Shown here one piece after another: positions 1-64,000 of a stretch of DNA of 64,000 nt. The DNA comes from a virus. The stretch lies in IMG/VR virus record IMGVR_UViG_3300033977_000098, positions 10,637-74,636 of that record; one strand, written 5' to 3'. Each line of letters starts with the position of its first letter. The stretch's first letter is position 1. The notes beneath the pieces were generated by a model that was not told the DNA's origin, did no database searches, and saw nothing but the letters and a program-made list of their open reading frames with translations. The translations under genes and the position numbers were made by a program.

Positions 1-1154
1 TGCCCGCAGAGCAATCCACCAGGCGCCAACCGGCCGCGCCAGGTTTCGATGTCGCGTTTCAGCTCGTCATATTCGTGGCTGCCGTCCAAAAATACCATAT
101 CGGGACCGTGCGGAGCGGTTAAGCATTCCGTAGCTTCTGCAGGACAGGCTTCAAGAACAGCGACCGCATGGTCTGACCGTTGCGGGCGCACCTTACCATT
201 CAAATTCTCCATATTGACGAGGAAGCGGTCGAAGAGTACGGCGCGATCGGCGGCAGAAAGCGTTGCATCGCGTGGCCCGTTCCAATCGTCGATCGCATGA
301 ACGTGCCCCGGCGTGTTGTCGCCGAGGACGCGCGTGGATCTTCCGAGATAACTGCCGATTTCCACGATACATTGATGCGCCCTGGCTTGTTTGCCCAACC
401 ATGCCAACTCGGTTTCTTCCATCCAGCCGTCAATCTGAATGGCGCGTTCGAGGTTAACGCCGGGATACGTGCGGGCCCGCCACCGCTTCCACGGCAGGCT
501 CTCTTTGGGAAGCTCGTGGACCTTCCCCGTACCGATATCACAGTGCAAACACAACACGGAACTGTCCACCAAGATCCGGCATCCCGCTTCGTGGAGCTTC
601 TGGCAGAAGTATAGGTCCTCCCAGGTTTCCAGGTTGTATTTCACCCCGCCCCACGTGACTGGCTTTTTCTCGAAAGTGAAATAGGGCTTGGCGAGCTTGT
701 CAAACACGCTCATGCGGATGAGGGCGCAGCCCAAGCCGATCTCTTCGACTTCGAAAGTATCGCTCACCGTCCAGTCCCAAAAAGGTCCGTCCCCGGCTTT
801 TTTGAAGACGACCGGCGCCGGCGGGTCCTGCTTCGACACATAGATTCCCGAGACCACGTCAATCTCCGGGTGATTCTCGAGATCATAAATGAGGCGCACT
901 AGGCCGTGGACGGGAGGCACCGTGTCGTCGTCCACAAAGTAGAGGAGGCGGCAGTTCGCAGATTGCGCAGCTTCTACCATCTCGTTACGCGCAATGTCCG
1001 TGCGCTTGCCGACCGTATGAAACCGCAGGATATAAAAATTGGGTGGGTCAGGAAGGCCAGGAACGGAAAGTGCCCACTGGTAGGGAACCGGACGGCCGGA
1101 CAAAGGGACGCAGAAAGCTAATCCGCGCCGCACTTTGTCCGGGTAAACATGCAT
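1..1154 (-). CDS. GT2-like glycosyltransferase fused to class I SAM methyltransferase (Methyltransf_24-like); runs off the window's left edge
   Basis: Hand translation (absent from ORF track): MHVYPDKV...LLYFVDDDT...GLGCALIRMSVF...EDLYFCQKL (GT-A), then IVEIGSYLGRST...DMVFLDGSHEY...LAPGGLLCG. Confidence 0.8.
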   Translation of the reverse strand, partial: MHVYPDKVRRGLAFCVPLSGRPVPYQWALSVPGLPDPPNFYILRFHTVGKRTDIARNEMVEAAQSANCRLLYFVDDDTVPPVHGLVRLIYDLENHPEIDVVSGIYVSKQDPPAPVVFKKAGDGPFWDWTVSDTFEVEEIGLGCALIRMSVFDKLAKPYFTFEKKPVTWGGVKYNLETWEDLYFCQKLHEAGCRILVDSSVLCLHCDIGTGKVHELPKESLPWKRWRARTYPGVNLERAIQIDGWMEETELAWLGKQARAHQCIVEIGSYLGRSTRVLGDNTPGHVHAIDDWNGPRDATLSAADRAVLFDRFLVNMENLNGKVRPQRSDHAVAVLEACPAEATECLTAPHGPDMVFLDGSHEYDELKRDIETWRGRLAPGGLLCG

Positions 1155-1221
1155 TCATGGCCTCGCGCGGCCTTTTGGCCGCGTAGTGTATCTCAGCGGC
1201 GCTTCCCGGCAAACCATAGCT

Positions 1222-1740
1222 TTAGGAGAACGTGATGCCGGTGGCCGCGTCCACAAGGTACCACAGACCGCTGTACGCGCGCAATGTGAAGCTGGCGCCG
1301 GCATTGCCGCTGAACGTAGCCGTGCGCCGCACTCCCGTGGCGCCCACGATCAGCTTACCGGCCGCTGTCGTGACGGTGTGACTGTATCCGCCCACGTCCT
1401 GCACGGTGACCGTTTTCATGTCGTCCGTCCCGGGCGTCGGCGTGGCCAGGGTCGTAGCGTCGGCGGCGGTGGCCGCAATCAAGTTGACGCCGGGGTACGT
1501 GATGGCATCGCCCGTGCCGCTCAGGACGACTTTGGGCGGCATCGTTGCGCCCTGAAAGATGGGGCTCTGCGTGCCGTTGTTGATGCCGTTCTGAAAGCAG
1601 GCCGCTTCCAGGTTGGCAACGCGAATAAAGAAGTCCGTCTCGGTGTTCGCGAGGATGTTTACGCACACCTCGCGCGGCCCCACATACTCCCACCGGAGAT
1701 TCAGTACATCTTCGAGTTTCTTCAGGCGCTTTTCGTTCAT
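1222..1740 (-). CDS. Putative virion structural/head-associated protein
   Basis: Thr/Ala/Gly-rich 172 aa, downstream of the capsid gene, GGAGG RBS. Confidence 0.5.
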   Translation of the reverse strand: MNEKRLKKLEDVLNLRWEYVGPREVCVNILANTETDFFIRVANLEAACFQNGINNGTQSPIFQGATMPPKVVLSGTGDAITYPGVNLIAATAADATTLATPTPGTDDMKTVTVQDVGGYSHTVTTAAGKLIVGATGVRRTATFSGNAGASFTLRAYSGLWYLVDAATGITFS

Positions 1741-2375
1741 GTCTGTCCTCCAAATAGGAATTTCAATTGCTCACTTTCGTCGCTGCCATTCTCAGCGCGC
1801 GCCGGAAACCGCCGCGCGACCAAGCGGCACAGCGCGATGAACTGCTCCTGGGAAAGCTCGAACTTCATTTTGTTGATCGCCGGGTTGCAGGGCACGCAGT
1901 TCTCGAGCGTATAGCCTTTCGTGCTGTCCACACGGTCGATGCCGTTGTACACATATAGATCGCCTGACTTCGTCCTAAATACGTGCGCCGGTGCGAGTCC
2001 CGAATAATAGCATGGCGAACCCGTCAGGCGTCGGAAGTCCTCGTCTGTGATCTCCCAGGCAATGTTCCTTGCGCGTGCGTTCTGCTTGTACTGGCGAATG
2101 AGGTCGCGAAATGCTACGTCCTTCCGATGAGTTCCCGCACGAAGCGGGTTAAGTTGAGCGATCCGCTTTCCTTGCTGGACGTGATAATCGTGGGCGAGAC
2201 ATCCACAGCTCTGGGTCAGCCCAAGCTGAAGGTTCACACCCTTGACGATGCATTTGTTCCGGCACTCGCACTCACATTCCCACAGCGTAAAGTGTCGCTT
2301 GTTGATCCCGGCGAAGCCTACGACCGTGAGTCTTCCAAATTTCTTGCCTCTTAGCTCCAGCCGATGCATAACCAC
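1737..2375 (-). CDS. Free-standing HNH homing endonuclease
   Basis: N-terminal GKKFGRLTVV...WECECEC...SCGC module; C-terminal CYYSG...GIDRVDSTKGYTLENCVPCNPAINKMK. Confidence 0.85.
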   Translation of the reverse strand: MVMHRLELRGKKFGRLTVVGFAGINKRHFTLWECECECRNKCIVKGVNLQLGLTQSCGCLAHDYHVQQGKRIAQLNPLRAGTHRKDVAFRDLIRQYKQNARARNIAWEITDEDFRRLTGSPCYYSGLAPAHVFRTKSGDLYVYNGIDRVDSTKGYTLENCVPCNPAINKMKFELSQEQFIALCRLVARRFPARAENGSDESEQLKFLFGGQT

Positions 2376-2415
2376 CCCGTAGGTGATTATACACCATCCC
2401 GCGCACTAATTATAT

Positions 2416-3960
2416 CTAACTCGAACCAATCCCCGTAAGTACCCCGAGGCCGAACGGGATGTAGTGCTGCAACGTTTCAAAGGCGTACACCCCGACCTGG
2501 TGCTGCAAACGGACATACGGCCAGCGGATCGAGAAGTGGTCCTCAAGCGTTGCAATGCGCCGCACCGCCGGGATGGCGTTGCCAGCCGCCGGATAAGGGT
2601 TGTTGATAAGATCGGCAAGGATCACGCCCTGGGGAATCCAGGGGTGGGTCTGCACGTCGAGCTGCTTCATCTGCCCCGGCCCGTACTTCGAGCGGTAGGC
2701 CACGGCAAACGTGCCGCCCACGACGCGGCCGGCCGTATCTTGCTCCAGGAAGACCCGCATCACGTTGTTGGCGACGCCGGCCCCCAGAACCTTCTTCGAG
2801 AAGGCGTCGATCAGCGTGCCCCCGAGCCAGAACTTGTCGGGCGTGATCTTGTAGTTCAACCAGAAGTAGTCCATCATTGCTTCGATTTCGACGATGGTGC
2901 CGTCGCCGTTCGCGGTCATGTTAGCGCCGCCCAAGTCTTTCCAGTAGGACGGCTTGGTGGCGCTGGCATAAGTCGCTGCCCAAGCGAACAGGCCGGTGAA
3001 GTCCAGGCTGTTGGCCGAGCAGTCGTTGGCCAGAAGGCTGGTGTGGTTCGGCGCGTCCGCCGCCTGATTGGTCGTAGTCGGCGTGGTGGTGACGGTGAGC
3101 GTCGGCGCAGAAGTCTGCGCGTAGAAGTAGCACTGGGAGATAGGCAGCGCGCTTGACCCGGAGCCTGTCCCGATGAACCAGGCGTAACCCAAGGCGCCAG
3201 CCACGGGCGTGACGGAGACCGTGCAGGATGGGCTCCCACTGCTGGCGAGCTGGGTGCTAGCCACGCCCGTGGAGAGAGCCGACGTCCCGCCGTTGATCGT
3301 GTCCGTCGAGCCATCCGCGTTCTGGCGCGTGTACGGCAATGCCACGCCGGTCGCACTGCACATCACGACGCCCCAACCCGTCAGTGCCACGCAATACGCG
3401 GTAACATACTGGCTTTGCAGGGCGGTGGTGGTGCCGCCGGTGGCGTTCGGGGTCAGCGTGGGGGTGGGTCCGGACCCCAACTGAAATCCATTGCCCCCAC
3501 TGCCATCATTGCCGAATAGGATAGCCCGCTCCTCATCGTTCAAGAGCGCGTTGAGCAGCGAGACTTGGGCCAGGCCGATGTTGTCCTCGAACCCCAAGCC
3601 CATTTGCTGCGCAGCGAAGCTGACTTGAGTGTCCTTGCCGAGGAACTTGTAGTTCGCTGCGTAGTTCTTCTCGGTGATCTGCATGACCGCGTTGCGGTTC
3701 CCTTCTGAGAGCATGGGATAGCCGCCTTGGTCTATGGCCGTCACCGCTTTCCAGTTCACCGCCTGGCCTCCGATAATCATGCCGTTGAAGGTGGGCTGAT
3801 AGCGGGGGATGCTCGCCAACAGCGGGTAGATGACGGGGTAAATCGTCTTCGCGGTCGGCTCCAGGTAGTAGAAGTTCAGGCCGGTAACGCTGGAAATTCC
3901 GGTCGTGGTCGCATCCTTGCGCAGCGTTTGGATGGTCTTCAAGACATCTTCGAGTTGCAT
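2416..3960 (-). CDS. Putative major capsid protein
   Basis: 514 aa directly after protease/scaffold, GGAG RBS, head-module synteny. Confidence 0.65.
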   Translation of the reverse strand: MQLEDVLKTIQTLRKDATTTGISSVTGLNFYYLEPTAKTIYPVIYPLLASIPRYQPTFNGMIIGGQAVNWKAVTAIDQGGYPMLSEGNRNAVMQITEKNYAANYKFLGKDTQVSFAAQQMGLGFEDNIGLAQVSLLNALLNDEERAILFGNDGSGGNGFQLGSGPTPTLTPNATGGTTTALQSQYVTAYCVALTGWGVVMCSATGVALPYTRQNADGSTDTINGGTSALSTGVASTQLASSGSPSCTVSVTPVAGALGYAWFIGTGSGSSALPISQCYFYAQTSAPTLTVTTTPTTTNQAADAPNHTSLLANDCSANSLDFTGLFAWAATYASATKPSYWKDLGGANMTANGDGTIVEIEAMMDYFWLNYKITPDKFWLGGTLIDAFSKKVLGAGVANNVMRVFLEQDTAGRVVGGTFAVAYRSKYGPGQMKQLDVQTHPWIPQGVILADLINNPYPAAGNAIPAVRRIATLEDHFSIRWPYVRLQHQVGVYAFETLQHYIPFGLGVLTGIGSS

Positions 3961-4050
3961 CGTAGTCTCCTTACGTGCGCGTGCTCCTCGCGCCCGGAAT
4001 TATTCAGTTCATGGCCATATATGGCCACAGAGAGCCATATATGTCGAACA

Positions 4051-6588
4051 TTACCGCCCGAGCAGAGCCGCCGCCGGACTGTTCGGCGCCATCAGATGTG
4101 CGGGAACAGGCCCGGCCTTGATGAGCCGCGCGAGCTTCAGTTTGGCGTCGATATCGCCCTGCGTGAGTCCTTTCACAACGTCGTCCTTCGTGGGCTGTGC
4201 CGCGTTGGCACCTGGCGGCACTGCGCCCGTGTCGTTTTCCTTCGGCCCGGCAGGGTGCGTGACGGGCGGCGCCGCCTTGACCAGAACTTGTGTGCGATCA
4301 CCGATCCCGGGCGCCGTACCGCCCGTATTCTCGGGCTCGCCGTACATGGCGATGAAGATTTTGTTCATGTCTTCCAAGCTCTGCTCGCGCGATTTGGCCA
4401 GCTTTTCGTCGAGCAGCTTCACCACGTCTTCCAGAGTGAACGCTTTGTCATTCGGATGCGCCTGGCCCGGATATGCGCCCTGGGTGCCGCCGCCGACCGA
4501 AGTCGGGGCCGGACCTGCGCCCGCGACATCGACGCCGCTGATCGTCTTGCTCGCATCGACGCTGGCACTCGCGCTCGCGCTCTCCGAAACGCTGGCGCTG
4601 CCCACGGCCTTCAAGACGCGATTAATGATGCCAGTGCAGCCGTCCATGTGACCCTTGGCCAACGCGACCGCCCGGGAATGGTGCGCCTTGTGCATCGTAC
4701 CCAGCACTCGCAGGAGATCGCCAGCACTGCGCGCCTTAGCCAATTCTTCCTGTGCCACTTTTTCAAGCTGTTCGAATTCTTCCATGGTTTTGTTCTCCTT
4801 TGCGGCCAGTGCGGCCTTTTCTGCCTGAAGTGCTTCCAGTTCGCGCGTTTCCAGTTCGACTAAACTCGTCATGCAGCCGATGGACTTATCGAGGAGCGCG
4901 GCCACATCTTCCGGATTGTCGCCCTCTTCTGCCGCCGCTGCCTTCAGAAACTCGACGGTGTCGTGGACCTCAGCAAGCTGCTCGGCTGTCCATTCGGCGG
5001 CCTTGCTCATGTCGGGCTCCATGAGGAATTGATACGCCAGGGCGATCTTCTTGGCTTCAGCGGAAACCTCAATCCCGAACTTCTTGGCGGCCGCCCGAAT
5101 ACGCGCCAGCACCTTCGACTCTTGCTCGGAAGGAATGCCTTTATGCTGTCCCCAGCGCGCCAAGGCGTTCCGCACGTGCGCGGCATCGTGAATCGGATAC
5201 TTCCACGTCGCGATGTCGTCGGGGTCCCCGACATAGGCGAAGTCAGAGGCGTGCAGGTCTTTCCCACCCTTCCGTTTCGTCTTGCCCGCTTTGGTGAGTG
5301 CTTCCCAGGCTTTGAGTGCGGCGGTTTCCGGGAGCGGCTTTTCGAGAGCCACGCTGGCTGGGTCGCGCAAGTCCGTCTTGCAGCATTCCGCCTGCGCCGT
5401 GGCAAGTGACGTGTCGCTCAATTCTTTTCCGCACTTCGCGCAGTAAACGGCTTCGCGCTTTCTTACCTTAGCGATGAGCGCCTCGACGCGCGCCAAGTCC
5501 ATGCCGACAGCTTCAGGGGCCATGTGAGCCCCCACGATTGCCGCTAAATCGGCTTTGCCAACTTCTTCATAGGTCTGCCGGACCTCGATGGGATCTCCGA
5601 AGGTGATCTCGCCATCCTTGCCCATCTTGTAAGGGATTTTGTAGGTCTTGCTGTCGCAGTCCACATAGACTTCGGCGTCCGTGAAGTCGCGCATCCAGCA
5701 ATACTTACCGCTAGGCGCCCCCATGTCCATGCCCGACCGTGGGTTGTACTTGTCGCTCACCGCGTCGCGCAGCACGCGCTCTTTCTGTTCGTGGGTCAAC
5801 TCTTCAGCCTTGATGAATTCAGCTTTCAGTGCTGCTTTGATGCCCGCAGCGGCGCATTTGGGGCACATGGTTTCGCTGCCCACGGCCTTGAACGTCTTGC
5901 CGCATTTGGAGCATTTCGTATCGCCGGTGGGCGCAGGCTGAATTGTGCCGTCAGGTCCGACCGTAACGCCGCTTCCTGGAGTTTGTCCGTAGGGCGGAGG
6001 GACGACAGGCTTCGCTCCTTCCTCGGGCACCGGGGGGAGGCCCCCAACGCTAGCGACTTGCGCCTTCTTGAATTCGCGCTGTTCGCTCATGCCATTCGCC
6101 TTGACCAATTCGAAGCGCGCTTCCTTGAGACAAGGCGAGTCCACAAGAGAGATTTCGCCGGGCTTTGCCGTGTACCAGGTGTATTCGCGGGTTTGTTTCG
6201 TGGCCGGATCGGTGTACGGCGCGCGCCAAGTCTTCACGTAATTGCCGCCCTGAGAGAAGCCAGTGTAAACACCTTCCATCACCTTCTTCCAGGCGTCGTC
6301 GTCCACGACCTTGAAGCCCATGGCGATCTGTCTATTGGCATCGCGGAAGTCAATGGATTTCCCCACTCCTGCGGCTTTGAGCTGATGCATTTCCCGCAAG
6401 GGCGCGATGGACTTTCCATCCGTGGCCTTACTAAATTCTTCATTCATGTCTTTGTAGTAGGGTACGGTGGAGGTGTAGTGGAGAACCTCATCATCGCGGT
6501 CGGGCCGTTCGCCAGTCACGACGCCATAGACAGTGCGCGTCGCTTCGTCTACTTTGGCAAGCGGCCAGAATTTTCGGAAGTTCAACAT
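4051..6588 (-). CDS. Prohead protease/scaffold multidomain protein
   Basis: Protease-like N-terminus (RTVYGVVT...LREMHQ...YTGFSQGG...EISLVDSPC), CxxC zinc ribbons, DFAYVGDPDD...WKYPIHDAAHVRNALAR module, helical C-terminus. Confidence 0.75.
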   Translation of the reverse strand: MLNFRKFWPLAKVDEATRTVYGVVTGERPDRDDEVLHYTSTVPYYKDMNEEFSKATDGKSIAPLREMHQLKAAGVGKSIDFRDANRQIAMGFKVVDDDAWKKVMEGVYTGFSQGGNYVKTWRAPYTDPATKQTREYTWYTAKPGEISLVDSPCLKEARFELVKANGMSEQREFKKAQVASVGGLPPVPEEGAKPVVPPPYGQTPGSGVTVGPDGTIQPAPTGDTKCSKCGKTFKAVGSETMCPKCAAAGIKAALKAEFIKAEELTHEQKERVLRDAVSDKYNPRSGMDMGAPSGKYCWMRDFTDAEVYVDCDSKTYKIPYKMGKDGEITFGDPIEVRQTYEEVGKADLAAIVGAHMAPEAVGMDLARVEALIAKVRKREAVYCAKCGKELSDTSLATAQAECCKTDLRDPASVALEKPLPETAALKAWEALTKAGKTKRKGGKDLHASDFAYVGDPDDIATWKYPIHDAAHVRNALARWGQHKGIPSEQESKVLARIRAAAKKFGIEVSAEAKKIALAYQFLMEPDMSKAAEWTAEQLAEVHDTVEFLKAAAAEEGDNPEDVAALLDKSIGCMTSLVELETRELEALQAEKAALAAKENKTMEEFEQLEKVAQEELAKARSAGDLLRVLGTMHKAHHSRAVALAKGHMDGCTGIINRVLKAVGSASVSESASASASVDASKTISGVDVAGAGPAPTSVGGGTQGAYPGQAHPNDKAFTLEDVVKLLDEKLAKSREQSLEDMNKIFIAMYGEPENTGGTAPGIGDRTQVLVKAAPPVTHPAGPKENDTGAVPPGANAAQPTKDDVVKGLTQGDIDAKLKLARLIKAGPVPAHLMAPNSPAAALLGR

Positions 6589-6691
6589 GAGCCTCCGGCA
6601 CCAGACAAAAGTTAGGAAACCGGATTTGAGGCGTCAAGACTTTTTTTATTGATTCCGTGGAAAAGTGCTATACTCGGGAGAGAGTGAAGCT

Positions 6692-6871
6692 ATGGAGGCT
6701 TTTACCCAAATCGCTCCGCCGATACCGGAAGTCACATTTGCCGCGTGTTTGGGATGCGGTCAAATGAAGGCTCTGAGCGATGTTTTCGACGGGACGCTCT
6801 GCGAGGCGTGCCGGATCGCCAAGGGCTTGCTGCGGCCTGACGATGCCTTACTGGAGACGGTCGCTGCATGA
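6692..6871 (+). CDS. Small CxxC...CxxC protein opposite the late operon
   Basis: MEAFTQ...CLGCG...CEAC; promoter-like TTGATT...TGCTATACT upstream (~6649-6673). Confidence 0.35.
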   Translation: MEAFTQIAPPIPEVTFAACLGCGQMKALSDVFDGTLCEACRIAKGLLRPDDALLETVAA

Positions 6872-6993
6872 TTCAAAACGTAGCCGGCACGACCTTGAAC
6901 GCTCCCCCGTGAAACTGAACTGGCAGGCGCTCGAACCACAGCGCCGGGTCCGTTTGTCGCGTGACCACGCGATAATCGCTCGGACCTGCGGCC

Positions 6994-9900
6994 TCACCCG
7001 GCTTCGGGCGCTTTTTGTCCAATCATGCTGGCAGGGCCCTGCTCGATTACGCCCGCGTCATTGATGAACACATGCGCGCCACGAATGGTCACCCAGCCCT
7101 TGCCCAAGGCTTTGTTGAAACTGACCGCAATGACGGCGCAATCGCAGTTCTTGACCACAATACCGCCTATGTTGTATATATGAGAAGTGGTGGATGCGTC
7201 AAAAGCCCAGCCATGAAATCGCCCAACTTGAGTCTGAAGAATTCGCGCCGCCTTAAAGAACGGTGGTCCCGGTTCACAGCAGAGCAGCGCAAGATCATCC
7301 TGGCACCCGCTCACGCCGCTGCCAGCGTTGCCAACAGGGCTCGCATGAAAGAATTTTGGCGCACTGCTACGCTCAGCCAACGTCGAAAGATGCTTGAACC
7401 TGCCCACGCTGCTGCGCGCGGTCGCAAAGAACGCCTGGAATCCAAGTTGGCACGTGCCGCAACTCGCTACATGCGCGCCGTCGGGATAGGCCCCCGAGAG
7501 CGGGCATTTGCAAAGATGCTCAAGTTCGCTGGAATCAAGTTCCGACAGCAAACTCCTTGCGGGCCTTACAGCTTGGACTTCACCATAGACGAAAGTTTCG
7601 TCGCCGTGGAAATACGAACGGGGAGCAGCAACAAACGAGTAGCCAAAGCGGCCGCGCAGAGACTCAAAAGCGTCCTGGATCAATGGCACCTGTTCGAGGT
7701 TCGGTTCCATAGCGGGCATCCTCGCCGATTCCATGCGCATGTCATAAAGCAACTCGTCACCTTTCTTCAGTTCGTGCGCAAACAAGAAACCACGGCAGGT
7801 CAACATTGGGTGGTTAGGCCCGATGGTCAGTTTTATCCGTTCCGAGCCTATGGGCCGCGTAGGCCAGCCGTGATCACCAGGGAGCAATTGGCGCTCGTCG
7901 AGCGCCTCTTTAAGCTTAACGTCTCGTTGCGGAACATCCGTCGTGAAACTGGAGTAGCTCGGCGACGACTGCCCGCAGTTCTCAGCCAACTCCAGCTCCA
8001 GCGCAATCGCGGGGCCGTGGTATGGCGCACCAAGCATTTGCTGAAGTCTGCCATAGGGCGCAAAAACTGAGCCTTCAAATACCGCGTTGGGATGTGCCGG
8101 GGGGGCCTCTACGTCCACGCCAGGGAAGGTTTCGCCTAGCGAAACGACCTCTCCATTCGCATCCTTACAGTCATCGCACGTGTTGGGCTCAACCGAAGTC
8201 TGCCATTGAAGTTTTTTTACTACCCCGCTGTCTTTCCAGACATCATAGTTCGCGTGGCATTGGGCGCGTGCGACCTCGGTGCGGGCAATCATCTCGGCGC
8301 GGGAATCAGAGAACGCGCCCGCCTCGCGGATTTGCTCGATAAGGTCGGGCATTGGAGTTTCTTTGCCGAAAGCATCCGTCACGATGCTGCGGAGATCGTC
8401 CCGCGTGGTATCACTGATGGCCCACTTCGCGTCGGCATTCTCGACGAACGTCCCATCTTCCAGTTTGTGCATTCCCACCAGTTCGGCCGCGCGTTCATCC
8501 GCCCAATCTTGTGCGCCTTGGTTCAGGGCAGAGATCATGTCGTCGTCCGTCAAGTCCAGTTCAGCTACACCTTTCCCGATGCCTGCGAACGCGGCGTGTC
8601 GCAGCGGGGGCGCTGCCTCCATTGGGATCTCGCCGAAAAGTTCCTGAAGCGCCTCGAAAATCGCATCTGCGATGTTGATGGCGTCATCGTCCTGCTTAGC
8701 CAAATCGAACTCCTCGATTTTCTTTTTTCCATTCTTAAAGGGGATAGTGCGGATGCGCTCGAAATCATCCGGGTCCGCCTGGCGCGCCCGATAACTGGAA
8801 TCTGTTTCCTGAATCTCCGTTTTGAAGTCATGGTCCTTCAGCCATGCGCGCACATCTTCTTTTGTCCACGCATCCTTCGGCATGAAGAGGATCGACTGCG
8901 CCTCTGTCCGCCCACCTTCCGGACCCTTTTCGGAAGGCTTGCGAACGCCCACCGTTGCCGAAATGCGCCGCGCCGCTTTCCCGAAGCCATCCACAATCAG
9001 GGCGTGCACCATCTCATCATGGACCTTCAGCAAGCGGTCAGCCTTTTCCTTGGCGCGGTCGCGCTGCCGGCGAAAAACTTTCTTGATAATTTCTGCCAGC
9101 TCGCGCTCCGCTTCCTGGAGGGCGGGCGTGGAATGCGAGGGGTCGATTTTGATGTTGGCCGCCTTCGCTAGTGGCAGGGAGCGGCTCTTAGTGGAAACGC
9201 TTGGTGCTTTGTCAATTAACTCGTCGCACGTCCCGCACTTGAATTGGCGCACTTGCTCATCGGCTGGCCCGAAATCGTTGCAGCAGCCCAGCTCCTTTGA
9301 GACACCACCTTTGACATAGACGGTTTTGCAATCGGCGTCTTTGACGGCACCTGGGAACTCCATGTACCCGGCGTCTTCTTCAGGCTTGCGAGAATCGCGT
9401 TTGAGAATCGTAAGCGTCTGCGCGCCACCAGTGGCTTTCCAATACGGTTGGAAATTCTTGACCGCCTCGATGAATTCCGGCGTCCACTCGCCCAGGAACT
9501 GGGTGGCTTTGTCGTCCACAAACTCGTGCGCCATGACCGGCTTGACGTTCGTGATGTCCAGTACGTAGGCGCTCGCCTTGTTTTGTTGCAGCGCCACCCA
9601 CACGGGTCCGAAGTCTGTCCGCGCTGTGAAGATCAAGATATCAAAATCCTTAGACAACTCCCGCAGGGCGTCCACGGCGCCGTCGATAAACTCCGTGATC
9701 GCCGTCGGGTCGTCGGGGTCGCCGACTTGAATGGTGGAATCGAAGTCGAGGCAGAGAAGGGGCTTTTGCAGCAAATCGGTTAGCGCCTTGACGAGTTCGC
9801 GCTCATAGGCGGCTGTCGGCATTTGCTGCAAGCCTTCATGTTTCACATAAACATTAGCATTGCTCAACTCCGTTGGCAAATCCTCTTCCACGATAAGGCT

Positions 9901-10818
9901 GTCCGACGCGATGGCAATGCCATCGGCCCGCACCAATAAGTTGGCGAGGTTGGTAAGTGTGTTCCGCACATCAGCGCTCACGTTGCCCTGCGCCGCAAAC
10001 AGCGCCGCCTTGCGTAACGCTTCAGGGTCCGTGCTGTACCCCTGGTCGCAGAACTTCTGTAGTTCGCTGGGCCCCTCGCCAACCGCCGCGCAGAGGTCAG
10101 ACCAGCCTCTACCTGAAGCCAGCGGACCTACGTAGTCAGTGCCGAACAATGATATACTCATCGGTATCCACCTCATCGACCTTACTGGACAGCGGTTTGG
10201 TAAGCTCGTCGTTCTGCGACGGAGCCCGAAGCTGGTAGCGTATGGTTCGCTTTGGGAGTGTCTCTGTGACCATCGTCTCCATCCTCTTGGATGCCTCGGC
10301 AGGCCATAAACCTGGAAGATGCGAACCACAGTTATTTCCGTGCGCCTAATACGCTTAGCAACCTGCTTCAACGTGAGACCCGCCATGTAGAGCTGGTGCA
10401 TCGGCCGCACGACCTCGATGGGCCACAACGTTGTGCGGCGGCGATTCAGGCGCGGACCGCGCGAGCCAGTCGGACGTCTCTCTACGCCGAATCGCCGCAA
10501 TGCATACAAAATCGCAGTATGATGGACGCCATACCGGTCCGCAAGCTGGTGAAGCGTCCAACCTTTCCGGTAAAGCTGCGCGCATTCCTGTAACGGCACT
10601 GTGGCGTGAAACGGGCGTATGGGAAAGCCGTTGCGCGCGAAGAGCTGACGGACCCGTTCGCGGGACAGGCCGATGCGCCGCGCCACTTCCGCGACCGTGA
10701 GCCCTGCGACGTGAAGCCGATGCAGCTTTCGGATGTGCTCTGTGGTCCATCTTCGAGCATGTTCACTTCGCATCGGGATTCTCCAAAAAGCTACCATCAT
10801 CAAGTTTGTGTAGAGCAA
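6994..10818 (-). CDS. Multidomain MuF (SPP1 gp7-like) head morphogenesis protein with HAD domain and intein; the N-terminal HTH part may be a fused separate gene (alternative start 10161)
   Basis: RAEMIARTEVARA...WQTS...CDDC...PPAHPN|intein|CDC; HAD motifs LCLDFDSTI, IFTART, KP...FVDDKA; three HTH-like repeats at N-terminus. Confidence 0.8.
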   Translation of the reverse strand: MLYTNLMMVAFWRIPMRSEHARRWTTEHIRKLHRLHVAGLTVAEVARRIGLSRERVRQLFARNGFPIRPFHATVPLQECAQLYRKGWTLHQLADRYGVHHTAILYALRRFGVERRPTGSRGPRLNRRRTTLWPIEVVRPMHQLYMAGLTLKQVAKRIRRTEITVVRIFQVYGLPRHPRGWRRWSQRHSQSEPYATSFGLRRRTTSLPNRCPVRSMRWIPMSISLFGTDYVGPLASGRGWSDLCAAVGEGPSELQKFCDQGYSTDPEALRKAALFAAQGNVSADVRNTLTNLANLLVRADGIAIASDSLIVEEDLPTELSNANVYVKHEGLQQMPTAAYERELVKALTDLLQKPLLCLDFDSTIQVGDPDDPTAITEFIDGAVDALRELSKDFDILIFTARTDFGPVWVALQQNKASAYVLDITNVKPVMAHEFVDDKATQFLGEWTPEFIEAVKNFQPYWKATGGAQTLTILKRDSRKPEEDAGYMEFPGAVKDADCKTVYVKGGVSKELGCCNDFGPADEQVRQFKCGTCDELIDKAPSVSTKSRSLPLAKAANIKIDPSHSTPALQEAERELAEIIKKVFRRQRDRAKEKADRLLKVHDEMVHALIVDGFGKAARRISATVGVRKPSEKGPEGGRTEAQSILFMPKDAWTKEDVRAWLKDHDFKTEIQETDSSYRARQADPDDFERIRTIPFKNGKKKIEEFDLAKQDDDAINIADAIFEALQELFGEIPMEAAPPLRHAAFAGIGKGVAELDLTDDDMISALNQGAQDWADERAAELVGMHKLEDGTFVENADAKWAISDTTRDDLRSIVTDAFGKETPMPDLIEQIREAGAFSDSRAEMIARTEVARAQCHANYDVWKDSGVVKKLQWQTSVEPNTCDDCKDANGEVVSLGETFPGVDVEAPPAHPNAVFEGSVFAPYGRLQQMLGAPYHGPAIALELELAENCGQSSPSYSSFTTDVPQRDVKLKEALDERQLLPGDHGWPTRPIGSERIKLTIGPNHPMLTCRGFLFAHELKKGDELLYDMRMESARMPAMEPNLEQVPLIQDAFESLRGRFGYSFVAAPRSYFHGDETFVYGEVQAVRPARSLLSELDSSELEHLCKCPLSGAYPDGAHVASCGTCQLGFQAFFATARSSVGRFKHLSTLAERSSAPKFFHASPVGNAGSGVSGCQDDLALLCCEPGPPFFKAARILQTQVGRFHGWAFDASTTSHIYNIGGIVVKNCDCAVIAVSFNKALGKGWVTIRGAHVFINDAGVIEQGPASMIGQKAPEAG
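7147..8085 (-). mobile_element. Intein (313 aa) in MuF with atypical Ala1 and Lys-Asn end, Cys+1
   Basis: Interrupts the HPN|CxC motif; block B-like LTIGPNHPMLT and ELKKGDEL; blocks F/G-like FHGWAFDAST...GGIVVKN/C. Confidence 0.8.
7213..8070 (+). CDS. DUF559/Vsr-like endonuclease encoded antisense inside the MuF intein
   Basis: GPRERAFAKML...FRQQTPCGPYSLDFTIDESFVAVEI resembles the DUF559 pattern; basic tandem repeat at N-terminus, HTH-like C-terminus; start and stop both inside the intein. Confidence 0.75.
   Translation: MKSPNLSLKNSRRLKERWSRFTAEQRKIILAPAHAAASVANRARMKEFWRTATLSQRRKMLEPAHAAARGRKERLESKLARAATRYMRAVGIGPRERAFAKMLKFAGIKFRQQTPCGPYSLDFTIDESFVAVEIRTGSSNKRVAKAAAQRLKSVLDQWHLFEVRFHSGHPRRFHAHVIKQLVTFLQFVRKQETTAGQHWVVRPDGQFYPFRAYGPRRPAVITREQLALVERLFKLNVSLRNIRRETGVARRRLPAVLSQLQLQRNRGAVVWRTKHLLKSAIGRKN
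10172..10309 (+). pseudogene. Remnant of an HNH-type homing endonuclease N-terminus, antisense within the MuF ORF
   Basis: LIDLTGQRFGKLVVLRRS...LWECLCDH, the same module as the N-terminus of 1737-2375; ends without a nuclease domain. Confidence 0.6.
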
Positions 10819-12187
10819 ACGGCGATGTGATTTTGCTGATAAATGCCCGAAGCTGCTTGAGGTTTTTGAGCGGGGTCATCTGCCCTATTCGGAACGCCCC
10901 CATGCCTTCGTGCACGAATATCTTTTCACCCCCCCCTCGGTTGTCGATGAGTACGCAATAGCCTTTCGCACGATTCTGCGTCAGGTCTTCTAGCTTTCTC
11001 TCTCGGCATTCTGGCCGCATGTTGATGCGCACGTTCGTCAGCTTCTTGCCCAACAGCGTCTTGACCTCAAGCCCGACCTTACCGCCCCCGGCGCGCACGT
11101 AGATATCGAGGGGGGAATTGTCTGGTGTGCGCTCACCGCCTACCGCCTCCGCAACGCGCTGTTCGTTCGCATCCGCCTTGCGCTGGTGCGCCTTCAAGGC
11201 CGGCTTGAAGTTCTTAAGCGCGGCCGTGCACTTGTCGGCAACCAGCGAGCCATCTGGCTTGAGCTGGTGGCCTACCATGCTGTGGGGGCCGTGCGTGATG
11301 CGCCCAGCCTCGTCGATAAACACGTGGGCACCGCGGATCGTGACCCAGCCTTTACTAACTGGTTGCGGCGCCGCGCCCTCTGTCCATCGTCCGTGCTCAT
11401 CACGCGGCTGGTCCGGCGAATACTTGCTCAAGCTTTCCCACGCTGTTAACGCCTTGTTCACGCCGAAGCGTGCGCCAATAGCGTCGCGCCGGCCGATGAG
11501 CGCGTTCGCGTATTTCCCGGACAGCCCAGCTTCGTTCACTAGCTCGCGGATCGTGTCGTCATCAAGGGTGGCGACGAGGTGTTGCGCCTGGGCTTGCAAT
11601 TCGTCATCAGTGAACCCCGCAAATATTGGTGCCGCATCAGGCGCCGTTTCCCGGTCCCGCATTGAATCAATCTCCGGGACTATTATTGCTGAAACGTCCT
11701 TATCCTGGCCTTGGGCTCGGAACGCGAACGTGCTTCCATTGTCGATGCGCAGATCGCGGCCATCAACACGTAGGATATTGCGGCCGCTGCTGCCGATGAC
11801 ATCGTGGTTAGCAAGGAGACAATCTGTAAGAAACCCGTCGCGCACGTCGGGGCTTTCGGCCAGTTCGTCACTGTCCAACTGTTCGCCTTCGACCATCTTG
11901 CCCGCGATGCCCAGGCCGCTCGCCTCGCCCCACCCGGCGTGGCCGGAAACGAGCTGCTTCTCTGGGACCGGCAATCCTACCGTGCGGTAAACCAGCGTCG
12001 CCAATAGTTCGGCGCGAGATTGCTCAGGGTCAAGCTGAGGGAACTTGACGTACCACTGCTGTCCGCTCTCGTCCTCGTAGACGCCGCCAGGATTTGAGCC
12101 TTTGTGCTGGCTGACGTGCCACCAGGAAGCAATGGACTCAGGTGCGCTCGCCTTGGTGAGCGTTCCGGCAATGAGAGAAGCGTCCAA
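10763..12187 (-). CDS. PI3/4-kinase/HipA-like kinase fused to PD-(D/E)XK nuclease
   Basis: GSNPGG...YVKF...AELLA...DCLLANHDVIG...RIDNG; linker YSPDQPRDEHGRWT and GWVTIRGAHVFI; C-terminal E...PLDI...LEVKT. Confidence 0.7.
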   Translation of the reverse strand: MDASLIAGTLTKASAPESIASWWHVSQHKGSNPGGVYEDESGQQWYVKFPQLDPEQSRAELLATLVYRTVGLPVPEKQLVSGHAGWGEASGLGIAGKMVEGEQLDSDELAESPDVRDGFLTDCLLANHDVIGSSGRNILRVDGRDLRIDNGSTFAFRAQGQDKDVSAIIVPEIDSMRDRETAPDAAPIFAGFTDDELQAQAQHLVATLDDDTIRELVNEAGLSGKYANALIGRRDAIGARFGVNKALTAWESLSKYSPDQPRDEHGRWTEGAAPQPVSKGWVTIRGAHVFIDEAGRITHGPHSMVGHQLKPDGSLVADKCTAALKNFKPALKAHQRKADANEQRVAEAVGGERTPDNSPLDIYVRAGGGKVGLEVKTLLGKKLTNVRINMRPECRERKLEDLTQNRAKGYCVLIDNRGGGEKIFVHEGMGAFRIGQMTPLKNLKQLRAFISKITSPFALHKLDDGSFLENPDAK

Positions 12188-12189
12188 AT

Positions 12190-12588
12190 CTAGTGCCCCG
12201 ACTTCCTCACAAGTGCCGCCGTGTCTTCAGATGCCGTGCCGGTTATGCCAACCGTGAGCAACGCGGCAGGGTTGACAACAAATTCCCAATCCACTAGGCC
12301 CGTGCCGGTCATTCCAAGACTCCCCCATACGAACTCGCCCAAGTCAATGCCGGAGGCCGCTAGCGGCTGGAAGCCGTCAAAAACGTAATTGTCGTCGTTT
12401 TGATTGGTTGGGCCAGCATCCAGCACCGAGGCAAGGATGGATTTACTATTTGCCAGGTTCGTGACGCGCACAACTTTGTTGAACGCACGGATGGATGGCA
12501 ACGCCACGAACGGCGTGGTCGTGTCGATGAGCCGTCCCGTGAACGTCTTCCCTCCCACGTTACCTTTTCTCGTTGCAATCACGTGCAT
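12190..12588 (-). CDS. RlpA-like double-psi beta-barrel protein
   Basis: FVALPS...VVRVTNLANSKSILASVLDAGP...GIDL. Confidence 0.6.
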   Translation of the reverse strand: MHVIATRKGNVGGKTFTGRLIDTTTPFVALPSIRAFNKVVRVTNLANSKSILASVLDAGPTNQNDDNYVFDGFQPLAASGIDLGEFVWGSLGMTGTGLVDWEFVVNPAALLTVGITGTASEDTAALVRKSGH

Positions 12589-14036
12589 CAGAGCACCTCC
12601 GTTTGACGAATCAGAATAGTTACCCGCTGGACGGGATAGCTGAAGCCTGACGGCCGCATGAATCCCACTTCCTGCTTTCCGATGTTCTCCACCTTGAACT
12701 CACCGTGCGTCACAACCTCGCCCTGGTCTCGGTCTGCCAGCGCGTCCAGTGCAATGCCTTTCACTGGCCCCTGCGTCTTCAGGATGTATTCGTAATTGAG
12801 CGCCTTGCCCTTCTCGGCAAAGTGCAACGCCATCTTATCCCGGAGCGAGAATGAAACGAGCCGGTCGAGAGTGAGCGTATCCCCGGCTTTTAGAAGTTCC
12901 AAGTCTTTTATCGGCTGGTCGCCGTGGAGCCCGCGGTAGAGCGTGATGTCGCGCTCGGGCGCCTTGCGGATGTACTCGACGAACCGCTTTGCGGCGCGTG
13001 CGGCGATCTCGGCCGACGCCTGAACGGGCTGCCCATCTAGCCGCTTGTGCTCGTCTTTGTAGTCAAACCGATAGCGGGCATCAGCGGCGCGTGCCAGCAG
13101 CCAGCCCGCCAAGCCTTCGTCGCCTCTGTGGATGTATTGCTGGGAAGCATCGCTGACGGCCCGGCTCCATTGCACGACGGGCGAATAAGCACATGCCGCT
13201 TCAATGTCCTTTTGCAATTCTGGGTCTTCTTGGCTCCGCTCAGCCAGCTCGGCACTTACGGCTGCCCGCTCCTCGCGGGACCAGCTCGGATCCATCTCGT
13301 GAATCAGATAGCCGCCCTCCCACTCCGGGCTTTCTTTCGCGTACTTGGAAAGTTCACGATCGTAATAATTTTTATGACGTTTGCCAAGCGCCTCTTGGAA
13401 TGCCAGCACTTTGCCATTCTTTTGGCACAGTTTTGCCATAGTTATTTTTGCGAGATGCTCGCGCAACACGGCAAGAACCTCATGGTCTGCCGTCTCGGCG
13501 CCGCGCACGTCCAACAGTAAGTCGCTTAGGCTCCTGACGGGAGCGAGCACGACGCGCTCGGACTCCATGTCGCCGTCCCAAGGCGCACCACTGACCCGGT
13601 GTCCCACGTAGTAGCGGGTGGAATAAAAATCACCGAGCCATGAATCAACTGCCGCGATGATGCCGCTCTCCTCCCACGTTTCGCGGATCGCCGCGTGCTG
13701 CGGGGATTCGTCGTCTTGGAGATGTCCCTTGGGAAAAGTGTTGACATAGCCGCCGTACTGGTCGGCTGGGGATACCAGCCAGACCCGGCCATCCGGCTCG
13801 AGAACGACAATGCCCGCTGAATCGAATGTAGCGATAGGCTCTTCGATGCCGTCGCTGATAAGTTGCGCGTAATCGGGTTCGATGACGCTGAGGAAAGGAA
13901 TGCCGTTCAGCTCGATGGGGGCATGGTCATCCGGCGTCCACGACATGACGGCGCCGGCAATGATTGCCTTGAGCTGAGCGTACAGGGCCCGCCGCACGGC
14001 GTGGATTTGCTCAACGATGGCAGGACTCTCATTCAC
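12588..14036 (-). CDS. Nudix hydrolase fused to ADP-ribosyltransferase
   Basis: Nudix box PKGHLQDDESPQHAAIRETWEESG; ART-like R-S-E motifs LYRG, VSFS, DQGEVV. Confidence 0.75.
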   Translation of the reverse strand: MNESPAIVEQIHAVRRALYAQLKAIIAGAVMSWTPDDHAPIELNGIPFLSVIEPDYAQLISDGIEEPIATFDSAGIVVLEPDGRVWLVSPADQYGGYVNTFPKGHLQDDESPQHAAIRETWEESGIIAAVDSWLGDFYSTRYYVGHRVSGAPWDGDMESERVVLAPVRSLSDLLLDVRGAETADHEVLAVLREHLAKITMAKLCQKNGKVLAFQEALGKRHKNYYDRELSKYAKESPEWEGGYLIHEMDPSWSREERAAVSAELAERSQEDPELQKDIEAACAYSPVVQWSRAVSDASQQYIHRGDEGLAGWLLARAADARYRFDYKDEHKRLDGQPVQASAEIAARAAKRFVEYIRKAPERDITLYRGLHGDQPIKDLELLKAGDTLTLDRLVSFSLRDKMALHFAEKGKALNYEYILKTQGPVKGIALDALADRDQGEVVTHGEFKVENIGKQEVGFMRPSGFSYPVQRVTILIRQTEVL

Positions 14037-14283
14037 TCCGCCCCCGCTCTGCGGCTTGCAGAATGGCGAAACCTTTTGCTAATCGGAAGGGAATTCTTCT
14101 GGTCGTGAGCGAAACCACGTCCGGCTCAGAGTAAGTGCCGATTCGTCCCTTTGCCGTCTTGTCATTTGGGCCGAGCGTGCAACAGCATTCTGATAAGTGG
14201 ATGCAGTAGGGGCAGCTAGTGTATCCCGACCCGTAAAAACCGTCGGCCTGGTCGTTAGGATGCGCAATAATATCGTGAGACAT
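14029..14283 (-). CDS. Hypothetical Cys-rich protein
   Basis: Overlaps neighbour in operon; CPYC...CCC. Confidence 0.35.
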   Translation of the reverse strand: MSHDIIAHPNDQADGFYGSGYTSCPYCIHLSECCCTLGPNDKTAKGRIGTYSEPDVVSLTTRRIPFRLAKGFAILQAAERGRSE

Positions 14284-14511
14284 AATTCAATCCGGCACGC
14301 GAAATTTCCGAGCCGGCTTGCTTCGCGGCTCGGGTGACCGCTGCGTTTCGGCCGGAGGCAGAGGTCGCGGTGGTACAAAGCCGTTGCGCACCGGCTCAAG
14401 CGGTGGCATAACGAACGGCGGAGGCCACAGAGCAAACCCCAGAGTGTTTGCAGTCGTACATATAAAGTGAATTTCGCTCCCGTCGCCACCATTTCCTGGG
14501 TAGTCCCTCAT

Positions 14512-17500
14512 CTAATCCTCCACCCTAAACTTGCGCTGTCCGGCTTTACTCAGCTCATAAACGTCTTCGACCTTTTGGAGTCGGGATAAGGCGCAGCGGA
14601 AGCAACCATCCTTGTACTCAGGATGCGTGGTGCATTCGATGCGACTGTGCCCGTTGCCCCCTTTCACTTTCTTTGTCTTAGGTTGGCCTCTGGGCGCTGG
14701 CCCACCAGCCTCGGGTGGCGCTTCCTCGCCCGGCAGGCCTTTCCCCTTTGCAGTTTGCAGCTCCAGGGCCCGGGCATGAGCTTGTTCGCCACGCGCTTGC
14801 AACTTTGCTTCTTGCTCGTCGGCGTGGTCCTGCATGTTGCCGACTAGCATTTTGCCTGCCGGTCCTGCCGCCGAACCCACCGCACCTGGTTGGCCAATCA
14901 CGCCCGCTGTGAGCGGCACGAAACCGTTCTGAGTGAGCACACCCGGCTCATCCGCTTCTTTGAAAGGCAGCGGGTCGAGTCCCAGGCCATCGCGCACCTC
15001 ATTGATCGTCTTGACCCCGCTGCTTACGTAAACCTTGTCCACGTTGGCTTGGATTTCGGGATCAACTTCCTTGTTTTGTACCCACGCGAACTCGATATCG
15101 CTGAACTGCATCTTGCGCTGGATGATGAGATTGATGAGGTCGGCAATCCAGCGCATCTTGGGCGCCAGCCCTTCCTCCTCCGCCGTCTGTACGTTCGTCT
15201 GAGCCGTGGCGCGGTTCATCATGCGCATCAGCGCTTGTGAGGGTACGCCGAAGCAATAGCACACGATCTGCCACAACCACTCGAACAGCGGGTCTTTGAG
15301 CAAGCGCTCTTTCGGGAAGATGACGTTTGGGCGCGCGTTCTGGCCCGTGCCGTAACCGGGAAGGAAGGTCAGGCGCCGGCGCTTTGCCAAGTCGCCTGCC
15401 AGAATTGAATCAAACCACTCCTGCACTTCACGGATGCGCTGGATGGGAATGTCCTGCGGCAAGAAGCACATCGCCTCCGGGATGTTGCCCGAGGTGTTGC
15501 CGCACCACGCTGCCTTACCGTTGCGTCGAACGTAAAGGAAAGTGTGGGGCACCTCAAAACAAGAGACTTCGCCGTGATACTCGATTTCCTGGACCGAAGA
15601 GATATGGCTCTTCTTACGCTGGCCCCGATACACCGTCCATCCGCCACGCGACCACCCGCTCGGACGACCTGGGAAACGATATATACCTGCGGGACGACAG
15701 GAGACCGTCGGTGCATAACCAGCCTTCTGCAAAATCTCCGTAAGTTGATCGGCCAATCTCCGGCTGGAGGTGAAAGCGCTTTGATTCACCCTGCCATCCC
15801 CGCTGGCTTGGCCATCACCGGCGGAGTAAAATCTCCAAAAGATTTCCAACTGGCGCGGCGTTGCTTCCCGGATGTCCTCGGGGATAAATTTTTCGTGAGC
15901 ATGGCCGAACCTTCGTAAGAATGGACGCATCGTTGCTGCGCAGACTTCCAACTGCTTTTCGCCCGCCGCTACTGTTCCAAATATCCGCGTAAGCAATTCC
16001 AGGTAAAGAGCGCGCGAACCACGCTGATCTTCTGGCTGTGCGATGCCGATTACCCCGTTGGATTTACAAGAGCCCTCAGCCAAGTACATCCCCATAAAGG
16101 CGCAATAGTCATCGCCAGACATGCGAACGGCCCGAGCTTTTCTGTGTCCATAAACAGACCTGCGCTGCCATCCCGTGCGCAGAGCGTGGTAGGTTTCGTG
16201 TGCTGTCTGCATGGAGATGCCACAGGCTTGCCCAATGGCAGCGAAACTCTTTCCTTGGCGGCGCAGGGATAAAATCAGTTCATCACGGTGCGCCGCTTGG
16301 GCCATCGCCATACGATGTTCTGATTCACCGAAAGTCTTCTCGACAATCTCTGTTCCCTCCCACACCGAGGTTTGCGGGATGCAAGTTTGACCCGTATAGT
16401 GCGCTGCCAAGTCACGCGCCAGCAACTCAATTTCCCGTTTCGGTTGCGGCTTCCCTAATCGAAGTGAGCGTGGCATTGAATCCACTAACATACGGTGACC
16501 GGGCATGACCAGTAGGTCCAATGACCGGGCCCCAAAATGAAGCATTGTGCCCTCGTACCAATCGCAATGGCGTGCCGTTGCTTTTTGCCATTCGAAGTTT
16601 CCGGTGTTGATCTGACGAGTTGCCAGCTCGTCGGCACCATCAATTTCATGATACCTTAACCAACCGCGTCGAGTCAGGTACTCCGTATCCTCTGAATAGC
16701 AGTACGCATCCAAGGTGAACTTCTGCGCGTTCAGCCCCGTAGCAATCGTAATCATGATTTGCTCGACCGGGGGAAAGCCGTACCGCTTGTGGTTTCGGCG
16801 ATTGCGCATCGAGTAAATCAAATCGTCCACCGTCATGTCGAAGGCCGGCAAGCCATAGAGAATTTCCTGATAGGCCACTTGCGGCGCGGGGGGTGTGGTC
16901 CCTTGATCGGTCAACATGCGGGCGATGAGTGCCCCGTCGATGGTACGCAAGCTGGCGATCCGCTTTTGTTGGTCCTTCTCAAGATAGATTGCGGAGGCAT
17001 CCAGGACGAGCATGTCCTCGATTAAAGGCCGCAGCCAATCGGACCACGGATGTTCGCCGTCGGGATAGGCGAAGAATTTATTGAGCTGGTCAATTCGCGT
17101 GTCACTGTCGCTGCGCTTCTGATAATCCCCTTGCTTCTCACTCTTCTTGCGCACCAGGCGGAATTCGTACTCTGCCGTGCAGAGCCGGTCTTTGACCGTC
17201 TCAATCACGCAGCGCAGCAAGTCCCAGGAGTCCGCAAAGGCGCGCAGAACCGGATAGCCGACGCCGGCGCCCTCAGCCTCAGTCTTGGGCGTCCAGATGA
17301 TGTTGGCACCGGGCGGGATCTCGTACTGCCGAATTGCCTGCCCGGCAGGGGCCATGGGCTTGATCGGCTGGAGAGCTGACTGGCCGCACCAGGCCGGCTT
17401 GCCGTTCCTCCGCGTATAGACAACACCCGCAGGCACGTTCGGGCACCAGACTTTACCCCTATAAGGTACAATCTCCTTCGCAGTAATTTCGGCACGTTTT

Positions 17501-18756
17501 AAACTCTTGTAGGCGCTCACAATAAATATCGAGCTTGCCTTGATGAGACGGAGTGAGCCATTCGGCTCTCGTATGAAACGGTCCGGGCGTTGCTCTGTGT
17601 GAATGACCGCGGTACTGCCCATCTTCTGTGCAACTTCTTGTAGTTGGTCCGCCATGCGATGGGACGTTGTAAAGAGCCGTCCAGTCTTGTTGAGTCCGTC
17701 CCCTAGCTGGAAAAATTTCCAGAAGATCCGCAACTGATTCGGTGGGGCATTTAAAATTTCGTCTGGAATCCATTTGTCTCGGGCGTGCCCAAACTGACGG
17801 CAGTACTCAGCCAGCACCGAATCATGAATGCGAAACCCATGCTTATCGCTGCTATGGCGGCCAGGCGCGATGCGCTCGACGAGATGACCAAATTCCTTGC
17901 GACCGCGGCCCTTGAACGTCTGCGTGATCGCGACGCATGAGGCATGTCCGTCGCGTTGCCGAATAAAGCATGAACCTTCGCTTAGATAAGCCCCCATGAA
18001 CGCAGCGTAGTCATCGCCGGTCATTCGCACGGGTGCCTTTTCCGCAAAAGGCTTTTTGACTTCCCCCTTGAGCCAATGTCGGACAGTCGTGCGAGGCAGA
18101 CAGAGGGCCTGGGAAATGAATCGGCTGCGATGCCCCGCGTCCCGAAAGCGTTTGAATCTTTCATATTCCTGTCTGCGATCCTGCCCGAAAGCGCGCGGAG
18201 GAATGGGGATGCAATTCCAGAGCGACGTGAGCGGGATTCTAGCCCGATGCCGACCTGTGGCTGCCGTATTTGCCGTGAACAGGTCTTTGGCAGGGACAAT
18301 CTCACCGCAGCGATAATGAATTGGCGTCCCCCGGTCGCAAATCCACCAATCTACGAGCATACGGTGATCGGCAGTAACCATTAGGTCGAGAGCGCGTGAG
18401 GTGAAATGGTACAGTTCACCTTCAAAATCATTGACACTCAACGCACGAACGGTTTGCCATTGGAAACATTCCTGTGTGTCACGAGTTGCAACCTCGTCTT
18501 GACCAGCAATAACTTCGTTCCAACGAAGCCACCCGCGCCGCGACAAGACTTCCGTCTGCTCGTCATAACAGAACCAGAACCCCGCCACGACATCCGTGAT
18601 GCCGTGCGACCCTCCCGGCGGCATGATTTGTGGGATGTTTAATGGCTTAGGAATGGGGAGAATTTGCGCGCCTTGGGGAAGTTGGTCTTGTTTGATCTTG
18701 GCAAGCGCTGTCGAGTCCGACTTTGGTTTACCCAGCAACCAGTTACGGATGGCCAT
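14512..18756 (-). CDS. Phage portal protein with two inteins
   Basis: Extein motifs DMLVLDA...TIDGALI...AYQEILYG...YGFPPVEQI...FGVP...INEVRDGLGLDPL; start MAIRNW overlaps the upstream stop (TAATG). Confidence 0.9.
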   Translation of the reverse strand: MAIRNWLLGKPKSDSTALAKIKQDQLPQGAQILPIPKPLNIPQIMPPGGSHGITDVVAGFWFCYDEQTEVLSRRGWLRWNEVIAGQDEVATRDTQECFQWQTVRALSVNDFEGELYHFTSRALDLMVTADHRMLVDWWICDRGTPIHYRCGEIVPAKDLFTANTAATGRHRARIPLTSLWNCIPIPPRAFGQDRRQEYERFKRFRDAGHRSRFISQALCLPRTTVRHWLKGEVKKPFAEKAPVRMTGDDYAAFMGAYLSEGSCFIRQRDGHASCVAITQTFKGRGRKEFGHLVERIAPGRHSSDKHGFRIHDSVLAEYCRQFGHARDKWIPDEILNAPPNQLRIFWKFFQLGDGLNKTGRLFTTSHRMADQLQEVAQKMGSTAVIHTEQRPDRFIREPNGSLRLIKASSIFIVSAYKSLKRAEITAKEIVPYRGKVWCPNVPAGVVYTRRNGKPAWCGQSALQPIKPMAPAGQAIRQYEIPPGANIIWTPKTEAEGAGVGYPVLRAFADSWDLLRCVIETVKDRLCTAEYEFRLVRKKSEKQGDYQKRSDSDTRIDQLNKFFAYPDGEHPWSDWLRPLIEDMLVLDASAIYLEKDQQKRIASLRTIDGALIARMLTDQGTTPPAPQVAYQEILYGLPAFDMTVDDLIYSMRNRRNHKRYGFPPVEQIMITIATGLNAQKFTLDAYCYSEDTEYLTRRGWLRYHEIDGADELATRQINTGNFEWQKATARHCDWYEGTMLHFGARSLDLLVMPGHRMLVDSMPRSLRLGKPQPKREIELLARDLAAHYTGQTCIPQTSVWEGTEIVEKTFGESEHRMAMAQAAHRDELILSLRRQGKSFAAIGQACGISMQTAHETYHALRTGWQRRSVYGHRKARAVRMSGDDYCAFMGMYLAEGSCKSNGVIGIAQPEDQRGSRALYLELLTRIFGTVAAGEKQLEVCAATMRPFLRRFGHAHEKFIPEDIREATPRQLEIFWRFYSAGDGQASGDGRVNQSAFTSSRRLADQLTEILQKAGYAPTVSCRPAGIYRFPGRPSGWSRGGWTVYRGQRKKSHISSVQEIEYHGEVSCFEVPHTFLYVRRNGKAAWCGNTSGNIPEAMCFLPQDIPIQRIREVQEWFDSILAGDLAKRRRLTFLPGYGTGQNARPNVIFPKERLLKDPLFEWLWQIVCYCFGVPSQALMRMMNRATAQTNVQTAEEEGLAPKMRWIADLINLIIQRKMQFSDIEFAWVQNKEVDPEIQANVDKVYVSSGVKTINEVRDGLGLDPLPFKEADEPGVLTQNGFVPLTAGVIGQPGAVGSAAGPAGKMLVGNMQDHADEQEAKLQARGEQAHARALELQTAKGKGLPGEEAPPEAGGPAPRGQPKTKKVKGGNGHSRIECTTHPEYKDGCFRCALSRLQKVEDVYELSKAGQRKFRVED
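15496..16701 (-). mobile_element. Portal intein 2 (402 aa), LAGLIDADG type with HTH-like insert
   Basis: Y|CYSEDTEYLT...VMPGHRM...FMGMYLAEGS...YSAGDG...RRNGKAAWCGN|T. Confidence 0.9.
17380..18570 (-). mobile_element. Portal intein 1 (397 aa), LAGLIDADG type, C-terminal Gln
   Basis: F|CYDEQTEVLS...VTADHRM...FMGAYLSEGS...FQLGDG...RRNGKPAWCGQ|S. Confidence 0.9.
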
Positions 18757-19082
18757 TAGCGCTCCTTCTCCGCGTGCTCTTTGACAACCTCGGCAGGGGG
18801 CGCGGGAAGCGGTACCGACCACAGTTCACTTGGAACCAGCGGCGGCTTAAACCAGTATGCCTGACATGCCTTGCACCAACAAACGATTGCTCCTGGTTTG
18901 CGCTGAGTCTCGGCAGGCCATTCGAGCTGGGGCTCCCACTGAATGCGATTGCCGTCGCGGTTGCCGCAGGCCGGGCATTTCTGATTCGGCTCGATGCGCG
19001 CCACTTTGTCGTGCGCGCCGCCTGGACGCGCCAGCCAAGTCACGTACCAGCGCGCGAGAGCGGCCTTGAGGCGGGCGAGCAT
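18756..19082 (-). CDS. Zinc-ribbon hypothetical protein
   Basis: CPACG...CKAC; translationally coupled to portal. Confidence 0.55.
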   Translation of the reverse strand: MLARLKAALARWYVTWLARPGGAHDKVARIEPNQKCPACGNRDGNRIQWEPQLEWPAETQRKPGAIVCWCKACQAYWFKPPLVPSELWSVPLPAPPAEVVKEHAEKER

Positions 19083-19258
19083 GGTTAGGCTATAGCATGA
19101 AGAGTTAGAAAATGAAAGCCTTTAATCGTACAACACGTGGCAAACGCCGCAGATTCTCATGCTGGGATTTGCTCGCTTATGGTCACAGAGAGGCCAGTGG
19201 CGTCGGCTGAATCGTCGGAACTCAAGCGTTCTCTTCTTGGACACTCTGAGACACATGA

Positions 19259-19597
19259 TTACGGCTCCGGTTCTGACTTTCCAGAAGTTGACGGTGGCGT
19301 GACTTTAGGATTCTTAATTTCCAGCATAAAAGAGAATCCGGCTGGGAAGTTTTTCAGTGTGCCGCGCAACTGGTTAAGAGCATCAACGAACTTCGCAATC
19401 GTAATCTCACAGCTTGACTCGTTGACCGTTGCCCAATTCCTCCCGCATACCGGGCAGTCATTCAGCTTTCCGCGTTCCTCGGGTCTGAGCATGTCGCGGG
19501 ATGACGGTATGGATAACTCGCTCACGCAATGCTTGCACGTCAGCTTGAGCGAAAGCACATCCGAAAGCTCTATGAATTTCTTTATTTCTTCCGTCAT
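19259..19597 (-). CDS. Zinc-finger hypothetical protein
   Basis: MTEEIKK...CKHC...CPVC. Confidence 0.55.
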   Translation of the reverse strand: MTEEIKKFIELSDVLSLKLTCKHCVSELSIPSSRDMLRPEERGKLNDCPVCGRNWATVNESSCEITIAKFVDALNQLRGTLKNFPAGFSFMLEIKNPKVTPPSTSGKSEPEP

Positions 19598-19599
19598 TC

Positions 19600-20067
19600 T
19601 TATTTCACCGGATGTGCTTTGTCGTAGGCCGCATCCGCCCTTCGCTTTGCTGCTTCCTGCTGAGCCTGGGCCTTGTGCATAGCAGCGATAATAGCCTGAC
19701 ATTCCGCCCACTCGCGGCGAGACATACTGCTATTAGCAGGTCGGGTGCCCCCTCCCGTGGGAAAGCCCTGCATATAGCATAGTTCCAGATGGTGAGCAGA
19801 GACAGGCCCAACAGTTGTCTCAGCGTACTGGACCTGAAGCCGCTGCATTTCTTGTTCGTGCTCCTGGTGGATTTGCTCAAGCTCAAGTTGACCTCTCGCC
19901 CGGCGGAGTTCATTCTCCTCGCTCTGGTCATAGATGTAGATGGCCCCGGCGATCACAACGATCAAGCCAAGAATAATCCCAAGCCCCACCTTCGCTGCTT
20001 TTGTCATGGCTGCCTCCGCGGGCGACGATTTGCTGCGCATAATACCGCCATGTTGATGCAGAAGCAA
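19600..20067 (-). CDS. Single-pass membrane protein
   Basis: VGLGIILGLIVVIAGAIYIY TM segment then coiled coil. Confidence 0.55.
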   Translation of the reverse strand: MLLHQHGGIMRSKSSPAEAAMTKAAKVGLGIILGLIVVIAGAIYIYDQSEENELRRARGQLELEQIHQEHEQEMQRLQVQYAETTVGPVSAHHLELCYMQGFPTGGGTRPANSSMSRREWAECQAIIAAMHKAQAQQEAAKRRADAAYDKAHPVK

Positions 20068-21204
20068 CTACGCCGATGGTTCGGCAAGATTTATCCATCC
20101 CGGCTTTTCCACCCTTTGGATTTTAGAGACCTTGCCGACCACCTGATTTTCAGCGCCGCAATCCACACATTTTAGTGTCGCTGGTTCTGTATCCTTGCCG
20201 GGATTGGCCAGCATGTACTCGTAGAGGCCGGTACAGTTGCGGCATCTAAATATAATCGGCTTCCCCAAGGCCCACATTCTTGCGTCCTCAAATCGAGCTT
20301 TAACTCCTCTTTCACGCTCGGGGTCATGCAGGTACCTTCCGGTTCCATCGGCGAAAATCGTAGTTATCCCAGGTGGGCGACGCGGATAGGGGTCATCCGT
20401 GCTTATGATTTCCTCCCACGTTAGTCTTTCCATTGTTCTGTCGATGTGCTGCATGTGCAAGGCTTGCGCGGCTTCAGAGAAGCCGCCTAGCAACTCTTTC
20501 AATTTGGATGAATGAATACTTGTGTCAGCGCAGGCCAAAAATAATCTTCCTAACAGCGCATCGTATTCCTTGAGTCGGTCCTGCATTAGGCCGATGTATT
20601 TCTGGGGCTCCATCCAGATTCCGTTGCCGCGAATTATTGCGATGTCAAATGGACTACGAACGTAGTTTGAGGTTTTCTCTGCCAAGGTCAGCAAATAGAT
20701 TCCGGCAAGTACGGCTTGCGGAATTTTCATGTCGGAAGAAATAAACCGCTTTATGGTCTCCCGATAGAGCTGTTCTCCGTGGCCGGTCAATTCGTGGTCG
20801 CCGAAAGGGCACAGCGTAGCGTTCTGCGTGATCCAACCATTGTATTCCCCTGTTCGTAAGCAACACACACCAACGATAAACTGTACCCCTTCAGAACTTG
20901 GGCTCTGTAGTGAGGGATCGCTGTCATAATGTGCGCTCAATTCATGCTCGAAAATTCGCACAAAGTCAGTCAGTGATTCAGCAGCGTTAGCATTCAGTGC
21001 CCGGCGCAATTTCTCTATGAAGGAAAGAATGGACGGTGTAACACCAGAGCCCGCTATAATGACTTTGTAGTTGCCCATCTGCTCCGGCTCGATTTTCTGG
21101 ACCGTTTTCCGGTACTCGACCGCGTCATCACCTACGATGGTCTCCTGAGAATCAGCGTGGATTACAATGCAGTCGGAAAGACGCCAAGCAGCTATGAGGG
21201 TCAC
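20068..21204 (-). CDS. Proteasome beta/Ntn-hydrolase-like protein with C-terminal zinc ribbon
   Basis: GTG start at 21204 after GGAGG gives M-TLIAAW...IHADSQET...K...IAGSG; C-terminal CRNC/CVDC. Confidence 0.65.
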   Translation of the reverse strand: MTLIAAWRLSDCIVIHADSQETIVGDDAVEYRKTVQKIEPEQMGNYKVIIAGSGVTPSILSFIEKLRRALNANAAESLTDFVRIFEHELSAHYDSDPSLQSPSSEGVQFIVGVCCLRTGEYNGWITQNATLCPFGDHELTGHGEQLYRETIKRFISSDMKIPQAVLAGIYLLTLAEKTSNYVRSPFDIAIIRGNGIWMEPQKYIGLMQDRLKEYDALLGRLFLACADTSIHSSKLKELLGGFSEAAQALHMQHIDRTMERLTWEEIISTDDPYPRRPPGITTIFADGTGRYLHDPERERGVKARFEDARMWALGKPIIFRCRNCTGLYEYMLANPGKDTEPATLKCVDCGAENQVVGKVSKIQRVEKPGWINLAEPSA

Positions 21205-21664
21205 GGTTCGCCTCCTGCTCCGCTTCCGTGGACCATTTGAAAGCGGCCTTGGAGCCGATGTATATAGACTTCTTGAGCTTTTGTGAAGTGAATAATCGCG
21301 CATCTGAGCAACACGGTCTCGCCAACGCACTAAACGATTCTGACGCACCCGTTCACGAATTTCCTCGGCTGTATAACGGCGACAGCCGAGCGGCGCGTAA
21401 AGGACCTGCATTGATGGACTCATCCAGCGCCTCGTCAGCCTAGAACTTGAAGGCTGTGTCGGCATCACAGCCGAGGGCTTCTCGCTACCAGAGTCGTGTG
21501 GCCTTGCGGCCGAGAGTGTCTCGTTTCATGCCGGTCTTGCGGCTTAGGCTGGAATCCAGGCAAGGGTGCCTGGCAAGTTCCTAAGTCCCAAACAATCCCC
21601 GAGAACCACGACACCCGCTCTTCGCGGCGCACAGCCATAAACTCATTATTCTACAGCATATGGC

Positions 21665-21850
21665 TCATCTGTCCATCATCTCCGCAAGCAATCGAATCCG
21701 ATTGGCAAGAACCAAGATTGCCGCTTGGTTGTTGAGTTCGGGAGTCGCGGTAAGCAGCCCCCACGACTCCTTAAGCATCGTCTGGACATGGAGAAAGTCC
21801 TCGACTTCCTGCTCGACTTCCTGCTTCATCGTGTTCCCTTCCAATTGCAT
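21665..21850 (-). CDS. Hypothetical protein
   Basis: Short ORF overlapping the TerL end. Confidence 0.4.
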   Translation of the reverse strand: MQLEGNTMKQEVEQEVEDFLHVQTMLKESWGLLTATPELNNQAAILVLANRIRLLAEMMDR

Positions 21851-24609
21851 CTGTTGCAGATGACTACTTCACCGTACACGCCCACTTGAGCATTCCCGCA
21901 GTTCGCGCATACCGGCTTGCTGCGCACCTGCGGCCGGCGAAGAGCTAATGCCTCTTGCGCCATTTGTACAATCGTGGCTTCCTTGACCGGCCATTTCTCG
22001 GCGCCGAACAATCCCCGACGCGATAGCTCTTCTTTCTGCGCCTCACCGAGAACGGGAGGTACTGTAACACTTTCCAATGCCTTTGTCTCGCTAATTGTTA
22101 AGCCTTGCTGGGCGGGTCGGTCTAATACCCTGGGCTGCGCAGCCTCAGCCGCCTGCCGCCCCGCCACTTGCTGTTGCCAATAAAGCATGAGTGGATGCAG
22201 CGCACTCCCGCTTTCAGCGGCATGCGCGAGACACATGGCCCACCAGTGGTCCGAATTTCCTGACCAGCAGGGTTTCCCGTTGCGGCGCACATACAGCAGG
22301 CCCGATGGGACTGTGCAGCAATGTACGGGGCCAGAGTATGGCACCACGAAATGTTCTAGCTTACGCTTGTTGGTTTGCGGCGTGAGGCGAGTCCTGTTGA
22401 TATTCACGCGCCACAGGGTTTCAATGTTCTTCGCCTTTGGATTCGGCTTCGATGGTACGACCGTACCCGCCATCCCGATGCGCAGAAGCAACGCTTGAAA
22501 GTCGTCTGCCAAGCGGCGACTCGAACTGTAGTAGCACCAATTTTCCTCTCCTCGGTGTCCGTCTCCGTGCATCATGCCATCAAATAGTTCCCTCAAGAGA
22601 TCACTGCTTAAACTCAGGACCTCCGGCGGGACGTATTTCTCCGGCGCTTTACCGAGCGGACGGAGTGACTGCCAAAGCCCTTTGCTTTTCGTGCGGACGG
22701 AATCGGCCTGCTGGCCGCCCCGTTCGACATGAAAACGCCATGGCAATTGCCGCACACAGTCCATGATGAAGCTGTCGCCCTCGATCTCTTTCTGCGTGAT
22801 ACCGACGCGATTTGCAGTGGACGTAAATCCTTCGGACAAAAATAACCCAAGGAAGCGCATCCATGCTTTCGCTGGTATGTGGTGTCCGTCCACCGATACG
22901 GACTCGATCCCTGCTCCTCTCCAGACAGCGCCTTTCTTGTACTCTATGCGGGCCTTGCTTCCAATCAGCGTTCCTGCCGGGAGCTTTCTGAAGCCTCCAG
23001 AAAGGCCAGGGACGCGAGCATACATCGCGTGATTTGGCGTCACAAGGAGATCAACCTGCTGATTAAGGACGCCCACCATCTCGCCGTTGTACTCATAATG
23101 CTGCACAGCCGAGCAGGGCTCAAAAACCAGTTCCTCTCCCCGCAATGAGGCCACCATGTCGCCAACGCTCAGGTGGTCGAACCTTCTCCAGCCAGATAGC
23201 GTGAGCAGCTCTGTCTGGTCGTCGTAGCAGTGCCCCCATTTTTCGTCGTGTTCCGAGTCGAAGCGTGCTTGCCCCGTCGCGGTGGTCACTTTCTTGACCA
23301 TGCGGAAGGAATTGCGGACAGCCGGCAGATCCGGAATGCGCACCTTGCGCTCCTCCATGCGCCGCTTCGATTCCACGGCCATGGCCTCTTTGTGTTGGAG
23401 CGTGAACGTAACCCCTTCGATTTGGCCGCTGCCGAATTCCTTGAGCAACGTCTCGTACATCGTCAAGCCCATGGAGCCCGTGTCGATGCACATCCGTTGC
23501 ACGACCGGGGGTTCAAGCTTGCCGTCATCGCCCGGCTGCTGTCGCAGGAATTGCCGCGCTTCCTCAATCTGGTCAGGTGTGGGGCGCTTGGACATCTCAA
23601 AGATGCCGCGGCATACCGCGATGTCGCCCACCAGCTCATTGAACCAAACGACGGACAAATCCTTGTGGCGCGCGACGTCCCAGCCTGCATAAAGGTTCCG
23701 CAAGTGCATCGGCGGGTTGTTGCCTAATCGGCCGATGTCTTGAGTCACTAAAGTGTCGATGTTGGGCGCATCCATGAGCTCCGGAGGGATCCACTGCTGC
23801 GCTGTAGACTGGAAGTGGCAATTGTACTCCTGAAGCCAGGTATCGTCATCGCAGCCCGCGCGCAGTTCCTTGGGGTCCACCGGGAAGCCGTCTTGCACCG
23901 CGTGGAAGATGTCGATGTAATGCAGGGACCAGCCGTCTTTGACATAATAATCGCCACGTGCTCGGGCCTCCTTCAGTGCTTTGGGCTCGACGCCATCCGC
24001 CACGCCCAACTTCTGCGCCATCTCGTAGAACTTACCTTGCTGGCCGTTGGGCGTCGAGATGATGCGCATTCGAAAGCCCAGCGTGATCTGGCGGTACGCG
24101 GCCTTGAAGATGTCCGCACTCTGGGGGTGGAACGCGAACTCGTCCAGCACTACATCGCCAGTGTACCCACGGGCTGTTTCCGGATTGGAGGACAACGCGA
24201 TAATGCGCGAGCCGTTCGGGAACTTGATGGTGTGTTCGAGGATGAGGGTGTTCTGGAAAAAGCCTTCACTTAAATGGGCTTCTACGCCCTTGAGCTTGTC
24301 CACGAGGAGTTTGGCTTTGCGCGCGAGTTCCTTCGCCTGCGGTTCCGAGCGTGAAAGGATGATGACGAGATGATTCTCCCGTGCAATGCACTCGCCCACC
24401 GCCCACGCGGCGCTGGCGGTCGATACGCCGATTTGCGCGCCTTTGACGCAGAAAATCAATCGGTTGGGGTCACGAATGTAGCTAGTCTGGAAGGGACGCC
24501 AAGGTGTGACAGGCTCAATCCGCGCCTGCTTGTCTTGCATGATGCTTACCTGTTTTTGTTTCGGGTAGGGCCTGCCGCGAGGTTTCGCTGGAGCTTCGGT
24601 GGGCATCAC
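21826..24609 (-). CDS. terL: Terminase large subunit with intein
   Basis: KGAQIGVST, TARGYTGDVVLDEFAF, ISTPNG, GWDVARHKD, CIDTG, GH|intein|SD. Confidence 0.93.
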   Translation of the reverse strand: MMPTEAPAKPRGRPYPKQKQVSIMQDKQARIEPVTPWRPFQTSYIRDPNRLIFCVKGAQIGVSTASAAWAVGECIARENHLVIILSRSEPQAKELARKAKLLVDKLKGVEAHLSEGFFQNTLILEHTIKFPNGSRIIALSSNPETARGYTGDVVLDEFAFHPQSADIFKAAYRQITLGFRMRIISTPNGQQGKFYEMAQKLGVADGVEPKALKEARARGDYYVKDGWSLHYIDIFHAVQDGFPVDPKELRAGCDDDTWLQEYNCHFQSTAQQWIPPELMDAPNIDTLVTQDIGRLGNNPPMHLRNLYAGWDVARHKDLSVVWFNELVGDIAVCRGIFEMSKRPTPDQIEEARQFLRQQPGDDGKLEPPVVQRMCIDTGSMGLTMYETLLKEFGSGQIEGVTFTLQHKEAMAVESKRRMEERKVRIPDLPAVRNSFRMVKKVTTATGQARFDSEHDEKWGHCYDDQTELLTLSGWRRFDHLSVGDMVASLRGEELVFEPCSAVQHYEYNGEMVGVLNQQVDLLVTPNHAMYARVPGLSGGFRKLPAGTLIGSKARIEYKKGAVWRGAGIESVSVDGHHIPAKAWMRFLGLFLSEGFTSTANRVGITQKEIEGDSFIMDCVRQLPWRFHVERGGQQADSVRTKSKGLWQSLRPLGKAPEKYVPPEVLSLSSDLLRELFDGMMHGDGHRGEENWCYYSSSRRLADDFQALLLRIGMAGTVVPSKPNPKAKNIETLWRVNINRTRLTPQTNKRKLEHFVVPYSGPVHCCTVPSGLLYVRRNGKPCWSGNSDHWWAMCLAHAAESGSALHPLMLYWQQQVAGRQAAEAAQPRVLDRPAQQGLTISETKALESVTVPPVLGEAQKEELSRRGLFGAEKWPVKEATIVQMAQEALALRRPQVRSKPVCANCGNAQVGVYGEVVICNRCNWKGTR
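22255..23229 (-). mobile_element. TerL intein (325 aa), LAGLIDADG type
   Basis: H|CYDDQTELLT...VTPNHAM...FLGLFLSEG...MMHGDG...RRNGKPCWSGN|S. Confidence 0.92.
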
Positions 24610-24620
24610 AGCCTCGCATC

Positions 24621-25175
24621 CTAGCCCGCAGGTGCTCCGCCGTCAAGCACTTGCGCAATAGAGTTGGGCGGCGCGGGTGGCGCTCCGTTCTCGCCATTAC
24701 CCCCGTTGTTCACAATCTCGGCGTCAATCGCGTTGCCATTGTCGAGTTGAGGAGTGAATGCGGCCGGCGGCTTCCTGTCCGCAAACCCCAACGCCTCGCG
24801 CACCGCAAACACCCATTCGACCCGTTCCGGCGGCAATGGCTTGCCTCCGGGGCCCCCAATCTCGTGCCGCTCCGTCTTTGCAAACAATTGCGGCCAACGG
24901 CGCTCCAACAGCCACGCCGCCGCTGTCCATTGGCCATTCTTGGCCGCAAGCAGGATGATCGACGTGAGACCCTGGATCAATTCTCCTTCTGCGCCTTTTA
25001 TCGCGGCGACAAGCTCCAACTTTTTACGTTTCGCCTTGTTAAGTGTCGAATCATCAATGTGAGCGAGACGGCAGGCATATTCCAGGGGGACGCCGATCCT
25101 CAAGGCGTCGCAGATCACCTTGACCCTTTTAGGCGTGAGAGTGTGACGTTTCCTGCTGTGGGATGTCGTTGCCAT
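24621..25175 (-). CDS. terS: Terminase small subunit
   Basis: LTPKRVKVICDALRIG...WTAAAWLLERRWP...EIGGPGGKP; immediately upstream of terL. Confidence 0.75.
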   Translation of the reverse strand: MATTSHSRKRHTLTPKRVKVICDALRIGVPLEYACRLAHIDDSTLNKAKRKKLELVAAIKGAEGELIQGLTSIILLAAKNGQWTAAAWLLERRWPQLFAKTERHEIGGPGGKPLPPERVEWVFAVREALGFADRKPPAAFTPQLDNGNAIDAEIVNNGGNGENGAPPAPPNSIAQVLDGGAPAG

Positions 25176-25547
25176 GCAAATTCAAGGCGCGAAGGGCTCC
25201 AAAGGTATCTTCACAGCCCCTGTGCTCCTCGCCTCATTGTCCTGCCACTATCGCCGACGTCGAGGACGAGCTTTAGGCGGCTTCGGCACCCGTCTGACCC
25301 TTGCTGGCCGAGGTGTTGCGCTAGTTACCCCCCTGCCCGTAGCCCTCGTCGTGAGCCGTTCCGGCTCGTAGTTCACAATTACTGGCCCCTCGTACTGCCA
25401 ACGAAAATGCAACGCATCGCTGAGTTGCATGTTCCTAAACCTCCAGCCTAATTACGCAAAACCAAAGTCACGGTACATAGGAGAGTGTGAGAGGTCAAGG
25501 TTTATTTTTTTTGAAGCTTCATCCCCCGCGCTGCGCGCGGGGCGGAA

Positions 25548-26177
25548 CTACATCCGAATTCTCCGAAACGAGATGACCCACACCCAAGGATTGCTTGACC
25601 AAGGACATCTCTTGTCGTTGATAGAGTCCCAAATGTCCGCAAAAGCCAAGATTGGCCCAGCAAGGCGGCGGAGCCAATCGCCTCCCAAGTACCGTGAGTC
25701 GTGGCGCGGCACCCCTTCGGCTATAGCATCCTGTTCTGTGATATCCTGTAATCGCTCGACCCGCACAGCGGTAATGCCCAGCGTCAGCCGCGAGGCCCAG
25801 CGAGGCATGAAAATGGCAGGCTTCCAGCGCAGGACATTACCGTGTTCTCCGTCAGCCCTATAAGCCCACGCACAACGTAATTCCTCGGCCTTCGCTTCGC
25901 CCACTTCACGAAAGGTCTCTCGCACCCAAAGCCGGTCACCTGGCCTCCCGTAGGCGCATTTGATGAGTTCAGAACAACCATCAGCCATAAACCATCTTAC
26001 GCCGTCTTGCAATGGCCATTGAGGAACTACCGCAACCGCGCCTCTTGCCAGAAATTCTGGACAAGGTTGGGGGTGGCAAACCCGCCTCGTCATGGTCTTG
26101 CGGCCCTCAAGAACAGCTTGAACCATCGGGCCAGAAAAGATTATCGGACGTTCCTTCACCGTGAGCTCTGTACTCAT
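25548..26177 (-). CDS. Phage ASCH/PUA-like domain protein
   Basis: ERPIIFSGPMVQAVLEGRKTMTRR...MPRWASR...VERLQDI...NPWVWVISF. Confidence 0.75.
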   Translation of the reverse strand: MSTELTVKERPIIFSGPMVQAVLEGRKTMTRRVCHPQPCPEFLARGAVAVVPQWPLQDGVRWFMADGCSELIKCAYGRPGDRLWVRETFREVGEAKAEELRCAWAYRADGEHGNVLRWKPAIFMPRWASRLTLGITAVRVERLQDITEQDAIAEGVPRHDSRYLGGDWLRRLAGPILAFADIWDSINDKRCPWSSNPWVWVISFRRIRM

Positions 26178-26274
26178 GTCACCTCCACTGCGTGCGTCAA
26201 ATGGTATGTTCCATAAGCCTTCGGGTAATCCTTTAGAATGTGGGGCACTAGGATCGTTTCCCAGTCTTGCAGGC

Positions 26275-27141
26275 TCACCCAGCCTGAATCGTTGTGCGGG
26301 TACGCCTAGCTCTCGCACTTTTCCGTTCAATCTCCTGCCGTGCCCGGCGCCGCGCTGCCAATTCCGCAGCCTCTTCGAGCGTCATCGCCAACTCCGCGAG
26401 TTGCGCTCGCAGCCTTACCGTGCTGGGAGGAAACGGTAGTAAGGGTAAGGCGATCCCCATGCGCGCTGCCAGCTTCATCCCGTCCAAGTAACTTCCGCGA
26501 TAGAGTTTCTCCCCTGCCCACAGAGTTTCGATGAAGAAATCTCGCTGTTCGAAGCTTCCGAAACACACGCAGAACCAGTACTCTTTTTCATTCACCATAT
26601 CAAGATAAGCGCGCCGTTTCTGTGCGGCTTTAAATATGCTGTCACGCTTTGTCGCCGCGATCTGTGCTTTGCGGTCGGCCTCCGCCTTTTCCAGTTCCGC
26701 GGGCAGTATCAACTTATCGCTCACAGCCAGAATTTCCTCGTCTTGACCGCTGGGGTTTATGACCTTGGCCGTACACGCGGGTAGAATAATCCCTAAATCC
26801 CGCGCCAACCCGATGCCATCAATGTACTTGTCCATGCCTTCCGCATGGACCGTCGGCCACGCCTTTTCAATGAAGACCTCCTTCTGCTCCTGGCGCTCGA
26901 AGACCGCGCAAAACCAGTACGGGGTTGCGCCTGCCCAAAACTCCTTTCTGGGTTTATGTTCATCAAGCGCCTTTTCCAGCCGCGCCAGCGCTTCCAGCCC
27001 TTGCCGCAGCCAAGCGTCAGCCTTAAATTTCTTGTCAAGCCGCACGCTCTCGTTTAAGCTCTCGGGCAGCAAGTCTGTAATGAATTCCAATCCGGCGCCG
27101 TCAGCGTGATCCTTCCCTAACAGCTTGTCCAGATAGTCCAA
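26275..27141 (-). CDS. Hypothetical protein with duplicated YWFC...F...YxDG module; start uncertain
   Basis: YWFCAVFERQEQKEVFI...KYIDGIGLA and YWFCVCFGSFEQRDFFI...SYLDGMKLA. Confidence 0.55.
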   Translation of the reverse strand: MDYLDKLLGKDHADGAGLEFITDLLPESLNESVRLDKKFKADAWLRQGLEALARLEKALDEHKPRKEFWAGATPYWFCAVFERQEQKEVFIEKAWPTVHAEGMDKYIDGIGLARDLGIILPACTAKVINPSGQDEEILAVSDKLILPAELEKAEADRKAQIAATKRDSIFKAAQKRRAYLDMVNEKEYWFCVCFGSFEQRDFFIETLWAGEKLYRGSYLDGMKLAARMGIALPLLPFPPSTVRLRAQLAELAMTLEEAAELAARRRARQEIERKSARARRTRTTIQAG

Positions 27142-27865
27142 CTGCCCTGTGCTGAACTGCGAATTCGTGCCGCGCAAATTCCGCCTCCACCATCGGAAAG
27201 ATTTTCTTGATGCGTGCAAAATCCTCGGGAAAGAATCGCTCAATATTAACCAAATACTTATAATCGAAATTTTCCCACGACCGGTCCATAAACTTGTAGT
27301 CAACAGCCAACTTGATGCCTGCGTCCCGAATCGTGCTGAGCACTCGTGCCAACGGCCAGTCCCAAATCGGCTTGAATTCGTGCCTCTCGAAGTTGAGCGG
27401 CCCATATTTGTTGAGAACAAACCCGCGAAGCATCGAATCCTCTGTGCGAATCCCAAATCCGCCCCAGGCGTGCTCCGGGAGATCCAATTGTTGTTTGAGT
27501 GCGACCCGCGCCTTGTCGAACCAGTAGAAACGCGGCCAATGTGAGTCAAGCGCATCGAGAAGCGGCCAGCGTTCGGGCGGCTGATAGATGAATTCACGCA
27601 AGGCCGTGATCGTGTTGTTGTGCATCATCCGCACAATTTTGCTGCCTAACTTATCCTCCAAATAATCGAGATAATCTTCCACGAAGTGCAGGCCCGGCAG
27701 ATAGGACATATGAATCGGCACGATGCGCTTAAAATACGGCCGACAAGCAACCCACATCGCGACAGAATCCTTCCCACGACTGAGACTCAATAAGATCGTG
27801 TCCGTCAGCTTCGCCACTTGCGCGACTGTCTCATCGCCCGTAGGCCAGTTGATTTCCTGAATCAC
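27101..27865 (-). CDS. PAPS-reductase-like PP-loop protein
   Basis: LLSLSRGKDS PP-loop; GIRTEDSMLR; PIWDW. Confidence 0.75.
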   Translation of the reverse strand: MIQEINWPTGDETVAQVAKLTDTILLSLSRGKDSVAMWVACRPYFKRIVPIHMSYLPGLHFVEDYLDYLEDKLGSKIVRMMHNNTITALREFIYQPPERWPLLDALDSHWPRFYWFDKARVALKQQLDLPEHAWGGFGIRTEDSMLRGFVLNKYGPLNFERHEFKPIWDWPLARVLSTIRDAGIKLAVDYKFMDRSWENFDYKYLVNIERFFPEDFARIKKIFPMVEAEFARHEFAVQHRAVGLSGQAVREGSR

Positions 27866-27955
27866 GGCTTCACCACCCTCCGCGTTCCTGACAGCATCGT
27901 ACCCTCAGCCTTCCAGCGAATCCAGTTGAATCGTAGCCGTTGTAGGAATGCCCAT

Positions 27956-27992
27956 AGTGCAAGTCCTGGATCTCCGTCCGCGTCACGGTGAA
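27956..27992 (+). repeat. 37-bp exact direct repeat, copy 1
   Basis: agtgcaagtcctggatctccgtccgcgtcacggtgaa, identical to 53443-53479. Confidence 0.9.
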
Positions 27993-28385
27993 CTGCTCCA
28001 ACTCGTAAATGACCGCGTGCCCGCTTGCGCCGGGCCCCAACATTCTCGTTATTTCCTCGATCCTAAATTTGCGCTGCCCGATCATTTCCTTTTTCCTTCA
28101 ATAGCGCTAGCCGGTAGAGCCAGGCATCCAGCGCCGCATTCAGCTCGACCCCGTCGCGGGCCGCCGCCACCTCGGTCTCCAGCAGCAACTCAATCTCCGT
28201 TTCGTTCATCGGCCCTCTGCGATTGACGTACCTACCAACAAATCACCACCATTATACCGCGCCTGTCAAGCCCTTTCACGGCATATAAGCGCACAGCTAG
28301 AAAATTCCCTTGCTTTCCTCCTGTGTGCTGCTACAATATAGCCGTAAGATAGCTGCCAAGCTATATTGAAGGAGGACTGCAACAT

Positions 28386-28583
28386 TTGCAAACCGAACTG
28401 ACTTTCCCGTTGCGGCTCGCGGAGAAATACCGGGGCCGAACCTTGAGCGACTTTATTGGACTCGAACGACCAAAAGCCGTGTTAGCGACCTTCCTCGCCA
28501 AGCCTTACCTGGAAGCTTTTTTCTTCCTTGGGCAGAAACTCGATTACCGATACGAGTACGTCATCATGCCGATGCAGGCTTGA
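28386..28583 (+). pseudogene. Truncated AAA+ clamp-loader-like N-terminus joined to a beta-clamp-like C-terminal tail
   Basis: LAEKYRGRTLSDFIG...FFFLG breaks off before Walker A, then YEYVIMPMQA. Confidence 0.5.
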
Positions 28584-28669
28584 CGGCAGGATGCAACCAA
28601 GCTACATTATGGCGTGAGCCGGGCCACAGTCCGGCTCACGCCGGAAAGGACAATCAGAGGAGCAACGGA

Positions 28670-28891
28670 ATGAAAAGACCCAAAAGGATGCCGGACCACG
28701 CAGGCTTTGAAGTTATGCATCTGCGCTTCCGCTCGGACGAAATCGCCAAGGTGCGTGCCGTGGTGAACAAGCGCCTCGAAGCCTACCGCAAGTCGCCCCG
28801 CACCACCGCGAAACCAACGCTGACGGATTTTGTGGTCTTGGCCGCCGTGGAACGCGCCAATGCCGAGCTCGCCCAGGGAGCGGTGGAATAA
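28670..28891 (+). CDS. Small DNA-binding (ribbon-helix-helix-like) protein
   Basis: MHLRFRSDE...TLTDFVVLAAVERA; GAGGAG RBS. Confidence 0.5.
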   Translation: MKRPKRMPDHAGFEVMHLRFRSDEIAKVRAVVNKRLEAYRKSPRTTAKPTLTDFVVLAAVERANAELAQGAVE

Positions 28892-29739
28892 TGGGCGAGA
28901 ACTCCAAGATAAGTTGGACGCACCATACATTCAACCCTTGGTGGGTTTGCACGCAAGTATCCCCGGGCTGCGACCATTGCTACGCCATGGAGCTGGCGCA
29001 CCGGCTTGGTTACGACTGGAACCAAAATGCGCCGCGCCTGTTCTTTGGCGAGAAGCATTGGAGAGAACCCTTGCGCTGGAATCAGCGCGCCCAAAGTCAG
29101 GGTGAACGTGAGCGCGTCTTCTGCGGCTCCATGTGCGACATCCTCGACACTTGGCAAGGCGAAATCATTTACTCCGGTGCACCGCCCGCGCAAGAACGCG
29201 CCAGGAAGTGGTGGGGAACCGGTTGGCCGCAGGCTTGGGGCGCCCGTCCTGTCAATCTCAATCTCGCCCGCGAGCTACTCTGGGAACTAATCGACGCCAC
29301 ATATTGGCTCGACTGGCTTCTGCTTACGAAACGGCCCCAGGATTACCGCAAGATGTTGCCTCGGCGTTGGCTGAAGAATCCCCGTCCAAACGTTTGGATA
29401 ATGACCACAGTGGAAAGCCGCGAATACCTGTGGCGACTAGATGCCATCGCCGCGATCCCCGCCGTGGTTCACGGCGTGTCGTGGGAGCCGGCGCTTGGGT
29501 ACATCAACTTTATACCCTACGCTCAGCGTATGCCGTCGCTATGGGTGATTGGAGGTGGTGAATCCTGCGCTGGCTGCCGTCCTTTTGACCCCAACTGGGC
29601 CAGGCTGGTCCGCGAGGATCTGGCGCCGACCCACACGCCGTTTTTCCTGAAGCAGCTTGGGGGGCACCCAGACAAGCAAGATAAACCCGCGCGCTGGCCG
29701 CCCGACCTCCGCGTACAGCAATTTCCGGTAGTGTCCTAA
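28891..29739 (+). CDS. DUF5131 / phage Gp37Gp68 family protein
   Basis: SKISWTHHTFNPWWVCTQVSPGCDHCYA, VFCGSMCD, LLTKRP, SWEPALG, GGES, FFLKQLG. Confidence 0.9.
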   Translation: MGENSKISWTHHTFNPWWVCTQVSPGCDHCYAMELAHRLGYDWNQNAPRLFFGEKHWREPLRWNQRAQSQGERERVFCGSMCDILDTWQGEIIYSGAPPAQERARKWWGTGWPQAWGARPVNLNLARELLWELIDATYWLDWLLLTKRPQDYRKMLPRRWLKNPRPNVWIMTTVESREYLWRLDAIAAIPAVVHGVSWEPALGYINFIPYAQRMPSLWVIGGGESCAGCRPFDPNWARLVREDLAPTHTPFFLKQLGGHPDKQDKPARWPPDLRVQQFPVVS

Positions 29740-29746
29740 AATTGCG

Positions 29747-29774
29747 TTGACAACATACTTGAAACTGCTAAACT
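29747..29774 (+). promoter_or_regulatory. Sigma70-like promoter for tnpB with -35 box from the TIR
   Basis: TTGACA-N16-TAAACT with extended TGn. Confidence 0.55.
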
Positions 29775-29820
29775 AAGAAGTGGCTGGAGGGCCGTAACCC
29801 TGCCAGCCACAAGCCAAAGG

Positions 29821-30987
29821 ATGTCGAGGCATCCGATGACCAACCAAAGTATAATCCGCCGCACCTATCAGTTTCAACTCCGCCCTACAAAAAGACAGAT
29901 TCGTTTGCTTGAATCGGCTTTGGCTGTGTCCTGTGAGGTTTACAACGCGGCTCTTCAGGAAAGGCGTGAGGCTTGGAAGCGCTGTCGCAAGAGTGTAACC
30001 GCTTTTGACCAAACTAAGGAACTCACCGAAATTAGAGCGATTCGGATGGATGTCGCAGAGTTGCCCGTCGATATGGTGCGTGAGCCGATTCGCCGGGTGG
30101 ACAGAGCGTTTCAGGCGTTTTTCCGAAGGTGCAAGGCAGGCCAGAAGCCAGGGTTCCCACGTTTCCGCTTGCGGGACCGCTATGACTCTCTGGCGATGTC
30201 TTCTCCAACCTTCAAGGTTGAAGGGGGAACCATCATTGTGAGCAAGATGGGCGGCTTCAGGATGCGGATGCACCGCGAAATGCGAGGCACGCCGAAGCAC
30301 TGTACCATAAAGCGCAGCGGGAAACGCTGGAGGGTTTCGATCACTTGTGAATGCGGCCCTGTTCCCGAGAGGAAGCCTGTATCTTCGGCTATTGGGATTG
30401 ATTTGGGCTTGACGCACTTTCTCACGTTCTCGGATGGCCAGATAATTGACGCGCCGAAATGGGTGAAGGAAAGTGAAGCGGAAATCGCACGCAGGAACCG
30501 CGAATTGGCAACCAAAAAGCGGGGATCGCGGAATCGGCGCAAAGCAAAAGAGCAACTGAGGCGGGCGCACGAGCGCGTGGCGAATCGCCGATTGAACTTT
30601 TGCCACCACCTCTCGAAGCGGCTGATGGAGAATTTCGACCTTGTCGCTTTCGAGAAGCTGAACATCTCCAGTATGATCAATGGAAAGTTCGATAAGAACA
30701 TCTTGTCGGTGGCGTGGGGAATTCTGCTCTGGCAACTCACCTACAAAGCTGCGAACGCTGGCAAGTGGGCAGTGCCGGTCAATCCCCGAGGGACGACGAA
30801 GCGATGTTCGGGATGCGAAACGGAAGTTCCGAAAGCCTTGTGGGACCGCGTTCATCGTTGCCCCCGGTGTGGTTTGGTGATCGACAGAGACCATAATGCC
30901 GCTATCAACATACTTTCCGAAGGTTTGCGGCTCGGTAGGAGCCGTGCGGAGCCCTTGCTCCAAAGAGTCCCGTCAACGCAATTTTAG
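29821..30987 (+). CDS. tnpB: TnpB RNA-guided endonuclease
   Basis: TYQFQLRPT N-terminus, PGFPRFR, RuvC GIDLG / AFEKL / DRDHNAAINI, CSGC...CPRC zinc finger. Confidence 0.93.
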   Translation: MSRHPMTNQSIIRRTYQFQLRPTKRQIRLLESALAVSCEVYNAALQERREAWKRCRKSVTAFDQTKELTEIRAIRMDVAELPVDMVREPIRRVDRAFQAFFRRCKAGQKPGFPRFRLRDRYDSLAMSSPTFKVEGGTIIVSKMGGFRMRMHREMRGTPKHCTIKRSGKRWRVSITCECGPVPERKPVSSAIGIDLGLTHFLTFSDGQIIDAPKWVKESEAEIARRNRELATKKRGSRNRRKAKEQLRRAHERVANRRLNFCHHLSKRLMENFDLVAFEKLNISSMINGKFDKNILSVAWGILLWQLTYKAANAGKWAVPVNPRGTTKRCSGCETEVPKALWDRVHRCPRCGLVIDRDHNAAINILSEGLRLGRSRAEPLLQRVPSTQF

Positions 30988-31586
30988 GACACTACCCAAT
31001 CCACAAGCGAATAAGCCCACTGGCAACCGTCATCAGCGCGACAGGCTGAGGGCACACTTGATAGCGCCTCTGAACATCATCTTCCCGTAGCAGAGCAAAG
31101 CGAAAGGACAAACCTCGTGACCACCCAAGAATCCCTTCTCGTCCAACAAAGCCGCGACCCTAACGTGGTCATGGCCATCTTGGTCGATATTATGCTGAGA
31201 ACCGTTTCTGGTCTCAGCGCCCTGCAACTTTCGTTTCTTCACCAACAACCCCGTTATATCAATTAAAATCTCTCGAAAGGAGAATCACCGTGGACTTCCT
31301 CAGTCAGTTCAAAGCTGCGCGCAATGCCAGCACGCCGCTCATTGCAGTCAGCCGTGCGCAAATTCCGAGTCTGAGAAAGGAGCAAAACCGTGTTAGCCCA
31401 AATCCAAGCTCTCCGCGTGTTCTGGTATCGCGCCAGCGGCCAGTACGACCGCACCGTGAACCGCCGACTCGCGGAAATCCGAAAGGAGAAATCCGTGAAC
31501 CCCTACACCTGCGTTGCCTGTGGCGGCGCAATCGACAACAAAGGCTTCTGCCTGAACTGCGGCGCCCAGGCCGGCACCGTCTGCCC

Positions 31587-31607
31587 GGTAGTGGTACAGT
31601 TTGAATT
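31587..31607. mobile_element. Orphan IS1-like terminal repeat
   Basis: ggtagtggtacagtttgaatt shares the GGTAGTG terminus of the other elements; no partner seen. Confidence 0.4.
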
Positions 31608-31655
31608 TTTTAGGGCTGTGGAGCGCACTTGAGCTTGCGGGCTCCGCTGGCACTG

Positions 31656-32084
31656 CTAATGTTGGTGCGCAGCCGAGAGTACTGACTGCGCCCAGGTCGC
31701 CATTTCTTTAGCCTCGTTCGAAACGAGCTTGAATCCCGTGCCCCGCGCTATTATTGCCTTGAGTTCCTGCTCAGCGCGGCTTCGAGCAGAATCGCCATGC
31801 TCGCCCCGTACAGCATGGACCAAATACTCCTGGAACGGAAGCCACACGGCACCGCAGGAAAGGCAAAAAGCCTGCACTGTGAGTTTCCCATTCTGCGCTA
31901 CTAGAACACTGGCGGCCATATCCTCAGTCAGAAATGCTGTCAGCAAGCCAGCAGCAACATTTTTCATCGGGACCAACTGACCCTGCACCGTGTTGGCCCC
32001 GCACTTTGGGCAGGATACTTGAGACGTGTTCATGGAGCACCTCCACGGTGCGGCGTATGCGCCTAGCGTTACGACGCGCATCAT
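31656..32084 (-). CDS. Zinc-ribbon hypothetical protein
   Basis: CPKCG...CLSCG. Confidence 0.5.
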   Translation of the reverse strand: MMRVVTLGAYAAPWRCSMNTSQVSCPKCGANTVQGQLVPMKNVAAGLLTAFLTEDMAASVLVAQNGKLTVQAFCLSCGAVWLPFQEYLVHAVRGEHGDSARSRAEQELKAIIARGTGFKLVSNEAKEMATWAQSVLSAAHQH

Positions 32085-32192
32085 ACTGCTGCCCTAGGGC
32101 AAAGACAAGCACGCCATGAAAAAAGGGTGTATTTTCAATTTAGGCCAGGAAAGTTCTTGCTTCTGTCAAAAAAATTCTGTTAGGGTTAACCC

Positions 32193-32561
32193 ATGACCGA
32201 CAGAGAATGGAAGGCTATTGATTCGCTAGCAGAGGATGAATGGGAAATCTTCAAGCAGAAGGTCAAGGCTGAGTGCGAACAGATGGCCAGCGTCACATCC
32301 ATGGACTTTAGGTACACAGAGACAAGCGCAACCTTGGAAGTTCAGAGATTTGAAAATGGCGTAGCTATGAAGGTTTTGCGCCTCCGATTTGACGCCGCAG
32401 TGCCACGAATCGTCTGGCAGTGCCTCAATCCATCCGAGAGGAAAGGGTGGATTACCTTCCAGCTCCATGGTCCGAATCTCTTTTATCTCTTTGGCAACGT
32501 GAATACGCCGATACCGGAAATCATCGCGCGCCTGACCATGTGCTTGACGGGTCAGCTCTAA
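32193..32561 (+). CDS. Hypothetical protein
   Basis: 122 aa ORF with protein-like composition after an AT-rich stretch. Confidence 0.5.
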   Translation: MTDREWKAIDSLAEDEWEIFKQKVKAECEQMASVTSMDFRYTETSATLEVQRFENGVAMKVLRLRFDAAVPRIVWQCLNPSERKGWITFQLHGPNLFYLFGNVNTPIPEIIARLTMCLTGQL

Positions 32562-32784
32562 ACTCTCAGATTTCAGTTCTTTTTCTCAGCGAAAGCGCAA
32601 GGAAGGCCGTCCTAGCACGGTGGGCCAAGTACAACGCTAAGACGGCCTGAGCCTTGCGTTTGCTCTTGACTGGTGGGGACCGACAGTGTAGATTACACAC
32701 GTGGGACGTTGTACTCGTCATAACGTCTCGATTCGACCGCCAGCGAATCCGCCTGATAAACGACATTCGCTGGCGGTTGTGTTT

Positions 32785-32985
32785 TTAGTTCCTTCTCCTT
32801 TTGTGGTCGTGCCCGGCCTCGCAGAGTCTTATCAATTCGTTTCTGGAAATCCGAAAATACTTACCGCCAATGCGAGAGGCTTTCAGATCTCCAGTGTCGA
32901 TCAACCTATAGATCATTACACGACTCGATTGAAGTAACTCTGCGGCCTGCTCCACTGTCAAAATTTCCCGATTGTGCTGACGCAT
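32785..32985 (-). CDS. Excisionase-family HTH DNA-binding protein
   Basis: ILTVEQAAELLQSSRVMIYRLIDTGDLKASRIGGKYFRISRNEL. Confidence 0.8.
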   Translation of the reverse strand: MRQHNREILTVEQAAELLQSSRVMIYRLIDTGDLKASRIGGKYFRISRNELIRLCEAGHDHKRRRN

Positions 32986-33046
32986 CACGGTAACATCCTT
33001 ACGCATTCGACCATAGAAATGAATAAATACATCACAAGGAAAACCC

Positions 33047-33517
33047 ATGCGCGTCATTTTTCTCGACATCGACGGCTGTTTGACCAACTCATGGTCGTTT
33101 CGCCCTGGATGCCCGTCGGGCCTCCAAGCCGTAGCTGACCCGCTCTGCATCACGGCCCTGAATCGCATCATCCACACCACCGGCGCCGCTATCGTGATTT
33201 CCAGTGATTGGCGCAAAAGTCTCACCAATCGCGGGCTCGCCCGCATCCTACTCCGCTGGGGCGTACTCGGCCAATTTATCGGCAGTACGCCCGTCCTGCC
33301 AGGCATGATTCGTGGTGAGGAAATCCTCGCATGGCTGCGCCGACATCCGCGCATCAAGCAGTTCGTCATTCTCGACGATGACCGCGATATGGGACCGCTC
33401 GAACCTCACCTCGTCCGCACAGGCTTCCGTAAAGGGCTCACCGAAGCGTTGGCCGACGAGGCTATCGCGATTCTCAAGAACCAATCGCTCGCCGTCCAAA
33501 CCGAATTTTTCGCTTGA
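33047..33517 (+). CDS. HAD domain protein (RNA-repair-type)
   Basis: IFLDIDGCL, IVISSDWR, RGEEILAWL, FVILDDD. Confidence 0.85.
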   Translation: MRVIFLDIDGCLTNSWSFRPGCPSGLQAVADPLCITALNRIIHTTGAAIVISSDWRKSLTNRGLARILLRWGVLGQFIGSTPVLPGMIRGEEILAWLRRHPRIKQFVILDDDRDMGPLEPHLVRTGFRKGLTEALADEAIAILKNQSLAVQTEFFA

Positions 33518-33584
33518 CAGACCTACCAAAGCAATTCAATACTGTATTCCGTAAATTCCATCCGAAGGAGGATCGGAGATAATC

Positions 33585-33830
33585 ATGGGCAAACATGCTA
33601 ACTTTGCTATCGTGGAAGACACGGCCAGACATCTACTTATCCGCGACATCGGGCCGTGGAATGTTTATCCTACGGTTACGAATGACGCCGAAGAAGTCGT
33701 GAAAAAACTCGCCCCGATACTCGGCGACCGTCGCCTTTTCTATTTCGATTCGGAAGGCGAATTAGACGAGTTGTTGGTCAACAACGGGCATTTCGCTGGA
33801 TTCGCCGTCGTGGACGGAGTAATACCGTGA
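33585..33830 (+). CDS. Hypothetical phage protein
   Basis: GGAG RBS; TVTNDAEEVV...YFDSEGELDEL. Confidence 0.55.
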   Translation: MGKHANFAIVEDTARHLLIRDIGPWNVYPTVTNDAEEVVKKLAPILGDRRLFYFDSEGELDELLVNNGHFAGFAVVDGVIP

Positions 33831-34229
33831 ACCAATACTCAAGCGTTACCGCCTCGTGTCCAGAGTGCAATTGGATTCATCGCGTTGATTACAACCCTCG
33901 CAAGCATTGGGACACCAAGACCCGCGCCCGATTCGGGCTGCGCCTCCACCTCGAAAAAATCCACAAGCAGACTCCTGCCCAAGCGTGGGAAAATGCCCTG
34001 CTTCAGTTCCCGGAGGCTAAATGAACAGATCAAGTCTCAAAAAATTAGAGACCAGTGCCTATAATAACGGGCGTATGCAGGAAGTGAGTCGCTTCCTGCA
34101 CTTTTTCAACACGCTTCGCTGCCCGGAAGAAATCTCTTCACGTGCCCTAGCCCGCATCGCCGATTTTGCAGACGACGAAATTAACGACATATCCCTCCAA
34201 GGCGCATCCGCGCCAGAAAGGAAGGAACC

Positions 34230-35915
34230 TTGAGTGTTTTCGAAATCCCATTGTCCGCAATCGCACCGTCTACCCTTAACCCCCGGAAGCAGACCAATAC
34301 CAGCGAGCTTGAATCGCTGGCCGCGTCCGTAATCCAAAAGGGCGTGCTGGAGCCCGTACTGCTCCGGCCGATCCCCAAGAAAAACGGCTACGAATATGAA
34401 ATGGTCTGTGGCTCCCGCCGGTTCGCGGCCGCTGCTCTCGCCAAAAAAGACACCATCCCCGCCGTCGTGCGCGAAATGACCGACCAGGAGGCAATGGAAG
34501 CGCAAATTGTTGAGAACCTCCACCGTGCTGATCTCCATTACCTCGATGAAGCCCAAGGATTCCAGGCGCTTCTGGACCGCGGGCAGAGCCAAGAAGATAT
34601 TGCCGCGAAAGTCGGCAAGCCCCTTGGCTACGTCGCCAGCCGGCTGTCCCTGCACCGCCTCGTCAAGTCCTACCACAAATATGCCCTCGCTGGCGACCTG
34701 CCTGTATCCGTTGCCCTGCGCCTGTCCCGCCTCACAGCGACGATTCAAAAAGCGTACTTCGAGGAGCACTGCAAGGAAAGCGACCAGGAAGATTATGACA
34801 TTGCCGACGCTTTTCACATGGGCAACCTCGACCACTGGCTCCATGGCTACGTTTATCTCAATCTCGCCAAGGCTGCGTTTGACCCCGCGTCCGCCCAACT
34901 TGTGCCGAAAGCCGGAAGCTGCCTGCTCTGCCCCAAGCGCACCGGCACCAATCTCCTGCTCTTTCCTGAATTCACCGCACAGGGCGCGGACAACATCTGC
35001 ACCGACCCCTCCTGCTATGAATCGAAGGCCAAGGCTCTCATCCAAATCCGCGAGAAAGAGCATCCCGAAGCGATCAAAATCGTGGTGAGTGACGACCTAA
35101 CCGAAGCCCAGCAGAAACAAGCGGAAAAACAGAACTACCTGGCGCCCTACAGCTATTGGAATACTGAAAAGGGCTATCGCTCGAGCACTAAAGATGCCTG
35201 CCAAGACACCAAATTGGCCATCGTTGTCATGGGCGCCCCCAACCAGGTCGGTTCAACCATGCACGTGTGCACTGCCAAGGAATGCAAGACCCACACCGGC
35301 TCACGCCGCATCACGTCGCCCCGCGAACCCGGCGTGATGGACCCGGAGCGCGTCAAGCAACAAGATGAACTCTGGAAACGCCGCACGGCCAGGGCCTGCC
35401 GGCTCGGGCTGCATGAAGCCTTACGCCAGCGGCAGGACGAATATCTCAAAGCCATCCCTCCTGCCGCCGCCCTTGCGCATGTCATGCCGCCTGATGCCCT
35501 GCGCTTCGCCGTCACCAAAGCCTGTGAAGCTCTGCGTCCGCAGAAAGACGGCAGTGAATATCTCGAATCCGTGTGGTTGCCCAAGCGCAAAAAGGAAGGC
35601 ATCGGCTGGGGTGGGAGAAACCTATTCCCCCTGTTCAAGGAAGCCGACCACGCCACACTCCTCCGGCTCCTGCTCGATTTCGCAATCGCCGACAACATTG
35701 CGAATAAGCACAACACCGAAAAGAAACTTGTCGGCGAGGTTGCCGAAGCCTACGGCCTCAAGGTTGACAAGGTGCTCGCCCCCGTCTTGGCCGAGTGGGA
35801 CGCAAAGCGCCTGGCCAGCATCGAAAAGCGCAAGACGCGGTTGGCGAACGAACGCAAAAAGGCGCCACGGACGAAGGCCCGTGCGCCTGGATCGTTAAGG
35901 GATTTATATACTTAA
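34230..35915 (+). CDS. parB: ParB/RepB/Spo0J-like protein; 3' end altered by IS insertion
   Basis: LNPRK...LAASVIQKGVLEPVLLR...GSRRFAA...QIVENLHRADL, HTH. Confidence 0.85.
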   Translation: MSVFEIPLSAIAPSTLNPRKQTNTSELESLAASVIQKGVLEPVLLRPIPKKNGYEYEMVCGSRRFAAAALAKKDTIPAVVREMTDQEAMEAQIVENLHRADLHYLDEAQGFQALLDRGQSQEDIAAKVGKPLGYVASRLSLHRLVKSYHKYALAGDLPVSVALRLSRLTATIQKAYFEEHCKESDQEDYDIADAFHMGNLDHWLHGYVYLNLAKAAFDPASAQLVPKAGSCLLCPKRTGTNLLLFPEFTAQGADNICTDPSCYESKAKALIQIREKEHPEAIKIVVSDDLTEAQQKQAEKQNYLAPYSYWNTEKGYRSSTKDACQDTKLAIVVMGAPNQVGSTMHVCTAKECKTHTGSRRITSPREPGVMDPERVKQQDELWKRRTARACRLGLHEALRQRQDEYLKAIPPAAALAHVMPPDALRFAVTKACEALRPQKDGSEYLESVWLPKRKKEGIGWGGRNLFPLFKEADHATLLRLLLDFAIADNIANKHNTEKKLVGEVAEAYGLKVDKVLAPVLAEWDAKRLASIEKRKTRLANERKKAPRTKARAPGSLRDLYT

Positions 35916-36100
35916 CTACCATGCCTCACAAAACAAAGGAAATAGAGTTTCGGCATCTTACGGAAAGCGCCTTGCAACTGACTCAAAACAATACGAATAA
36001 AGTACTTGACTCCCGCAGGGGAGTAGTCTACTATAAGCACATGAAGGCGAGAGAAACAAAACGAGATAAAGCAAGCGGCTACCAGCCGCAGGAGAATAAC

Positions 36101-36472
36101 ATGAACGAATTGCATCTTGAAAAAGACTACAACGACTTGACGCTTTCGCAACGCTGCAATGCTGTGCGGGCAGCACGCGAGGCTGGCTATGAGTGCGGAC
36201 ATCACGATGAGGATGGACCGTTCGGGGAAAATCCATTGGGACCGAAACAGCCTGCTACCACGCTGCCCCTGGCCGCCATCAGCGGCGAAGAGTTCTTTTT
36301 GACTCTTGTCGAGCCCGCTTGGCAGGCGGATGAAATCAGCGACGAGCAAATGGAGACACTTAAAGACATACATCTTGATGACCCCCGCAAAGATGCCTTT
36401 GAGGCTGGCCTGCGGCAGGGCAGGCAGGCACTCGCAGATGAAATCATTCAAGAAGAGTTGGAACAAGAGTAA
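36101..36472 (+). CDS. Acidic passenger protein of the IS1595 element
   Basis: GGAG RBS then MNELHLEKD... Confidence 0.5.
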   Translation: MNELHLEKDYNDLTLSQRCNAVRAAREAGYECGHHDEDGPFGENPLGPKQPATTLPLAAISGEEFFLTLVEPAWQADEISDEQMETLKDIHLDDPRKDAFEAGLRQGRQALADEIIQEELEQE

Positions 36473-36538
36473 TCTCCGCGCAAGCGGGGCGTCTGGCGTG
36501 GTAGCCAGGGCCGCTACGTAACGCGGCAAGAGGCTTAC

Positions 36539-36943
36539 ATGAATGACCACCTGACCATCAGCACCTACCAAGTCTTTTCGATGTTCCCCAACGAAGAGTC
36601 TGCCCGCGTTTACCTCGAAGGTCGGCTCTGGCGGGATGGAGTCAAGTGCGCGGACTGCCACTCCGGCGAGCGGATCACGACGCGCAAGGGCGGCTTCTAT
36701 CGTTGCAACGCTTGTAAACTGGACTTCACCATCCGCACGGGGACTATCTTTGAGCGCAGCCACATACCGCTGAATAAATGGATTTACGCGATGTACTTGC
36801 TCGTGACCGCCCGCAAGGGCATCTCTTCGATGCAACTCTCGAAGGAGATCGGGGTCACACAGAAGTCGGCATGGTTCATGCTCTGCCGTTTGCGCGAAGC
36901 GTGCCGAGCGCGTCTCCGCGTAACCGGAGCGCTCGCGTGGTAG
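36539..36943 (+). pseudogene. IS1595 transposase N-terminus; DDE domain missing
   Basis: FPNEESARVYLE...CADC...CNAC...GTIFERSHIPLNKW...KGISSMQL...KSAWFMLCRLREA then premature end. Confidence 0.85.
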
Positions 36944-37381
36944 CGAGGGGCGGTACGTAACTCGCCACTTTCCAGCGAGGAATCACATGAGCCGTTCCAC
37001 GATCAGCACGTTTCAACTGACAAGTTTCTCGCCTGCCACAGCCGACACCACGGCTACGGGCGGTCCTCGTCAATCGTCGCAGCGGACTCCTGACAACGGG
37101 AGAAGCACCAATGCCGTAGCAGCACGACGTGAAATGAGGGGCAGGCGAGAAGATCGAGAGGAGGTAATCGGATGAGCAAACATCAATCTGAGATAGCAAC
37201 GATTTTTCGCACGACCAGCACGGCTGTCTACGCCGTGTCGGAATCGGTGCGAGGAGGCGTGATCTATCGCCGCGTCGTGCGGCTGTGCTCGGCAGGTATG
37301 GGGCATGTGCTAGGCGACAAACATTCCTGCGACGAGCGCGAACTGACTGCGCGTCGAATTTACTGAGACAGAGAGGGAACA

Positions 37382-37555
37382 ATGCGTGACCCGGAAGAGG
37401 ACTATCAATTTGACCCTTGCGAAGAGAAAGACCGCGAGGCACTGAATCGGATAACCGACGCGGTTTTGGCCTACAAGCCGAAGCCGAAAACGAAGGCAGA
37501 GAAGCGCCGAATCCGGCGCAAGAAACGCGAGGCGAGGAAACTAGCGCCCGCCTGA
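37382..37555 (+). CDS. Small basic protein near the IS right end
   Basis: ALNRITDAVLAYKPKPKTKAEKRRIRRKK. Confidence 0.4.
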   Translation: MRDPEEDYQFDPCEEKDREALNRITDAVLAYKPKPKTKAEKRRIRRKKREARKLAPA

Positions 37556-38390
37556 TTTCCACGGAATTTTCAACAGGCTGATGCCTATGACGAAATATAA
37601 GAAAGGTAGTCAAATATATAATTCCCATCGTTAAGCCCAAAAAGCTACGCGGACACGGTCGCGGCTGGAAGCCCGGAGTGTGTTCCAACCCGAAATGCGT
37701 ATTAGCCTTCGACAAAGAAAAGAAGGCCACGAAGAAAGCGGGCTGACATGAAGTGGCTGGTCTTTGGTTTTGTACTTTGGCTTCTCGTGGCGCTGCTCGT
37801 GATTTTCGTGCACGGCAGCCGTGGGCCTTTCGAGATTGAAGATGAAGAGCCCTTGCCGCGCAAGAAACCCAAAGTGAAAGGAGATCTGTGAGCAGCCGAC
37901 GGGCTATCCGCCGCCGCAAGTGCGGTCGCAAGCAAAAGCACGACACGCTGGAAACCGCGCTTCAGGCGGCGGTGCGGCTGCACCGTGCCAAAGGCGGCGA
38001 ATGGCTTCAAGCCTATCGCTGCCGATTCTGCAAGAAATGGCACATTGGACACCGATGATTCTAGCGCTGGAAAAGGAGACTAAAGTGCAAAAAGCAACAA
38101 TGCGCGTCGAGGCTGGAGCAATTATAAGAGAATGTGCAAACAGCTTGCAGGAGCAAGGATGGGCCTGCTATGGGTTAATTATCGGACTGGATATGATTCG
38201 AGCTTCTCTTTGTCGAATCGCTCAACGAGCGTTGCAAACTGGTGACGAATTCTTGCTCAACGAGTGTTATATTCTGTGTTTGCTTAAGAAACCAGAAGAG
38301 CAAAAAGACCAACCTGTTGTTTAATGAAGACTAACGAAAGAGGGGACCCGTGCTGCGAGCCTTCAATATTTCACGTTCGGCAGAAACCAC

Positions 38391-39038
38391 ATGAATAACA
38401 CTGCGCGACTGAAACCTAGCGACTACATCGAAGCCTCACGAGTCCCACAGCGCTTGAAGCCGCAAATTTTCGGCCTTTGGTCAATCACCCGTCAGAGCTT
38501 CAACCGTTCTTGGCCTCTATTTCAAATCCTCGAATGGCAGCGCAATGCCGCCTTCGACAGCGTAACATTTCTCAAACACTTCACCATGGCCACGCTCCAC
38601 CAGGACGGCGAGACGGTCATGGAGGACGGCATCACGGAACTTCGCCGCCATCTGCCGATCCGGCTCGCTGCTCACGGCCGCGTGCTAATTACCGGCCTGG
38701 GCCTCGGGTGCGTCGTCCGGGGACTGCTCGCAAATTCCGATGTTGACGTTATCGACGTGGTGGAGATCGATCGGCAAATCCTTCGCATCATCGGCCATGA
38801 ATTCCAGTCGAACCGGCGCGTTAGGCTCCATTGCTGCGACGCGCTAACTTGGGAATCCCCTAAAGGGGCGTGCTACGATTTTGCGTATCACGACATTTGG
38901 CGAGACGAACAGCGCCACATATCCCTGGCGCACCTAGAGCTAATCACGCGCTATCACGGGATAGCGAACACGCAGGATGCCTGGGGAATGCCGCGATTCG
39001 CTCGCCGTATCCTGTCCCACACCATCAACCTTTTGTGA
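38391..39038 (+). CDS. Class I SAM-dependent methyltransferase (spermidine-synthase-like fold)
   Basis: VLITGLGLG, VVEID, DAL, YDFAYHDIW. Confidence 0.75.
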   Translation: MNNTARLKPSDYIEASRVPQRLKPQIFGLWSITRQSFNRSWPLFQILEWQRNAAFDSVTFLKHFTMATLHQDGETVMEDGITELRRHLPIRLAAHGRVLITGLGLGCVVRGLLANSDVDVIDVVEIDRQILRIIGHEFQSNRRVRLHCCDALTWESPKGACYDFAYHDIWRDEQRHISLAHLELITRYHGIANTQDAWGMPRFARRILSHTINLL

Positions 39039-39055
39039 TTACAAGGAGAGAGACT

Positions 39056-39493
39056 ATGGATCACGAATCCCGAATCTACATCTTTCACGAAGCACACCGC
39101 GACCCGCTCGGCCAGCCCATCCGCGATAGGCGCACGTTTGCCGTGATGGTGGACCCAGTGTTTCCCACCGAAAGCGTAGGTGGCCCGCTGCAATTCAGGG
39201 TGTCCTTGCGCATCGGCATCGCTCGCTGTTCGCCCCTCGACCAATTCTCCCGAAGGACGGGCCGGCGCATTGCCACCGATCGTGCTATCAGCGATATTCG
39301 TCAAGAGCACCACGGTCCGGCCTGGCCGGACGCCTCTAAATACATGCTCCGCTTCGAACTAACTTCACCCAAAAACTTGGCGGATGGCAAGACGTTGTTC
39401 AGTGAGATCGTCACCTATCTCATTTGGAAGCACAATTTCCGCCCAAGATTCACGCTATACGCCGGTTCAACAAGGAGGGAAAATGAAAAATAA
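39056..39493 (+). CDS. Hypothetical phage protein
   Basis: GGAG RBS; GIARCSPLDQFSRRTGRRIA motif. Confidence 0.55.
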   Translation: MDHESRIYIFHEAHRDPLGQPIRDRRTFAVMVDPVFPTESVGGPLQFRVSLRIGIARCSPLDQFSRRTGRRIATDRAISDIRQEHHGPAWPDASKYMLRFELTSPKNLADGKTLFSEIVTYLIWKHNFRPRFTLYAGSTRRENEK

Positions 39494-39893
39494 ATGCAAA
39501 ATCTTGACGATTCTGGCCGTCACCTTCACCGTCATCTTCGCGCTGGTTTGCCTGGCGGCCAAAGTCTGCGGGCAAACCAATACCCAACCGACTATTACGC
39601 TACAGCCCTACGGCACCGGCCCCTCAGTCCTATATGGGTTGGAAGTGCAAAACAGCAATGCCGACCAAGCCATTGTCACGGCTTTTTATCACACCGCTCT
39701 GCCTGGACTGCCTGGACACGTAATCCTGCTTTCCGAAGTTGATGTTCAACCTATAATGGACGGTGCTCCCACAGCCATCGGTGGTTTCAAATGGCGAGGG
39801 GAGTTCAAAGATATTGCGTGGGTGGAAGTCCGTCTGGTCAAGACTGTTCACACGAAGAAATTCTATTTTTCTGACAACAAGGAGCTGCCATGA
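39483..39893 (+). CDS. Secreted/membrane hypothetical protein
   Basis: Hydrophobic N-terminus, GGAGG RBS. Confidence 0.5.
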   Translation: MKNKCKILTILAVTFTVIFALVCLAAKVCGQTNTQPTITLQPYGTGPSVLYGLEVQNSNADQAIVTAFYHTALPGLPGHVILLSEVDVQPIMDGAPTAIGGFKWRGEFKDIAWVEVRLVKTVHTKKFYFSDNKELP

Positions 39894-40246
39894 CACGCTT
39901 TGAGAAGTTCATTGCGGTGGGGGTGTTGATGGTCGTCGCGCTGCTCTTGGCGACCGTATGGGATGACTTGGCCCAAGGCCAACAGCCTGCCTCACAGCCA
40001 ATAGAAACCAGGCCGCTAAGTCGGCCGGGCTGGGACCGCCTTCAAGACCTTGCCAAAGAAGTCGCTGCCTTCCAAAAGGATTTCGCGGCGCTGCAAGCGA
40101 GTGAACTTGCGGCCGCTGGGCTCAAAGCTGAGGATGGCTGGTCCCTCCAGTGGGACCTCGGCGCCAATAAGCCGCCCACGGGCTGGCTCATGCGAGTTAA
40201 GCCGAATGCGCCTGCGCCAAGTCCCCCGGCGGCACCCGCTCACTGA
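39890..40246 (+). CDS. Membrane-anchored hypothetical protein
   Basis: N-terminal TM; ATGA overlap with upstream gene. Confidence 0.5.
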   Translation: MTRFEKFIAVGVLMVVALLLATVWDDLAQGQQPASQPIETRPLSRPGWDRLQDLAKEVAAFQKDFAALQASELAAAGLKAEDGWSLQWDLGANKPPTGWLMRVKPNAPAPSPPAAPAH

Positions 40247-40455
40247 GCCGTAATCGCAACGGTTCGCCAATCGAGGCCCTTCTTGGGGTCTTTGGGCAGG
40301 TTTCCCCCATTGGCTTCTGCCAGCAACTCGTTGCGGATCGTCCAATAGGACAAGCCGAAGCGCAGACTTATTTCATGGATCGTCATGCCCTCACGATACA
40401 GCTTGACAATCCTATTGTGCCGCTCGCGGCCCGGCGGCATCGCCTGACTGTGCAT
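40240..40455 (-). CDS. HTH protein
   Basis: IVKLYREGMTIHEISLRFGLSYWTIRNEL. Confidence 0.65.
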   Translation of the reverse strand: MHSQAMPPGRERHNRIVKLYREGMTIHEISLRFGLSYWTIRNELLAEANGGNLPKDPKKGLDWRTVAITAQ

Positions 40456-40612
40456 GTCGCTCCTGAGCTACGGTGATAGGCAACCCGAAAGCTGTATAGA
40501 CGGGTTTTTTTGATTCGTCAAGCGGCAAGTCGAGGCGGTAGTGTCTTAAAAGTGCGTTGAAGCCGTCCAAATAATTCTTGATTCTCTTCCTGCCCAGTTT
40601 TAACTTGGAAGC

Positions 40613-40927
40613 ATGAAAAACAATTCGAACGGCGATAGCATTGAAGCCTTGAAAAACATGCTCTCCGAGGTGGACTTGCTTCTTTCCACTACGGAGCCCT
40701 TGCCACAGAACCGGACGCCACGATGCCGCGAATTGCTCTCCGCTGCCTTAGCTTTGGCCGATGACCTCAGCAAACAAGAGGGAGTCTCTTCCGCCGCTGC
40801 CCTTGGCCACAAAGGGGGCAGTACCACGGCCAAACGCCATGGGCCTGAACATTATCGCCAGATGGCCGCCGCCCGCAAGACCCACCGGGGCGGCAGGCCG
40901 CGCAAGAAATCCGAACAACCGACCTGA
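40613..40927 (+). CDS. KGG-motif small basic protein
   Basis: AAALGHKGGSTTAKRHGPEHYRQMA. Confidence 0.6.
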   Translation: MKNNSNGDSIEALKNMLSEVDLLLSTTEPLPQNRTPRCRELLSAALALADDLSKQEGVSSAAALGHKGGSTTAKRHGPEHYRQMAAARKTHRGGRPRKKSEQPT

Positions 40928-41663
40928 ATTCCTGCTAAAGTTTTGGTGGCCGCCTAGCCCGGCCAGGCGACAAACGGGAACCCTACCCGCTGGCGGCTAC
41001 TCCCCTTTAAGGGCATCGCTGAGGGAGCGATGGCCTCTTCTGATTTCTGGCGAGACCTTGCCAAAGAATTTCGAGCCATACTAGGCTCCGAAACGCTTCA
41101 GGCTCATTGGGAATGTGACGCTGAAACCAATGAATACAAATCCAAACCACGTCCTCCAAAGTGGCAGTAGTCGCCTTCAGTTTTCCCCTGTTTCCCCCAT
41201 TCCTCCCCCATTTTCCCCCCAATAAACCCCGATAGACACGCCCTATTTTAAGGCAGTATTTTGAATGCGTTGCGGTGGAAGCCTACCCGCAGAAAGCAGA
41301 AAGGCCAGCGAAACGATTCTTGAGGCGCGTTTCGCTGGCCCTCTGAGAACTTGGGCCTAGCAGGTTCGCCGGGAACGCCCGCAAAGCAACTCCCGGAGAG
41401 TTCGAGTCGCTCGCCTGGCAGCGAGCGTCACACTCTTTGTGCTGACAAACACTAGAGTAGCACGGGGGTGTGTCAAATGCAACTCTGGATTTGGCATCTG
41501 CATGTCGCCCCACGAACAATTCGACCTATGGTGAATTAGGCCATCGAAAAGAGAGGCAATTTGAACTTGGTACTGAAAAGAAAATCTTTACAGAATCAGA
41601 ATTTGAAAAACTGCCATCAACAAAAGATCAGACCCAGATAAGCTCTCATACGGAGCCCGTCGA

Positions 41664-41936
41664 ATGAGGATTCTTCTCATCACTTACGAGTTGAAGAATA
41701 AGTTGAAGGACTATTCCTCTTTTTTCGAGGCAGTAAAAAACAACGCGCATCAGTGGTGGCACTTTCTTCCTTATGTTTACATTGTGGCGACTTCTTACTC
41801 AGCGAACGAATATGCAAATTTCTTACTCCCTCACATCCAGAGGGCTGATAACTTGTTGGTGGTGAGGATTACTGCGGAACATCAGGGATGGCTGCCGAAG
41901 GATGCATGGGACTGGCTCAACGATAAGCAGTATTAG
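41664..41936 (+). CDS. Small protein, possibly Cas2-like ferredoxin fold
   Basis: LLITYEL...DYSSFFEAVK...WWHFL...DNLLVV...GWL. Confidence 0.5.
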   Translation: MRILLITYELKNKLKDYSSFFEAVKNNAHQWWHFLPYVYIVATSYSANEYANFLLPHIQRADNLLVVRITAEHQGWLPKDAWDWLNDKQY

Positions 41937-41988
41937 TTTTCATCAACGCACATTCAAGACATTACCGTCGAGGCGGTACTGGCTGAAT

Positions 41989-42552
41989 TTATGTTGCTGA
42001 TTTTTTGGTCTCGGGAAAAGTTACCTCGCCGTCCGTTAAGGTCATCAACAAGGTACCGTTGTCTTTGACCCACTGAAAGGGAACGTTCTTTCGGTACCGT
42101 TGTGGGTACGGGTCAGGATATTGGGCGAGCCACTTGCTGAAGAACGCTTTCATTGAACTGCCGTGGGCGTAGCGCAGGTCCACACGGCGAAGGTTATCCC
42201 GATGGTCGAAAAACAGATGGCCAACTTCCGAGTCTCGCTTTAGTTTGGCTTTGCCGGTGTTCTTGTGATACTGATACTCGTAGTTGCCGCCGTCTTGGGA
42301 CGATTTAACTTCATACTCTGATAAGTCGATACCAGCCGCCAGTTTCTTACCGACATCCTTCACCAGGATGGAAGCGAACACCTCCCAATCAGAGGACATT
42401 GCCACGCCCGGAGGCCGGACTTGGCGCGCAGCATACAATCTTAGTTTCCCGTGAAGCGGACCGTACATATAGGCGTGGAAAAACATCAACGCCTTCTCGA
42501 AGTCCAGCTCCGATGGTGGACCACCGATGATGTGGGGTGCTCTGTAGCGCAA
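41989..42552 (-). CDS. Putative type II restriction endonuclease
   Basis: WEVFAS...GIDL...EVKSS PD-(D/E)XK pattern, next to the C5 methyltransferase. Confidence 0.6.
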   Translation of the reverse strand: MRYRAPHIIGGPPSELDFEKALMFFHAYMYGPLHGKLRLYAARQVRPPGVAMSSDWEVFASILVKDVGKKLAAGIDLSEYEVKSSQDGGNYEYQYHKNTGKAKLKRDSEVGHLFFDHRDNLRRVDLRYAHGSSMKAFFSKWLAQYPDPYPQRYRKNVPFQWVKDNGTLLMTLTDGEVTFPETKKSAT

Positions 42553-42568
42553 GGTTTGACGGCCAGCT

Positions 42569-43795
42569 TTAAGCGACAGACTGCAACTCGCCGGAGGTCG
42601 CCAAAGGCCGCAGGAGATATTTCTCTAGCCAGCCAACGACTGGAACCACAACGCCGTCGCCGAAGACATGATAGGCTTCGTTATAGTTATTCGCAAGCGG
42701 GTAATCGTCAGGGACGCCCATTAGCCGCGCGGCCTCCCGAGGGGACAGGAGCCTTGTACGAATATAGCCGTTCTCGACGATGATAACTGTTTGACGGCTT
42801 GACCCGCCCACGGGAGTTCTCAGGCATCCCGAAATACCGTCAAATCGTACTTCGGCGCACTGCTTCATAATCCCTTCACGGTTTGGACGGGTGCGCTTGT
42901 AGATGGTTCCGACATGCCGACCCGTGAGCTTGCTTACTTTCGCCACCTTAGCCCGATGCAAAGGGCGCATCAGATCAAGGACTTTTTTTGTCTCCGCGTC
43001 GCTATGCCAAGCGGTCAGGACAGGAAGCGCCTGAATTACTGAATCCAGCCGGGAAGTCGGTGCCTGGGGAATCGGCAAGTTCCACCATACCCAATGAGAT
43101 CTAACAGAGGCTGCAAGGCCGTCAACGGCCCTAAGCAGTGAGTGCGGGTGCCAAGCTCCTGACGCAGATTGTTCGTAGAGACCGTTTTTCAAGTGAAGGC
43201 TGGCTTTAACGCCCACCAAAAACAATCGTGGCCGAGACTGCGGTAGGAAGCGAACCGCGTCGATGACTAACGCCCCGACTTTATAATCTATCCCTGCGAA
43301 CCCCGCGACTATGGCGGCGAAGTCGCTCCCTCCGTGAGAGGTCAGTGTTCCAACTACGTTCTCCAGAGCGATAACGGTAGGGCCACGTCCATCGCTCACC
43401 AACCGTTTAACGAGTCGCCAAAACGGTCTGAACGTGCCGCTCCGTTCTCCATTAAGACCAGCCCCTGATCCGGCTAAGGAAAGGTCCTGGCAAGGGAACG
43501 AAGCCCATACAAGATCGCATCTGCCTGGCAAGTCATCCGCTGAAAGTTTCGCCACATCCTCAACCTTCAATTCGGGAGATGGCCCGAAAAATGAGCGATA
43601 CGCCAGCGCCTTTTTCGGGCACCACTCGTTTGCGAAGGTGCATTGCCATTTGCGCCCAAGGCCGAGTCGGGCCATCCCGCCGCCTGCGAAAAACTCGTAC
43701 CATGTAAATCGCCGTTCAGCCATTTCCGCCTTCCAAAAACCTTCGGATTCGATTGCGGGTGCCATTTGCATTGACTTCGCATTCCCAGACGACAA
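42569..43795 (-). CDS. dcm: DNA cytosine-5 methyltransferase
   Basis: EFFAGGG, SFPCQDLS, LENV, PQSRPR, REAARLMG. Confidence 0.92.
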   Translation of the reverse strand: MSSGNAKSMQMAPAIESEGFWKAEMAERRFTWYEFFAGGGMARLGLGRKWQCTFANEWCPKKALAYRSFFGPSPELKVEDVAKLSADDLPGRCDLVWASFPCQDLSLAGSGAGLNGERSGTFRPFWRLVKRLVSDGRGPTVIALENVVGTLTSHGGSDFAAIVAGFAGIDYKVGALVIDAVRFLPQSRPRLFLVGVKASLHLKNGLYEQSASGAWHPHSLLRAVDGLAASVRSHWVWWNLPIPQAPTSRLDSVIQALPVLTAWHSDAETKKVLDLMRPLHRAKVAKVSKLTGRHVGTIYKRTRPNREGIMKQCAEVRFDGISGCLRTPVGGSSRQTVIIVENGYIRTRLLSPREAARLMGVPDDYPLANNYNEAYHVFGDGVVVPVVGWLEKYLLRPLATSGELQSVA

Positions 43796-44126
43796 GAGAT
43801 TTCCAGCCGAGTTGCCTTAGTTCTTTTCTTACCCTCGTATCCCTCTTTTCGTTTCTCGTCCTTTTGGCCCTCCAATAATCCCGATTCGATGCTGGAAGGT
43901 CGGCGGCTCGGCATGAATGCCCGTGCCAAAAACAGCCATGCACAAAGATTACTTTATGTAATCGGCTGAAAACCAGATCGGGATGACCTGAAAGTTTCTC
44001 GGAGTGGAGTCGGTACCGAAACCCCATGTCTGACACCAAAGCGCGAACTGCGATTTCAGGCTTTGTGTCCTTCGAGCGAACCCGACGCATTATTTCGCTC
44101 CGCTTTCCTGGCGTAAATATGTCCAT
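43716..44126 (-). CDS. vsr: Very short patch repair endonuclease
   Basis: RSEIMRRVRSKDTKPE, GHPDLV, FVHGCFWHGH, VVWECE. Confidence 0.93.
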   Translation of the reverse strand: MDIFTPGKRSEIMRRVRSKDTKPEIAVRALVSDMGFRYRLHSEKLSGHPDLVFSRLHKVIFVHGCFWHGHSCRAADLPASNRDYWRAKRTRNEKRDTRVRKELRQLGWKSLVVWECEVNANGTRNRIRRFLEGGNG

Positions 44127-44131
44127 ATGAT

Positions 44132-45076
44132 CTACGCTCGCAGCAATTCGCTTATACTCCAAACGTGGTCAGCAATTCCAGCCTCCATTCCAGGTGTCAC
44201 TCTCAATGTCATGTGCGGACGGCACAGGTTGTACCACGCGACATACAGAGCAACGGCTGCTTTCAGGTTGTCGAGCTTTTTGCTGAAAGCATTAACCAGT
44301 CGCGTGAATCGGCGAAGGTGCATCCGGAAATTCAGGTTGGAACGTTCCACGTGGCTGGTACAGACGTGATCGAGATCGGGGTTGCCAGTGATGGGATTTG
44401 ATACCGTGTCGATGACCTTGGCCGGACCGTACCAGTCCGGGCCAGCATTGTCCGGCTTTCCGTACAGTTTGATGAGTTGGGCAAAGTCCACATCGGCGCC
44501 GAAACATTCCTCAATGGCTCCAATGTAGGGCTTGAAAGCATCGGAAGTTATCTGCGTTCGAGTAGCCAGCCGTCGGCTGAGGTCGGTCACGAAATTTAGG
44601 GCGCTCGGGCCGTCGCGCTTCGCCACCAAGTGAGAAATTATCAGCTTCGTGTCTGCATCCAAAGCAACCCAAGTGTAGGCGTCGCCCCATTCGTTAGAAT
44701 CACTAGACTTAAGGTGTTTCTCTTTTTTGAAAACGAAGGTCCAAAGCTCATCGAGTTGAATATATTTCGGTCGAAGGCCACGGATGCGGGTGTCAAGAAG
44801 GCTCTGACACTTCCCTCCCGTCGTCACAAGGATAGAAAGAAGCGTGTTGCGGTCTACTCCAGTAACGCGGGATATGCCACGGATACTCATTCCCTCTACC
44901 ATCAAGGATATGACCTCCGCAGTCCGATCAACGCTCAAGTAATGGCTGCCAAACCTATTGAATCGCGTGTCACTGAAAGTTGTCTTGCAATTCTGGCAAC
45001 GGTAACGCTGAATCTTGTGTCTGCCGTATCTCCCAAAGCGTTTCACGTTTTCGTGCTTGCACCTAATGCAGGTCAT
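44132..45076 (-). CDS. IS1-family transposase, single ORF
   Basis: Zinc finger CIRC...CQNC, HTH, QLDELWTFV, ITSDAF, HVERSNL...RRFTRLVNAFSKK. Confidence 0.88.
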   Translation of the reverse strand: MTCIRCKHENVKRFGRYGRHKIQRYRCQNCKTTFSDTRFNRFGSHYLSVDRTAEVISLMVEGMSIRGISRVTGVDRNTLLSILVTTGGKCQSLLDTRIRGLRPKYIQLDELWTFVFKKEKHLKSSDSNEWGDAYTWVALDADTKLIISHLVAKRDGPSALNFVTDLSRRLATRTQITSDAFKPYIGAIEECFGADVDFAQLIKLYGKPDNAGPDWYGPAKVIDTVSNPITGNPDLDHVCTSHVERSNLNFRMHLRRFTRLVNAFSKKLDNLKAAVALYVAWYNLCRPHMTLRVTPGMEAGIADHVWSISELLRA

Positions 45077-45200
45077 TGGACTCTCCTTGACAATCCCAGC
45101 GGAGAGTCCGACAATTGCATCGGGTCTTTCCATGCGGGCTGAATCCGCGTGGGAGATTTGCCCCGCAGACAGTTAGCCGCTGCCTGCGGGGTTTATTGTT

Positions 45201-45374
45201 TTAGGCCGACTTCTTTTCCATTCCCTCCGAGACGGCGCGACGGAGCACCGTCACAATATAGTCTTTGAGGCTCATCCGGCTCTGAGCAGCACGTGTCTTG
45301 CACAGCCAGTACAGATCGTCAGGAAAATTCCGCACGTTTAATGGCCTCACGTCAATCTGCTTTGACCGTCTCAT
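45201..45374 (-). CDS. Ribbon-helix-helix regulator
   Basis: LNVRNFPDDLYWLCKTRAAQSRMSLKDYI; GGAGG RBS. Confidence 0.6.
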   Translation of the reverse strand: MRRSKQIDVRPLNVRNFPDDLYWLCKTRAAQSRMSLKDYIVTVLRRAVSEGMEKKSA

Positions 45375-45494
45375 CGCGTCCTCCATCGTCACGATAGTAA
45401 CATTGGTAACTAAGAATGTCAAGACATTTTTTGTGACCACCTGGCTACCAACACCTTTCACCGCGCATCAGACTTGTGGTATCGTCTGACCGCC

Positions 45495-46346
45495 ATGCGC
45501 TCCTTAATTTTCGTCATCAGATTCGATCAAGGACTCGCCAAACGGCACCGGCTGCCGCTTGACCACGCCCTTAGTGCACTCCGCGAGGTGCGCTTGATGA
45601 TTCAGGAGGTCGGGCGGCAAATTCAGCGTGAAAAGGGAATCGAGAGGGCGACCGGCGATTTCGGCCTTGAATTGGTGGGCGGCATCAAAAAAGGCAGCGT
45701 GCAGGTTGACATTGCGCTTACACAAGACACGCAGAACGCCCGGGAGACAGCAGAGCAGATCATTTGCACGGTGAATTGGCTTGCGAAGATGGGCGGACGT
45801 GCCGACGAGGTAAAGCAACCGGACGAAATCAGCAGGCATGTTGTGCGGCATCTCAACCGGATTGCGGAGATTCAGAGGACCGACAAAACCGAAATGCGGC
45901 TTGAACTTAAGAATGGCAAGAAAAAGCGCGAAGCCACGTTTGGAGAAGCCGCAATTGCATCCACCGAAGTGCTACGCTCTCCGCAGTTCCAAATGGGCGG
46001 CACCACGCTTTATGGCAAACTCTATGAACTGCGCGACAGTTCTCCCGAGGAGGAGGAAGGAAAATATTTTTGGGGAGAACTAGTGCGCGATAACGACGAG
46101 CATTGGCGAATTCAGTTTGAAAGCAACCGCGCTAACGAAGCGGTTCCCCTTTTCAGAAAGCAAGTCGCAGTGACAGGAACAGCATTCTATTACCCCGTTC
46201 AAACCCCGAAGCTCGTTGCTGAGAGCTTCGGGCCGGATACGGACCGTGATTATGAGGCCGCATTTGACGAACTATACGGGTCCAAACAGGCACTTTACAA
46301 GGCTCCCCTTGATGATCTTTTGAAGGAGATTCGTGGAGAGGGTTAG
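45495..46346 (+). CDS. Hypothetical protein coupled to PIN gene (putative antitoxin/partner)
   Basis: Stop/start overlap with the PIN ORF. Confidence 0.55.
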   Translation: MRSLIFVIRFDQGLAKRHRLPLDHALSALREVRLMIQEVGRQIQREKGIERATGDFGLELVGGIKKGSVQVDIALTQDTQNARETAEQIICTVNWLAKMGGRADEVKQPDEISRHVVRHLNRIAEIQRTDKTEMRLELKNGKKKREATFGEAAIASTEVLRSPQFQMGGTTLYGKLYELRDSSPEEEEGKYFWGELVRDNDEHWRIQFESNRANEAVPLFRKQVAVTGTAFYYPVQTPKLVAESFGPDTDRDYEAAFDELYGSKQALYKAPLDDLLKEIRGEG

Positions 46347-46915
46347 TGCTTTCTGCCTATTTCGATACCAGTGTTTTCCTGGCCATCTTTAATGCAGAGC
46401 CCAGCGGTCCGCAAATCAAGACGCTGCTGCGCGAATTAAAGCGCGACCGCGTGCGCATTTATACGTCGATCATCACAATTCAAGAAGTATCGGTTTTGTC
46501 ATTCCGCAAGGGCGGAGCGGGGGATGATAATTACGTCCAGGTCGGAAAGCTGGCGAGAATTGAGACGATCACGCGGGAGATTGCGCTATTAGCGGCGAAG
46601 ATCGAAGCCCAGCTAATCGACATGCTTCCAAAGGACCAAGAGGACAATAAGCGCCGAAAGTGGGACTGCTTTCACATCGCAACGGTTGTTCAATTGGGAT
46701 GTGGAAAACTCTACGCGGAAGATAACAAGCTATTGAAGCGAAAGGCGCAATTGGGATTGTCAATCGATTTTCTCCAGCCGCGTCCCCAAAGCCCGGACTT
46801 ATTTCCTCCCTCTGTCCCGGCATCCGTTGTGCCTGTTCCCCTGCAGCCTCAGCCATCGCCAGCCGAAGAGGAAGCTGACGCATCCGAACCGCCAAAGCAC
46901 AAGACAACGGAATAG
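46346..46915 (+). CDS. vapC: PIN-domain (VapC-like) nuclease
   Basis: AYFDTSVFLA, TSIITIQEV, DCFHIAT, YAEDNKL. Confidence 0.8.
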   Translation: MLSAYFDTSVFLAIFNAEPSGPQIKTLLRELKRDRVRIYTSIITIQEVSVLSFRKGGAGDDNYVQVGKLARIETITREIALLAAKIEAQLIDMLPKDQEDNKRRKWDCFHIATVVQLGCGKLYAEDNKLLKRKAQLGLSIDFLQPRPQSPDLFPPSVPASVVPVPLQPQPSPAEEEADASEPPKHKTTE

Positions 46916-46941
46916 CAAGCAACAACAATTCAGCCACTACC

Positions 46942-47276
46942 GACTGGCGCTCGCCCTTGGAAAGGATGACGTACTGCGTGCGCTTCTCCACGCACTTGAT
47001 GACGGCGCGCAGCGCCGCGGCAAAGCTCTTGCCGCTCTGGCGGCTCCAGACCGCAATCTTCAGTTGCGAGTCGTCCCGGATCCAGCGATCCTGGTAGGGA
47101 AGGACGGGGATCGCTTTCGCACTCGCTTCCCGAAGTGCCTTGGCCGTGGGCGGCTGCTCTTTTGCGATTTGGGCTTTTCTTTTCATCTGTCTGCCCATCG
47201 GGCCATCGAGCCATCGGGCCATTGACGAATTCGGACTCTTGCCTTTTGCCTTCGTTACTGCGGATCTAGCCCTCAC
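46942..47276 (-). pseudogene. Mu-like terminase large subunit 5' fragment cut by the IS1 end
   Basis: LPYQDRWIRDDSQLKIAVWSRQSGKSF...ILSKGERQS, similarity ends exactly at the TIR (46941). Confidence 0.85.
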
Positions 47277-47346
47277 CGCGCCTTGGAATTACTGGTATCA
47301 TTGCGCGGTGCCACATCAGACCAGCGAACTTGCGGTGCCTTAGAAG

Positions 47347-48448
47347 GGCGTCAATATATTTGAGTAAGCACGGGCGAAATGAAAAAGCATACGCAATCTT
47401 GAGTGGCTTGATTTGCTTTATTCCCAATTATTTACAAGGCCCAGAAAAGAACCTAACAACCAATACGCGCACAGGAGGAGAATAAAGCCAATCAAGCCGG
47501 AAAGGAGCCACCCATGCCAAGTGCTGCAAGCCACGGAAAGCCTACGGATGAGAAACCACCCTGCGATAGCACAACCGAGGCCCCCAAGAAAGAGAATCCC
47601 CTCCTTAAAGCTCTTAATAATTTCTGGCATTGCGATGAAGTACGAAAATTCAGGAGGGACCCCAGGACTTTGGTTGAGATAATTGCGCTCGTAACTGTGA
47701 TCTGCTATACGCATTACGCTAGCAGGAGCCTGGATCAACTTAGAAAGCAAACTCCCAAAATCACGGAAAGCGCTAACGCCGCTAAAAGTGCTGCAGATAC
47801 CGTCGCCCGTCAATTGGAGTTGTCCGAGCGTCCTTGGGTTTCCATCGTCCCGTCCATTGCTAGCCCTTTCTGGATGGATCGAAACGGGGCGAATCTCATC
47901 CTTGAATTTGAAGTGAGCAATACTGGAGTCACTCCCGCAGTTGGAACGTCTGTCTATGCCAAATTCTTCCCGCCTTATCACACGGCGGAAGAATATGAAT
48001 CCCAAATGAAAGAAGCCTGCGAGAGCGCAATCCGCCTCGGAAGAGGGTCCAGAGACATTCTTGTTCGTGACGCGCCTACACGGAAAAAAGTGCATTTTAT
48101 TTTCTCTTCCAGCAAGATTGAACGCGATTCCCGTGGGGGGTTCTTCATGGTTAACATCGTCGCCTGTCCCGCTTACCAGTCCACCTTCAACGAGGTGACT
48201 TATTCGCATGGGCAGATGTACCATTTCTACCGTATCGATCCTAACGGGGGAGCCCTTGCCTTCAAGGTGGGTCAGACTGTTCCCGCCAAAGAATTGCACA
48301 TTGGAGTTGAAACCGAGAGCGTGACCCTGGTAGAGGAAAACTATGTGGTTGGAGGAAAATAACAAAGCAATTAGAAGCACTAGCGCTATGAACATACACC
48401 AAGCCCTCCATCAAAACAAAACTCTGGTTAGTCAAGTACGTTAACGCC
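47347..48448. mobile_element. Non-autonomous IS1595-like cargo element
   Basis: TIRs ggcgtcaatatatttgagtaagc / ggttagtcaagtacgttaacgcc (17/23); 8-bp TSD CTTAGAAG. Confidence 0.75.
47514..48362 (+). CDS. Membrane-anchored passenger protein
   Basis: TM segment then ANAAKSAADT...ERPWV...NTGVTPA. Confidence 0.55.
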   Translation: MPSAASHGKPTDEKPPCDSTTEAPKKENPLLKALNNFWHCDEVRKFRRDPRTLVEIIALVTVICYTHYASRSLDQLRKQTPKITESANAAKSAADTVARQLELSERPWVSIVPSIASPFWMDRNGANLILEFEVSNTGVTPAVGTSVYAKFFPPYHTAEEYESQMKEACESAIRLGRGSRDILVRDAPTRKKVHFIFSSSKIERDSRGGFFMVNIVACPAYQSTFNEVTYSHGQMYHFYRIDPNGGALAFKVGQTVPAKELHIGVETESVTLVEENYVVGGK

Positions 48449-48477
48449 CTTAGAAGGCATCGCGTCTAATTGGCGAA

Positions 48478-49503
48478 ATGTTCTCCACTAGGGTCAAGCC
48501 CAAGCAACGAAAACCAATGATTCCCGTCCCAACTGACATAAACGCGGTAGTTGATTACCGTCAGGGTCCTTCGATCGTCGGAAAAGGAAACGGACGACAT
48601 GCCGGTATCAGCAAGCTCGACTTCGAACAACTCAGGGGTTTTGCCCTCGTACTCGTTTGTGCTGTCACATCTCTGCCTGCATGGTCCCAGGTGAATATTG
48701 GTACGACGTTGGTTGTTGGCTATTCCAAGGATAAGGTGATCATGGCGGCTGACAGCCGAGTTACCCACCTGGACGGCAGGGTGGAGGATGACCAATGTAA
48801 GATCGTTGCATTGGGCAAAAAACTGCTGTTCGGAGGTGTTGGCATTGAGGGATTTCGTTCCAGGACTCCCGTGCTTCATTCCTGGGAGGGCGTAGCTGAG
48901 GCCCGCCAGGCTTTCGCAAACGAAAAAGTCCGGAAGTCGGGAAGCGTGGAACTTATGTCGGCGTACTGGGCGCGTAGCATAAATAGCTATTTGGAAGAAC
49001 AGATTGCGCACAACCCGGAAGTCATCGTCCACTCGATAGAAGCTTACGGCTCTGTGCTTGTCTACGGGATTTTTGCTGGAAAGGATTCTAATGGCAGGCT
49101 TGTTTGCCTCCTTGTAATGGCAAGTTGTGATAACAAGCTTCCCCAGTTTCCTTGCACGGCAGACCTCATCAGGACAAATCGAGCGCGTCTCGCCGTGCAG
49201 AAAATTGACTTTCCGGTCCCCCAGACCAAAGTGAAGTTCGAGGCTTTTGGAGTTTCCTCCACGTTCCTGAAATTTGAAGACGCGCCGCAGAACCTCTCCG
49301 CCGATGACCTCAGAATTTGGAATAGTATTCCCCTGAGAAAGGCGATCAAAGATCCGGATGCACAGCGGGCGGTTAAATTCGTTGACCTGACGATTGCCTA
49401 TGATCCCCTCAAGCAAGGGGTCGGAGGGGATGTTGACGTGGTTGAACTGACAACTTGCGGCGTCAAATGGCTCAACCGCAAGCAAAACTGCCCAGCAGAC
49501 TAG
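48478..49503 (+). CDS. Proteasome beta/Ntn-hydrolase-like protein with hydrophobic leader; start uncertain
   Basis: FALVLVCAVTSLPAWSQ...G|TTLVVGY...MAADSRVT...CKI...GVGGDVDVV. Confidence 0.65.
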   Translation: MFSTRVKPKQRKPMIPVPTDINAVVDYRQGPSIVGKGNGRHAGISKLDFEQLRGFALVLVCAVTSLPAWSQVNIGTTLVVGYSKDKVIMAADSRVTHLDGRVEDDQCKIVALGKKLLFGGVGIEGFRSRTPVLHSWEGVAEARQAFANEKVRKSGSVELMSAYWARSINSYLEEQIAHNPEVIVHSIEAYGSVLVYGIFAGKDSNGRLVCLLVMASCDNKLPQFPCTADLIRTNRARLAVQKIDFPVPQTKVKFEAFGVSSTFLKFEDAPQNLSADDLRIWNSIPLRKAIKDPDAQRAVKFVDLTIAYDPLKQGVGGDVDVVELTTCGVKWLNRKQNCPAD

Positions 49504-49645
49504 GAGCTCAAGTTTCCTTCGCGGAGGCGAGTGTGGTTCCCTGAACGCCTGGCATTGGACCCCAAGGGTCCGAGCAGCCTTGACGCACCTAATTTGACTC
49601 TTGCCTTTTGTCATTTGCCCTTTGCCTTGCTCTTGACGAATCGAT

Positions 49646-50332
49646 TCATCGGTTCTCGGCGCTTTCTTTGTCTGCGCTGGCGGGAGCATCCGATGAGGGC
49701 ATCTGCTCCGGCCCCACTGGCGCTGGATTATCAGCGGCCACAGGCGGCGCCTCGCCTTCTCCCGCGCCCAGCAGCCTCTGAGGTGGCGGCACGATTTCCG
49801 ACATCCCGATGCCGAAAATTTCCTTCACCTGTGCCACTACTCTCTGTGCCCTGGCGTAATCGTCGGCGGCATCTACCACCGTAACCTCGCCTGCTTTCTC
49901 GGCGCTGCGGCGTTCCTTCATCTTCTGGCGGTGCTCTTCCGCGAAGAGGGCGAACCGCTTCTTCATCAGTGCCACCTTTTCGGTGTCGTTCGCGACTCTC
50001 TTGAAGGCAAGCAATTGCGTTGGGGTCATAGTCTGGAGAGCTTGCCAGAGCAAGGCGTTCACGCCGGCGCTCAAGCCGTCTTCGCCAATGAGGTCCGCGA
50101 AGAGCTTCATGGTCCTTTTCCGCTCTTCGAGCTTTTCCTTTTGCACCTTCCAGTGATGGTTCTTGTAGGTTTTGACGGCGTACCAGGAGATCTTTTCGCC
50201 GTAGTCGCGCACGATCATCTCCTGGACCTGCTTGAGAGTGGCAAACTCGTCAAACATCCTGTCCACAGCCTGTAAGAGGCCTTTGTGCTTGACGCTGAGA
50301 ATCTGTACCTTCGATGCGAAGTTTCGGGGCAC
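49646..50332 (-). CDS. Mu gp27/DUF3486-like small terminase candidate
   Basis: HTH-like N-terminus, AQVKEIFGI C-terminal motif, upstream of the Mu-like terL fragment. Confidence 0.5.
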   Translation of the reverse strand: MPRNFASKVQILSVKHKGLLQAVDRMFDEFATLKQVQEMIVRDYGEKISWYAVKTYKNHHWKVQKEKLEERKRTMKLFADLIGEDGLSAGVNALLWQALQTMTPTQLLAFKRVANDTEKVALMKKRFALFAEEHRQKMKERRSAEKAGEVTVVDAADDYARAQRVVAQVKEIFGIGMSEIVPPPQRLLGAGEGEAPPVAADNPAPVGPEQMPSSDAPASADKESAENR

Positions 50333-50350
50333 TTAATTGCTCTCCGCGAT

Positions 50351-50400
50351 TGTAGCGGCGCTCGATGAGCGCCGACGGCGGTCGTAGACCGCCGCTACAG
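50351..50400. repeat. REP-like palindrome
   Basis: tgtagcggcgctcgatgagcgccg...cggcggtcgtagaccgccgctaca; related copies near 50875-50915 and 51167-51187. Confidence 0.7.
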
Positions 50401-50545
50401 AGGTCGCTCTTCGCTCGCCAATTCGCCGATGGCGATCAGAGCCGCCGACCTCTCCCGAATCGGCGCCGCTTTCACCTCGAGGGCGAGGCCGGGGAACTGT
50501 CCGTCCAGTTTTTCGACGTCGGTCCGCTTCAGGACTTTGCGCTTT

Positions 50546-50863
50546 TTAGCCAAGGCACGCCTCTCCTCTGCCTGTGGTCCGTCGCGTTCCGCTTTGAGCC
50601 TTGCGAGCTCTCTTGCGCTCCACCTCTTCCGCGGCGAGGGCCTCTAACCTCCGCCGCAAGCGGGCCTCCCGCTGGCGCACCCAACGCCGGCAGCGATAAC
50701 TCGATACCAAACTTTCCGCCACCGGAACGTTGTAGCGGCCCTCGAGGCGGCTGGCGATCGCCAGCGCCGTAACGCCCTGCTCGAACCACGCATTCACCTG
50801 GGCCGCGAGACCCGGAAAGCGCTGGTCGAGTTTTTCAATCAACGTCAACGGTTCTCTGCCCAT
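50546..50863 (-). CDS. Short paralog of the 49646-50332 N-terminal domain
   Basis: FPGLAAQVNAWFEQG...SYRCRRW. Confidence 0.55.
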   Translation of the reverse strand: MGREPLTLIEKLDQRFPGLAAQVNAWFEQGVTALAIASRLEGRYNVPVAESLVSSYRCRRWVRQREARLRRRLEALAAEEVERKRARKAQSGTRRTTGRGEACLG

Positions 50864-51168
50864 TCAGCCCTCTAAGCGGCGCTCTCGGAGCGCCGACGGC
50901 GGTCATAGCCCAACGCTGTCCAAATTAGAGATCGATCATCACGATGATCTGGGCTTCGCCCTCTGCTGTGCGGAAGGGCTCTGCCCTTCCGGCCTAACTC
51001 CCCCACTTGTTCCTGAATCTGCGTCGCGGGAAGGCATGGCCTTCCGGCGACGCAGATCGGGTTGGTGGGCGGGGTCGCCTGACGGAAAGGCGCAGCCTTT
51101 CCGCACAGCGGGGCGGCGAAGCCGCAGGTCATGGCCGACCGAGCGGAGCGGAATTTGGACAAGCCTGG

Positions 51169-51447
51169 TCATAGACCGCCGCCACAGAGGTCGTTCCTCG
51201 CTTGCCAATTCCTGGGAGGTGTGCGGGCCGCCTTCCTCGCCGGAATCTGCTCCCGCCGCGCCGCCCAATCCCGGGTCTTGTATCTCCAAATGGCGACGAT
51301 CGAGATACCCTCGCCGTAGTGGGAGAGGATCCTTTCCTGGACGGCTTGGAGCGTCGCCCCGGCGTCGAACCTCGCATCTACCTCTTGACGCAGGCCGGGG
51401 TGCCGGACGTCGAGCTCGAGAATTTTCTTGAGGCTATCACGTGGCAT
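51169..51447 (-). CDS. Short paralog of the 49646-50332 N-terminal domain
   Basis: HPGLRQEVDARFDAG...RYKTRDW. Confidence 0.55.
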   Translation of the reverse strand: MPRDSLKKILELDVRHPGLRQEVDARFDAGATLQAVQERILSHYGEGISIVAIWRYKTRDWAARREQIPARKAARTPPRNWQARNDLCGGGL

Positions 51448-51468
51448 TTCTTTCCCCCTCCTGGGGGG

Positions 51469-51625
51469 ATCGGGTCATCGGGTCATCGGGCCTACGCCCA
51501 CCGAAGGGCTTCGGCCCGCAGGCGGGTCATCGGGTCATCGAGCCATCGAGCCATTTAAGAGCCATGCGATCTACCGATCGCCAGATGGCCCGATGGCCAG
51601 ATCACCCGATGGCGCGATCGCCAGA
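51469..51625. repeat. Octamer tandem repeats (ATCGGGTC/ATCGAGCC-like) with inverted copies
   Basis: atcgggtcatcgggtcatcggg...ccgatcgccagatggcccgatggccagat; similar tract at 47196-47223. Confidence 0.75.
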
Positions 51626-51931
51626 TTATCTGGGCCCGCTGAGCTGCTTGACCCGGCGGTCGTATTCATCGACGCCATCGGCGGTGATGCGCACCCAGAG
51701 GATGGCTTCGGGCTGGCCAACCTGCTTCTCCACGCCCAGCTCGACCCATTTCCGGTCGTGCATGTAGCGCAGGTGGAACTCGATGGCTTCCAAGGTCACG
51801 GGGCGGAGGCAGTCGTCCAGATAGACCATGATGCTCCGCGGGGTGACGGGCTGAAGCCCGCATTCGTTCAGGTAACGGAGAATTTCCGTCCGGTCGAGCT
51901 CGTGTTCAACCTTGCTTTTCGTCTTCGGCAT
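51626..51931 (-). CDS. Mu gp26-like winged-helix protein
   Basis: RTEILRYL...HLRYMHDRKWVEL...VRITADGVD. Confidence 0.55.
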   Translation of the reverse strand: MPKTKSKVEHELDRTEILRYLNECGLQPVTPRSIMVYLDDCLRPVTLEAIEFHLRYMHDRKWVELGVEKQVGQPEAILWVRITADGVDEYDRRVKQLSGPR

Positions 51932-52259
51932 GGCAGCAGAAGCCCTCAATCTTTCGTGACATGATTCGCAGCTCACGGCCGATCTCCTGGCGTTCCACCG
52001 TGATTTTTTGAATGTCCTCGCGGGTGGCGGTCAGCATGGCTTTGAGCTCGACCACCATGGCGCCCACCGCGTTGTGCATCTCCGAGGCTTGGGCCGAGCG
52101 TTCCAGCGCGTCCGCGCCGCGCTCCAGGCTGACGGGAATCTGCGCCACATGGCGCGCGGCTCCGGAGAAGAGCCGGTAGGCGCCCACCCCCGCCATGCTG
52201 GTGCCCAAGAAACCGCCGGCGCCGAGCATCCAGGCTTGAATTTCGCTGGCAGAAATCAT
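51906..52259 (-). CDS. Membrane-anchored coiled-coil phage protein
   Basis: N-terminal TM plus coil, Mu-like late gene order. Confidence 0.45.
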   Translation of the reverse strand: MISASEIQAWMLGAGGFLGTSMAGVGAYRLFSGAARHVAQIPVSLERGADALERSAQASEMHNAVGAMVVELKAMLTATREDIQKITVERQEIGRELRIMSRKIEGFCCHAEDEKQG

Positions 52260-52314
52260 GTGAATTTCCGGAAGCTAGAAGCTAGGAGCGAGAAGCGAGA
52301 AGACGCTTCCATTC

Positions 52315-52668
52315 TCACTTCTTGCTCCTCACTTCTAACTCCTTGCTCGGCACCAGGTGCCGCCAGAAGCCTTCGTAAAAAACATGCTGGCCGCCAAACT
52401 GCATGGCCGCGGACACGAGCAAGGTCACCAGCCCGCGCGCCAACGTCGCGCCCTCCGGCCAGGTGATCGTCAAGCTGTGCGGCGCATGCACGACCGCAAT
52501 TCCCGTTGAGGTCGCGAGAGCCACGGCGGCGCTGGTGACGACTGAAATCAGCGGCTTGCGTTGGTCGATCCAAGTGAGCGCCTGCGCTTGGCTCCGCTTG
52601 GCGAGCTGGATCAGGAACGGGGTGAGGAACGTGATCAGCGCCTGCACTTGCAGCGATTGCGTGTCCAT
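52315..52668 (-). CDS. Holin-like membrane protein
   Basis: Two to three hydrophobic segments; GGAG RBS before MDTQS. Confidence 0.45.
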   Translation of the reverse strand: MDTQSLQVQALITFLTPFLIQLAKRSQAQALTWIDQRKPLISVVTSAAVALATSTGIAVVHAPHSLTITWPEGATLARGLVTLLVSAAMQFGGQHVFYEGFWRHLVPSKELEVRSKK

Positions 52669-52756
52669 GGTTTCTCCAGTTTTCAGCAGCGCGCTCTTCA
52701 ACCGTCGCGGCGGAAGAACCGCAGACCTTGCGGAACAGGTCTGCGCTACAACACCC

Positions 52757-53110
52757 TCACTGCAACGCGTACTTTTCATAGCCGGACCGGGCAAGCACTC
52801 CATTGAAGTCCTGCTTGAACTGCTTCACCGAGCGGCGCTGGGCAGGCGTGGCAATACGCTTAGCCCGTTGCGCTCTCGCTGGCGGAGCCGCCGGAGCGGG
52901 CAAGGCGGCGGCAAACCCGCTGAGGGTCGAGATAATGACGCCCAACAATCCCTCGATCAGCGCGGCCAGCTTCGCATCGGGAATCTTGAGGGCGTTCCAG
53001 AACTGCTGCACGGAGTCCTCGGCGGCGGTGAGCGCGGTCGCGATCTTGCCGGCCAAGGTGGTTTTGTTGGCGGCGGGCGCTGCGTCGTAGGCCGAAATGG
53101 CGCTGGCAAC
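52757..53110 (-). pseudogene. 5'-truncated Ala-rich phage protein
   Basis: Frame ASAISAYDAAPAANKTTLAGKIATAL... has no clear start and merges with the upstream zinc-finger ORF. Confidence 0.4.
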
Positions 53111-53498
53111 GCCGGCAAATCCCGGAGCGGTTATATTTGGCGAGAAGGTTCTTGCGGCAGAGTTTGCAGCGCCTGCGCGTCATCACTGGGCCCCCCAGGA
53201 GGCCATTCCGCCGCGCCGCATCCGCTTGCTTTTTCGTCGTGCGCTTGCCGAAGCACGCGGGGCACGCCAGTGCGCCCGGCCCTGGCAACGCCGAGGGGGG
53301 TTTCAAGTGCATCTCGACTTGGCACCAAATGCACAGCCCTGATAGGTTCCGTTTCGCCAAGCGGCGTTTCTTGCAGCGCGTACACCGGCGATGTGACAGC
53401 GCGCCCCAGCGATGGACCAGCTTGCAGCCGTGGATTGGACAGAGTGCAAGTCCTGGATCTCCGTCCGCGTCACGGTGAATAGAAGAAGTTTGCTTCAT
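52860..53498 (-). CDS. Multi-CxxC zinc-finger protein; tail probably read-through across a junction
   Basis: CPIH, CTRC, CIWC, CPAC, CKLC, CRRC. Confidence 0.5.
   Translation of the reverse strand: MKQTSSIHRDADGDPGLALCPIHGCKLVHRWGALSHRRCTRCKKRRLAKRNLSGLCIWCQVEMHLKPPSALPGPGALACPACFGKRTTKKQADAARRNGLLGGPVMTRRRCKLCRKNLLAKYNRSGICRRCQRHFGLRRSARRQQNHLGRQDRDRAHRRRGLRAAVLERPQDSRCEAGRADRGIVGRHYLDPQRVCRRLARSGGSASESATG
53443..53479 (+). repeat. 37-bp exact direct repeat, copy 2
   Basis: Identical to 27956-27992. Confidence 0.9.
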
Positions 53499-54104
53499 TT
53501 CATCCGATAAAAATTGACTGGCGTGGCCCGCATCCTGCGCAACTCATTGCGTGTGGCTTCCCAGGCCATTAGCCGTAGTTCATGGTGTGAATGCGGCCGG
53601 TGCACGCCTGCCGAACACAGCGGTCCGTCTGGGAAGTCGATCCTTTTGATTCGCTCCCAGTGCTTGCGGAATATGGCTCGCTTCAAGGCGGGTGCGCTCA
53701 CTGGACCATGGGCCTCCCATGCGGCATGGTTTTTTGTGTGGCCGGTTCGTGGAAGGGGCACATCCGGCACAGCGTTAAGTCATTGAGCTGGGCTGCTTGG
53801 ACGTTGCCTTCACATTCCGGGAACCCCACCCGAATCCCTAGATTCGCCATTTTGAGTATGTCGGGACTCTTGCAGACCAGCGTGAATGGCTGAATGGGAG
53901 CTGCCACGGCCACGGGCTCAAACGGCGGTGTGTGGGGACCGACGACCTTATCCTTCGGAATTGGCATGAGCTTTTGGCTATAGGCGAAAGCGAATGCCGT
54001 CTCTAGAAACCTACATTCTGAAGCCTCTTGAGGGGACCGCAGGGCCGCCCCGCGCAGCCATCCTAACTTTTTCTCGCCAATTTCCGCCTCGCCCATTGTG
54101 CTCC

Positions 54105-54431
54105 TCAGTGTATCACGAACAGTTTCTTGTCCCGGGCCCCTGCCTCGTATTCCTGCCGCGTGGCCCGGTGCCACTGGCCGTTGCCGTCCTTGGTGATGTG
54201 CAACTCGCCCTCACCCGCCTCGCCGTGGAAATATGCCTCCATCTGCCCGTCCATCATCTTCAGCAGCGCTTCAGACGCTTCCAATTGGAGGTAGATTTCA
54301 CCCGGCCAGGGCTGAGCATCGTTGTGCAGAATACGTTCTTCGCGGATGATGTTATAAATTAGGGCGGGAACTTTCCCCTGCGCCATCGGTAGGCCGACTA
54401 CGACCTTCACCACGGTCTGCATGGCGCACAA
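54105..54431 (-). CDS. Hypothetical phage protein
   Basis: Operonic ORF, protein-like composition. Confidence 0.45.
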   Translation of the reverse strand: MCAMQTVVKVVVGLPMAQGKVPALIYNIIREERILHNDAQPWPGEIYLQLEASEALLKMMDGQMEAYFHGEAGEGELHITKDGNGQWHRATRQEYEAGARDKKLFVIH

Positions 54432-54454
54432 TGTAACATGCTAAGGTGGGTACG

Positions 54455-55930
54455 TCAAGCCTGCTTCTGGAAAAAGAGGATGTCCTCCCATCTTACCGCC
54501 AGCTCCGGATGCTTGCGTATGTGCAGCCGCTTGAAAAACGAGAACCGCTCACGTCGAATTCGCTTGTGCGCACCGACCATCACGGACAGTGGATTGCCTT
54601 CCTCGTCGGTGGTCTGGTAGTCTAGTTTCATGCCGGTCTGTTCACCTAAATCCTCGGAAAGCATGGCGCGCACGCGCTCGACCAACCGAAAACCCACAGC
54701 TTCGCAAAGCCGGATCGTGTCGTCATCGAGTCGGCGAATCTTGCCAGCTTTCACGGGGTTCTTGGTAACAAGGGCCACGACGCCACCTGGCCTCAGAACG
54801 GTGTGGACTTCCCCATAGACTTGCAGCATCGCCGCTAGGTACGTGCCCGGAGCCTGCTCATCTGGCAGGTTGGCAAGTTGCGCCTGAGTGTCGCGGCTGT
54901 ATTGATGTCCCCATTTACCCTTGCCTGCCATCTTGTGGCCACCGCGACCAACCCATCGGGCTTGGCCGCGTCTGGCCTGGGTATTGTCTTGCGACTCTGC
55001 GATGTGCGTCCCACCGTATGGAGGGCTGGAAAGTACGCCGTCGATCACGCACTCGATGTCGCCCTTAGGGTCGCGTAGGTTTCCGATCTGGGCAGGGTTG
55101 TGTCCATGGACATCCGGTTTGTATTGCCGATCAGCAAGTTTGGCGTCATTGAAGTGTCCAGTCTTGCAAATGCCTCCGCCAGTGAGCGCTTCGCTATAGG
55201 GCGGGCTAGTGACCGCCGCGTCGTAATTCTCGGCTATTTTATGCTGAGCATGTGGACCAGAAGGTTTCGCCTCTTTTGCCGCGTCGATCCCAGAGGGATT
55301 TCGAAGGGATTCAGCATACGGTGGAGAACTCACGACGCCGCTGTAGTTTCCTTGCTCACGCTCAATGCATTCCTCAAACCGACGACGAATCACTTCCTCA
55401 GAATCGGTCCCGAACTTCTGCCCTTTCTGAACCTGCCTTTGCTGGTCTTGCTTGTAGCCGGCGATCGCCTCGTTATGTTTCCTTTGTTTCCAAAGCTGGC
55501 GAAGCGTCGATCGAATGCTCATGGGCATGGTCTGGTCAACGTAGGGCGGAGAAGTAATCGCCGCGTCCGCACTCGCCAGCACTTGTCTCAGCCAGCGCGC
55601 GTCGCCTTGCACGACCACGGGCGCCGGCGCTCCTGGCATTTTCGTCCTCAGTAATTCGATGTTGGCTTTCGCCATTTCCACGAAATGACTCTCTAACTCG
55701 ATACCCAGCACCTTATAGCCTAATGTAGCCCCCACGATCCCCGTCGTGAATATGCCTGCCATCGGGTCAAGCACAGTGTCGCCTGGTTTGAGCCATCCTC
55801 TCCGGCTCATGTGCTCGAATATCCGGTAGCACAGCCCGACCGCCATCTTCGCTGGATGCCGGTTGCTCTCCACCGTGAACAAGTCGCCACGGTTGCCGTA
55901 GCAGCCGGTCCACATCAGGATCTCGCCCAT
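54455..55930 (-). CDS. Amino (N4C/N6A) DNA methyltransferase with four SPPY motifs
   Basis: HPAKM, VLDPMAGIFTT, GIELE, ITSPPY / VSSPPY / VTSPPY / LSSPPY, VLRPGG. Confidence 0.85.
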   Translation of the reverse strand: MGEILMWTGCYGNRGDLFTVESNRHPAKMAVGLCYRIFEHMSRRGWLKPGDTVLDPMAGIFTTGIVGATLGYKVLGIELESHFVEMAKANIELLRTKMPGAPAPVVVQGDARWLRQVLASADAAITSPPYVDQTMPMSIRSTLRQLWKQRKHNEAIAGYKQDQQRQVQKGQKFGTDSEEVIRRRFEECIEREQGNYSGVVSSPPYAESLRNPSGIDAAKEAKPSGPHAQHKIAENYDAAVTSPPYSEALTGGGICKTGHFNDAKLADRQYKPDVHGHNPAQIGNLRDPKGDIECVIDGVLSSPPYGGTHIAESQDNTQARRGQARWVGRGGHKMAGKGKWGHQYSRDTQAQLANLPDEQAPGTYLAAMLQVYGEVHTVLRPGGVVALVTKNPVKAGKIRRLDDDTIRLCEAVGFRLVERVRAMLSEDLGEQTGMKLDYQTTDEEGNPLSVMVGAHKRIRRERFSFFKRLHIRKHPELAVRWEDILFFQKQA

Positions 55931-56316
55931 TAGACCAATCCTCTCCGCTTCGCCTCGCCCATAGAGACGATGCTCAGCTCAATGCCCTCTTTCGTGTCGT
56001 TTGCCAGGATAGCTGGCATGTCCCCCGGGTACAGCGTCTCGATGGCGGCTATATCCCCGGGCGTAATTTTCAATTCCCGCGCCCCGAGCTTATGCATCAC
56101 TATAAGCGTTATTTTGTACCATTGCTCGCGCAGCCCCTTGACGGTCGGATGGTGTGGGTTGATCTCATCGGGATTGGCCTCTGCTTGGGCGAGTAGCGCT
56201 GCCCATTCCTGGCATTTGACCGCGTGGGCAGAGAAATCGTGCTTCGCCCGCATATCGCGGAGAGCTTCCAGGCAGGCTTTAAAGGCTTTCAGTAAGTCGT
56301 CTGTGGACAATTCCAT
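55930..56316 (-). CDS. Hypothetical phage protein
   Basis: GGAG RBS; TAATG coupling with the methyltransferase. Confidence 0.55.
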   Translation of the reverse strand: MELSTDDLLKAFKACLEALRDMRAKHDFSAHAVKCQEWAALLAQAEANPDEINPHHPTVKGLREQWYKITLIVMHKLGARELKITPGDIAAIETLYPGDMPAILANDTKEGIELSIVSMGEAKRRGLV

Positions 56317-56347
56317 AGATGTTCTCCTACGATGCCCCTAGCGGCGT

Positions 56348-56704
56348 CTAGGACTGGCCTGTATCAACGCTGGGCGGCAGGCAAGCCCGATGGCAGGCTC
56401 GGCGGGCTTGGCCCTCTGAACCGTCTCCAGAAACCACAGTGATTGTTGCAAACTTAAATTCCTGCCCTTTATTAACAGGCATACGGCATTGACCACAAAG
56501 GGTTTGGACTTTGGCGCAGGGGAATTTGTCCTTGATCTCCGCTGCCAAATAGCTCCCTGGGCTCTTTGCGTTGATGAGCCCCTGCCACTTTACTTCGGGA
56601 ACGTCTCTGTAACGGTAGGTGCTCGCATTCTTGAACAGGATCGTTAGGATGTGATTTCCAGGTAGGTACTCCACGTCCATTAAATTACTACTCTGCACGA
56701 CCAT
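56348..56704 (-). CDS. KTSC domain protein with zinc-finger tail
   Basis: VQSSNLMDVEY...LTILFKNASTYRYRDVP...AKSPGSY. Confidence 0.85.
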   Translation of the reverse strand: MVVQSSNLMDVEYLPGNHILTILFKNASTYRYRDVPEVKWQGLINAKSPGSYLAAEIKDKFPCAKVQTLCGQCRMPVNKGQEFKFATITVVSGDGSEGQARRACHRACLPPSVDTGQS

Positions 56705-57176
56705 TTTTCCTCCAATACAGCCTGCGGTCTCTATGTTCATGCCGATGGCACGGGGCGCAGGCCGCCACGCTGTTTTCTTCTGAGATTTCCCCACCCTTGC
56801 TTCGCGGTACCTTCTCATGGAGATGGAAGGAGCACCAAGTAATATAGTTCTCACAAGATTCGCTCTTTCGCACCTCACACCATCCTCGGCTGCGGCGGAA
56901 AATGGTGATGCGGATGGCGGTCACGGCTCGAGCCCGCGCCATAAAGACCCAGCACCTCGAAACGGCTTGATTGGCGCCTCCGGGCGGGACGCCGCTTTGC
57001 GCTGCGGCTTTCACTGACCGAAAGATGCGCACCGGCCAGTCATCCCTGAGCTCTACTGGTACCAGCAGTCGATGGGCGCGCATCGGCCGGCAGTTGCGGC
57101 GCATAGAACTGCGCTGCCTACGCATAAAGCTTGTTCGATGGAGCCGAGTGTGTCGTTGGAGGGAGCTACGCTTCAT
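56688..57176 (-). CDS. HNH endonuclease
   Basis: CEV...HLHEKVPRSKGG...ENSVAACAPCH. Confidence 0.75.
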   Translation of the reverse strand: MKRSSLQRHTRLHRTSFMRRQRSSMRRNCRPMRAHRLLVPVELRDDWPVRIFRSVKAAAQSGVPPGGANQAVSRCWVFMARARAVTAIRITIFRRSRGWCEVRKSESCENYITWCSFHLHEKVPRSKGGEISEENSVAACAPCHRHEHRDRRLYWRKNGRAE

Positions 57177-57372
57177 TTCACCCGCTTTCCTCGCCACCGC
57201 GCTTTGGTGCCGCGCACGCGCGCTTCCTGGAACTGTGAGGTTAGTTTAGGGTCGTCAATCCCGATGAGAGTAAAAGGGTTTTTGAGGGATTTAGGGTCGA
57301 ACACGCCCTGGGCGACGCCTGGCGGGCAGCGCGTAAGACCATGGGTCCGGATCCATTCCATCTGTTCGACTG

Positions 57373-57822
57373 TCACAGTCTACCTGGCGTCGTACCAAGG
57401 ATCTCGTCCATCATAGACTTATTACACATCTTTGTCAGGTCCGAACATTTTTCGAGTGGCACGCCATTTCTCAGGCGGCTTCGCACTAAGTCGATCACTT
57501 CTTGCCGCCACCGGGCCTTTTCCTCTTCCGTCCAGGAACTATTGAAGCCCGCCCCTTTTGTCTCCTGTGAAGGCTCCAAGTCCTCAAACCGTCGCTGATT
57601 TAAGAAAGTCGATAGGTGAGGAATATAGCCCGCGCGCCAATTTTTGGTGCCCTCATGCTGGTAGATGGAAGCAATGATGAGTTCTACATCCCCAGGTTGG
57701 GGTTTCAGTCGTTCGAAACACCGGAAGGCGTAGGCTTTCCCGTGGCGCATCTGCGGAGGGCACGCAGCCCAAAGCTTCTCGAAGTTCGAGGAGTAAAGAA
57801 TTTTTAGCATTTGGGGCTCCAA
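57373..57822 (-). CDS. Phage replication-initiator-like domain
   Basis: FEKLWAACP...GKAYAFRCF...YIPHLSTFLNQRRFED. Confidence 0.6.
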   Translation of the reverse strand: MEPQMLKILYSSNFEKLWAACPPQMRHGKAYAFRCFERLKPQPGDVELIIASIYQHEGTKNWRAGYIPHLSTFLNQRRFEDLEPSQETKGAGFNSSWTEEEKARWRQEVIDLVRSRLRNGVPLEKCSDLTKMCNKSMMDEILGTTPGRL

Positions 57823-58595
57823 TTACCATGGGCCAATTGCAGACCGGCTTGCAGCACTCTTGCACGACGTTCTTTCTTTGTATGGGCATCGAGATTCATC
57901 TCATTTCGCCCCGCTTGCCGGCGTCGCATGTAGTTGCTCTGTCTTTTGTTTGTTCTCATAGAATCAGCCTTTGGAGGTTGCGGGTTGTGACACGGAGGGC
58001 TTGTCCTAAGCCCCTCCGTTACAGCCCCCGTATGGCGCTGGGCGCTTAACGGCTGTGGAAAGGGTGGCGCGCTATCCCGGCACCGTCGCACGGAGCGATA
58101 CGGACTGAGGATCACGGGCCGCGCCAGGGAAAGGGCTGACGACAGGATTTAATCCTTTGCCCTCACGAAGGCCAGCCCACGTGCGTCTGTTAGTTCCCAG
58201 GCGCCGTTTGGCCTGCCATCCGCCCACTCACAGCTTTCCCTTGTCCGCCCGCCACACGTTGCCGTGTGGATTACGTGCGCGCAGTTCTCCCCAGCCACGC
58301 TGTGAGGCGCAGAGGCCAATGGCGTGAATTGTGAGGATTGACCGTACTGGAAAAGTCTGATCATCCCACTTGCCTGGGAGAATAGGGAGCCTGGGCAAGC
58401 AGGCCCCCAAACTCATAGAGCGTCCGCCTTGCGCAGGGCGAACACAACCTATCTTAGTGATGTTTCGCGTTCAGGTCAAGTATTTCATCTGCCGCGCGGT
58501 GAAGATAGTAGAATGCCATCGGCCTCTTGTCCACGCAAAAATTGACGCCACAGCTAGTACCGCCCGCGGACTCACCCACTAGAGGTTGGGTTGGG

Positions 58596-60296
58596 TTAAT
58601 CCAAAAAAAGGATATGGCGAGCGACCACGCGATCGCCGCGATATTCTACCAAGCCAAGACTTCGCAAACGGCCGCGCGGATTGTTGTATCCTCCACTGCC
58701 CAGCGTATAGTTAGCGCGCTCAGCAAGCTCTGCATTCGTCAGCCCATCCACCCCCGCTTCCAGTAAGGGCATCAAAAGCCTCTGCTCGGGGCCCGGCAGC
58801 CGTCCCAGCACGGCCTTGTGCAATTCGGCGGTGGTAAGGGGAGTGGCAGGGGCCTGAGCGAAATTGCGGCCATGCGGTGTCAACCGGATCTTGTTGCCGA
58901 CGTACTCGACCATCCCTTTGACTCGCAAAGCTCCGCGCGGATTATTGAAGCCGCCACAACCGTATCTGTAACCGGCGAGAAAAGCGACAGCGGTTTGCTC
59001 GGGACTATCGTTCCCGATACTCTCCAGCCAGACGATAGCATTCAGAATGCGCTGTTCAGGACCCGTGAGTTCATTGTCAGGGGCTGTTTCGTCCAGCGAT
59101 TTAGGAGCCAAGATTGCTGCCGCTCGCTTAACAGGCTCGATGCGAGGCTGAGGGACAGGGTCAACGTGATGGACAGGTAAAGCAGGAAGAACTTGAACTT
59201 CCTCCACAAGTTTCCGCAGTGTCGCGGCCACGCGACCGAGCAGCTTACTCATTTCGTTCACCGGCCGCTGCCAGCGTTGCCTTTCCTCGCGCACAGCCCG
59301 CTCAAGGTCGCGATTATCCACGATCGGTTTCGATATGACAGGCGCCGCTTTTCTTGTGAGCGCCAATTCCCCTTTGAGCGCACGGATCTCCTGGCGCATT
59401 TCAGCTTCCGTCCGTGCTTTCTCTTCTGCCGCTTTCGGAAGGTCCGCGAGCTTGGGGAGGAGCAATCTCACTTTATCAGGTGGAGGCGGCGGTTCGAGCG
59501 CGTACTTCGAATTTTCCAGCTCATGGCTCGTCTGAACACCGCCAATTTTGAGCATTAACCGTTCCTTACAGATGGCGCGTCCGATGGCAAAGAAGTGGCC
59601 CGGCTCGAGGACACGCATTTGTTGGTCGAAGTCACGTCGTCCTTCGGGCAAGATACTCAGAAGGTCCGCTGCGCGTTTTAAGTCAACATCCTCAAAAGTC
59701 GGCCCCACTAGGCGATTCAACAGCTCCGCGCTGGCATCCTTACGCAGCTTGCCCAGTCGTTGGGTTGCCCACACGGCGCAGAATCGACGCTTGCGACCCC
59801 GTGTGGGAAGGGAAGTCATGGCCTCGGAAGCTTCGGATTCGCCCGCTCCCTTCTCTGGACAGAACGTATGTGCTTCGTCCACGATGATGATCGTAGGGCG
59901 CCAGAATTTTTTGGGCGCATCAATCAATGCCTCCAAAAAGAGTTTCACCCAGCGGTGACGCTCCAGCGGCTTCAACTCGTAAAGGTCGCAAACGGCTGAC
60001 GCCCGCAACTCCAAAAGCTTATGGGCCACCAGCGAGGCTGAACGCGGATCGGCCGGCGTCTCGCCACCTTTTCCAACCAGCACGTAGCCGAACCTTTCCC
60101 GCAGCGTGGCAAATTCACCTTCCGGGTCCACGATGATGACCGGAATCTTTCCGAAAAACTGCTCCGCCAGGCGCCGACAGGTGAAACTCTTACCCCCTCC
60201 AGAATTCGCCTGAATCAGCAGCCGCGTCCGCAGCAACACGTCTAGGTCGAGATGAACGCTTTTGCCCGTTGATGTTTGGCCCAAGATGATGTTCAT
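58596..60296 (-). CDS. HerA/DUF87-like P-loop ATPase with winged-helix C-terminus
   Basis: ANSGGGKS, IVDPEGEF, IVDEAH, RGRKR, ATQR; duplicated GGxNNPRGxLR repeats. Confidence 0.85.
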   Translation of the reverse strand: MNIILGQTSTGKSVHLDLDVLLRTRLLIQANSGGGKSFTCRRLAEQFFGKIPVIIVDPEGEFATLRERFGYVLVGKGGETPADPRSASLVAHKLLELRASAVCDLYELKPLERHRWVKLFLEALIDAPKKFWRPTIIIVDEAHTFCPEKGAGESEASEAMTSLPTRGRKRRFCAVWATQRLGKLRKDASAELLNRLVGPTFEDVDLKRAADLLSILPEGRRDFDQQMRVLEPGHFFAIGRAICKERLMLKIGGVQTSHELENSKYALEPPPPPDKVRLLLPKLADLPKAAEEKARTEAEMRQEIRALKGELALTRKAAPVISKPIVDNRDLERAVREERQRWQRPVNEMSKLLGRVAATLRKLVEEVQVLPALPVHHVDPVPQPRIEPVKRAAAILAPKSLDETAPDNELTGPEQRILNAIVWLESIGNDSPEQTAVAFLAGYRYGCGGFNNPRGALRVKGMVEYVGNKIRLTPHGRNFAQAPATPLTTAELHKAVLGRLPGPEQRLLMPLLEAGVDGLTNAELAERANYTLGSGGYNNPRGRLRSLGLVEYRGDRVVARHILFLD

Positions 60297-60299
60297 AGG

Positions 60300-60615
60300 A
60301 ATCAGTTTCGTGTCCGTTCCCAGGCTTCAGCCCGGACCGACACAGACTTTCGACTTGCCCAATCGTCTCCGCCTTCTCTGGGTGCTTGCGTTCGAAGAGC
60401 CAATCGCTCCGGCTTACCTTGATTTCAAAACCATGGATATACAGACCCCGACTCTTCCAACAGCCGATAGCAACGGCATCTGCAATGCGGCTGCGCCATC
60501 CCGTCTGGTCGGCAACTTGGGTTAGCAAGGCATACTCCGGGTCGGGATAGCGCTTCGCGAGCAGCGTTAATAGTCCTGCCGCTGTCCAGTCCGACTTCAT
60601 AGACTTATGCCTCAT
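60300..60615 (-). pseudogene. Truncated PD-(D/E)XK (MmcB-like) phage nuclease
   Basis: RIADAVAI...HGFEIKVSRSDW...PEKAE, then unrelated sequence. Confidence 0.55.
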
Positions 60616-60649
60616 ATGGCCACTGCCCGAAACAGGCCAACGTCAAAGC

Positions 60650-61699
60650 TCATGGCGTCCTCCGCAGTGTCGCTTCCGTCTCCCACCAGCACTCAAAACC
60701 GGGAATGAGTACGACGTTGGGCCTCTCCATGCTACCTCCCGAAGCCTCACCCAACTTTTTCATCTTGTGTGTCACCGCGCTCTCGTCGAGCACTAGGAAT
60801 TCCCGCGCCACTTTCGCGCAGTTGGCGCAGCTTTCGATATTCGCCTTGGCATGACCGCAGACGATCCGCCATTTGGGAACCCGCCGCGTGCCCCGCAGGG
60901 CGGAGGGGATAGGCGCCGGAGGCGGGACATATACGGCTGCCGGTACAACACTCTCGAGCACAGGCGGCGGAGGGGGCGGCGGCGGTGGTGCTTTTTGAGT
61001 GAACTTCATCACACTCAGCGCCTCCGCCGTGTTTCCCTTGCCGAGTGAATCCAAGGCTGATTCGATGCCGGCGATGTCCTGCTTGACTTGATCGAGGTTG
61101 TCACTGCGCTGCTTCGCCATGGCCAGGCATTCCTCGACAGCCGTTTTCTCACCGACCAGGCCAAGGTAACCGACGAGCTGTATTAGTGCTGCCTGGCGCT
61201 GGCTCTCGGCAGCATCCAGTTCTTCCTTGGCCTTGCGCTCTGCTTCCTGACGCAACTCTTCCTGCTTCCTGCGTGCCGCTTCGTCTGCAATGCGCTGGAG
61301 GCGCTGCCGCTCACGTTCTACCGCCTCTTCTTTCTGTTTCTCATAGCGTGCCATGGCGCCCGATAGGCTTCTCTCGCGCACTTCGAGCAAGGCGTCCCAC
61401 GCACTAATCCAGCCGGTTAATGTGCGATGCAACTGATGGAAGACCCCAGCCGCAGTTTTCACAACGGACTTCTGCAAGTGTTTTCGCAGCTCCACAATTT
61501 GCTCAAGGCGAATATTCGCCGCGAGCTGTCCGGCGTCGTCCACAATCGTCGTGATCGTCCCAGCTTCGGCAACCCGGGCCCTGACGAGTTCATCGAGGGT
61601 CGGTTTTGCATTCTGCGCCTCGCGGATAAGCTCTTGCCCCGTTGGGCCGAGCAACTCTGCCAGCGCGGTCCCTCCAGTTTCTAAAGCTCCGCCTTTCAT
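60650..61699 (-). CDS. Coiled-coil phage protein with poly-Pro linker
   Basis: Long charged helix; AAGGAGG RBS. Confidence 0.6.
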   Translation of the reverse strand: MKGGALETGGTALAELLGPTGQELIREAQNAKPTLDELVRARVAEAGTITTIVDDAGQLAANIRLEQIVELRKHLQKSVVKTAAGVFHQLHRTLTGWISAWDALLEVRERSLSGAMARYEKQKEEAVERERQRLQRIADEAARRKQEELRQEAERKAKEELDAAESQRQAALIQLVGYLGLVGEKTAVEECLAMAKQRSDNLDQVKQDIAGIESALDSLGKGNTAEALSVMKFTQKAPPPPPPPPPVLESVVPAAVYVPPPAPIPSALRGTRRVPKWRIVCGHAKANIESCANCAKVAREFLVLDESAVTHKMKKLGEASGGSMERPNVVLIPGFECWWETEATLRRTP

Positions 61700-61724
61700 A
61701 ATGCCTCCTTTCGCTTAGGCCGCT

Positions 61725-61874
61725 TGAGCCAAACCCTCAGCCCTGCCCTCGGAGTGAAACACTCAGCGCTGCGACGCCTTCCCCGAGGAACAGGGTCAGT
61801 TGCTCAAGTGCGTTGAGCACTGCTACTTCCCACCCTGGCCCGGCTTAGCCGGGTTGGGCAGGGCTGAGGGCTCA
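61725..61874. ncRNA. Candidate multi-branch structured RNA
   Basis: Perfect 15-bp closing stem 61734-61748/61856-61870 enclosing several hairpins. Confidence 0.45.
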
Positions 61875-61877
61875 GCT

Positions 61878-62420
61878 TCAAAGCCACTGCGTCGGCCCGA
61901 GCGTCATCACCTTCGTGCTGTAGGGCAGCATCAGCGGATGCCGCGGCCAACCGTCTTTCGTCAATCCCAAACAGCGGAAGATTTCGAGGGCGCGCATGAC
62001 CTCCACCGCCTGCCGTCTAAGCCTCTTATGGATGCTGCCGAAGGCTACAATCGGGACTTGCCAGTCGCCCTGCTTCTTGCAACGCTCCGCGATTTGCCAG
62101 GGCGTATTCTCCGGCCCTACTGGCTCAACATCTGGGCGCAGCAATTGGCGCGGGTCAGTAGCCCGATAGGCGAAGACATTGAACAGCCAGAAGCCGCCGT
62201 AGCCGAACCGCGAACTGAATCCCATGATTTTCCGCACCGTAGGATCATCGACTGAAGCATCGGCGGTGCTGGGATTCAAGCAGACCCAAGCAAGCTCTAA
62301 CTTTCGCGGGTCCCACCAGCGATGCAGGGAGTAGCGATACTCACCGCCTGGTGACATTTCAGCTTCGCGCTGAATTCCAATCAAAGATTGCAAGCGGCTG
62401 TTGGTTTCAAGGACGCGCAT
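61878..62420 (-). CDS. DUF1643 family protein
   Basis: YRYSLHRWW...CLNPSTAD...DDPTVRK...NVFAYRATDP...GLTKDGWPRHPL. Confidence 0.9.
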   Translation of the reverse strand: MRVLETNSRLQSLIGIQREAEMSPGGEYRYSLHRWWDPRKLELAWVCLNPSTADASVDDPTVRKIMGFSSRFGYGGFWLFNVFAYRATDPRQLLRPDVEPVGPENTPWQIAERCKKQGDWQVPIVAFGSIHKRLRRQAVEVMRALEIFRCLGLTKDGWPRHPLMLPYSTKVMTLGPTQWL

Positions 62421-62529
62421 GCTGAAGTTCCCATCTTTCCGCCGCGCTAATGTCGTGCATTTCTCTGCCTAGTAGCTCCTCGAATTCCAGCGGAGACATA
62501 CGGCCAGGCAGGCCCCAGTCGTTGCTCGC

Positions 62530-62814
62530 TCAGTCCTCGAATTCTACGATGGAACTGATGTTGTTGTATTTGACGATGACCTGTTGGACCTTAGCTAGGG
62601 ACTTGAAATCGCCGAGCGCCAACACTTTAAGAAATAGCGGAAAATCGAGTGGCATGCGAGGTGCGCTAAAGGCTTTTTTCATGTCCTTCGGCGTCGCTTC
62701 GAAGGTCCCCTGATAAAGTTCTTCAGCCACCAAACATGTTGTCGTGATCGCCCTGCCTTCGACAATCACGCCGACCGGATTAATAAAAGTTACGAGCATC
62801 TTCTTTTTTGGCAT
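62530..62814 (-). CDS. Hypothetical protein
   Basis: GAGG RBS, operonic. Confidence 0.5.
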   Translation of the reverse strand: MPKKKMLVTFINPVGVIVEGRAITTTCLVAEELYQGTFEATPKDMKKAFSAPRMPLDFPLFLKVLALGDFKSLAKVQQVIVKYNNISSIVEFED

Positions 62815-62822
62815 ATTGCACC

Positions 62823-63161
62823 TCAGAATTTATTTTGCTGGTATAGGTCCCACTCAGCTTCGGTGGGTTCGCGCTGGTAGCGTTCGACGGCGTAGTCCAC
62901 CCTCGTTGGTTCCATAACACCTGAATCCGGCAGCGATAAAATCCGCATCTGCAATTCCATGAGCAGCTTCACCCGCTCAGCAGCCTGAGCGGCAGCCGTG
63001 AGTTCGATCATCATTCGCTCTTCGAACGCCAAGGCTTTCCACCGATGGTCGGCATGCGCAAGATTGGCATGAGCTAGTTCCAGCGCTATTTCTCGGAGCC
63101 GATTCTCATGTTGGGCGCCGGGGTGCCTCATTGACGTATCCCTCGTCGGCGCCGCTCCCAC
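62823..63161 (-). CDS. Hypothetical protein
   Basis: Operonic ORF. Confidence 0.45.
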   Translation of the reverse strand: MGAAPTRDTSMRHPGAQHENRLREIALELAHANLAHADHRWKALAFEERMMIELTAAAQAAERVKLLMELQMRILSLPDSGVMEPTRVDYAVERYQREPTEAEWDLYQQNKF

Positions 63162-63832
63162 TCCAGCCGTAGCGCCGCCAGAAATGTTTCTTCGTCCGCG
63201 CCGACCTTATGCTCCTTGGGCCGCGCATAACTGCCGTCCGGCCGAAGTTGCAGCGTGCCCCGCTTGTAGCGGAAGGGGGGACGCGGAGGTTTCGGCAAGC
63301 AAAGCGCATACCCGGCGGTCTGGAACGGATGCCACGGGTAAAGCTCGGCAGTGCATTTCACATCAACGACCCAAGGCTCTCGCTGCCAGTCACCTTCAAC
63401 GTCGAGCGTTCCGGCCCACCATAGCCCATTCCAGAAGCCCACCACCCGGCGCTCCGTGTACTTCACCTCGAAGCCGCTGTCCTTCAGGAACGCCAAGTAG
63501 CCCTGGAAGTACGGCGCAACCTGCGAGTCTAAGCTGTCCAAGTCCAACTCACGGCGCTGCCAGAGGTGGATTGCCTTCGCGCAATAGGCGCCGATGATCC
63601 GCTTGCGCTCCAACACGCCCGCCGGCACTTGGCTGTAGTTCTCGCACAGGCCAGCCCTTTCCAGGATGCCCGTCACGCTCGGCACGTCAAAGCAGCGCTT
63701 GTTGAACGGGTCTTCCACCCGATAGACATGGGTCTGTTCGCAAAAGCTGAACCTCACGCCCCGACCGTCAGGTAGAACGTGATAAGCCCATTCGTGGTCG
63801 AACGCCTGAACGGTTGAAGGTAGGTTCCCCAT
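63128..63832 (-). CDS. PD-(D/E)XK phage exonuclease-like protein
   Basis: HVYR...PSVTGIL...WAGTLD...VVDVK...QTAGY. Confidence 0.8.
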   Translation of the reverse strand: MGNLPSTVQAFDHEWAYHVLPDGRGVRFSFCEQTHVYRVEDPFNKRCFDVPSVTGILERAGLCENYSQVPAGVLERKRIIGAYCAKAIHLWQRRELDLDSLDSQVAPYFQGYLAFLKDSGFEVKYTERRVVGFWNGLWWAGTLDVEGDWQREPWVVDVKCTAELYPWHPFQTAGYALCLPKPPRPPFRYKRGTLQLRPDGSYARPKEHKVGADEETFLAALRLEWERRRRGIRQ

Positions 63833-64000
63833 TCGCGCGTCACTCGAAATCATATTTCTCGCAACCAGGCCCGAATAGACGATTGCAAAGTTCGGCAAAC
63901 GAGCCCGACCATGACAGACTCCAAGGCTTTTTGCCTTGATCGACCTCACTATCGCTCGGTTTGATCGTGAGGTCAACGATCACGCACGTCCCGGTATGGT

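Follow-up and report, generated by a model that had tools for sequence, protein, structure and literature searches.

The window analysed here (the whole stretch of 64,000 nucleotides, from IMG/VR virus record IMGVR_UViG_3300033977_000098) comes from an uncultivated phage with a GC content of 57%. On its minus strand lies an ORF of 1274 residues (6994-10818) whose translation reads ...PPAHPN / A-V-F-E-G-S ... I-V-V-K-N / C-D-C..., with slashes marking the two splice junctions. Residues 814-911 of this ORF match the Phage_Mu_F model of Pfam (PF04233), which stops at the last residue before the insert, and the PHROG matches of the ORF are head-morphogenesis families. The insert is an intein of 313 residues that splits the HPN/CDC motif of this MuF gene, and a second ORF of 285 codons, on the plus strand, is nested wholly inside it. 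Both had been proposed from the sequence at an earlier stage (hereafter the original prediction), and the coordinates of both, together with the codon register between them, proved exact. The plus-strand ORF runs from an ATG at 7213 to a TGA at 8068-8070, which leaves 15 nt between its stop and the N-terminal junction. Its codons share their triplets with the sense codons of the intein, so that the two frames are in exact codon register over ~850 nt of antisense dual coding. It covers nearly the entire intein and passes through the antisense of Hint block B. The features of the locus are as follows.

6994-7146, minus strand: C-extein of MuF (CDCAVIAV... to the stop), completing the HPN-CxC motif (translation)
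7147-8085, minus strand: intein, 313 residues, with Ala1, C-terminal Asn313 and Cys +1, splitting MuF at HPN/CxC (translation; AF2 model)
7147-7254, minus strand: Hint C-lobe, blocks F and G, sense residues 278-313 (AFDAST...GIVVKN), pLDDT 86-96
7151-7180, plus strand: TTGACC-N18-TATATA, a weak promoter-like match, unsupported
7213-8070, plus strand: antisense ORF, 285 aa plus stop, Vsr-like (DUF559-fold) putative homing endonuclease (Pfam, HMMER, AF2, tblastn)
7243-7428, plus strand: tandem 31-residue basic helical repeat, residues 11-72 (W..T..QR....PAHAA; AF2 helices)
7483-7812, plus strand: nuclease core, residues 91-200 (fold match; invariant residues; plus strand constrained)
7498-7500, plus strand: E96, family invariant
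7549-7551, plus strand: Q113, family invariant
7576-7578, plus strand: D122, family invariant
7609-7611, plus strand: E133, family invariant
7660-7662, plus strand: R150, family invariant
7579-7611, both strands: stretch of 11 codons constrained on both strands (codon fixation; invariant residues)
7726-7842, minus strand: Hint block B (TIGPNHP, His92) and N4 (KGDELLYD), sense residues 82-120 (invariant residues; minus strand constrained)
7843-7986, minus strand: Hint N-lobe insertion, sense residues 34-81, antisense of the HTH-like domain, predicted disordered, plus strand constrained
7861-7998, plus strand: C-terminal three-helix HTH-like domain, residues 217-262, opposite the Hint N-lobe insertion, pLDDT 87-93
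7987-8085, minus strand: Hint N-lobe, block A region, sense residues 1-33, pLDDT 91-96, minus strand constrained
8086-8379, minus strand: MuF (Phage_Mu_F) domain, N-extein, ending ...PPAHPN (Pfam PF04233, E 1e-11)

No Pfam model of the Hint, LAGLIDADG or HNH kind matches the sense frame of the intein, in line with the predicted absence of the latter two, and nothing useful was returned by phmmer searches of both frames against PDB sequences; an ESM Atlas search with the sense segment gave sub-threshold intein-like leads only. It is the AF2 model that identifies the intein, aligning with the Mtu RecA mini-intein (Z 10.7, rmsd 1.8 Å, 107 aligned residues) and with 52 intein/Hint chains at a Z of at least 8. 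In the sense alignment, G89, H92, P93, T96, G99, D110, Y114 and D115 are invariant in blocks B and N4, as are G292, D296, G308 and N313 in the C-lobe; N313, Cys +1, the block B histidine (H92) and the block F aspartate (D296) are invariant in 14 relatives. The insertion in the N-terminal lobe, with a pLDDT below 50 for sense residues 37-80, is found in the window and loci L005-L009 only and is missing from the other relatives. The original prediction read the sense interior as a shadow translation of the opposite strand, which does not hold for residues 131-190, predicted confidently and with invariant residues. It also held that a real domain in this interior would count against it, and in part the interior does so, because a segment reading HGD...GE is itself conserved.

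The N-terminal Cys, Ser or Thr and the penultimate His of class 1 inteins are both missing in the window, which has Ala at residue 1 and Lys at residue 312; Cys1 is present in the relatives from ES2, the vB_Pae phages and the Gordonia phages. Class 3 inteins carry a WCT triplet (Trp B12, Cys F4, Thr G5), with the Trp two residues past the block B histidine, the Cys at position 4 of block F and the Thr at position 5 of block G. These positions are Met94, Asp296 and Val311 in the window, and by the WCT criterion the window intein does not belong to class 3; its features fit a class 2-like (KlbA-type) intein with Ala1 and Cys +1. All 12 matches to the intein are full-length forms, and none lacks the nuclease insert; the intein-less relative L023 reads HPGCRC at the insertion site. 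From the essential nature of the host gene and the avoidance of stops in the sense frame (see below), we infer that this unsplit intein is removed by protein splicing.

The plus-strand ORF has many relatives. An exhaustive HMMER search recovered 657 at E <= 1e-3 and 102 at E <= 1e-10; a word-indexed protein search with the same ORF found no match. The DUF559/Vsr-like core of the original prediction is borne out by a confidently predicted Vsr fold (AF2 model, pLDDT 85.4) and by a DUF559 (PF04480) match of residues 104-180 to model positions 29-103 of 109, which is marginal at 21.2 bits against the Pfam gathering threshold of 20.6; the close relatives P0004 and P0005 fall below that threshold. 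The motifs quoted at the time are all there, namely the E..F...FRQQTPCGPYSLDF...VAVEI core and a basic repeat that occurs twice (residues 18-37 and 49-68). In tblastn searches with both frames, the antisense frame gave the better E value against four phage groups (Rhodococcus phage REQ3, the Pseudomonas vB_Pae phages, Cronobacter phage ES2 and the Gordonia phages). For REQ3 the values are 6e-27 (antisense frame) and 8e-20 (sense frame), with the match antisense to the REQ3 MuF gene, and for the Pseudomonas phages 6e-9 and 2e-5. The REQ3 record (our locus L017) has the same junctions as the window, Ala1 ... N/C. The same antisense gene is present in 20 of 20 related phage loci, with both frames open and codon-aligned. 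Conservation of the ORF among MuF inteins at this site had been put forward as a check on the prediction, and frequent antisense stops as evidence against it; every related locus examined is free of such stops.

An open antisense frame is nevertheless what one might find if the ORF were a mere shadow, since the codon-aligned frame opposite a GC-rich gene rarely has stops, a worry that the original prediction itself raised. Indeed, codon-aligned antisense runs of 304-399 codons are found four more times among 15 other, ordinary genes of the window, once close by the intein (8206-9171), for which reason we reject ORF length as evidence. GC content by codon phase cannot separate the frames either, because GC1 is close to GC3 in this phage. 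What speaks against a shadow is the large protein family, the confident Vsr-fold model and the DUF559 match, together with the constraint that the plus strand has in its own right, the relatives at 44-45% GC in which the frame stays open, and the ribosome-binding site that precedes the gene in relatives. We therefore regard a shadow ORF as extremely unlikely: the plus-strand ORF is a real, conserved Vsr/DUF559-fold nuclease gene lying antisense in an unsplit MuF intein.

Substitutions were compared by codon position, with column-bootstrap intervals. Selection is a mosaic, with the Hint blocks constrained on the minus strand and the nuclease core and HTH-like domain constrained on the plus strand. 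Zero lies outside the bootstrap intervals of blocks G/F and N4 plus B (minus strand) and of the nuclease core (+0.058 to +0.166) and the HTH-like domain (+0.067 to +0.218; plus strand), the two groups differing in sign. The block A region has the sign of the other Hint blocks, with an interval that just includes zero, and we count it as constrained on the minus strand because the third position of its minus-strand codons varies most. The contrast in the nuclease core (+0.11) is weaker than that in the Hint blocks (-0.27), which fits dual constraint but also relaxed selection. Codon-usage log-odds favour the plus frame only at 7117 to 7656. When the window alone is compared with its relatives, change is again greater at the wobble positions of the plus strand in both the core and the HTH-like domain.

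Stop codons tell a similar story for both strands. Codons of the plus-strand ORF that would place a stop in the sense frame number 4.75 expected and 0 observed in the window (P = 0.006), and their avoidance in the low-GC relatives reaches P values of 1.5e-6 to 1.9e-8. The reverse test, for stops on the plus strand, gives ~6 expected and 0 observed in the window (P = 0.002), and P down to 3e-9 in the relatives, where 13-16 stops are expected at 44-45% GC. Each strand avoids TTA, CTA and TCA, and therefore neither frame has been closed. These results also bear on the possibility that the locus is a "fractured gene", in which MuF is made as two halves that a split intein brings together, the nuclease gene standing free between them and the continuous sense frame being an accident. 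Such an arrangement has a precedent, in that Vsr-like endonuclease genes were first found between split-intein halves (Dassa et al. 2009, as cited in PMC3239194). An accidental frame would hardly remain unbroken in 20 of 20 loci, opposite a nuclease gene that avoids TTA, CTA and TCA with P down to 2e-8, and would hardly keep conserved residues within the insert, so that we give this alternative almost no credence and retain the unsplit intein.

Both strands are constrained in the 11 codons at 7579-7611, around the D...E metal-site codons of the nuclease, which read F123-T124...V130-A131-V132-E133 on the plus strand and (F/L)159-H160-G161-D162...G168-E169 on the minus strand. On the plus strand, the codons RTC GCC GTG are fixed at their wobble positions in 18 loci ranging from 44 to 68% GC, and the one exception is a single ATG (Met on the plus strand), which is synonymous on the minus strand. 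On the minus strand, H, G, D and G are invariant and E is kept in 15 of 16 in a table of 16 loci, and none of the five varies in the 14-row sense alignment. Divergence in this stretch is low at both outer codon positions, and the sense HGD...GE residues adjoin the plus-strand invariants D122 and E133. It is conceivable, though we hold it only tentatively, that the HGD...GE residues are needed by the intein and that the nuclease gene has been extended into the splicing domain, its HTH-like domain being placed across from a loop newly gained by the Hint N-lobe. The HGD...GE residues could serve in folding, or could substitute in Asn cyclisation for the missing block F and penultimate histidines. 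If this is true, then two enzymes would share active-site codons on opposite strands, with each constraining the evolution of the other.

The fold of the nuclease core places it near known enzymes. The model of the plus-strand protein matches Vsr (1cw0_A; VIA Z 11.3, 112 aa, 2.7 Å), I-Bth0305I (3r3p_A; VIA Z 10.3, 93/97 aa, 2.7 Å) and 3hrl (VIA Z 10.8), and in profile searches of the PDB 3hrl and 3r3p are matched at E 1.4e-4 and 4.6e-3, respectively. Five residues (E96, Q113, D122, E133 and R150) are invariant in 36 family members and all are kept in the window, with D122 aligning with D196 of I-Bth0305I (3r3p position 196) and D51 of Vsr. In the profile alignment to 3r3p, a sequence alignment alone, the catalytic His (H213/H69) and second Asp (D222/D97) have no counterpart in the family, and the corresponding positions are not conserved; the family reads VAVE(I/V)..G.GN and keeps R150. 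Because this His and second Asp of the EDxHD/Vsr catalytic set are missing from the family, the chemistry of the nuclease is uncertain. The original prediction counted the missing ExDGxxH against activity, a misplaced worry in that the entire family does without the motif and keeps the five other residues instead.

On either side of the core lie what appear to be DNA-binding modules. The N-terminal repeat region forms helices in the AF2 model (8-29, 32-51 and 54-70), and the number of repeat copies varies, with one in L005-L009, two in the window and three in L011; as modelled, the tandem repeat is probably a DNA-binding module. The C-terminal HTH-like segment noticed at the outset is indeed a three-helix domain in the AF2 model (223-234, 239-246 and 250-259), resembling the GcrA DNA-binding domain (VIA Z 5.8, 48 aa, 2.0 Å) and the Tc3 HTH (VIA Z 5.2). 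Pfam detects no significant HTH or NUMOD model in the plus-strand protein, and gives weak hints in relatives (HTH_7, E 0.034; HTH_28, E 0.12).

Such elaborate DNA-binding modules, combined with the missing catalytic His and Asp of the Vsr/EDxHD set, might suggest that the antisense protein is not, or never was, a homing enzyme but a DNA-binding or nicking protein, acting for example in regulation or in competition between phages. The distribution of the gene points the other way. In every locus with DNA that we inspected, it occurs only within MuF inteins and at one insertion site; a scan of 185,579 prokaryote genomes returned one 40-residue fragment, in a Proteobacteria MAG, and no free-standing or cellular family member was found there or in the inspected loci. 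An intein-free allele exists in relative L023, and Gosselin, Arsenault and Gogarten (bioRxiv 10.1101/2025.01.02.630785) report for two clusters a distribution consistent with horizontal transfer. A non-homing role thus appears quite improbable, and the nuclease probably spreads the intein.

The original prediction proposed that the nuclease is expressed independently of the late gene, and noted a weak TTGACC-N18-TATATA inside the intein; this sequence is present, but a scan for the sigma-70 consensus finds 0 sites, and there is no Shine-Dalgarno sequence ahead of the ATG at 7213, so that neither a promoter-like site nor a ribosome-binding site backs independent expression in the window. Other genes of this phage do have Shine-Dalgarno sequences, and a GGAGG lies 4-9 nt upstream of the ATG in L005-L009, L010 and L015. 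Hence, the gene may be real in the lineage and yet survive in the window phage as a silent or decaying relic, with the intein now inherited vertically and the plus frame open by recent history only. The replacement of the near-invariant N120 by Ser in the window would agree with such decay, and the preprint cited above notes that some VSR-like cases look vertically inherited. A relic, however, would not be expected to retain 285 intact codons and all five invariant residues, to show more change at plus-strand wobble positions in the core and HTH-like domain, or to lack the ~6 plus-strand stops expected, and we consider this scenario unlikely, if less so than the other alternatives.

We conclude that the locus is very probably an unsplit MuF intein that carries a Vsr-like homing endonuclease gene in antisense codon register. 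The intein occupies the conserved HPN/CxC point of the head-morphogenesis gene, with Ala1 and Cys +1 and no penultimate His, and the usual slot of an in-frame endonuclease domain is taken by a gene of its own, which runs codon against codon along the other strand. Its predicted 285-aa product joins two N-terminal basic helical repeats to a Vsr/DUF559-fold core and a C-terminal HTH-like domain, the last coded opposite an extra, disordered loop of the N-terminal lobe of the intein. Translation of MuF would proceed through the whole insert, which protein splicing would then remove; the antisense protein, made separately, would cut intein-less MuF alleles near HPN/CxC during co-infection, and repair would copy the intein together with the nuclease gene into the cut allele, that is, homing.

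The analysis bears out that inteins with an antisense-encoded homing endonuclease are not confined to the actinophages. The hidden gene is unannotated in the GenBank records of Pseudomonas, Cronobacter, Gordonia and Rhodococcus phages and occurs in metagenomic phages as well, which illustrates how annotation rules of one frame per locus overlook such genes. As a natural example of long antisense dual coding the locus is a clean one, and it allows selection to be followed from one codon to the next. It also lends support to the idea that mini-inteins are invaded by free-standing endonuclease genes, which then become locked in, at this locus even remodelling the splicing domain.

The arrangement is no new principle, and the novelty implied by the original prediction does not stand. 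Inteins that harbour an endonuclease gene in antisense have been on record since 1998, and antisense VSR-like endonucleases in the minor-capsid (MuF) inteins of actinophages were described in the 2025 preprint (bioRxiv 10.1101/2025.01.02.630785). The window shares with the inteins of that survey the MuF host gene family, the unsplit intein, the antisense VSR-like ORF and the REQ3 homologue, but it comes from an uncultivated phage outside the survey, and Pseudomonas and Cronobacter phages are now also carriers. The N-terminal module of its nuclease is a basic repeat rather than an HTH, and its ORF runs across block B and has an HTH-like domain added at the C-terminal end, coded opposite the splicing-lobe insertion; this placing of a DNA-binding domain is what sets the locus apart. 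The preprint assigns the REQ3 intein to class 3, whereas the window intein differs in this respect if the WCT criterion is applied. An older parallel is the Synechocystis DnaX intein with its antisense LAGLIDADG endonuclease ORF (Gorbalenya 1998, as cited in the preprint); its endonuclease gene likewise lies on the opposite strand, inside a functional intein, but the nuclease family and the host gene are different. With the "fractured genes" the window has in common a Vsr-like gene as a separate ORF in the endonuclease slot of the intein, but the host gene and intein are not split into two ORFs in the window or in any of the 20 related loci, and the nuclease gene is antisense and codon-aligned, with a codon choice that keeps the host frame open. 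Vsr and the EDxHD homing endonucleases (I-Bth0305I, PDB 3R3P) share with the window nuclease the fold, the helix Glu, the metal-binding Asp and modular DNA-binding regions; they differ in His213/His69 and Asp222/Asp97, which the window family lacks, having E133 and R150 instead, and I-Bth0305I is encoded in a group I intron on the sense strand, the window nuclease in an intein and antisense. The best sequence-profile relatives of the window nuclease are the DUF559 (PF04480)/NGO0050-like proteins (PDB 3HRL), which carry E.DG..H where the window family reads VAVE(I/V)..G.GN.

The claim of the original prediction that the MuF intein of this phage carries a homing-endonuclease gene on the opposite strand is well supported by the anatomy of the locus, the predicted fold, the recurrence of the arrangement and the direction in which selection acts, and we consider it a real gene within an unsplit intein; for the window locus, we infer splicing, expression and cleavage. 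The antisense ORF within the intein, its coordinates and the motifs quoted for it are all present in the window, which is a segment of a 74.6-kb IMG/VR viral contig (GC 56.6%).

Features of the MuF locus in the window
6994-10818, - strand: MuF ORF, 1274 codons, a multidomain protein (translation, Pfam, PHROG)
7147-8085, - strand: intein, a 313-residue insert in MuF, A-V-F-E-G-S ... I-V-V-K-N, then host C-D-C
ATG 7213 to TGA 8068-8070, + strand: antisense ORF, 285 codons, same triplets as the sense codons
8206-9171, + strand: shadow ORF, 321 codons, opposite an ordinary gene, next to the antisense ORF
5791-6615, + strand: shadow ORF, 274 codons, opposite an ordinary gene

Residues 814-911 of the MuF ORF match Phage_Mu_F (Pfam, E 1e-11), with the model ending at ...PPAHPN, and several PHROG head-morphogenesis families match the ORF as well. 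Its first ~200 codons (10200-10818, -) hold three HTH repeats, which match HTH_23 and Sigma70_r4 in Pfam and, in PHROG, families annotated as DNA-binding protein and HNH endonuclease, and which are similar to the HTH modules at the N-termini of the relatives' antisense nucleases; they start at an ATG with GGAG upstream and may form a gene of their own or a domain fused to the rest. Residues ~346-443 (9500-9800, -) match phrog_1238 ('phosphoheptose isomerase', E 1.4e-5), and the motif GWVTIRGAHVFI..AG.I..GP.SM.G is found both at the C-extein (7000-7100, -) and within the neighbouring 474-aa protein (ORF 10763-12187, -).

Pfam found no domain in the sense frame of the insert. An AlphaFold2 model of this frame, built with 14 sense-frame relatives, aligns over 107 residues with the Mtu RecA mini-intein (Z 10.7, rmsd 1.8 A) and reaches Z of at least 8 against 52 intein, Hedgehog or BIL chains; judged from this predicted structure, the sense frame encodes a genuine intein. 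The model is confident at residues 1-33, 81-119, 131-190 and 277-313, with pLDDT below 50 at 37-80, 120-131 and 227-273, and the residues invariant among the sense relatives include H92 (block B), Y114-D115 (N4), D296 (block F) and N313. Class 3 inteins are reportedly defined by a WCT triplet (Tori et al. 2010). Because Met94, Asp296 and Val311 stand at those positions in the window intein, leaving the triplet absent, and because residue 1 is Ala, the penultimate residue Lys and the +1 residue Cys, the intein would fit a class 2-like Ala1 type rather than class 3. The homologous intein of Rhodococcus phage REQ3 has been assigned to class 3 (Gosselin, Arsenault and Gogarten, bioRxiv 10.1101/2025.01.02.630785), and Cys1 (class 1) inteins occupy the same N/CxC site (slash, insertion point) in Cronobacter phage ES2, the Pseudomonas vB_Pae phages and Gordonia phage Fosterous. 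Only in the window subclade does the Hint N-lobe carry a 48-residue insertion, predicted to be disordered in the sense frame.

The length of the antisense ORF is within chance expectation. TTA, CTA and TCA together make up 1.7% of codons in the window phage, and among 15 ordinary genes there are four further antisense runs in codon register, 304-399 codons long, one of them at 8206-9171. The original prediction had already cautioned that such frames often yield shadow ORFs; the shadow ORFs at 8206-9171 and 5791-6615, which face ordinary genes, show that antisense length means little in this genome. The content of the ORF, unlike its length, is beyond chance. Pfam places DUF559 on residues 104-180 at 21.2 bits (cutoff 20.6), and searching 1.84 billion representatives exhaustively with HMMER returned 657 relatives (E ≤ 1e-3), of which 102 reach E ≤ 1e-10. 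All five residues invariant in an alignment of 36 family members (E96, Q113, D122, E133 and R150) are kept in the window. With the family alignment, AlphaFold2 gives the protein a mean pLDDT of 85.4, exceeding 90 at residues 41-200, and the model aligns with Vsr endonuclease (1cw0_A; Z 11.3, 112 aligned, rmsd 2.7 A), the DUF559-like NGO0050 (3hrl; Z 10.8, 88 aligned, rmsd 2.1 A) and the catalytic domain of I-Bth0305I (3r3p_A; Z 10.3, 93/97 aligned, rmsd 2.7 A); at the sequence level, the family profile also recovers the latter two (3hrl, E 1.4e-4; 3r3p, E 4.6e-3). Three helices at residues 214-262 align with the DNA-binding domain of GcrA (Z 5.8) and with the HTH of Tc3 transposase (Z 5.2, rmsd 1.5-1.8 A), and in close relatives Pfam gives only weak hints of an HTH.

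The same arrangement recurs in other phages. Matches of the + protein by tblastn always lie antisense to the annotated MuF gene, in REQ3 (E 6e-27), fourteen Pseudomonas vB_Pae phages (E 6e-9), ES2 (E 9e-8) and Gordonia phages (E 8e-4), and in REQ3 and the Pseudomonas group the E-value of the antisense frame is better than that of the sense frame. The GenBank records NC_016654.1 (REQ3), MK511015.1 (vB_Pae), JF314845.1 (ES2) and NC_055775.1 (Fosterous) annotate the MuF gene only; within their inteins lie unannotated antisense HTH-plus-nuclease ORFs of 181-280 codons. An IMG/VR scan added 16 further loci, and at each of the 20 loci the two frames are open and codon-aligned and the insertion point is the MuF N/C.C motif. 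The portal-MuF fusion of IMGVR_UViG_3300014160_000003 (779-3121, +), 52% identical to the window MuF N-extein, is without an intein; its motif, HPGCRC, is uninterrupted, which makes it a naturally occurring target-site allele free of the intein. The prokaryote genome collection yielded a single match, in a Proteobacteria MAG (JAFEEQ010000021.1, 3001-3120): a fragment of 40 residues similar to the nuclease core (E 3e-7), which may be a prophage remnant.

To see which strand is selected, we aligned by codon the window and its five nearest relatives (L005-L009, ~50% protein identity) and compared how far the two outer positions of the codons diverge, a strand being constrained where most variation falls at its third position. 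The - strand is constrained at blocks F/G (95% bootstrap interval of the difference -0.42 to -0.11), N4 with block B (-0.22 to -0.02) and block A (-0.30 to +0.02), and the + strand at the nuclease core (+0.06 to +0.17) and the HTH-like segment (+0.07 to +0.22); in the linker with the + N-terminus the difference is indistinguishable from zero and neither strand is constrained. A finer map over 12 diverse loci agrees, and codon-usage log-odds favour the + frame only at 7117-7656. The HTH-like domain is coded opposite the 48-residue N-lobe insertion, and the antisense gene therefore runs across block B, with a second segment under selection that falls within the splicing domain.

Each frame also avoids the stops of the other. 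TTA, CTA and TCA in the nuclease gene are sense-frame stops, and none is present in the tested loci, where the Leu and Ser codon usage of each phage predicts 4.75 in the window (P of none 0.006), 5.9 in ES2 (0.001), 6.9 in L014 (45% GC; 2e-4), 10.5 in L010 (44% GC; 1.5e-6), 13.2 in L009 (44% GC; 3.5e-8) and 14.1 in L005 (45% GC; 1.9e-8). This avoidance argues, from codon choice, that the host frame would be translated through, so that the intein would be unsplit. For stops in the + frame, the reverse test gives P 0.002 in the window and values as low as 3e-9 in relatives, which speaks for an antisense frame that is likewise kept open.

One stretch is constrained on both strands. Codons 130-132 of the + ORF read RTC GCC GTG in 18 loci of 44-68% GC, the sole exception being one ATG (Met on the + strand); neither this ATG nor the V/I changes at codon 130 alter the residue encoded on the - strand. 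Across 16 loci, D122, A131, V132 and E133 of the nuclease and H160, G161, D162 and G168 of the intein are invariant, and residue 169 is Glu in 15; in the 14-row sense alignment all five of these intein residues are invariant. Where the - residue is fixed, the + residue is limited to the amino acids that the register allows (F/L/I at 123, T/A/S at 124, V/I at 130). The sense interior had been proposed to read like a shadow translation. Residues 131-190, with the conserved HGD...GE, are also predicted with pLDDT 76-95, so that this part of the intein 'filler' is itself conserved. His160 might substitute for the histidines missing from block F and from the penultimate position.

In L005-L009, GGAGG lies 4 nt before the first ATG of the + ORF, and L010 and L015 have a Shine-Dalgarno sequence too. 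In L005-L009 the conserved sense residues H-K-T-S, which lie just before block F and ~20 nt upstream of where the + ORF starts, are the reverse complement of GGAGG(T)TTT ATG, so that the intein protein sequence itself contains a ribosome-binding site and a start codon for the nuclease gene. No Shine-Dalgarno sequence was found before ATG 7213 in the window, where other genes of the phage have one, and the proposed promoter, TTGACC-N18-TATATA, is present as sequence and goes unreported by a promoter consensus scan of the window. The missing ribosome-binding site and an N120S change in the nuclease would both favour a silent relic in the window phage, a reading that we consider improbable.

The antisense Vsr-like nuclease in a MuF intein is of a kind already described. 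The bioRxiv survey of actinophage inteins (10.1101/2025.01.02.630785), with REQ3 among its examples, reported an HHpred link to 3R3P for VSR-like ORFs, proposed that a free-standing endonuclease gene invaded an intein, and cited LAGLIDADG examples on the antisense strand (1998 and 2002) together with the 'fractured genes', in which the intein is split (Dassa et al. 2009). In I-Bth0305I, a Glu, Asp196, His213 and Asp222 define the EDxHD family (PMC3239194). The window family shares the Glu and Asp and keeps E133 and R150, but because counterparts of His213 and Asp222 are absent in the profile alignment, it has the Vsr fold and is not a strict EDxHD member. The window locus differs as a variant of the described kind in that its ORF spans nearly the whole intein, with basic repeats at the N-terminus of the nuclease, a C-terminal HTH-like domain opposite the splicing-lobe insertion, and interleaved HGD...GE / D...E codons.

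Follow-up and report, generated by a model that had tools for sequence, protein, structure and literature searches.

TnpB, the ancestor of Cas12, is an RNA-guided nuclease that needs a short motif, the TAM, beside its target, and it is used as a compact genome editor. The biology of TnpB was established with IS605 and IS607 elements, the excision of which leaves no scar. Because DDE transposons do leave breaks and duplications, the question arises of what such a nuclease gains in them. According to passages of PMC4810608 and PMC13565253, elements of the IS200/IS605 family have neither terminal inverted repeats (TIRs) nor target-site duplications (TSDs). A 2023 paper (Altae-Tran et al., PNAS, PMC10691335) described TnpBs associated with DDE transposases and bounded by inverted ends, in branches DDE-1 to DDE-6, as well as solo TnpBs for which movement in trans was inferred; they are also covered by a review (PMC13565253).

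In this study, we describe a 1.27-kb element (29727-30996) in an uncultured peat phage, the sole cargo of which is the nuclease gene tnpB. It is probably a non-autonomous IS1-family transposon that carries TnpB and its omega RNA module as cargo, relies on a transposase supplied in trans and takes its guide from the flanking DNA. The layout has been known in outline since 2023, as the parts of PMC10691335 concerned set out, and the relatives of the element show the same layout. The principle being already published, the gain lies in detail and breadth.

The tnpB element and its ends

Positions are those of the window, that is, the whole stretch of 64,000 nucleotides of the phage record that was analysed. 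The features of the element are as follows.

29727-29751: left TIR, IS1 type (GGTAGTG...), with 23 of 24 bases as in the TIR of the transposase-bearing element of phage contigs L085 and L086
29747-29774, plus strand: promoter-like site TTGACA-16-TAAACT with TG before the -10, reading into tnpB; called from 10/12 consensus matches only
29780-29810, plus strand: 5' leader hairpin of tnpB, GTGGCTGGAGGG / CCCTgCCAGCCAC, read from the sequence
29821-30987, plus strand: tnpB, intact, 388 aa, with RuvC residues D194, E278 and D357 and a CxxC...CxxC zinc finger
30972-30996: right TIR, a perfect inverted repeat with the left TIR

The two ends (29727-29751 versus 30972-30996) are perfect inverted repeats of 25 bp, GGTAGTGTCCTAAAATTGCGTTGAC, and no such repeat arose by chance in 100 dinucleotide-preserving shuffles. 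An earlier note on this DNA had described an intact tnpB as the only cargo between these repeats and had proposed that they supply the stop codons of tnpB and of the upstream DUF5131 gene as well as a -35 box, and both descriptions hold. The DUF5131 stop (TAA, 29737-29739) lies inside the left TIR, the tnpB stop (TAG, 30985-30987) lies inside the right TIR, and, because the promoter-like site begins at 29747, five of the six -35 bases are TIR sequence. The DUF5131 gene is nearly whole, the left TIR replacing about four of its final codons and giving the stop. The leader hairpin shows no conservation in the aligned relatives.

A TSD of 8-9 bp, which is a feature of the IS1 family, is present in the neighbouring element and in relatives but absent here: the flanks CAATTTCC and CAATCCAC match at 5/8 positions (p 0.77 versus random position pairs). 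The earlier note had called for a search for further copies and empty sites. No second copy lies within the 74.6-kb record, and in one DNA run, probably of the source sample, neither a joint across the element nor an empty site was found among the reads. No DUF5131 relative in phage contigs exceeds 43% identity, which makes them too distant to supply an empty site. Given one copy and no TSD, the element may have arrived by recombination or may now be immobile.

The nuclease

The best match of the window TnpB is the NCBIfam model guided_TnpB (271 bits, cut-off 100), followed by the NCBIfam model of IS200/IS605 TnpB (229 bits, below the cut-off of 425), and the protein is above the cut-off for Pfam HTH_OrfB_IS605, OrfB_IS605 and Cas12f1-like_TNB. 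The ATG at 29836, giving 383 aa, is favoured as the start by the gene caller and by homologs. ISDra2 TnpB is the closest solved relative (PDB 8exa, 8h1j), and the window protein resembles it over its whole length (E 5e-41), sharing its fold, catalytic residues and zinc finger. In the alignment D194, E278 and D357 fall on the GVDVG, E and DRD motifs of the solved protein, and neither these residues nor the zinc-finger cysteines C329, C332, C347 and C350 vary among 13 homologs. The C-terminal residues ...STQF, which are encoded by the TIR sequence TCAACGCAATTTTAG, also end the homologs P0002 (69% identical), P0004 and P0007 (60-62%). These three were compared as proteins; the closest homolog compared at the DNA level is 63% identical.

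Relatives of the element

TnpBs that are 40-63% identical to the window protein occur in tnpB-only elements of 1.13-1.38 kb with TIRs of 16-32 bp. The earlier note had named close homologs that have hairpin ends instead of TIRs as the case against its reading, and none appeared: the 63% homolog and most relatives down to about 40% have TIRs, many of them with TSDs of 8-9 bp. TIRs of three types stand directly beside tnpB in over 20 relatives, which come from different genomes. TSDs matching at 7/8 or 8/8 positions lie directly outside the TIRs in 10 of the 24 tnpB-only elements; for the IS1-type-ended relatives the matches are 8/8 (L125) and 7/8 (L150 and L108). In one metagenome-assembled genome (MAG), three tnpB paralogs show a similarity of about 88% that spans exactly the stretch from one TIR to the other. 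That MAG holds no more copies of their TIR, and a partner for it was found in phage contig L336. The tnpB stop is inside the right TIR throughout the clade, and many relatives keep tnpB and the right end, having lost the left TIR.

All TIR-bearing TnpBs fall into one clade (SH-aLRT 93-96, in a tree built from a quick search), and the TIR types, assigned by eye, are mixed within it. Three kinds of ends occur, one of IS1 type and two of IS1595 type; the latter two also bound IS1595-family transposases, and for one of them perfect 8-bp TSDs were found in 17/24 TIR pairs. As IS1 and IS1595 ends are mixed within a single TnpB clade, the nuclease module has changed vehicle. The capture of TnpB between TIRs dates far back and characterises the clade as a whole; it did not happen recently at the window locus. 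The earlier proposal that TnpB sits in a non-autonomous DDE element of IS1 type is strengthened, since the same TIR bounds the transposase of L085 and L086, and it has to be amended where it implied a local capture.

The hosts of the clade are mostly Acidobacteriota-type soil bacteria and their phages. Neither among 158 tnpB loci nor among 24 IS1595-type paired elements was tnpB found with a transposase inside one TIR pair. An IS1595 transposase 1.6 kb from tnpB in L007 was considered as a partner and set aside, no shared TIR pair being found.

IS1-type elements and transposases

Further IS1-type elements lie downstream in the window.

40537-41966: second IS1-type element, non-autonomous, with related TIRs and an 8-bp TSD, GTCGAGGC, at 40529-40536 and 41967-41974
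41975-46941: third element of IS1 type, its related TIRs being GGTACTGGCTGAATTTATG... and GGTAGTGGCTGAATTGTTG..., with arms that are 86% complementary
44132-45133, minus strand: IS1-family-like DDE transposase; probable start, and beginning of homology, at the Met at 45076

The GGTAGTG ends fit GGnnnTG, which we take to be the IS1 consensus given in ISfinder; the literature searched offered nothing usable on the consensus ends of IS1 or IS1595 subgroups. The near match between the TIRs of the tnpB element and those of the TSD-flanked element at 40537-41966, reported earlier, is borne out, with 22/24 identical bases in the left arm. That second element is a deletion derivative of an L085-type element, its two terminal ORFs being 45% and 39% identical to passenger ORFs of L085. 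The third element encloses the transposase gene, and its cargo includes a C5 methyltransferase, a Vsr-like gene and others.

The gene that had been called an IS1 transposase at 44132-45076 is indeed IS1-like, within a somewhat longer ORF. Its product scores 96.9 bits against NCBIfam transpos_IS1, just below the cut-off of 100, and is 45% identical to the L085 transposase, which sits between TIRs of the tnpB type. The latter (L085:5800-6735, 311 aa) scores 34.9 bits against Pfam DDE_Tnp_IS1 (cut-off 24.1) and 99.7 against NCBIfam transpos_IS1 (cut-off 100); it belongs to a 2957-bp element, found in L085 and L086, through which the tnpB element has its ends in common with an element encoding an IS1-family transposase. 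The window transposase is a candidate, judged by sequence, to move the tnpB element in trans. The TIRs around it match those of the tnpB element at only about 17/25 positions, which makes cross-mobilisation uncertain.

How the element may move and persist

That the element is mobilised in trans is inferred, as are the reach of the omega RNA, the position of the guide and the homing role. With tnpB as its only cargo and no transposase of its own, the element most likely depends for its movement on one from elsewhere. The 25-bp ends would be recognised by an IS1-like DDE transposase, for which 44132-45133 in the same phage and an element of the L085 type with nearly the same ends are candidate sources. 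TnpB modules of the clade would thus have resided for long in DDE-type ends and switched among the IS1 type and the two IS1595 types. Transcription of tnpB may start from the promoter overlapping the left TIR, with the ORF ending in the right TIR, through which the omega RNA scaffold most likely runs, so that the guide would be read from the DNA beyond. By analogy with the TnpBs of IS605 and IS607, the nuclease would have a homing role: it would cut copies of the phage locus that are without the element, and the element would be kept or copied in.

Alternatively, the copy could be immobile and co-opted, the phage keeping TnpB and its guide, for example, for homing-like cutting of co-infecting relatives without the insert. 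We consider this unlikely. The single copy without TSD would fit, as would the DUF5131 gene left almost whole by the insertion, the relatives that retain tnpB and the right end after loss of the left TIR, and the finding, in the relevant part of PMC10691335, that most TnpB clusters are immobile. Long decay is nevertheless hard to reconcile with TIRs that are perfect over 25 bp, and a related transposase is encoded 13 kb away. Since a homing role is compatible with mobility, co-option overlaps with our preferred reading of a mobile element with TnpB as cargo.

The guide RNA and its position

Two further features concern the guide RNA.

30928-30996, plus strand: putative 3' part of the omega RNA scaffold, with hairpins, a terminal stem and an unpaired tail ACUACC
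30997-31016, plus strand: putative guide segment CAATCCACAAGCGAATAAGC, in the flank just beyond the right TIR

In the putative scaffold, hairpin 1 (30928-30944), which covaries in 20 relatives, and hairpin 2 (30948-30961) are followed by a terminal stem in which GUCC (30967-30970) pairs with GGAC (30987-30990) in the middle of the right TIR. Among 15 relatives that have ends of IS1 type, the stem occurs in six compensatory variants, and the upstream arms pair better with their own TIR than with permuted TIRs (p < 0.0002). In the window the stem is weak (4 bp plus 2, -5.7 kcal/mol), and of the elements bounded by ends of the first IS1595 type only about half have it. The window 3' region folds with an energy that is not unusual (z 0.36), so the structural argument rests on covariation, not on stability. 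Rfam gave no match in 29600-31200. As the middle of the right TIR pairs and covaries with the sequence adjoining it upstream, this TIR most likely lies in the guide-RNA scaffold.

The guide probably starts in the flank outside the right TIR, given the OMEGA layout, the boundary of the mobile unit and the terminal stem. A G stands directly upstream of the left TSD in 9/10 tnpB elements versus 10/34 outer positions in tnpB-less elements; this is the place expected for a TAM, provided that the guide begins at the TSD. Beyond this single G, no TAM motif was found in the ten mixed elements.

The earlier note had suggested instead that the TIR itself is the guide, with TTGAC as a TAM. The scaffold would then end in ...GTCAAC, and the fixed guide GCAATTTTAGGACACTACC would aim TnpB at its own or competing IS1-type ends. 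The inner TIR edges in the window do read TTGAC and GTCAAC, the TAM of ISDra2 TnpB is TTGAT (per a passage of PMC13565253), and the 19-nt remainder of the TIR has a normal guide length, with far-end cleavage falling near the element edge. We nevertheless regard this as very unlikely. The sequence GCGTTGA is also found in IS1-type TIRs without tnpB (L085 and the window element at 40537), so no TAM is needed to explain it, and in relatives with IS1-type ends the inner edges do not carry TTGAC and TCAAC. The sequence that such a guide would target follows TCAAC, not TTGAC, in real IS1-type ends, and its context is that of the guide-encoding DNA, so that TnpB would have no means of distinguishing self from target. 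The central part of the TIR behaves as scaffold, not guide, in its covarying stem; the paralogs and TSDs show that the mobile unit stops at the outer edges of the TIRs; and the one-sided G fits a guide in the flank. That TnpB would use the right TIR to cut both edges of its own element, as RNA-guided excision, or to cut rival IS1 elements is highly improbable; if true, an RNA-guided nuclease would do part of the transposition chemistry.

Comparison with known systems

Like the DDE-associated TnpBs in the relevant parts of PMC10691335, the window tnpB lies within symmetrical inverted terminal repeats and has its 3' end less than 250 bp from the transposon end; like the solo TnpBs there, it has ends in common with transposase-bearing elements and would be moved in trans. 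The partners named in passages of PMC10691335 and PMC13565253 are IS630, ISL2 and IS1031, whereas the ends here are those of IS1-like and IS1595-family elements. No paper naming IS1 or IS1595 as a TnpB partner turned up in the literature searched, and the passages of PMC10691335 and PMC13565253 searched mention neither the stem between right TIR and scaffold nor the switching of ends within one TnpB clade.

The element resembles the IS1341 group of IS200/IS605 in being tnpB-only, about 1.2-1.4 kb long, with conserved hairpins that overlap the 3' end of the gene. It departs from IS200/IS605 in its perfect TIRs and in the TSDs of its relatives: in place of subterminal hairpins without TIRs there are TIRs throughout the clade, and in place of insertion 3' of a 4-5 nt target without TSD there are TSDs in ten of 24 relatives. 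The earlier statement that tnpB elements lack TIRs is thus valid for IS200/IS605 and IS607 and fails for the DDE-associated TnpBs, which have inverted ends (PMC10691335, in part). It is extremely improbable that a single IS605/IS1341-type tnpB element nested in an older IS1-type MITE, or between an abutted TIR pair, so that the TIRs are unrelated to TnpB: the window copy without TSD, the left-leader hairpin, the TTGAC and TCAAC that resemble IS605-type target and right-end sequences and the second-best NCBIfam model would suit such nesting, but the relatives, as read from their sequences, bring it close to refuted, with three TIR types directly flanking tnpB, TSDs directly outside them, paralogs conserved exactly from TIR to TIR, the tnpB stop in the right TIR clade-wide and no conserved leader hairpin.

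The IS1 family with its passengers and deletion derivatives offers a likeness, in the GGTAGTG ends, the 8-9 bp TSDs of the neighbour and relatives and the L085 transposase. Unlike IS1 elements, the tnpB element encodes no transposase in cis, and its cargo is an RNA-guided nuclease the RNA of which appears to use the right end; also, the window and L085 transposases are distant IS1 relatives, at or just under the NCBIfam cut-off. Fanzors, the eukaryotic homologs of TnpB, provide a parallel, as TnpB-type nucleases carried as cargo of cut-and-paste transposons with TIRs and TSDs (Bao and Jurka 2013, PMC3627910). They differ in that the proteins are longer, are found in eukaryotes and in giant viruses and travel in transposons of other superfamilies (PMC3627910).

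Taken with its relatives, the window locus provides a set of natural cases for the role of a nuclease in DDE transposons: one TnpB clade sits on IS1 and IS1595 ends, the 3' stem of the guide RNA changes along with the end of the transposon, and partners that carry a transposase are known. These cases permit direct tests of the guide start, of the TAM and of whether a borrowed transposase moves the cassette. The tnpB element is also one more piece of evidence that small cargo transposons are numerous in soil phages.

Structure of the tnpB element

The element at 29727-30996 lies in a 74.6-kb IMG/VR virus from a peat metagenome, with an estimated completeness of 73%. Its arms, 29727-29751 and 30972-30996, form a perfect 25-bp inverted repeat, GGTAGTGTCCTAAAATTGCGTTGAC, of which none is expected in shuffled sequence. 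Between them lies a single ORF, 29821-30987, and both the gene caller and homologs favor the ATG at 29836 as the start of tnpB. On the basis of protein comparison, this ORF is a full-length TnpB: it scores 271 bits against NCBIfam guided_TnpB (cut-off 100) and matches three Pfam domains, its residues 13-369 align with the solved ISDra2 TnpB (E 5e-41), D194, E278 and D357 align with the catalytic motifs of that protein, and the four zinc-finger cysteines do not vary among homologs. An earlier note on this DNA had described an intact tnpB as the sole cargo of perfect terminal inverted repeats (TIRs) that also supply regulatory signals, and this description holds in both parts. The stop of the upstream DUF5131 gene (TAA) is within the left TIR, that of tnpB (TAG) is within the right one, and a promoter-like site rated good, TTGACA-16-TAAACT from 29747, takes most of its -35 box from the left TIR. 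Since a DUF5131 homolog ends four residues past the shared RVQQFP motif, the insertion removed only the last few DUF5131 codons.

TIR-bounded tnpB in relatives

The window TnpB finds its best matches, in a collection of 5.8 billion proteins, at 69%, 63%, and 62% identity, and two of the closest homologs share its C-terminus ...STQF, where STQF is encoded by TIR sequence. About 150 related loci (L-numbers below) came from scanning collections of phage, metagenome and genome sequences. Of the 40-63% identical relatives that retain both flanks, most have tnpB as their only gene, measure 1.13-1.38 kb, and have TIRs of 16-32 bp directly around tnpB. For example, the 63% relative, from a Terriglobia metagenome-assembled genome (MAG), has ends GGAAGTGTCCTATTTTCGCTCG and GGTAGTGTCCTAATTTCGCTTG and a target-site duplication (TSD) agreeing at 7/8 bases. 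TIRs vanish among relatives under about 40% identity, and many loci without a hit in the repeat scan keep a typical right end, the left one being lost or eroded. The earlier note had named close homologs without TIRs as the case against its reading; judging from these relatives, tnpB between DDE-type ends at the window locus is not a one-off.

Three lines of evidence identify the TIRs as the true limits of what moves: within one MAG, three paralogs share about 88% identity between the outer repeat edges and none of their sequence beyond; TSDs directly outside the TIRs agree at 7/8 or 8/8 bases in 10 of 24 tnpB elements (seven perfect); and the same ends are also found on elements with different or no cargo. 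The search for copies with TSDs and for empty sites, as the earlier note had proposed, was successful for TSDs in relatives. It failed at the window element itself, where the flanks CAATTTCC and CAATCCAC agree at 5/8 bases, the chance level, and no empty site was found in one DNA read run; DUF5131 relatives in phage contigs, at most 43% identical, are too distant to provide one.

Two loci show further arrangements. L204:1501-2127, from the MAG that also holds the tnpB locus L157, spans 627 bp and has perfect IS1595-type ends and an 8-bp TSD (CTCGAAAT); its small ORFs number two (82 and 106 aa), with no tnpB, so the same ends carry different cargo within one genome. In the Terriglobia MAG, the tnpB element with IS1-type ends is enclosed by an unrelated 28-bp inverted-repeat pair, TGGCCCGTAGGGGCGAACCTCGTGATCG (L150:1189-1216 and 2517-2544), and is thus nested within another repeat element.

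Partner elements with IS1-type ends

The window TIR recurs at 23/24 bases as both ends of a 2957-bp element in two phage contigs (L085 and L086), which carries a 311-aa transposase and three small passenger ORFs. The transposase is over the cut-off of Pfam DDE_Tnp_IS1 and reaches 99.7 bits against NCBIfam transpos_IS1 (cut-off 100). This shared end bears out the view that tnpB sits in a DDE-type non-autonomous element. The kindred repeats and the IS1-like transposase that had been noticed elsewhere in the window were likewise recovered, in the following features.

IS1-type elements in the window and genes inside the third
40537-41966: second IS1-type element; related repeats, 8-bp TSD GTCGAGGC, no transposase
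41975-46941: third IS1-type element, 5 kb; related ends GGTACTGGCTGAATTTATG... and GGTAGTGGCTGAATTGTTG...
42569-43795: C5 cytosine methyltransferase
about 43716-44162: Vsr-like gene
44132-45133: IS1-like transposase, 45% identical to the L085 transposase
45201-45461: small ribbon-helix-helix-like ORF

The second element retains homologs of both outer passenger ORFs of the L085 element and has lost the transposase, and is thus a deletion derivative of an element of that kind. The third directly adjoins the TSD of the second; no TSD of its own was seen. The label "IS1-type" is used because there are two independent transposase-bearing elements, both of whose transposases are distant members of the family, at or slightly below the NCBIfam cut-off. 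The consensus of IS1 ends we take to be GGnnnTG (ISfinder). L087 has two right-hand IS1-type TIRs that point the same way and are separated by 2.7 kb (1932-1955 and 4646-4669); allowing up to 6 mismatches, neither has a left partner.

Three end types and change of vehicle

The ends of tnpB elements were sorted by eye into three classes.

End types of tnpB elements
IS1 type (the window's kind): ends GGTAGTGTCCTAA...
First IS1595 type: ends GGGAATTATATACATGAGTAC...
Second IS1595 type: ends GGGCAACAACATACTTGACTCAC...

Phage contigs contain first IS1595-type ends in abundance (at least 120 loci). Their cargo may be an IS1595-family transposase (Pfam DDE_Tnp_IS1595, E 1e-38 to 1e-47; NCBIfam transpos_IS1595, 196 bits), a C5 methyltransferase or small ORFs, and some are empty. 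Perfect 8-bp TSDs accompany 17/24 of the first IS1595-type paired ends. Among the matches listed, IS1595-family elements with GGGAATTATATAC... ends (IMG/VR L212-L291) range from 275-bp MITEs up to 3.5-kb elements with C5 methyltransferases (L248 and L287), and most have perfect, A+T-rich 8-bp TSDs. Second IS1595-type ends bound an IS1595-family transposase in L336.

In a quick maximum-likelihood tree with SH-aLRT support only, all TIR-bearing TnpBs form one clade (93-96), with IS1-type ends on its basal lines and both IS1595 types nested within; the window TnpB is sister to the Terriglobia copy (support 98). This nesting implies that the nuclease module switched from the ends of one DDE family to those of another, probably repeatedly, as far as end types assigned by eye and a quick tree can tell.

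Where the guide lies

From the inner TIR edges, TTGAC and TCAAC, the earlier note suggested that the TIR itself could be the guide, targeting IS ends; the edges would then delimit an IS605-like unit, with the rest of the right TIR as a fixed guide. Several observations argue against this reading: GCGTTGA is present in IS1-type repeats of tnpB-free elements, the two edge motifs are not shared at the relatives' inner repeat edges, the moving unit includes the repeats (paralog boundaries, TSDs), and the TIR middle lies in a covarying stem.

In this stem, the middle of the right TIR pairs with the sequence directly upstream, leaving a tail of 5-7 nt (...ACUACC) before the flank. The variants in 15 relatives with IS1-type ends are compensatory (GUCC/GGAC, GGUC/GACC, GGCUC/GAGCC, GGGUC/GACCC, GGUUC/GAACC, GCUA/UAGC). 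Over all three end types, the upstream arm pairs with its own repeat at -10.0 kcal/mol versus -7.0 kcal/mol with others' repeats (permutation p < 0.0002), and the stem is absent at left ends and in most tnpB-free elements. The pairing argues that the right-TIR middle is scaffold rather than guide, though only moderately, because the window's own stem is weak and some 50% of the first IS1595-type elements lack one. Rfam gave no hit to 29600-31200.

A G directly precedes the left TSD in 9/10 tnpB elements with TSDs (left flanks of L008, L096, L108, L118, L125, L150, L152, L155 and L158), a small and mixed sample; G occupies the equivalent right-side position in 2/10, and 10/34 outer positions in tnpB-free elements. 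If the guide starts at the TSD and enters the right flank, this one-sided G hints at a trace of the TAM, the short motif that TnpB needs beside its target.

Proposed mechanism

From the observed ends, nuclease and comparative pattern of the window element, we infer its mobilization, RNA ends, TAM and homing as follows. The 25-bp ends would be bound by an IS1-like DDE transposase acting in trans, which would move the tnpB cassette. The gene would be transcribed from the left-end promoter, and processing of the transcript's 3' end would release the omega RNA. Its scaffold would extend across the right repeat, and the right flank would supply the guide, which in the window would begin CAATCCACAAGCG. 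As in IS605 and IS607 elements, TnpB would cut copies of the locus without the element, and this would favor its retention or its copying into them; in phage, such cutting could act on co-infecting relatives. The window copy may now be immobile, as its missing TSD and single copy suggest, a reading that overlaps the best explanation, mobilization in trans, and does not compete with it.

Relation to known systems

IS200/IS605 and IS607 elements have neither inverted repeats nor TSDs (PMC4810608, PMC13565253). Altae-Tran et al. 2023 report six DDE-transposase-associated TnpB branches, all with inverted terminal repeats, as well as solo TnpBs with ends like those of transposase-bearing elements, for which trans mobilization was inferred (PMC10691335). 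Inverted ends and solo tnpB are common to these systems and the window element. The partners named in a 2026 review are ISL2, IS630, and IS1031 (PMC13565253), and a full-text literature search for TnpB paired with the IS1 family or IS1595 brought up, judging by titles and abstracts, only unrelated genome surveys. The principle is therefore already known; the partner family, end switching in one clade, and a repeat-linked RNA stem are added detail.

Sequence inside the left repeat

Directly inside the left IS1-type TIR, 29752-29763 reads AACATACTTGAA, which shares 11 consecutive bases with the core of the second IS1595-type TIR, GGGCAACAACATACTTGACTCAC (L155:2253-2275). It could be a relic of an earlier end change; the right end of the element has no counterpart. 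Near-identical bases, ATCAACATACTT, also code for the conserved INIL motif at 30905-30916.
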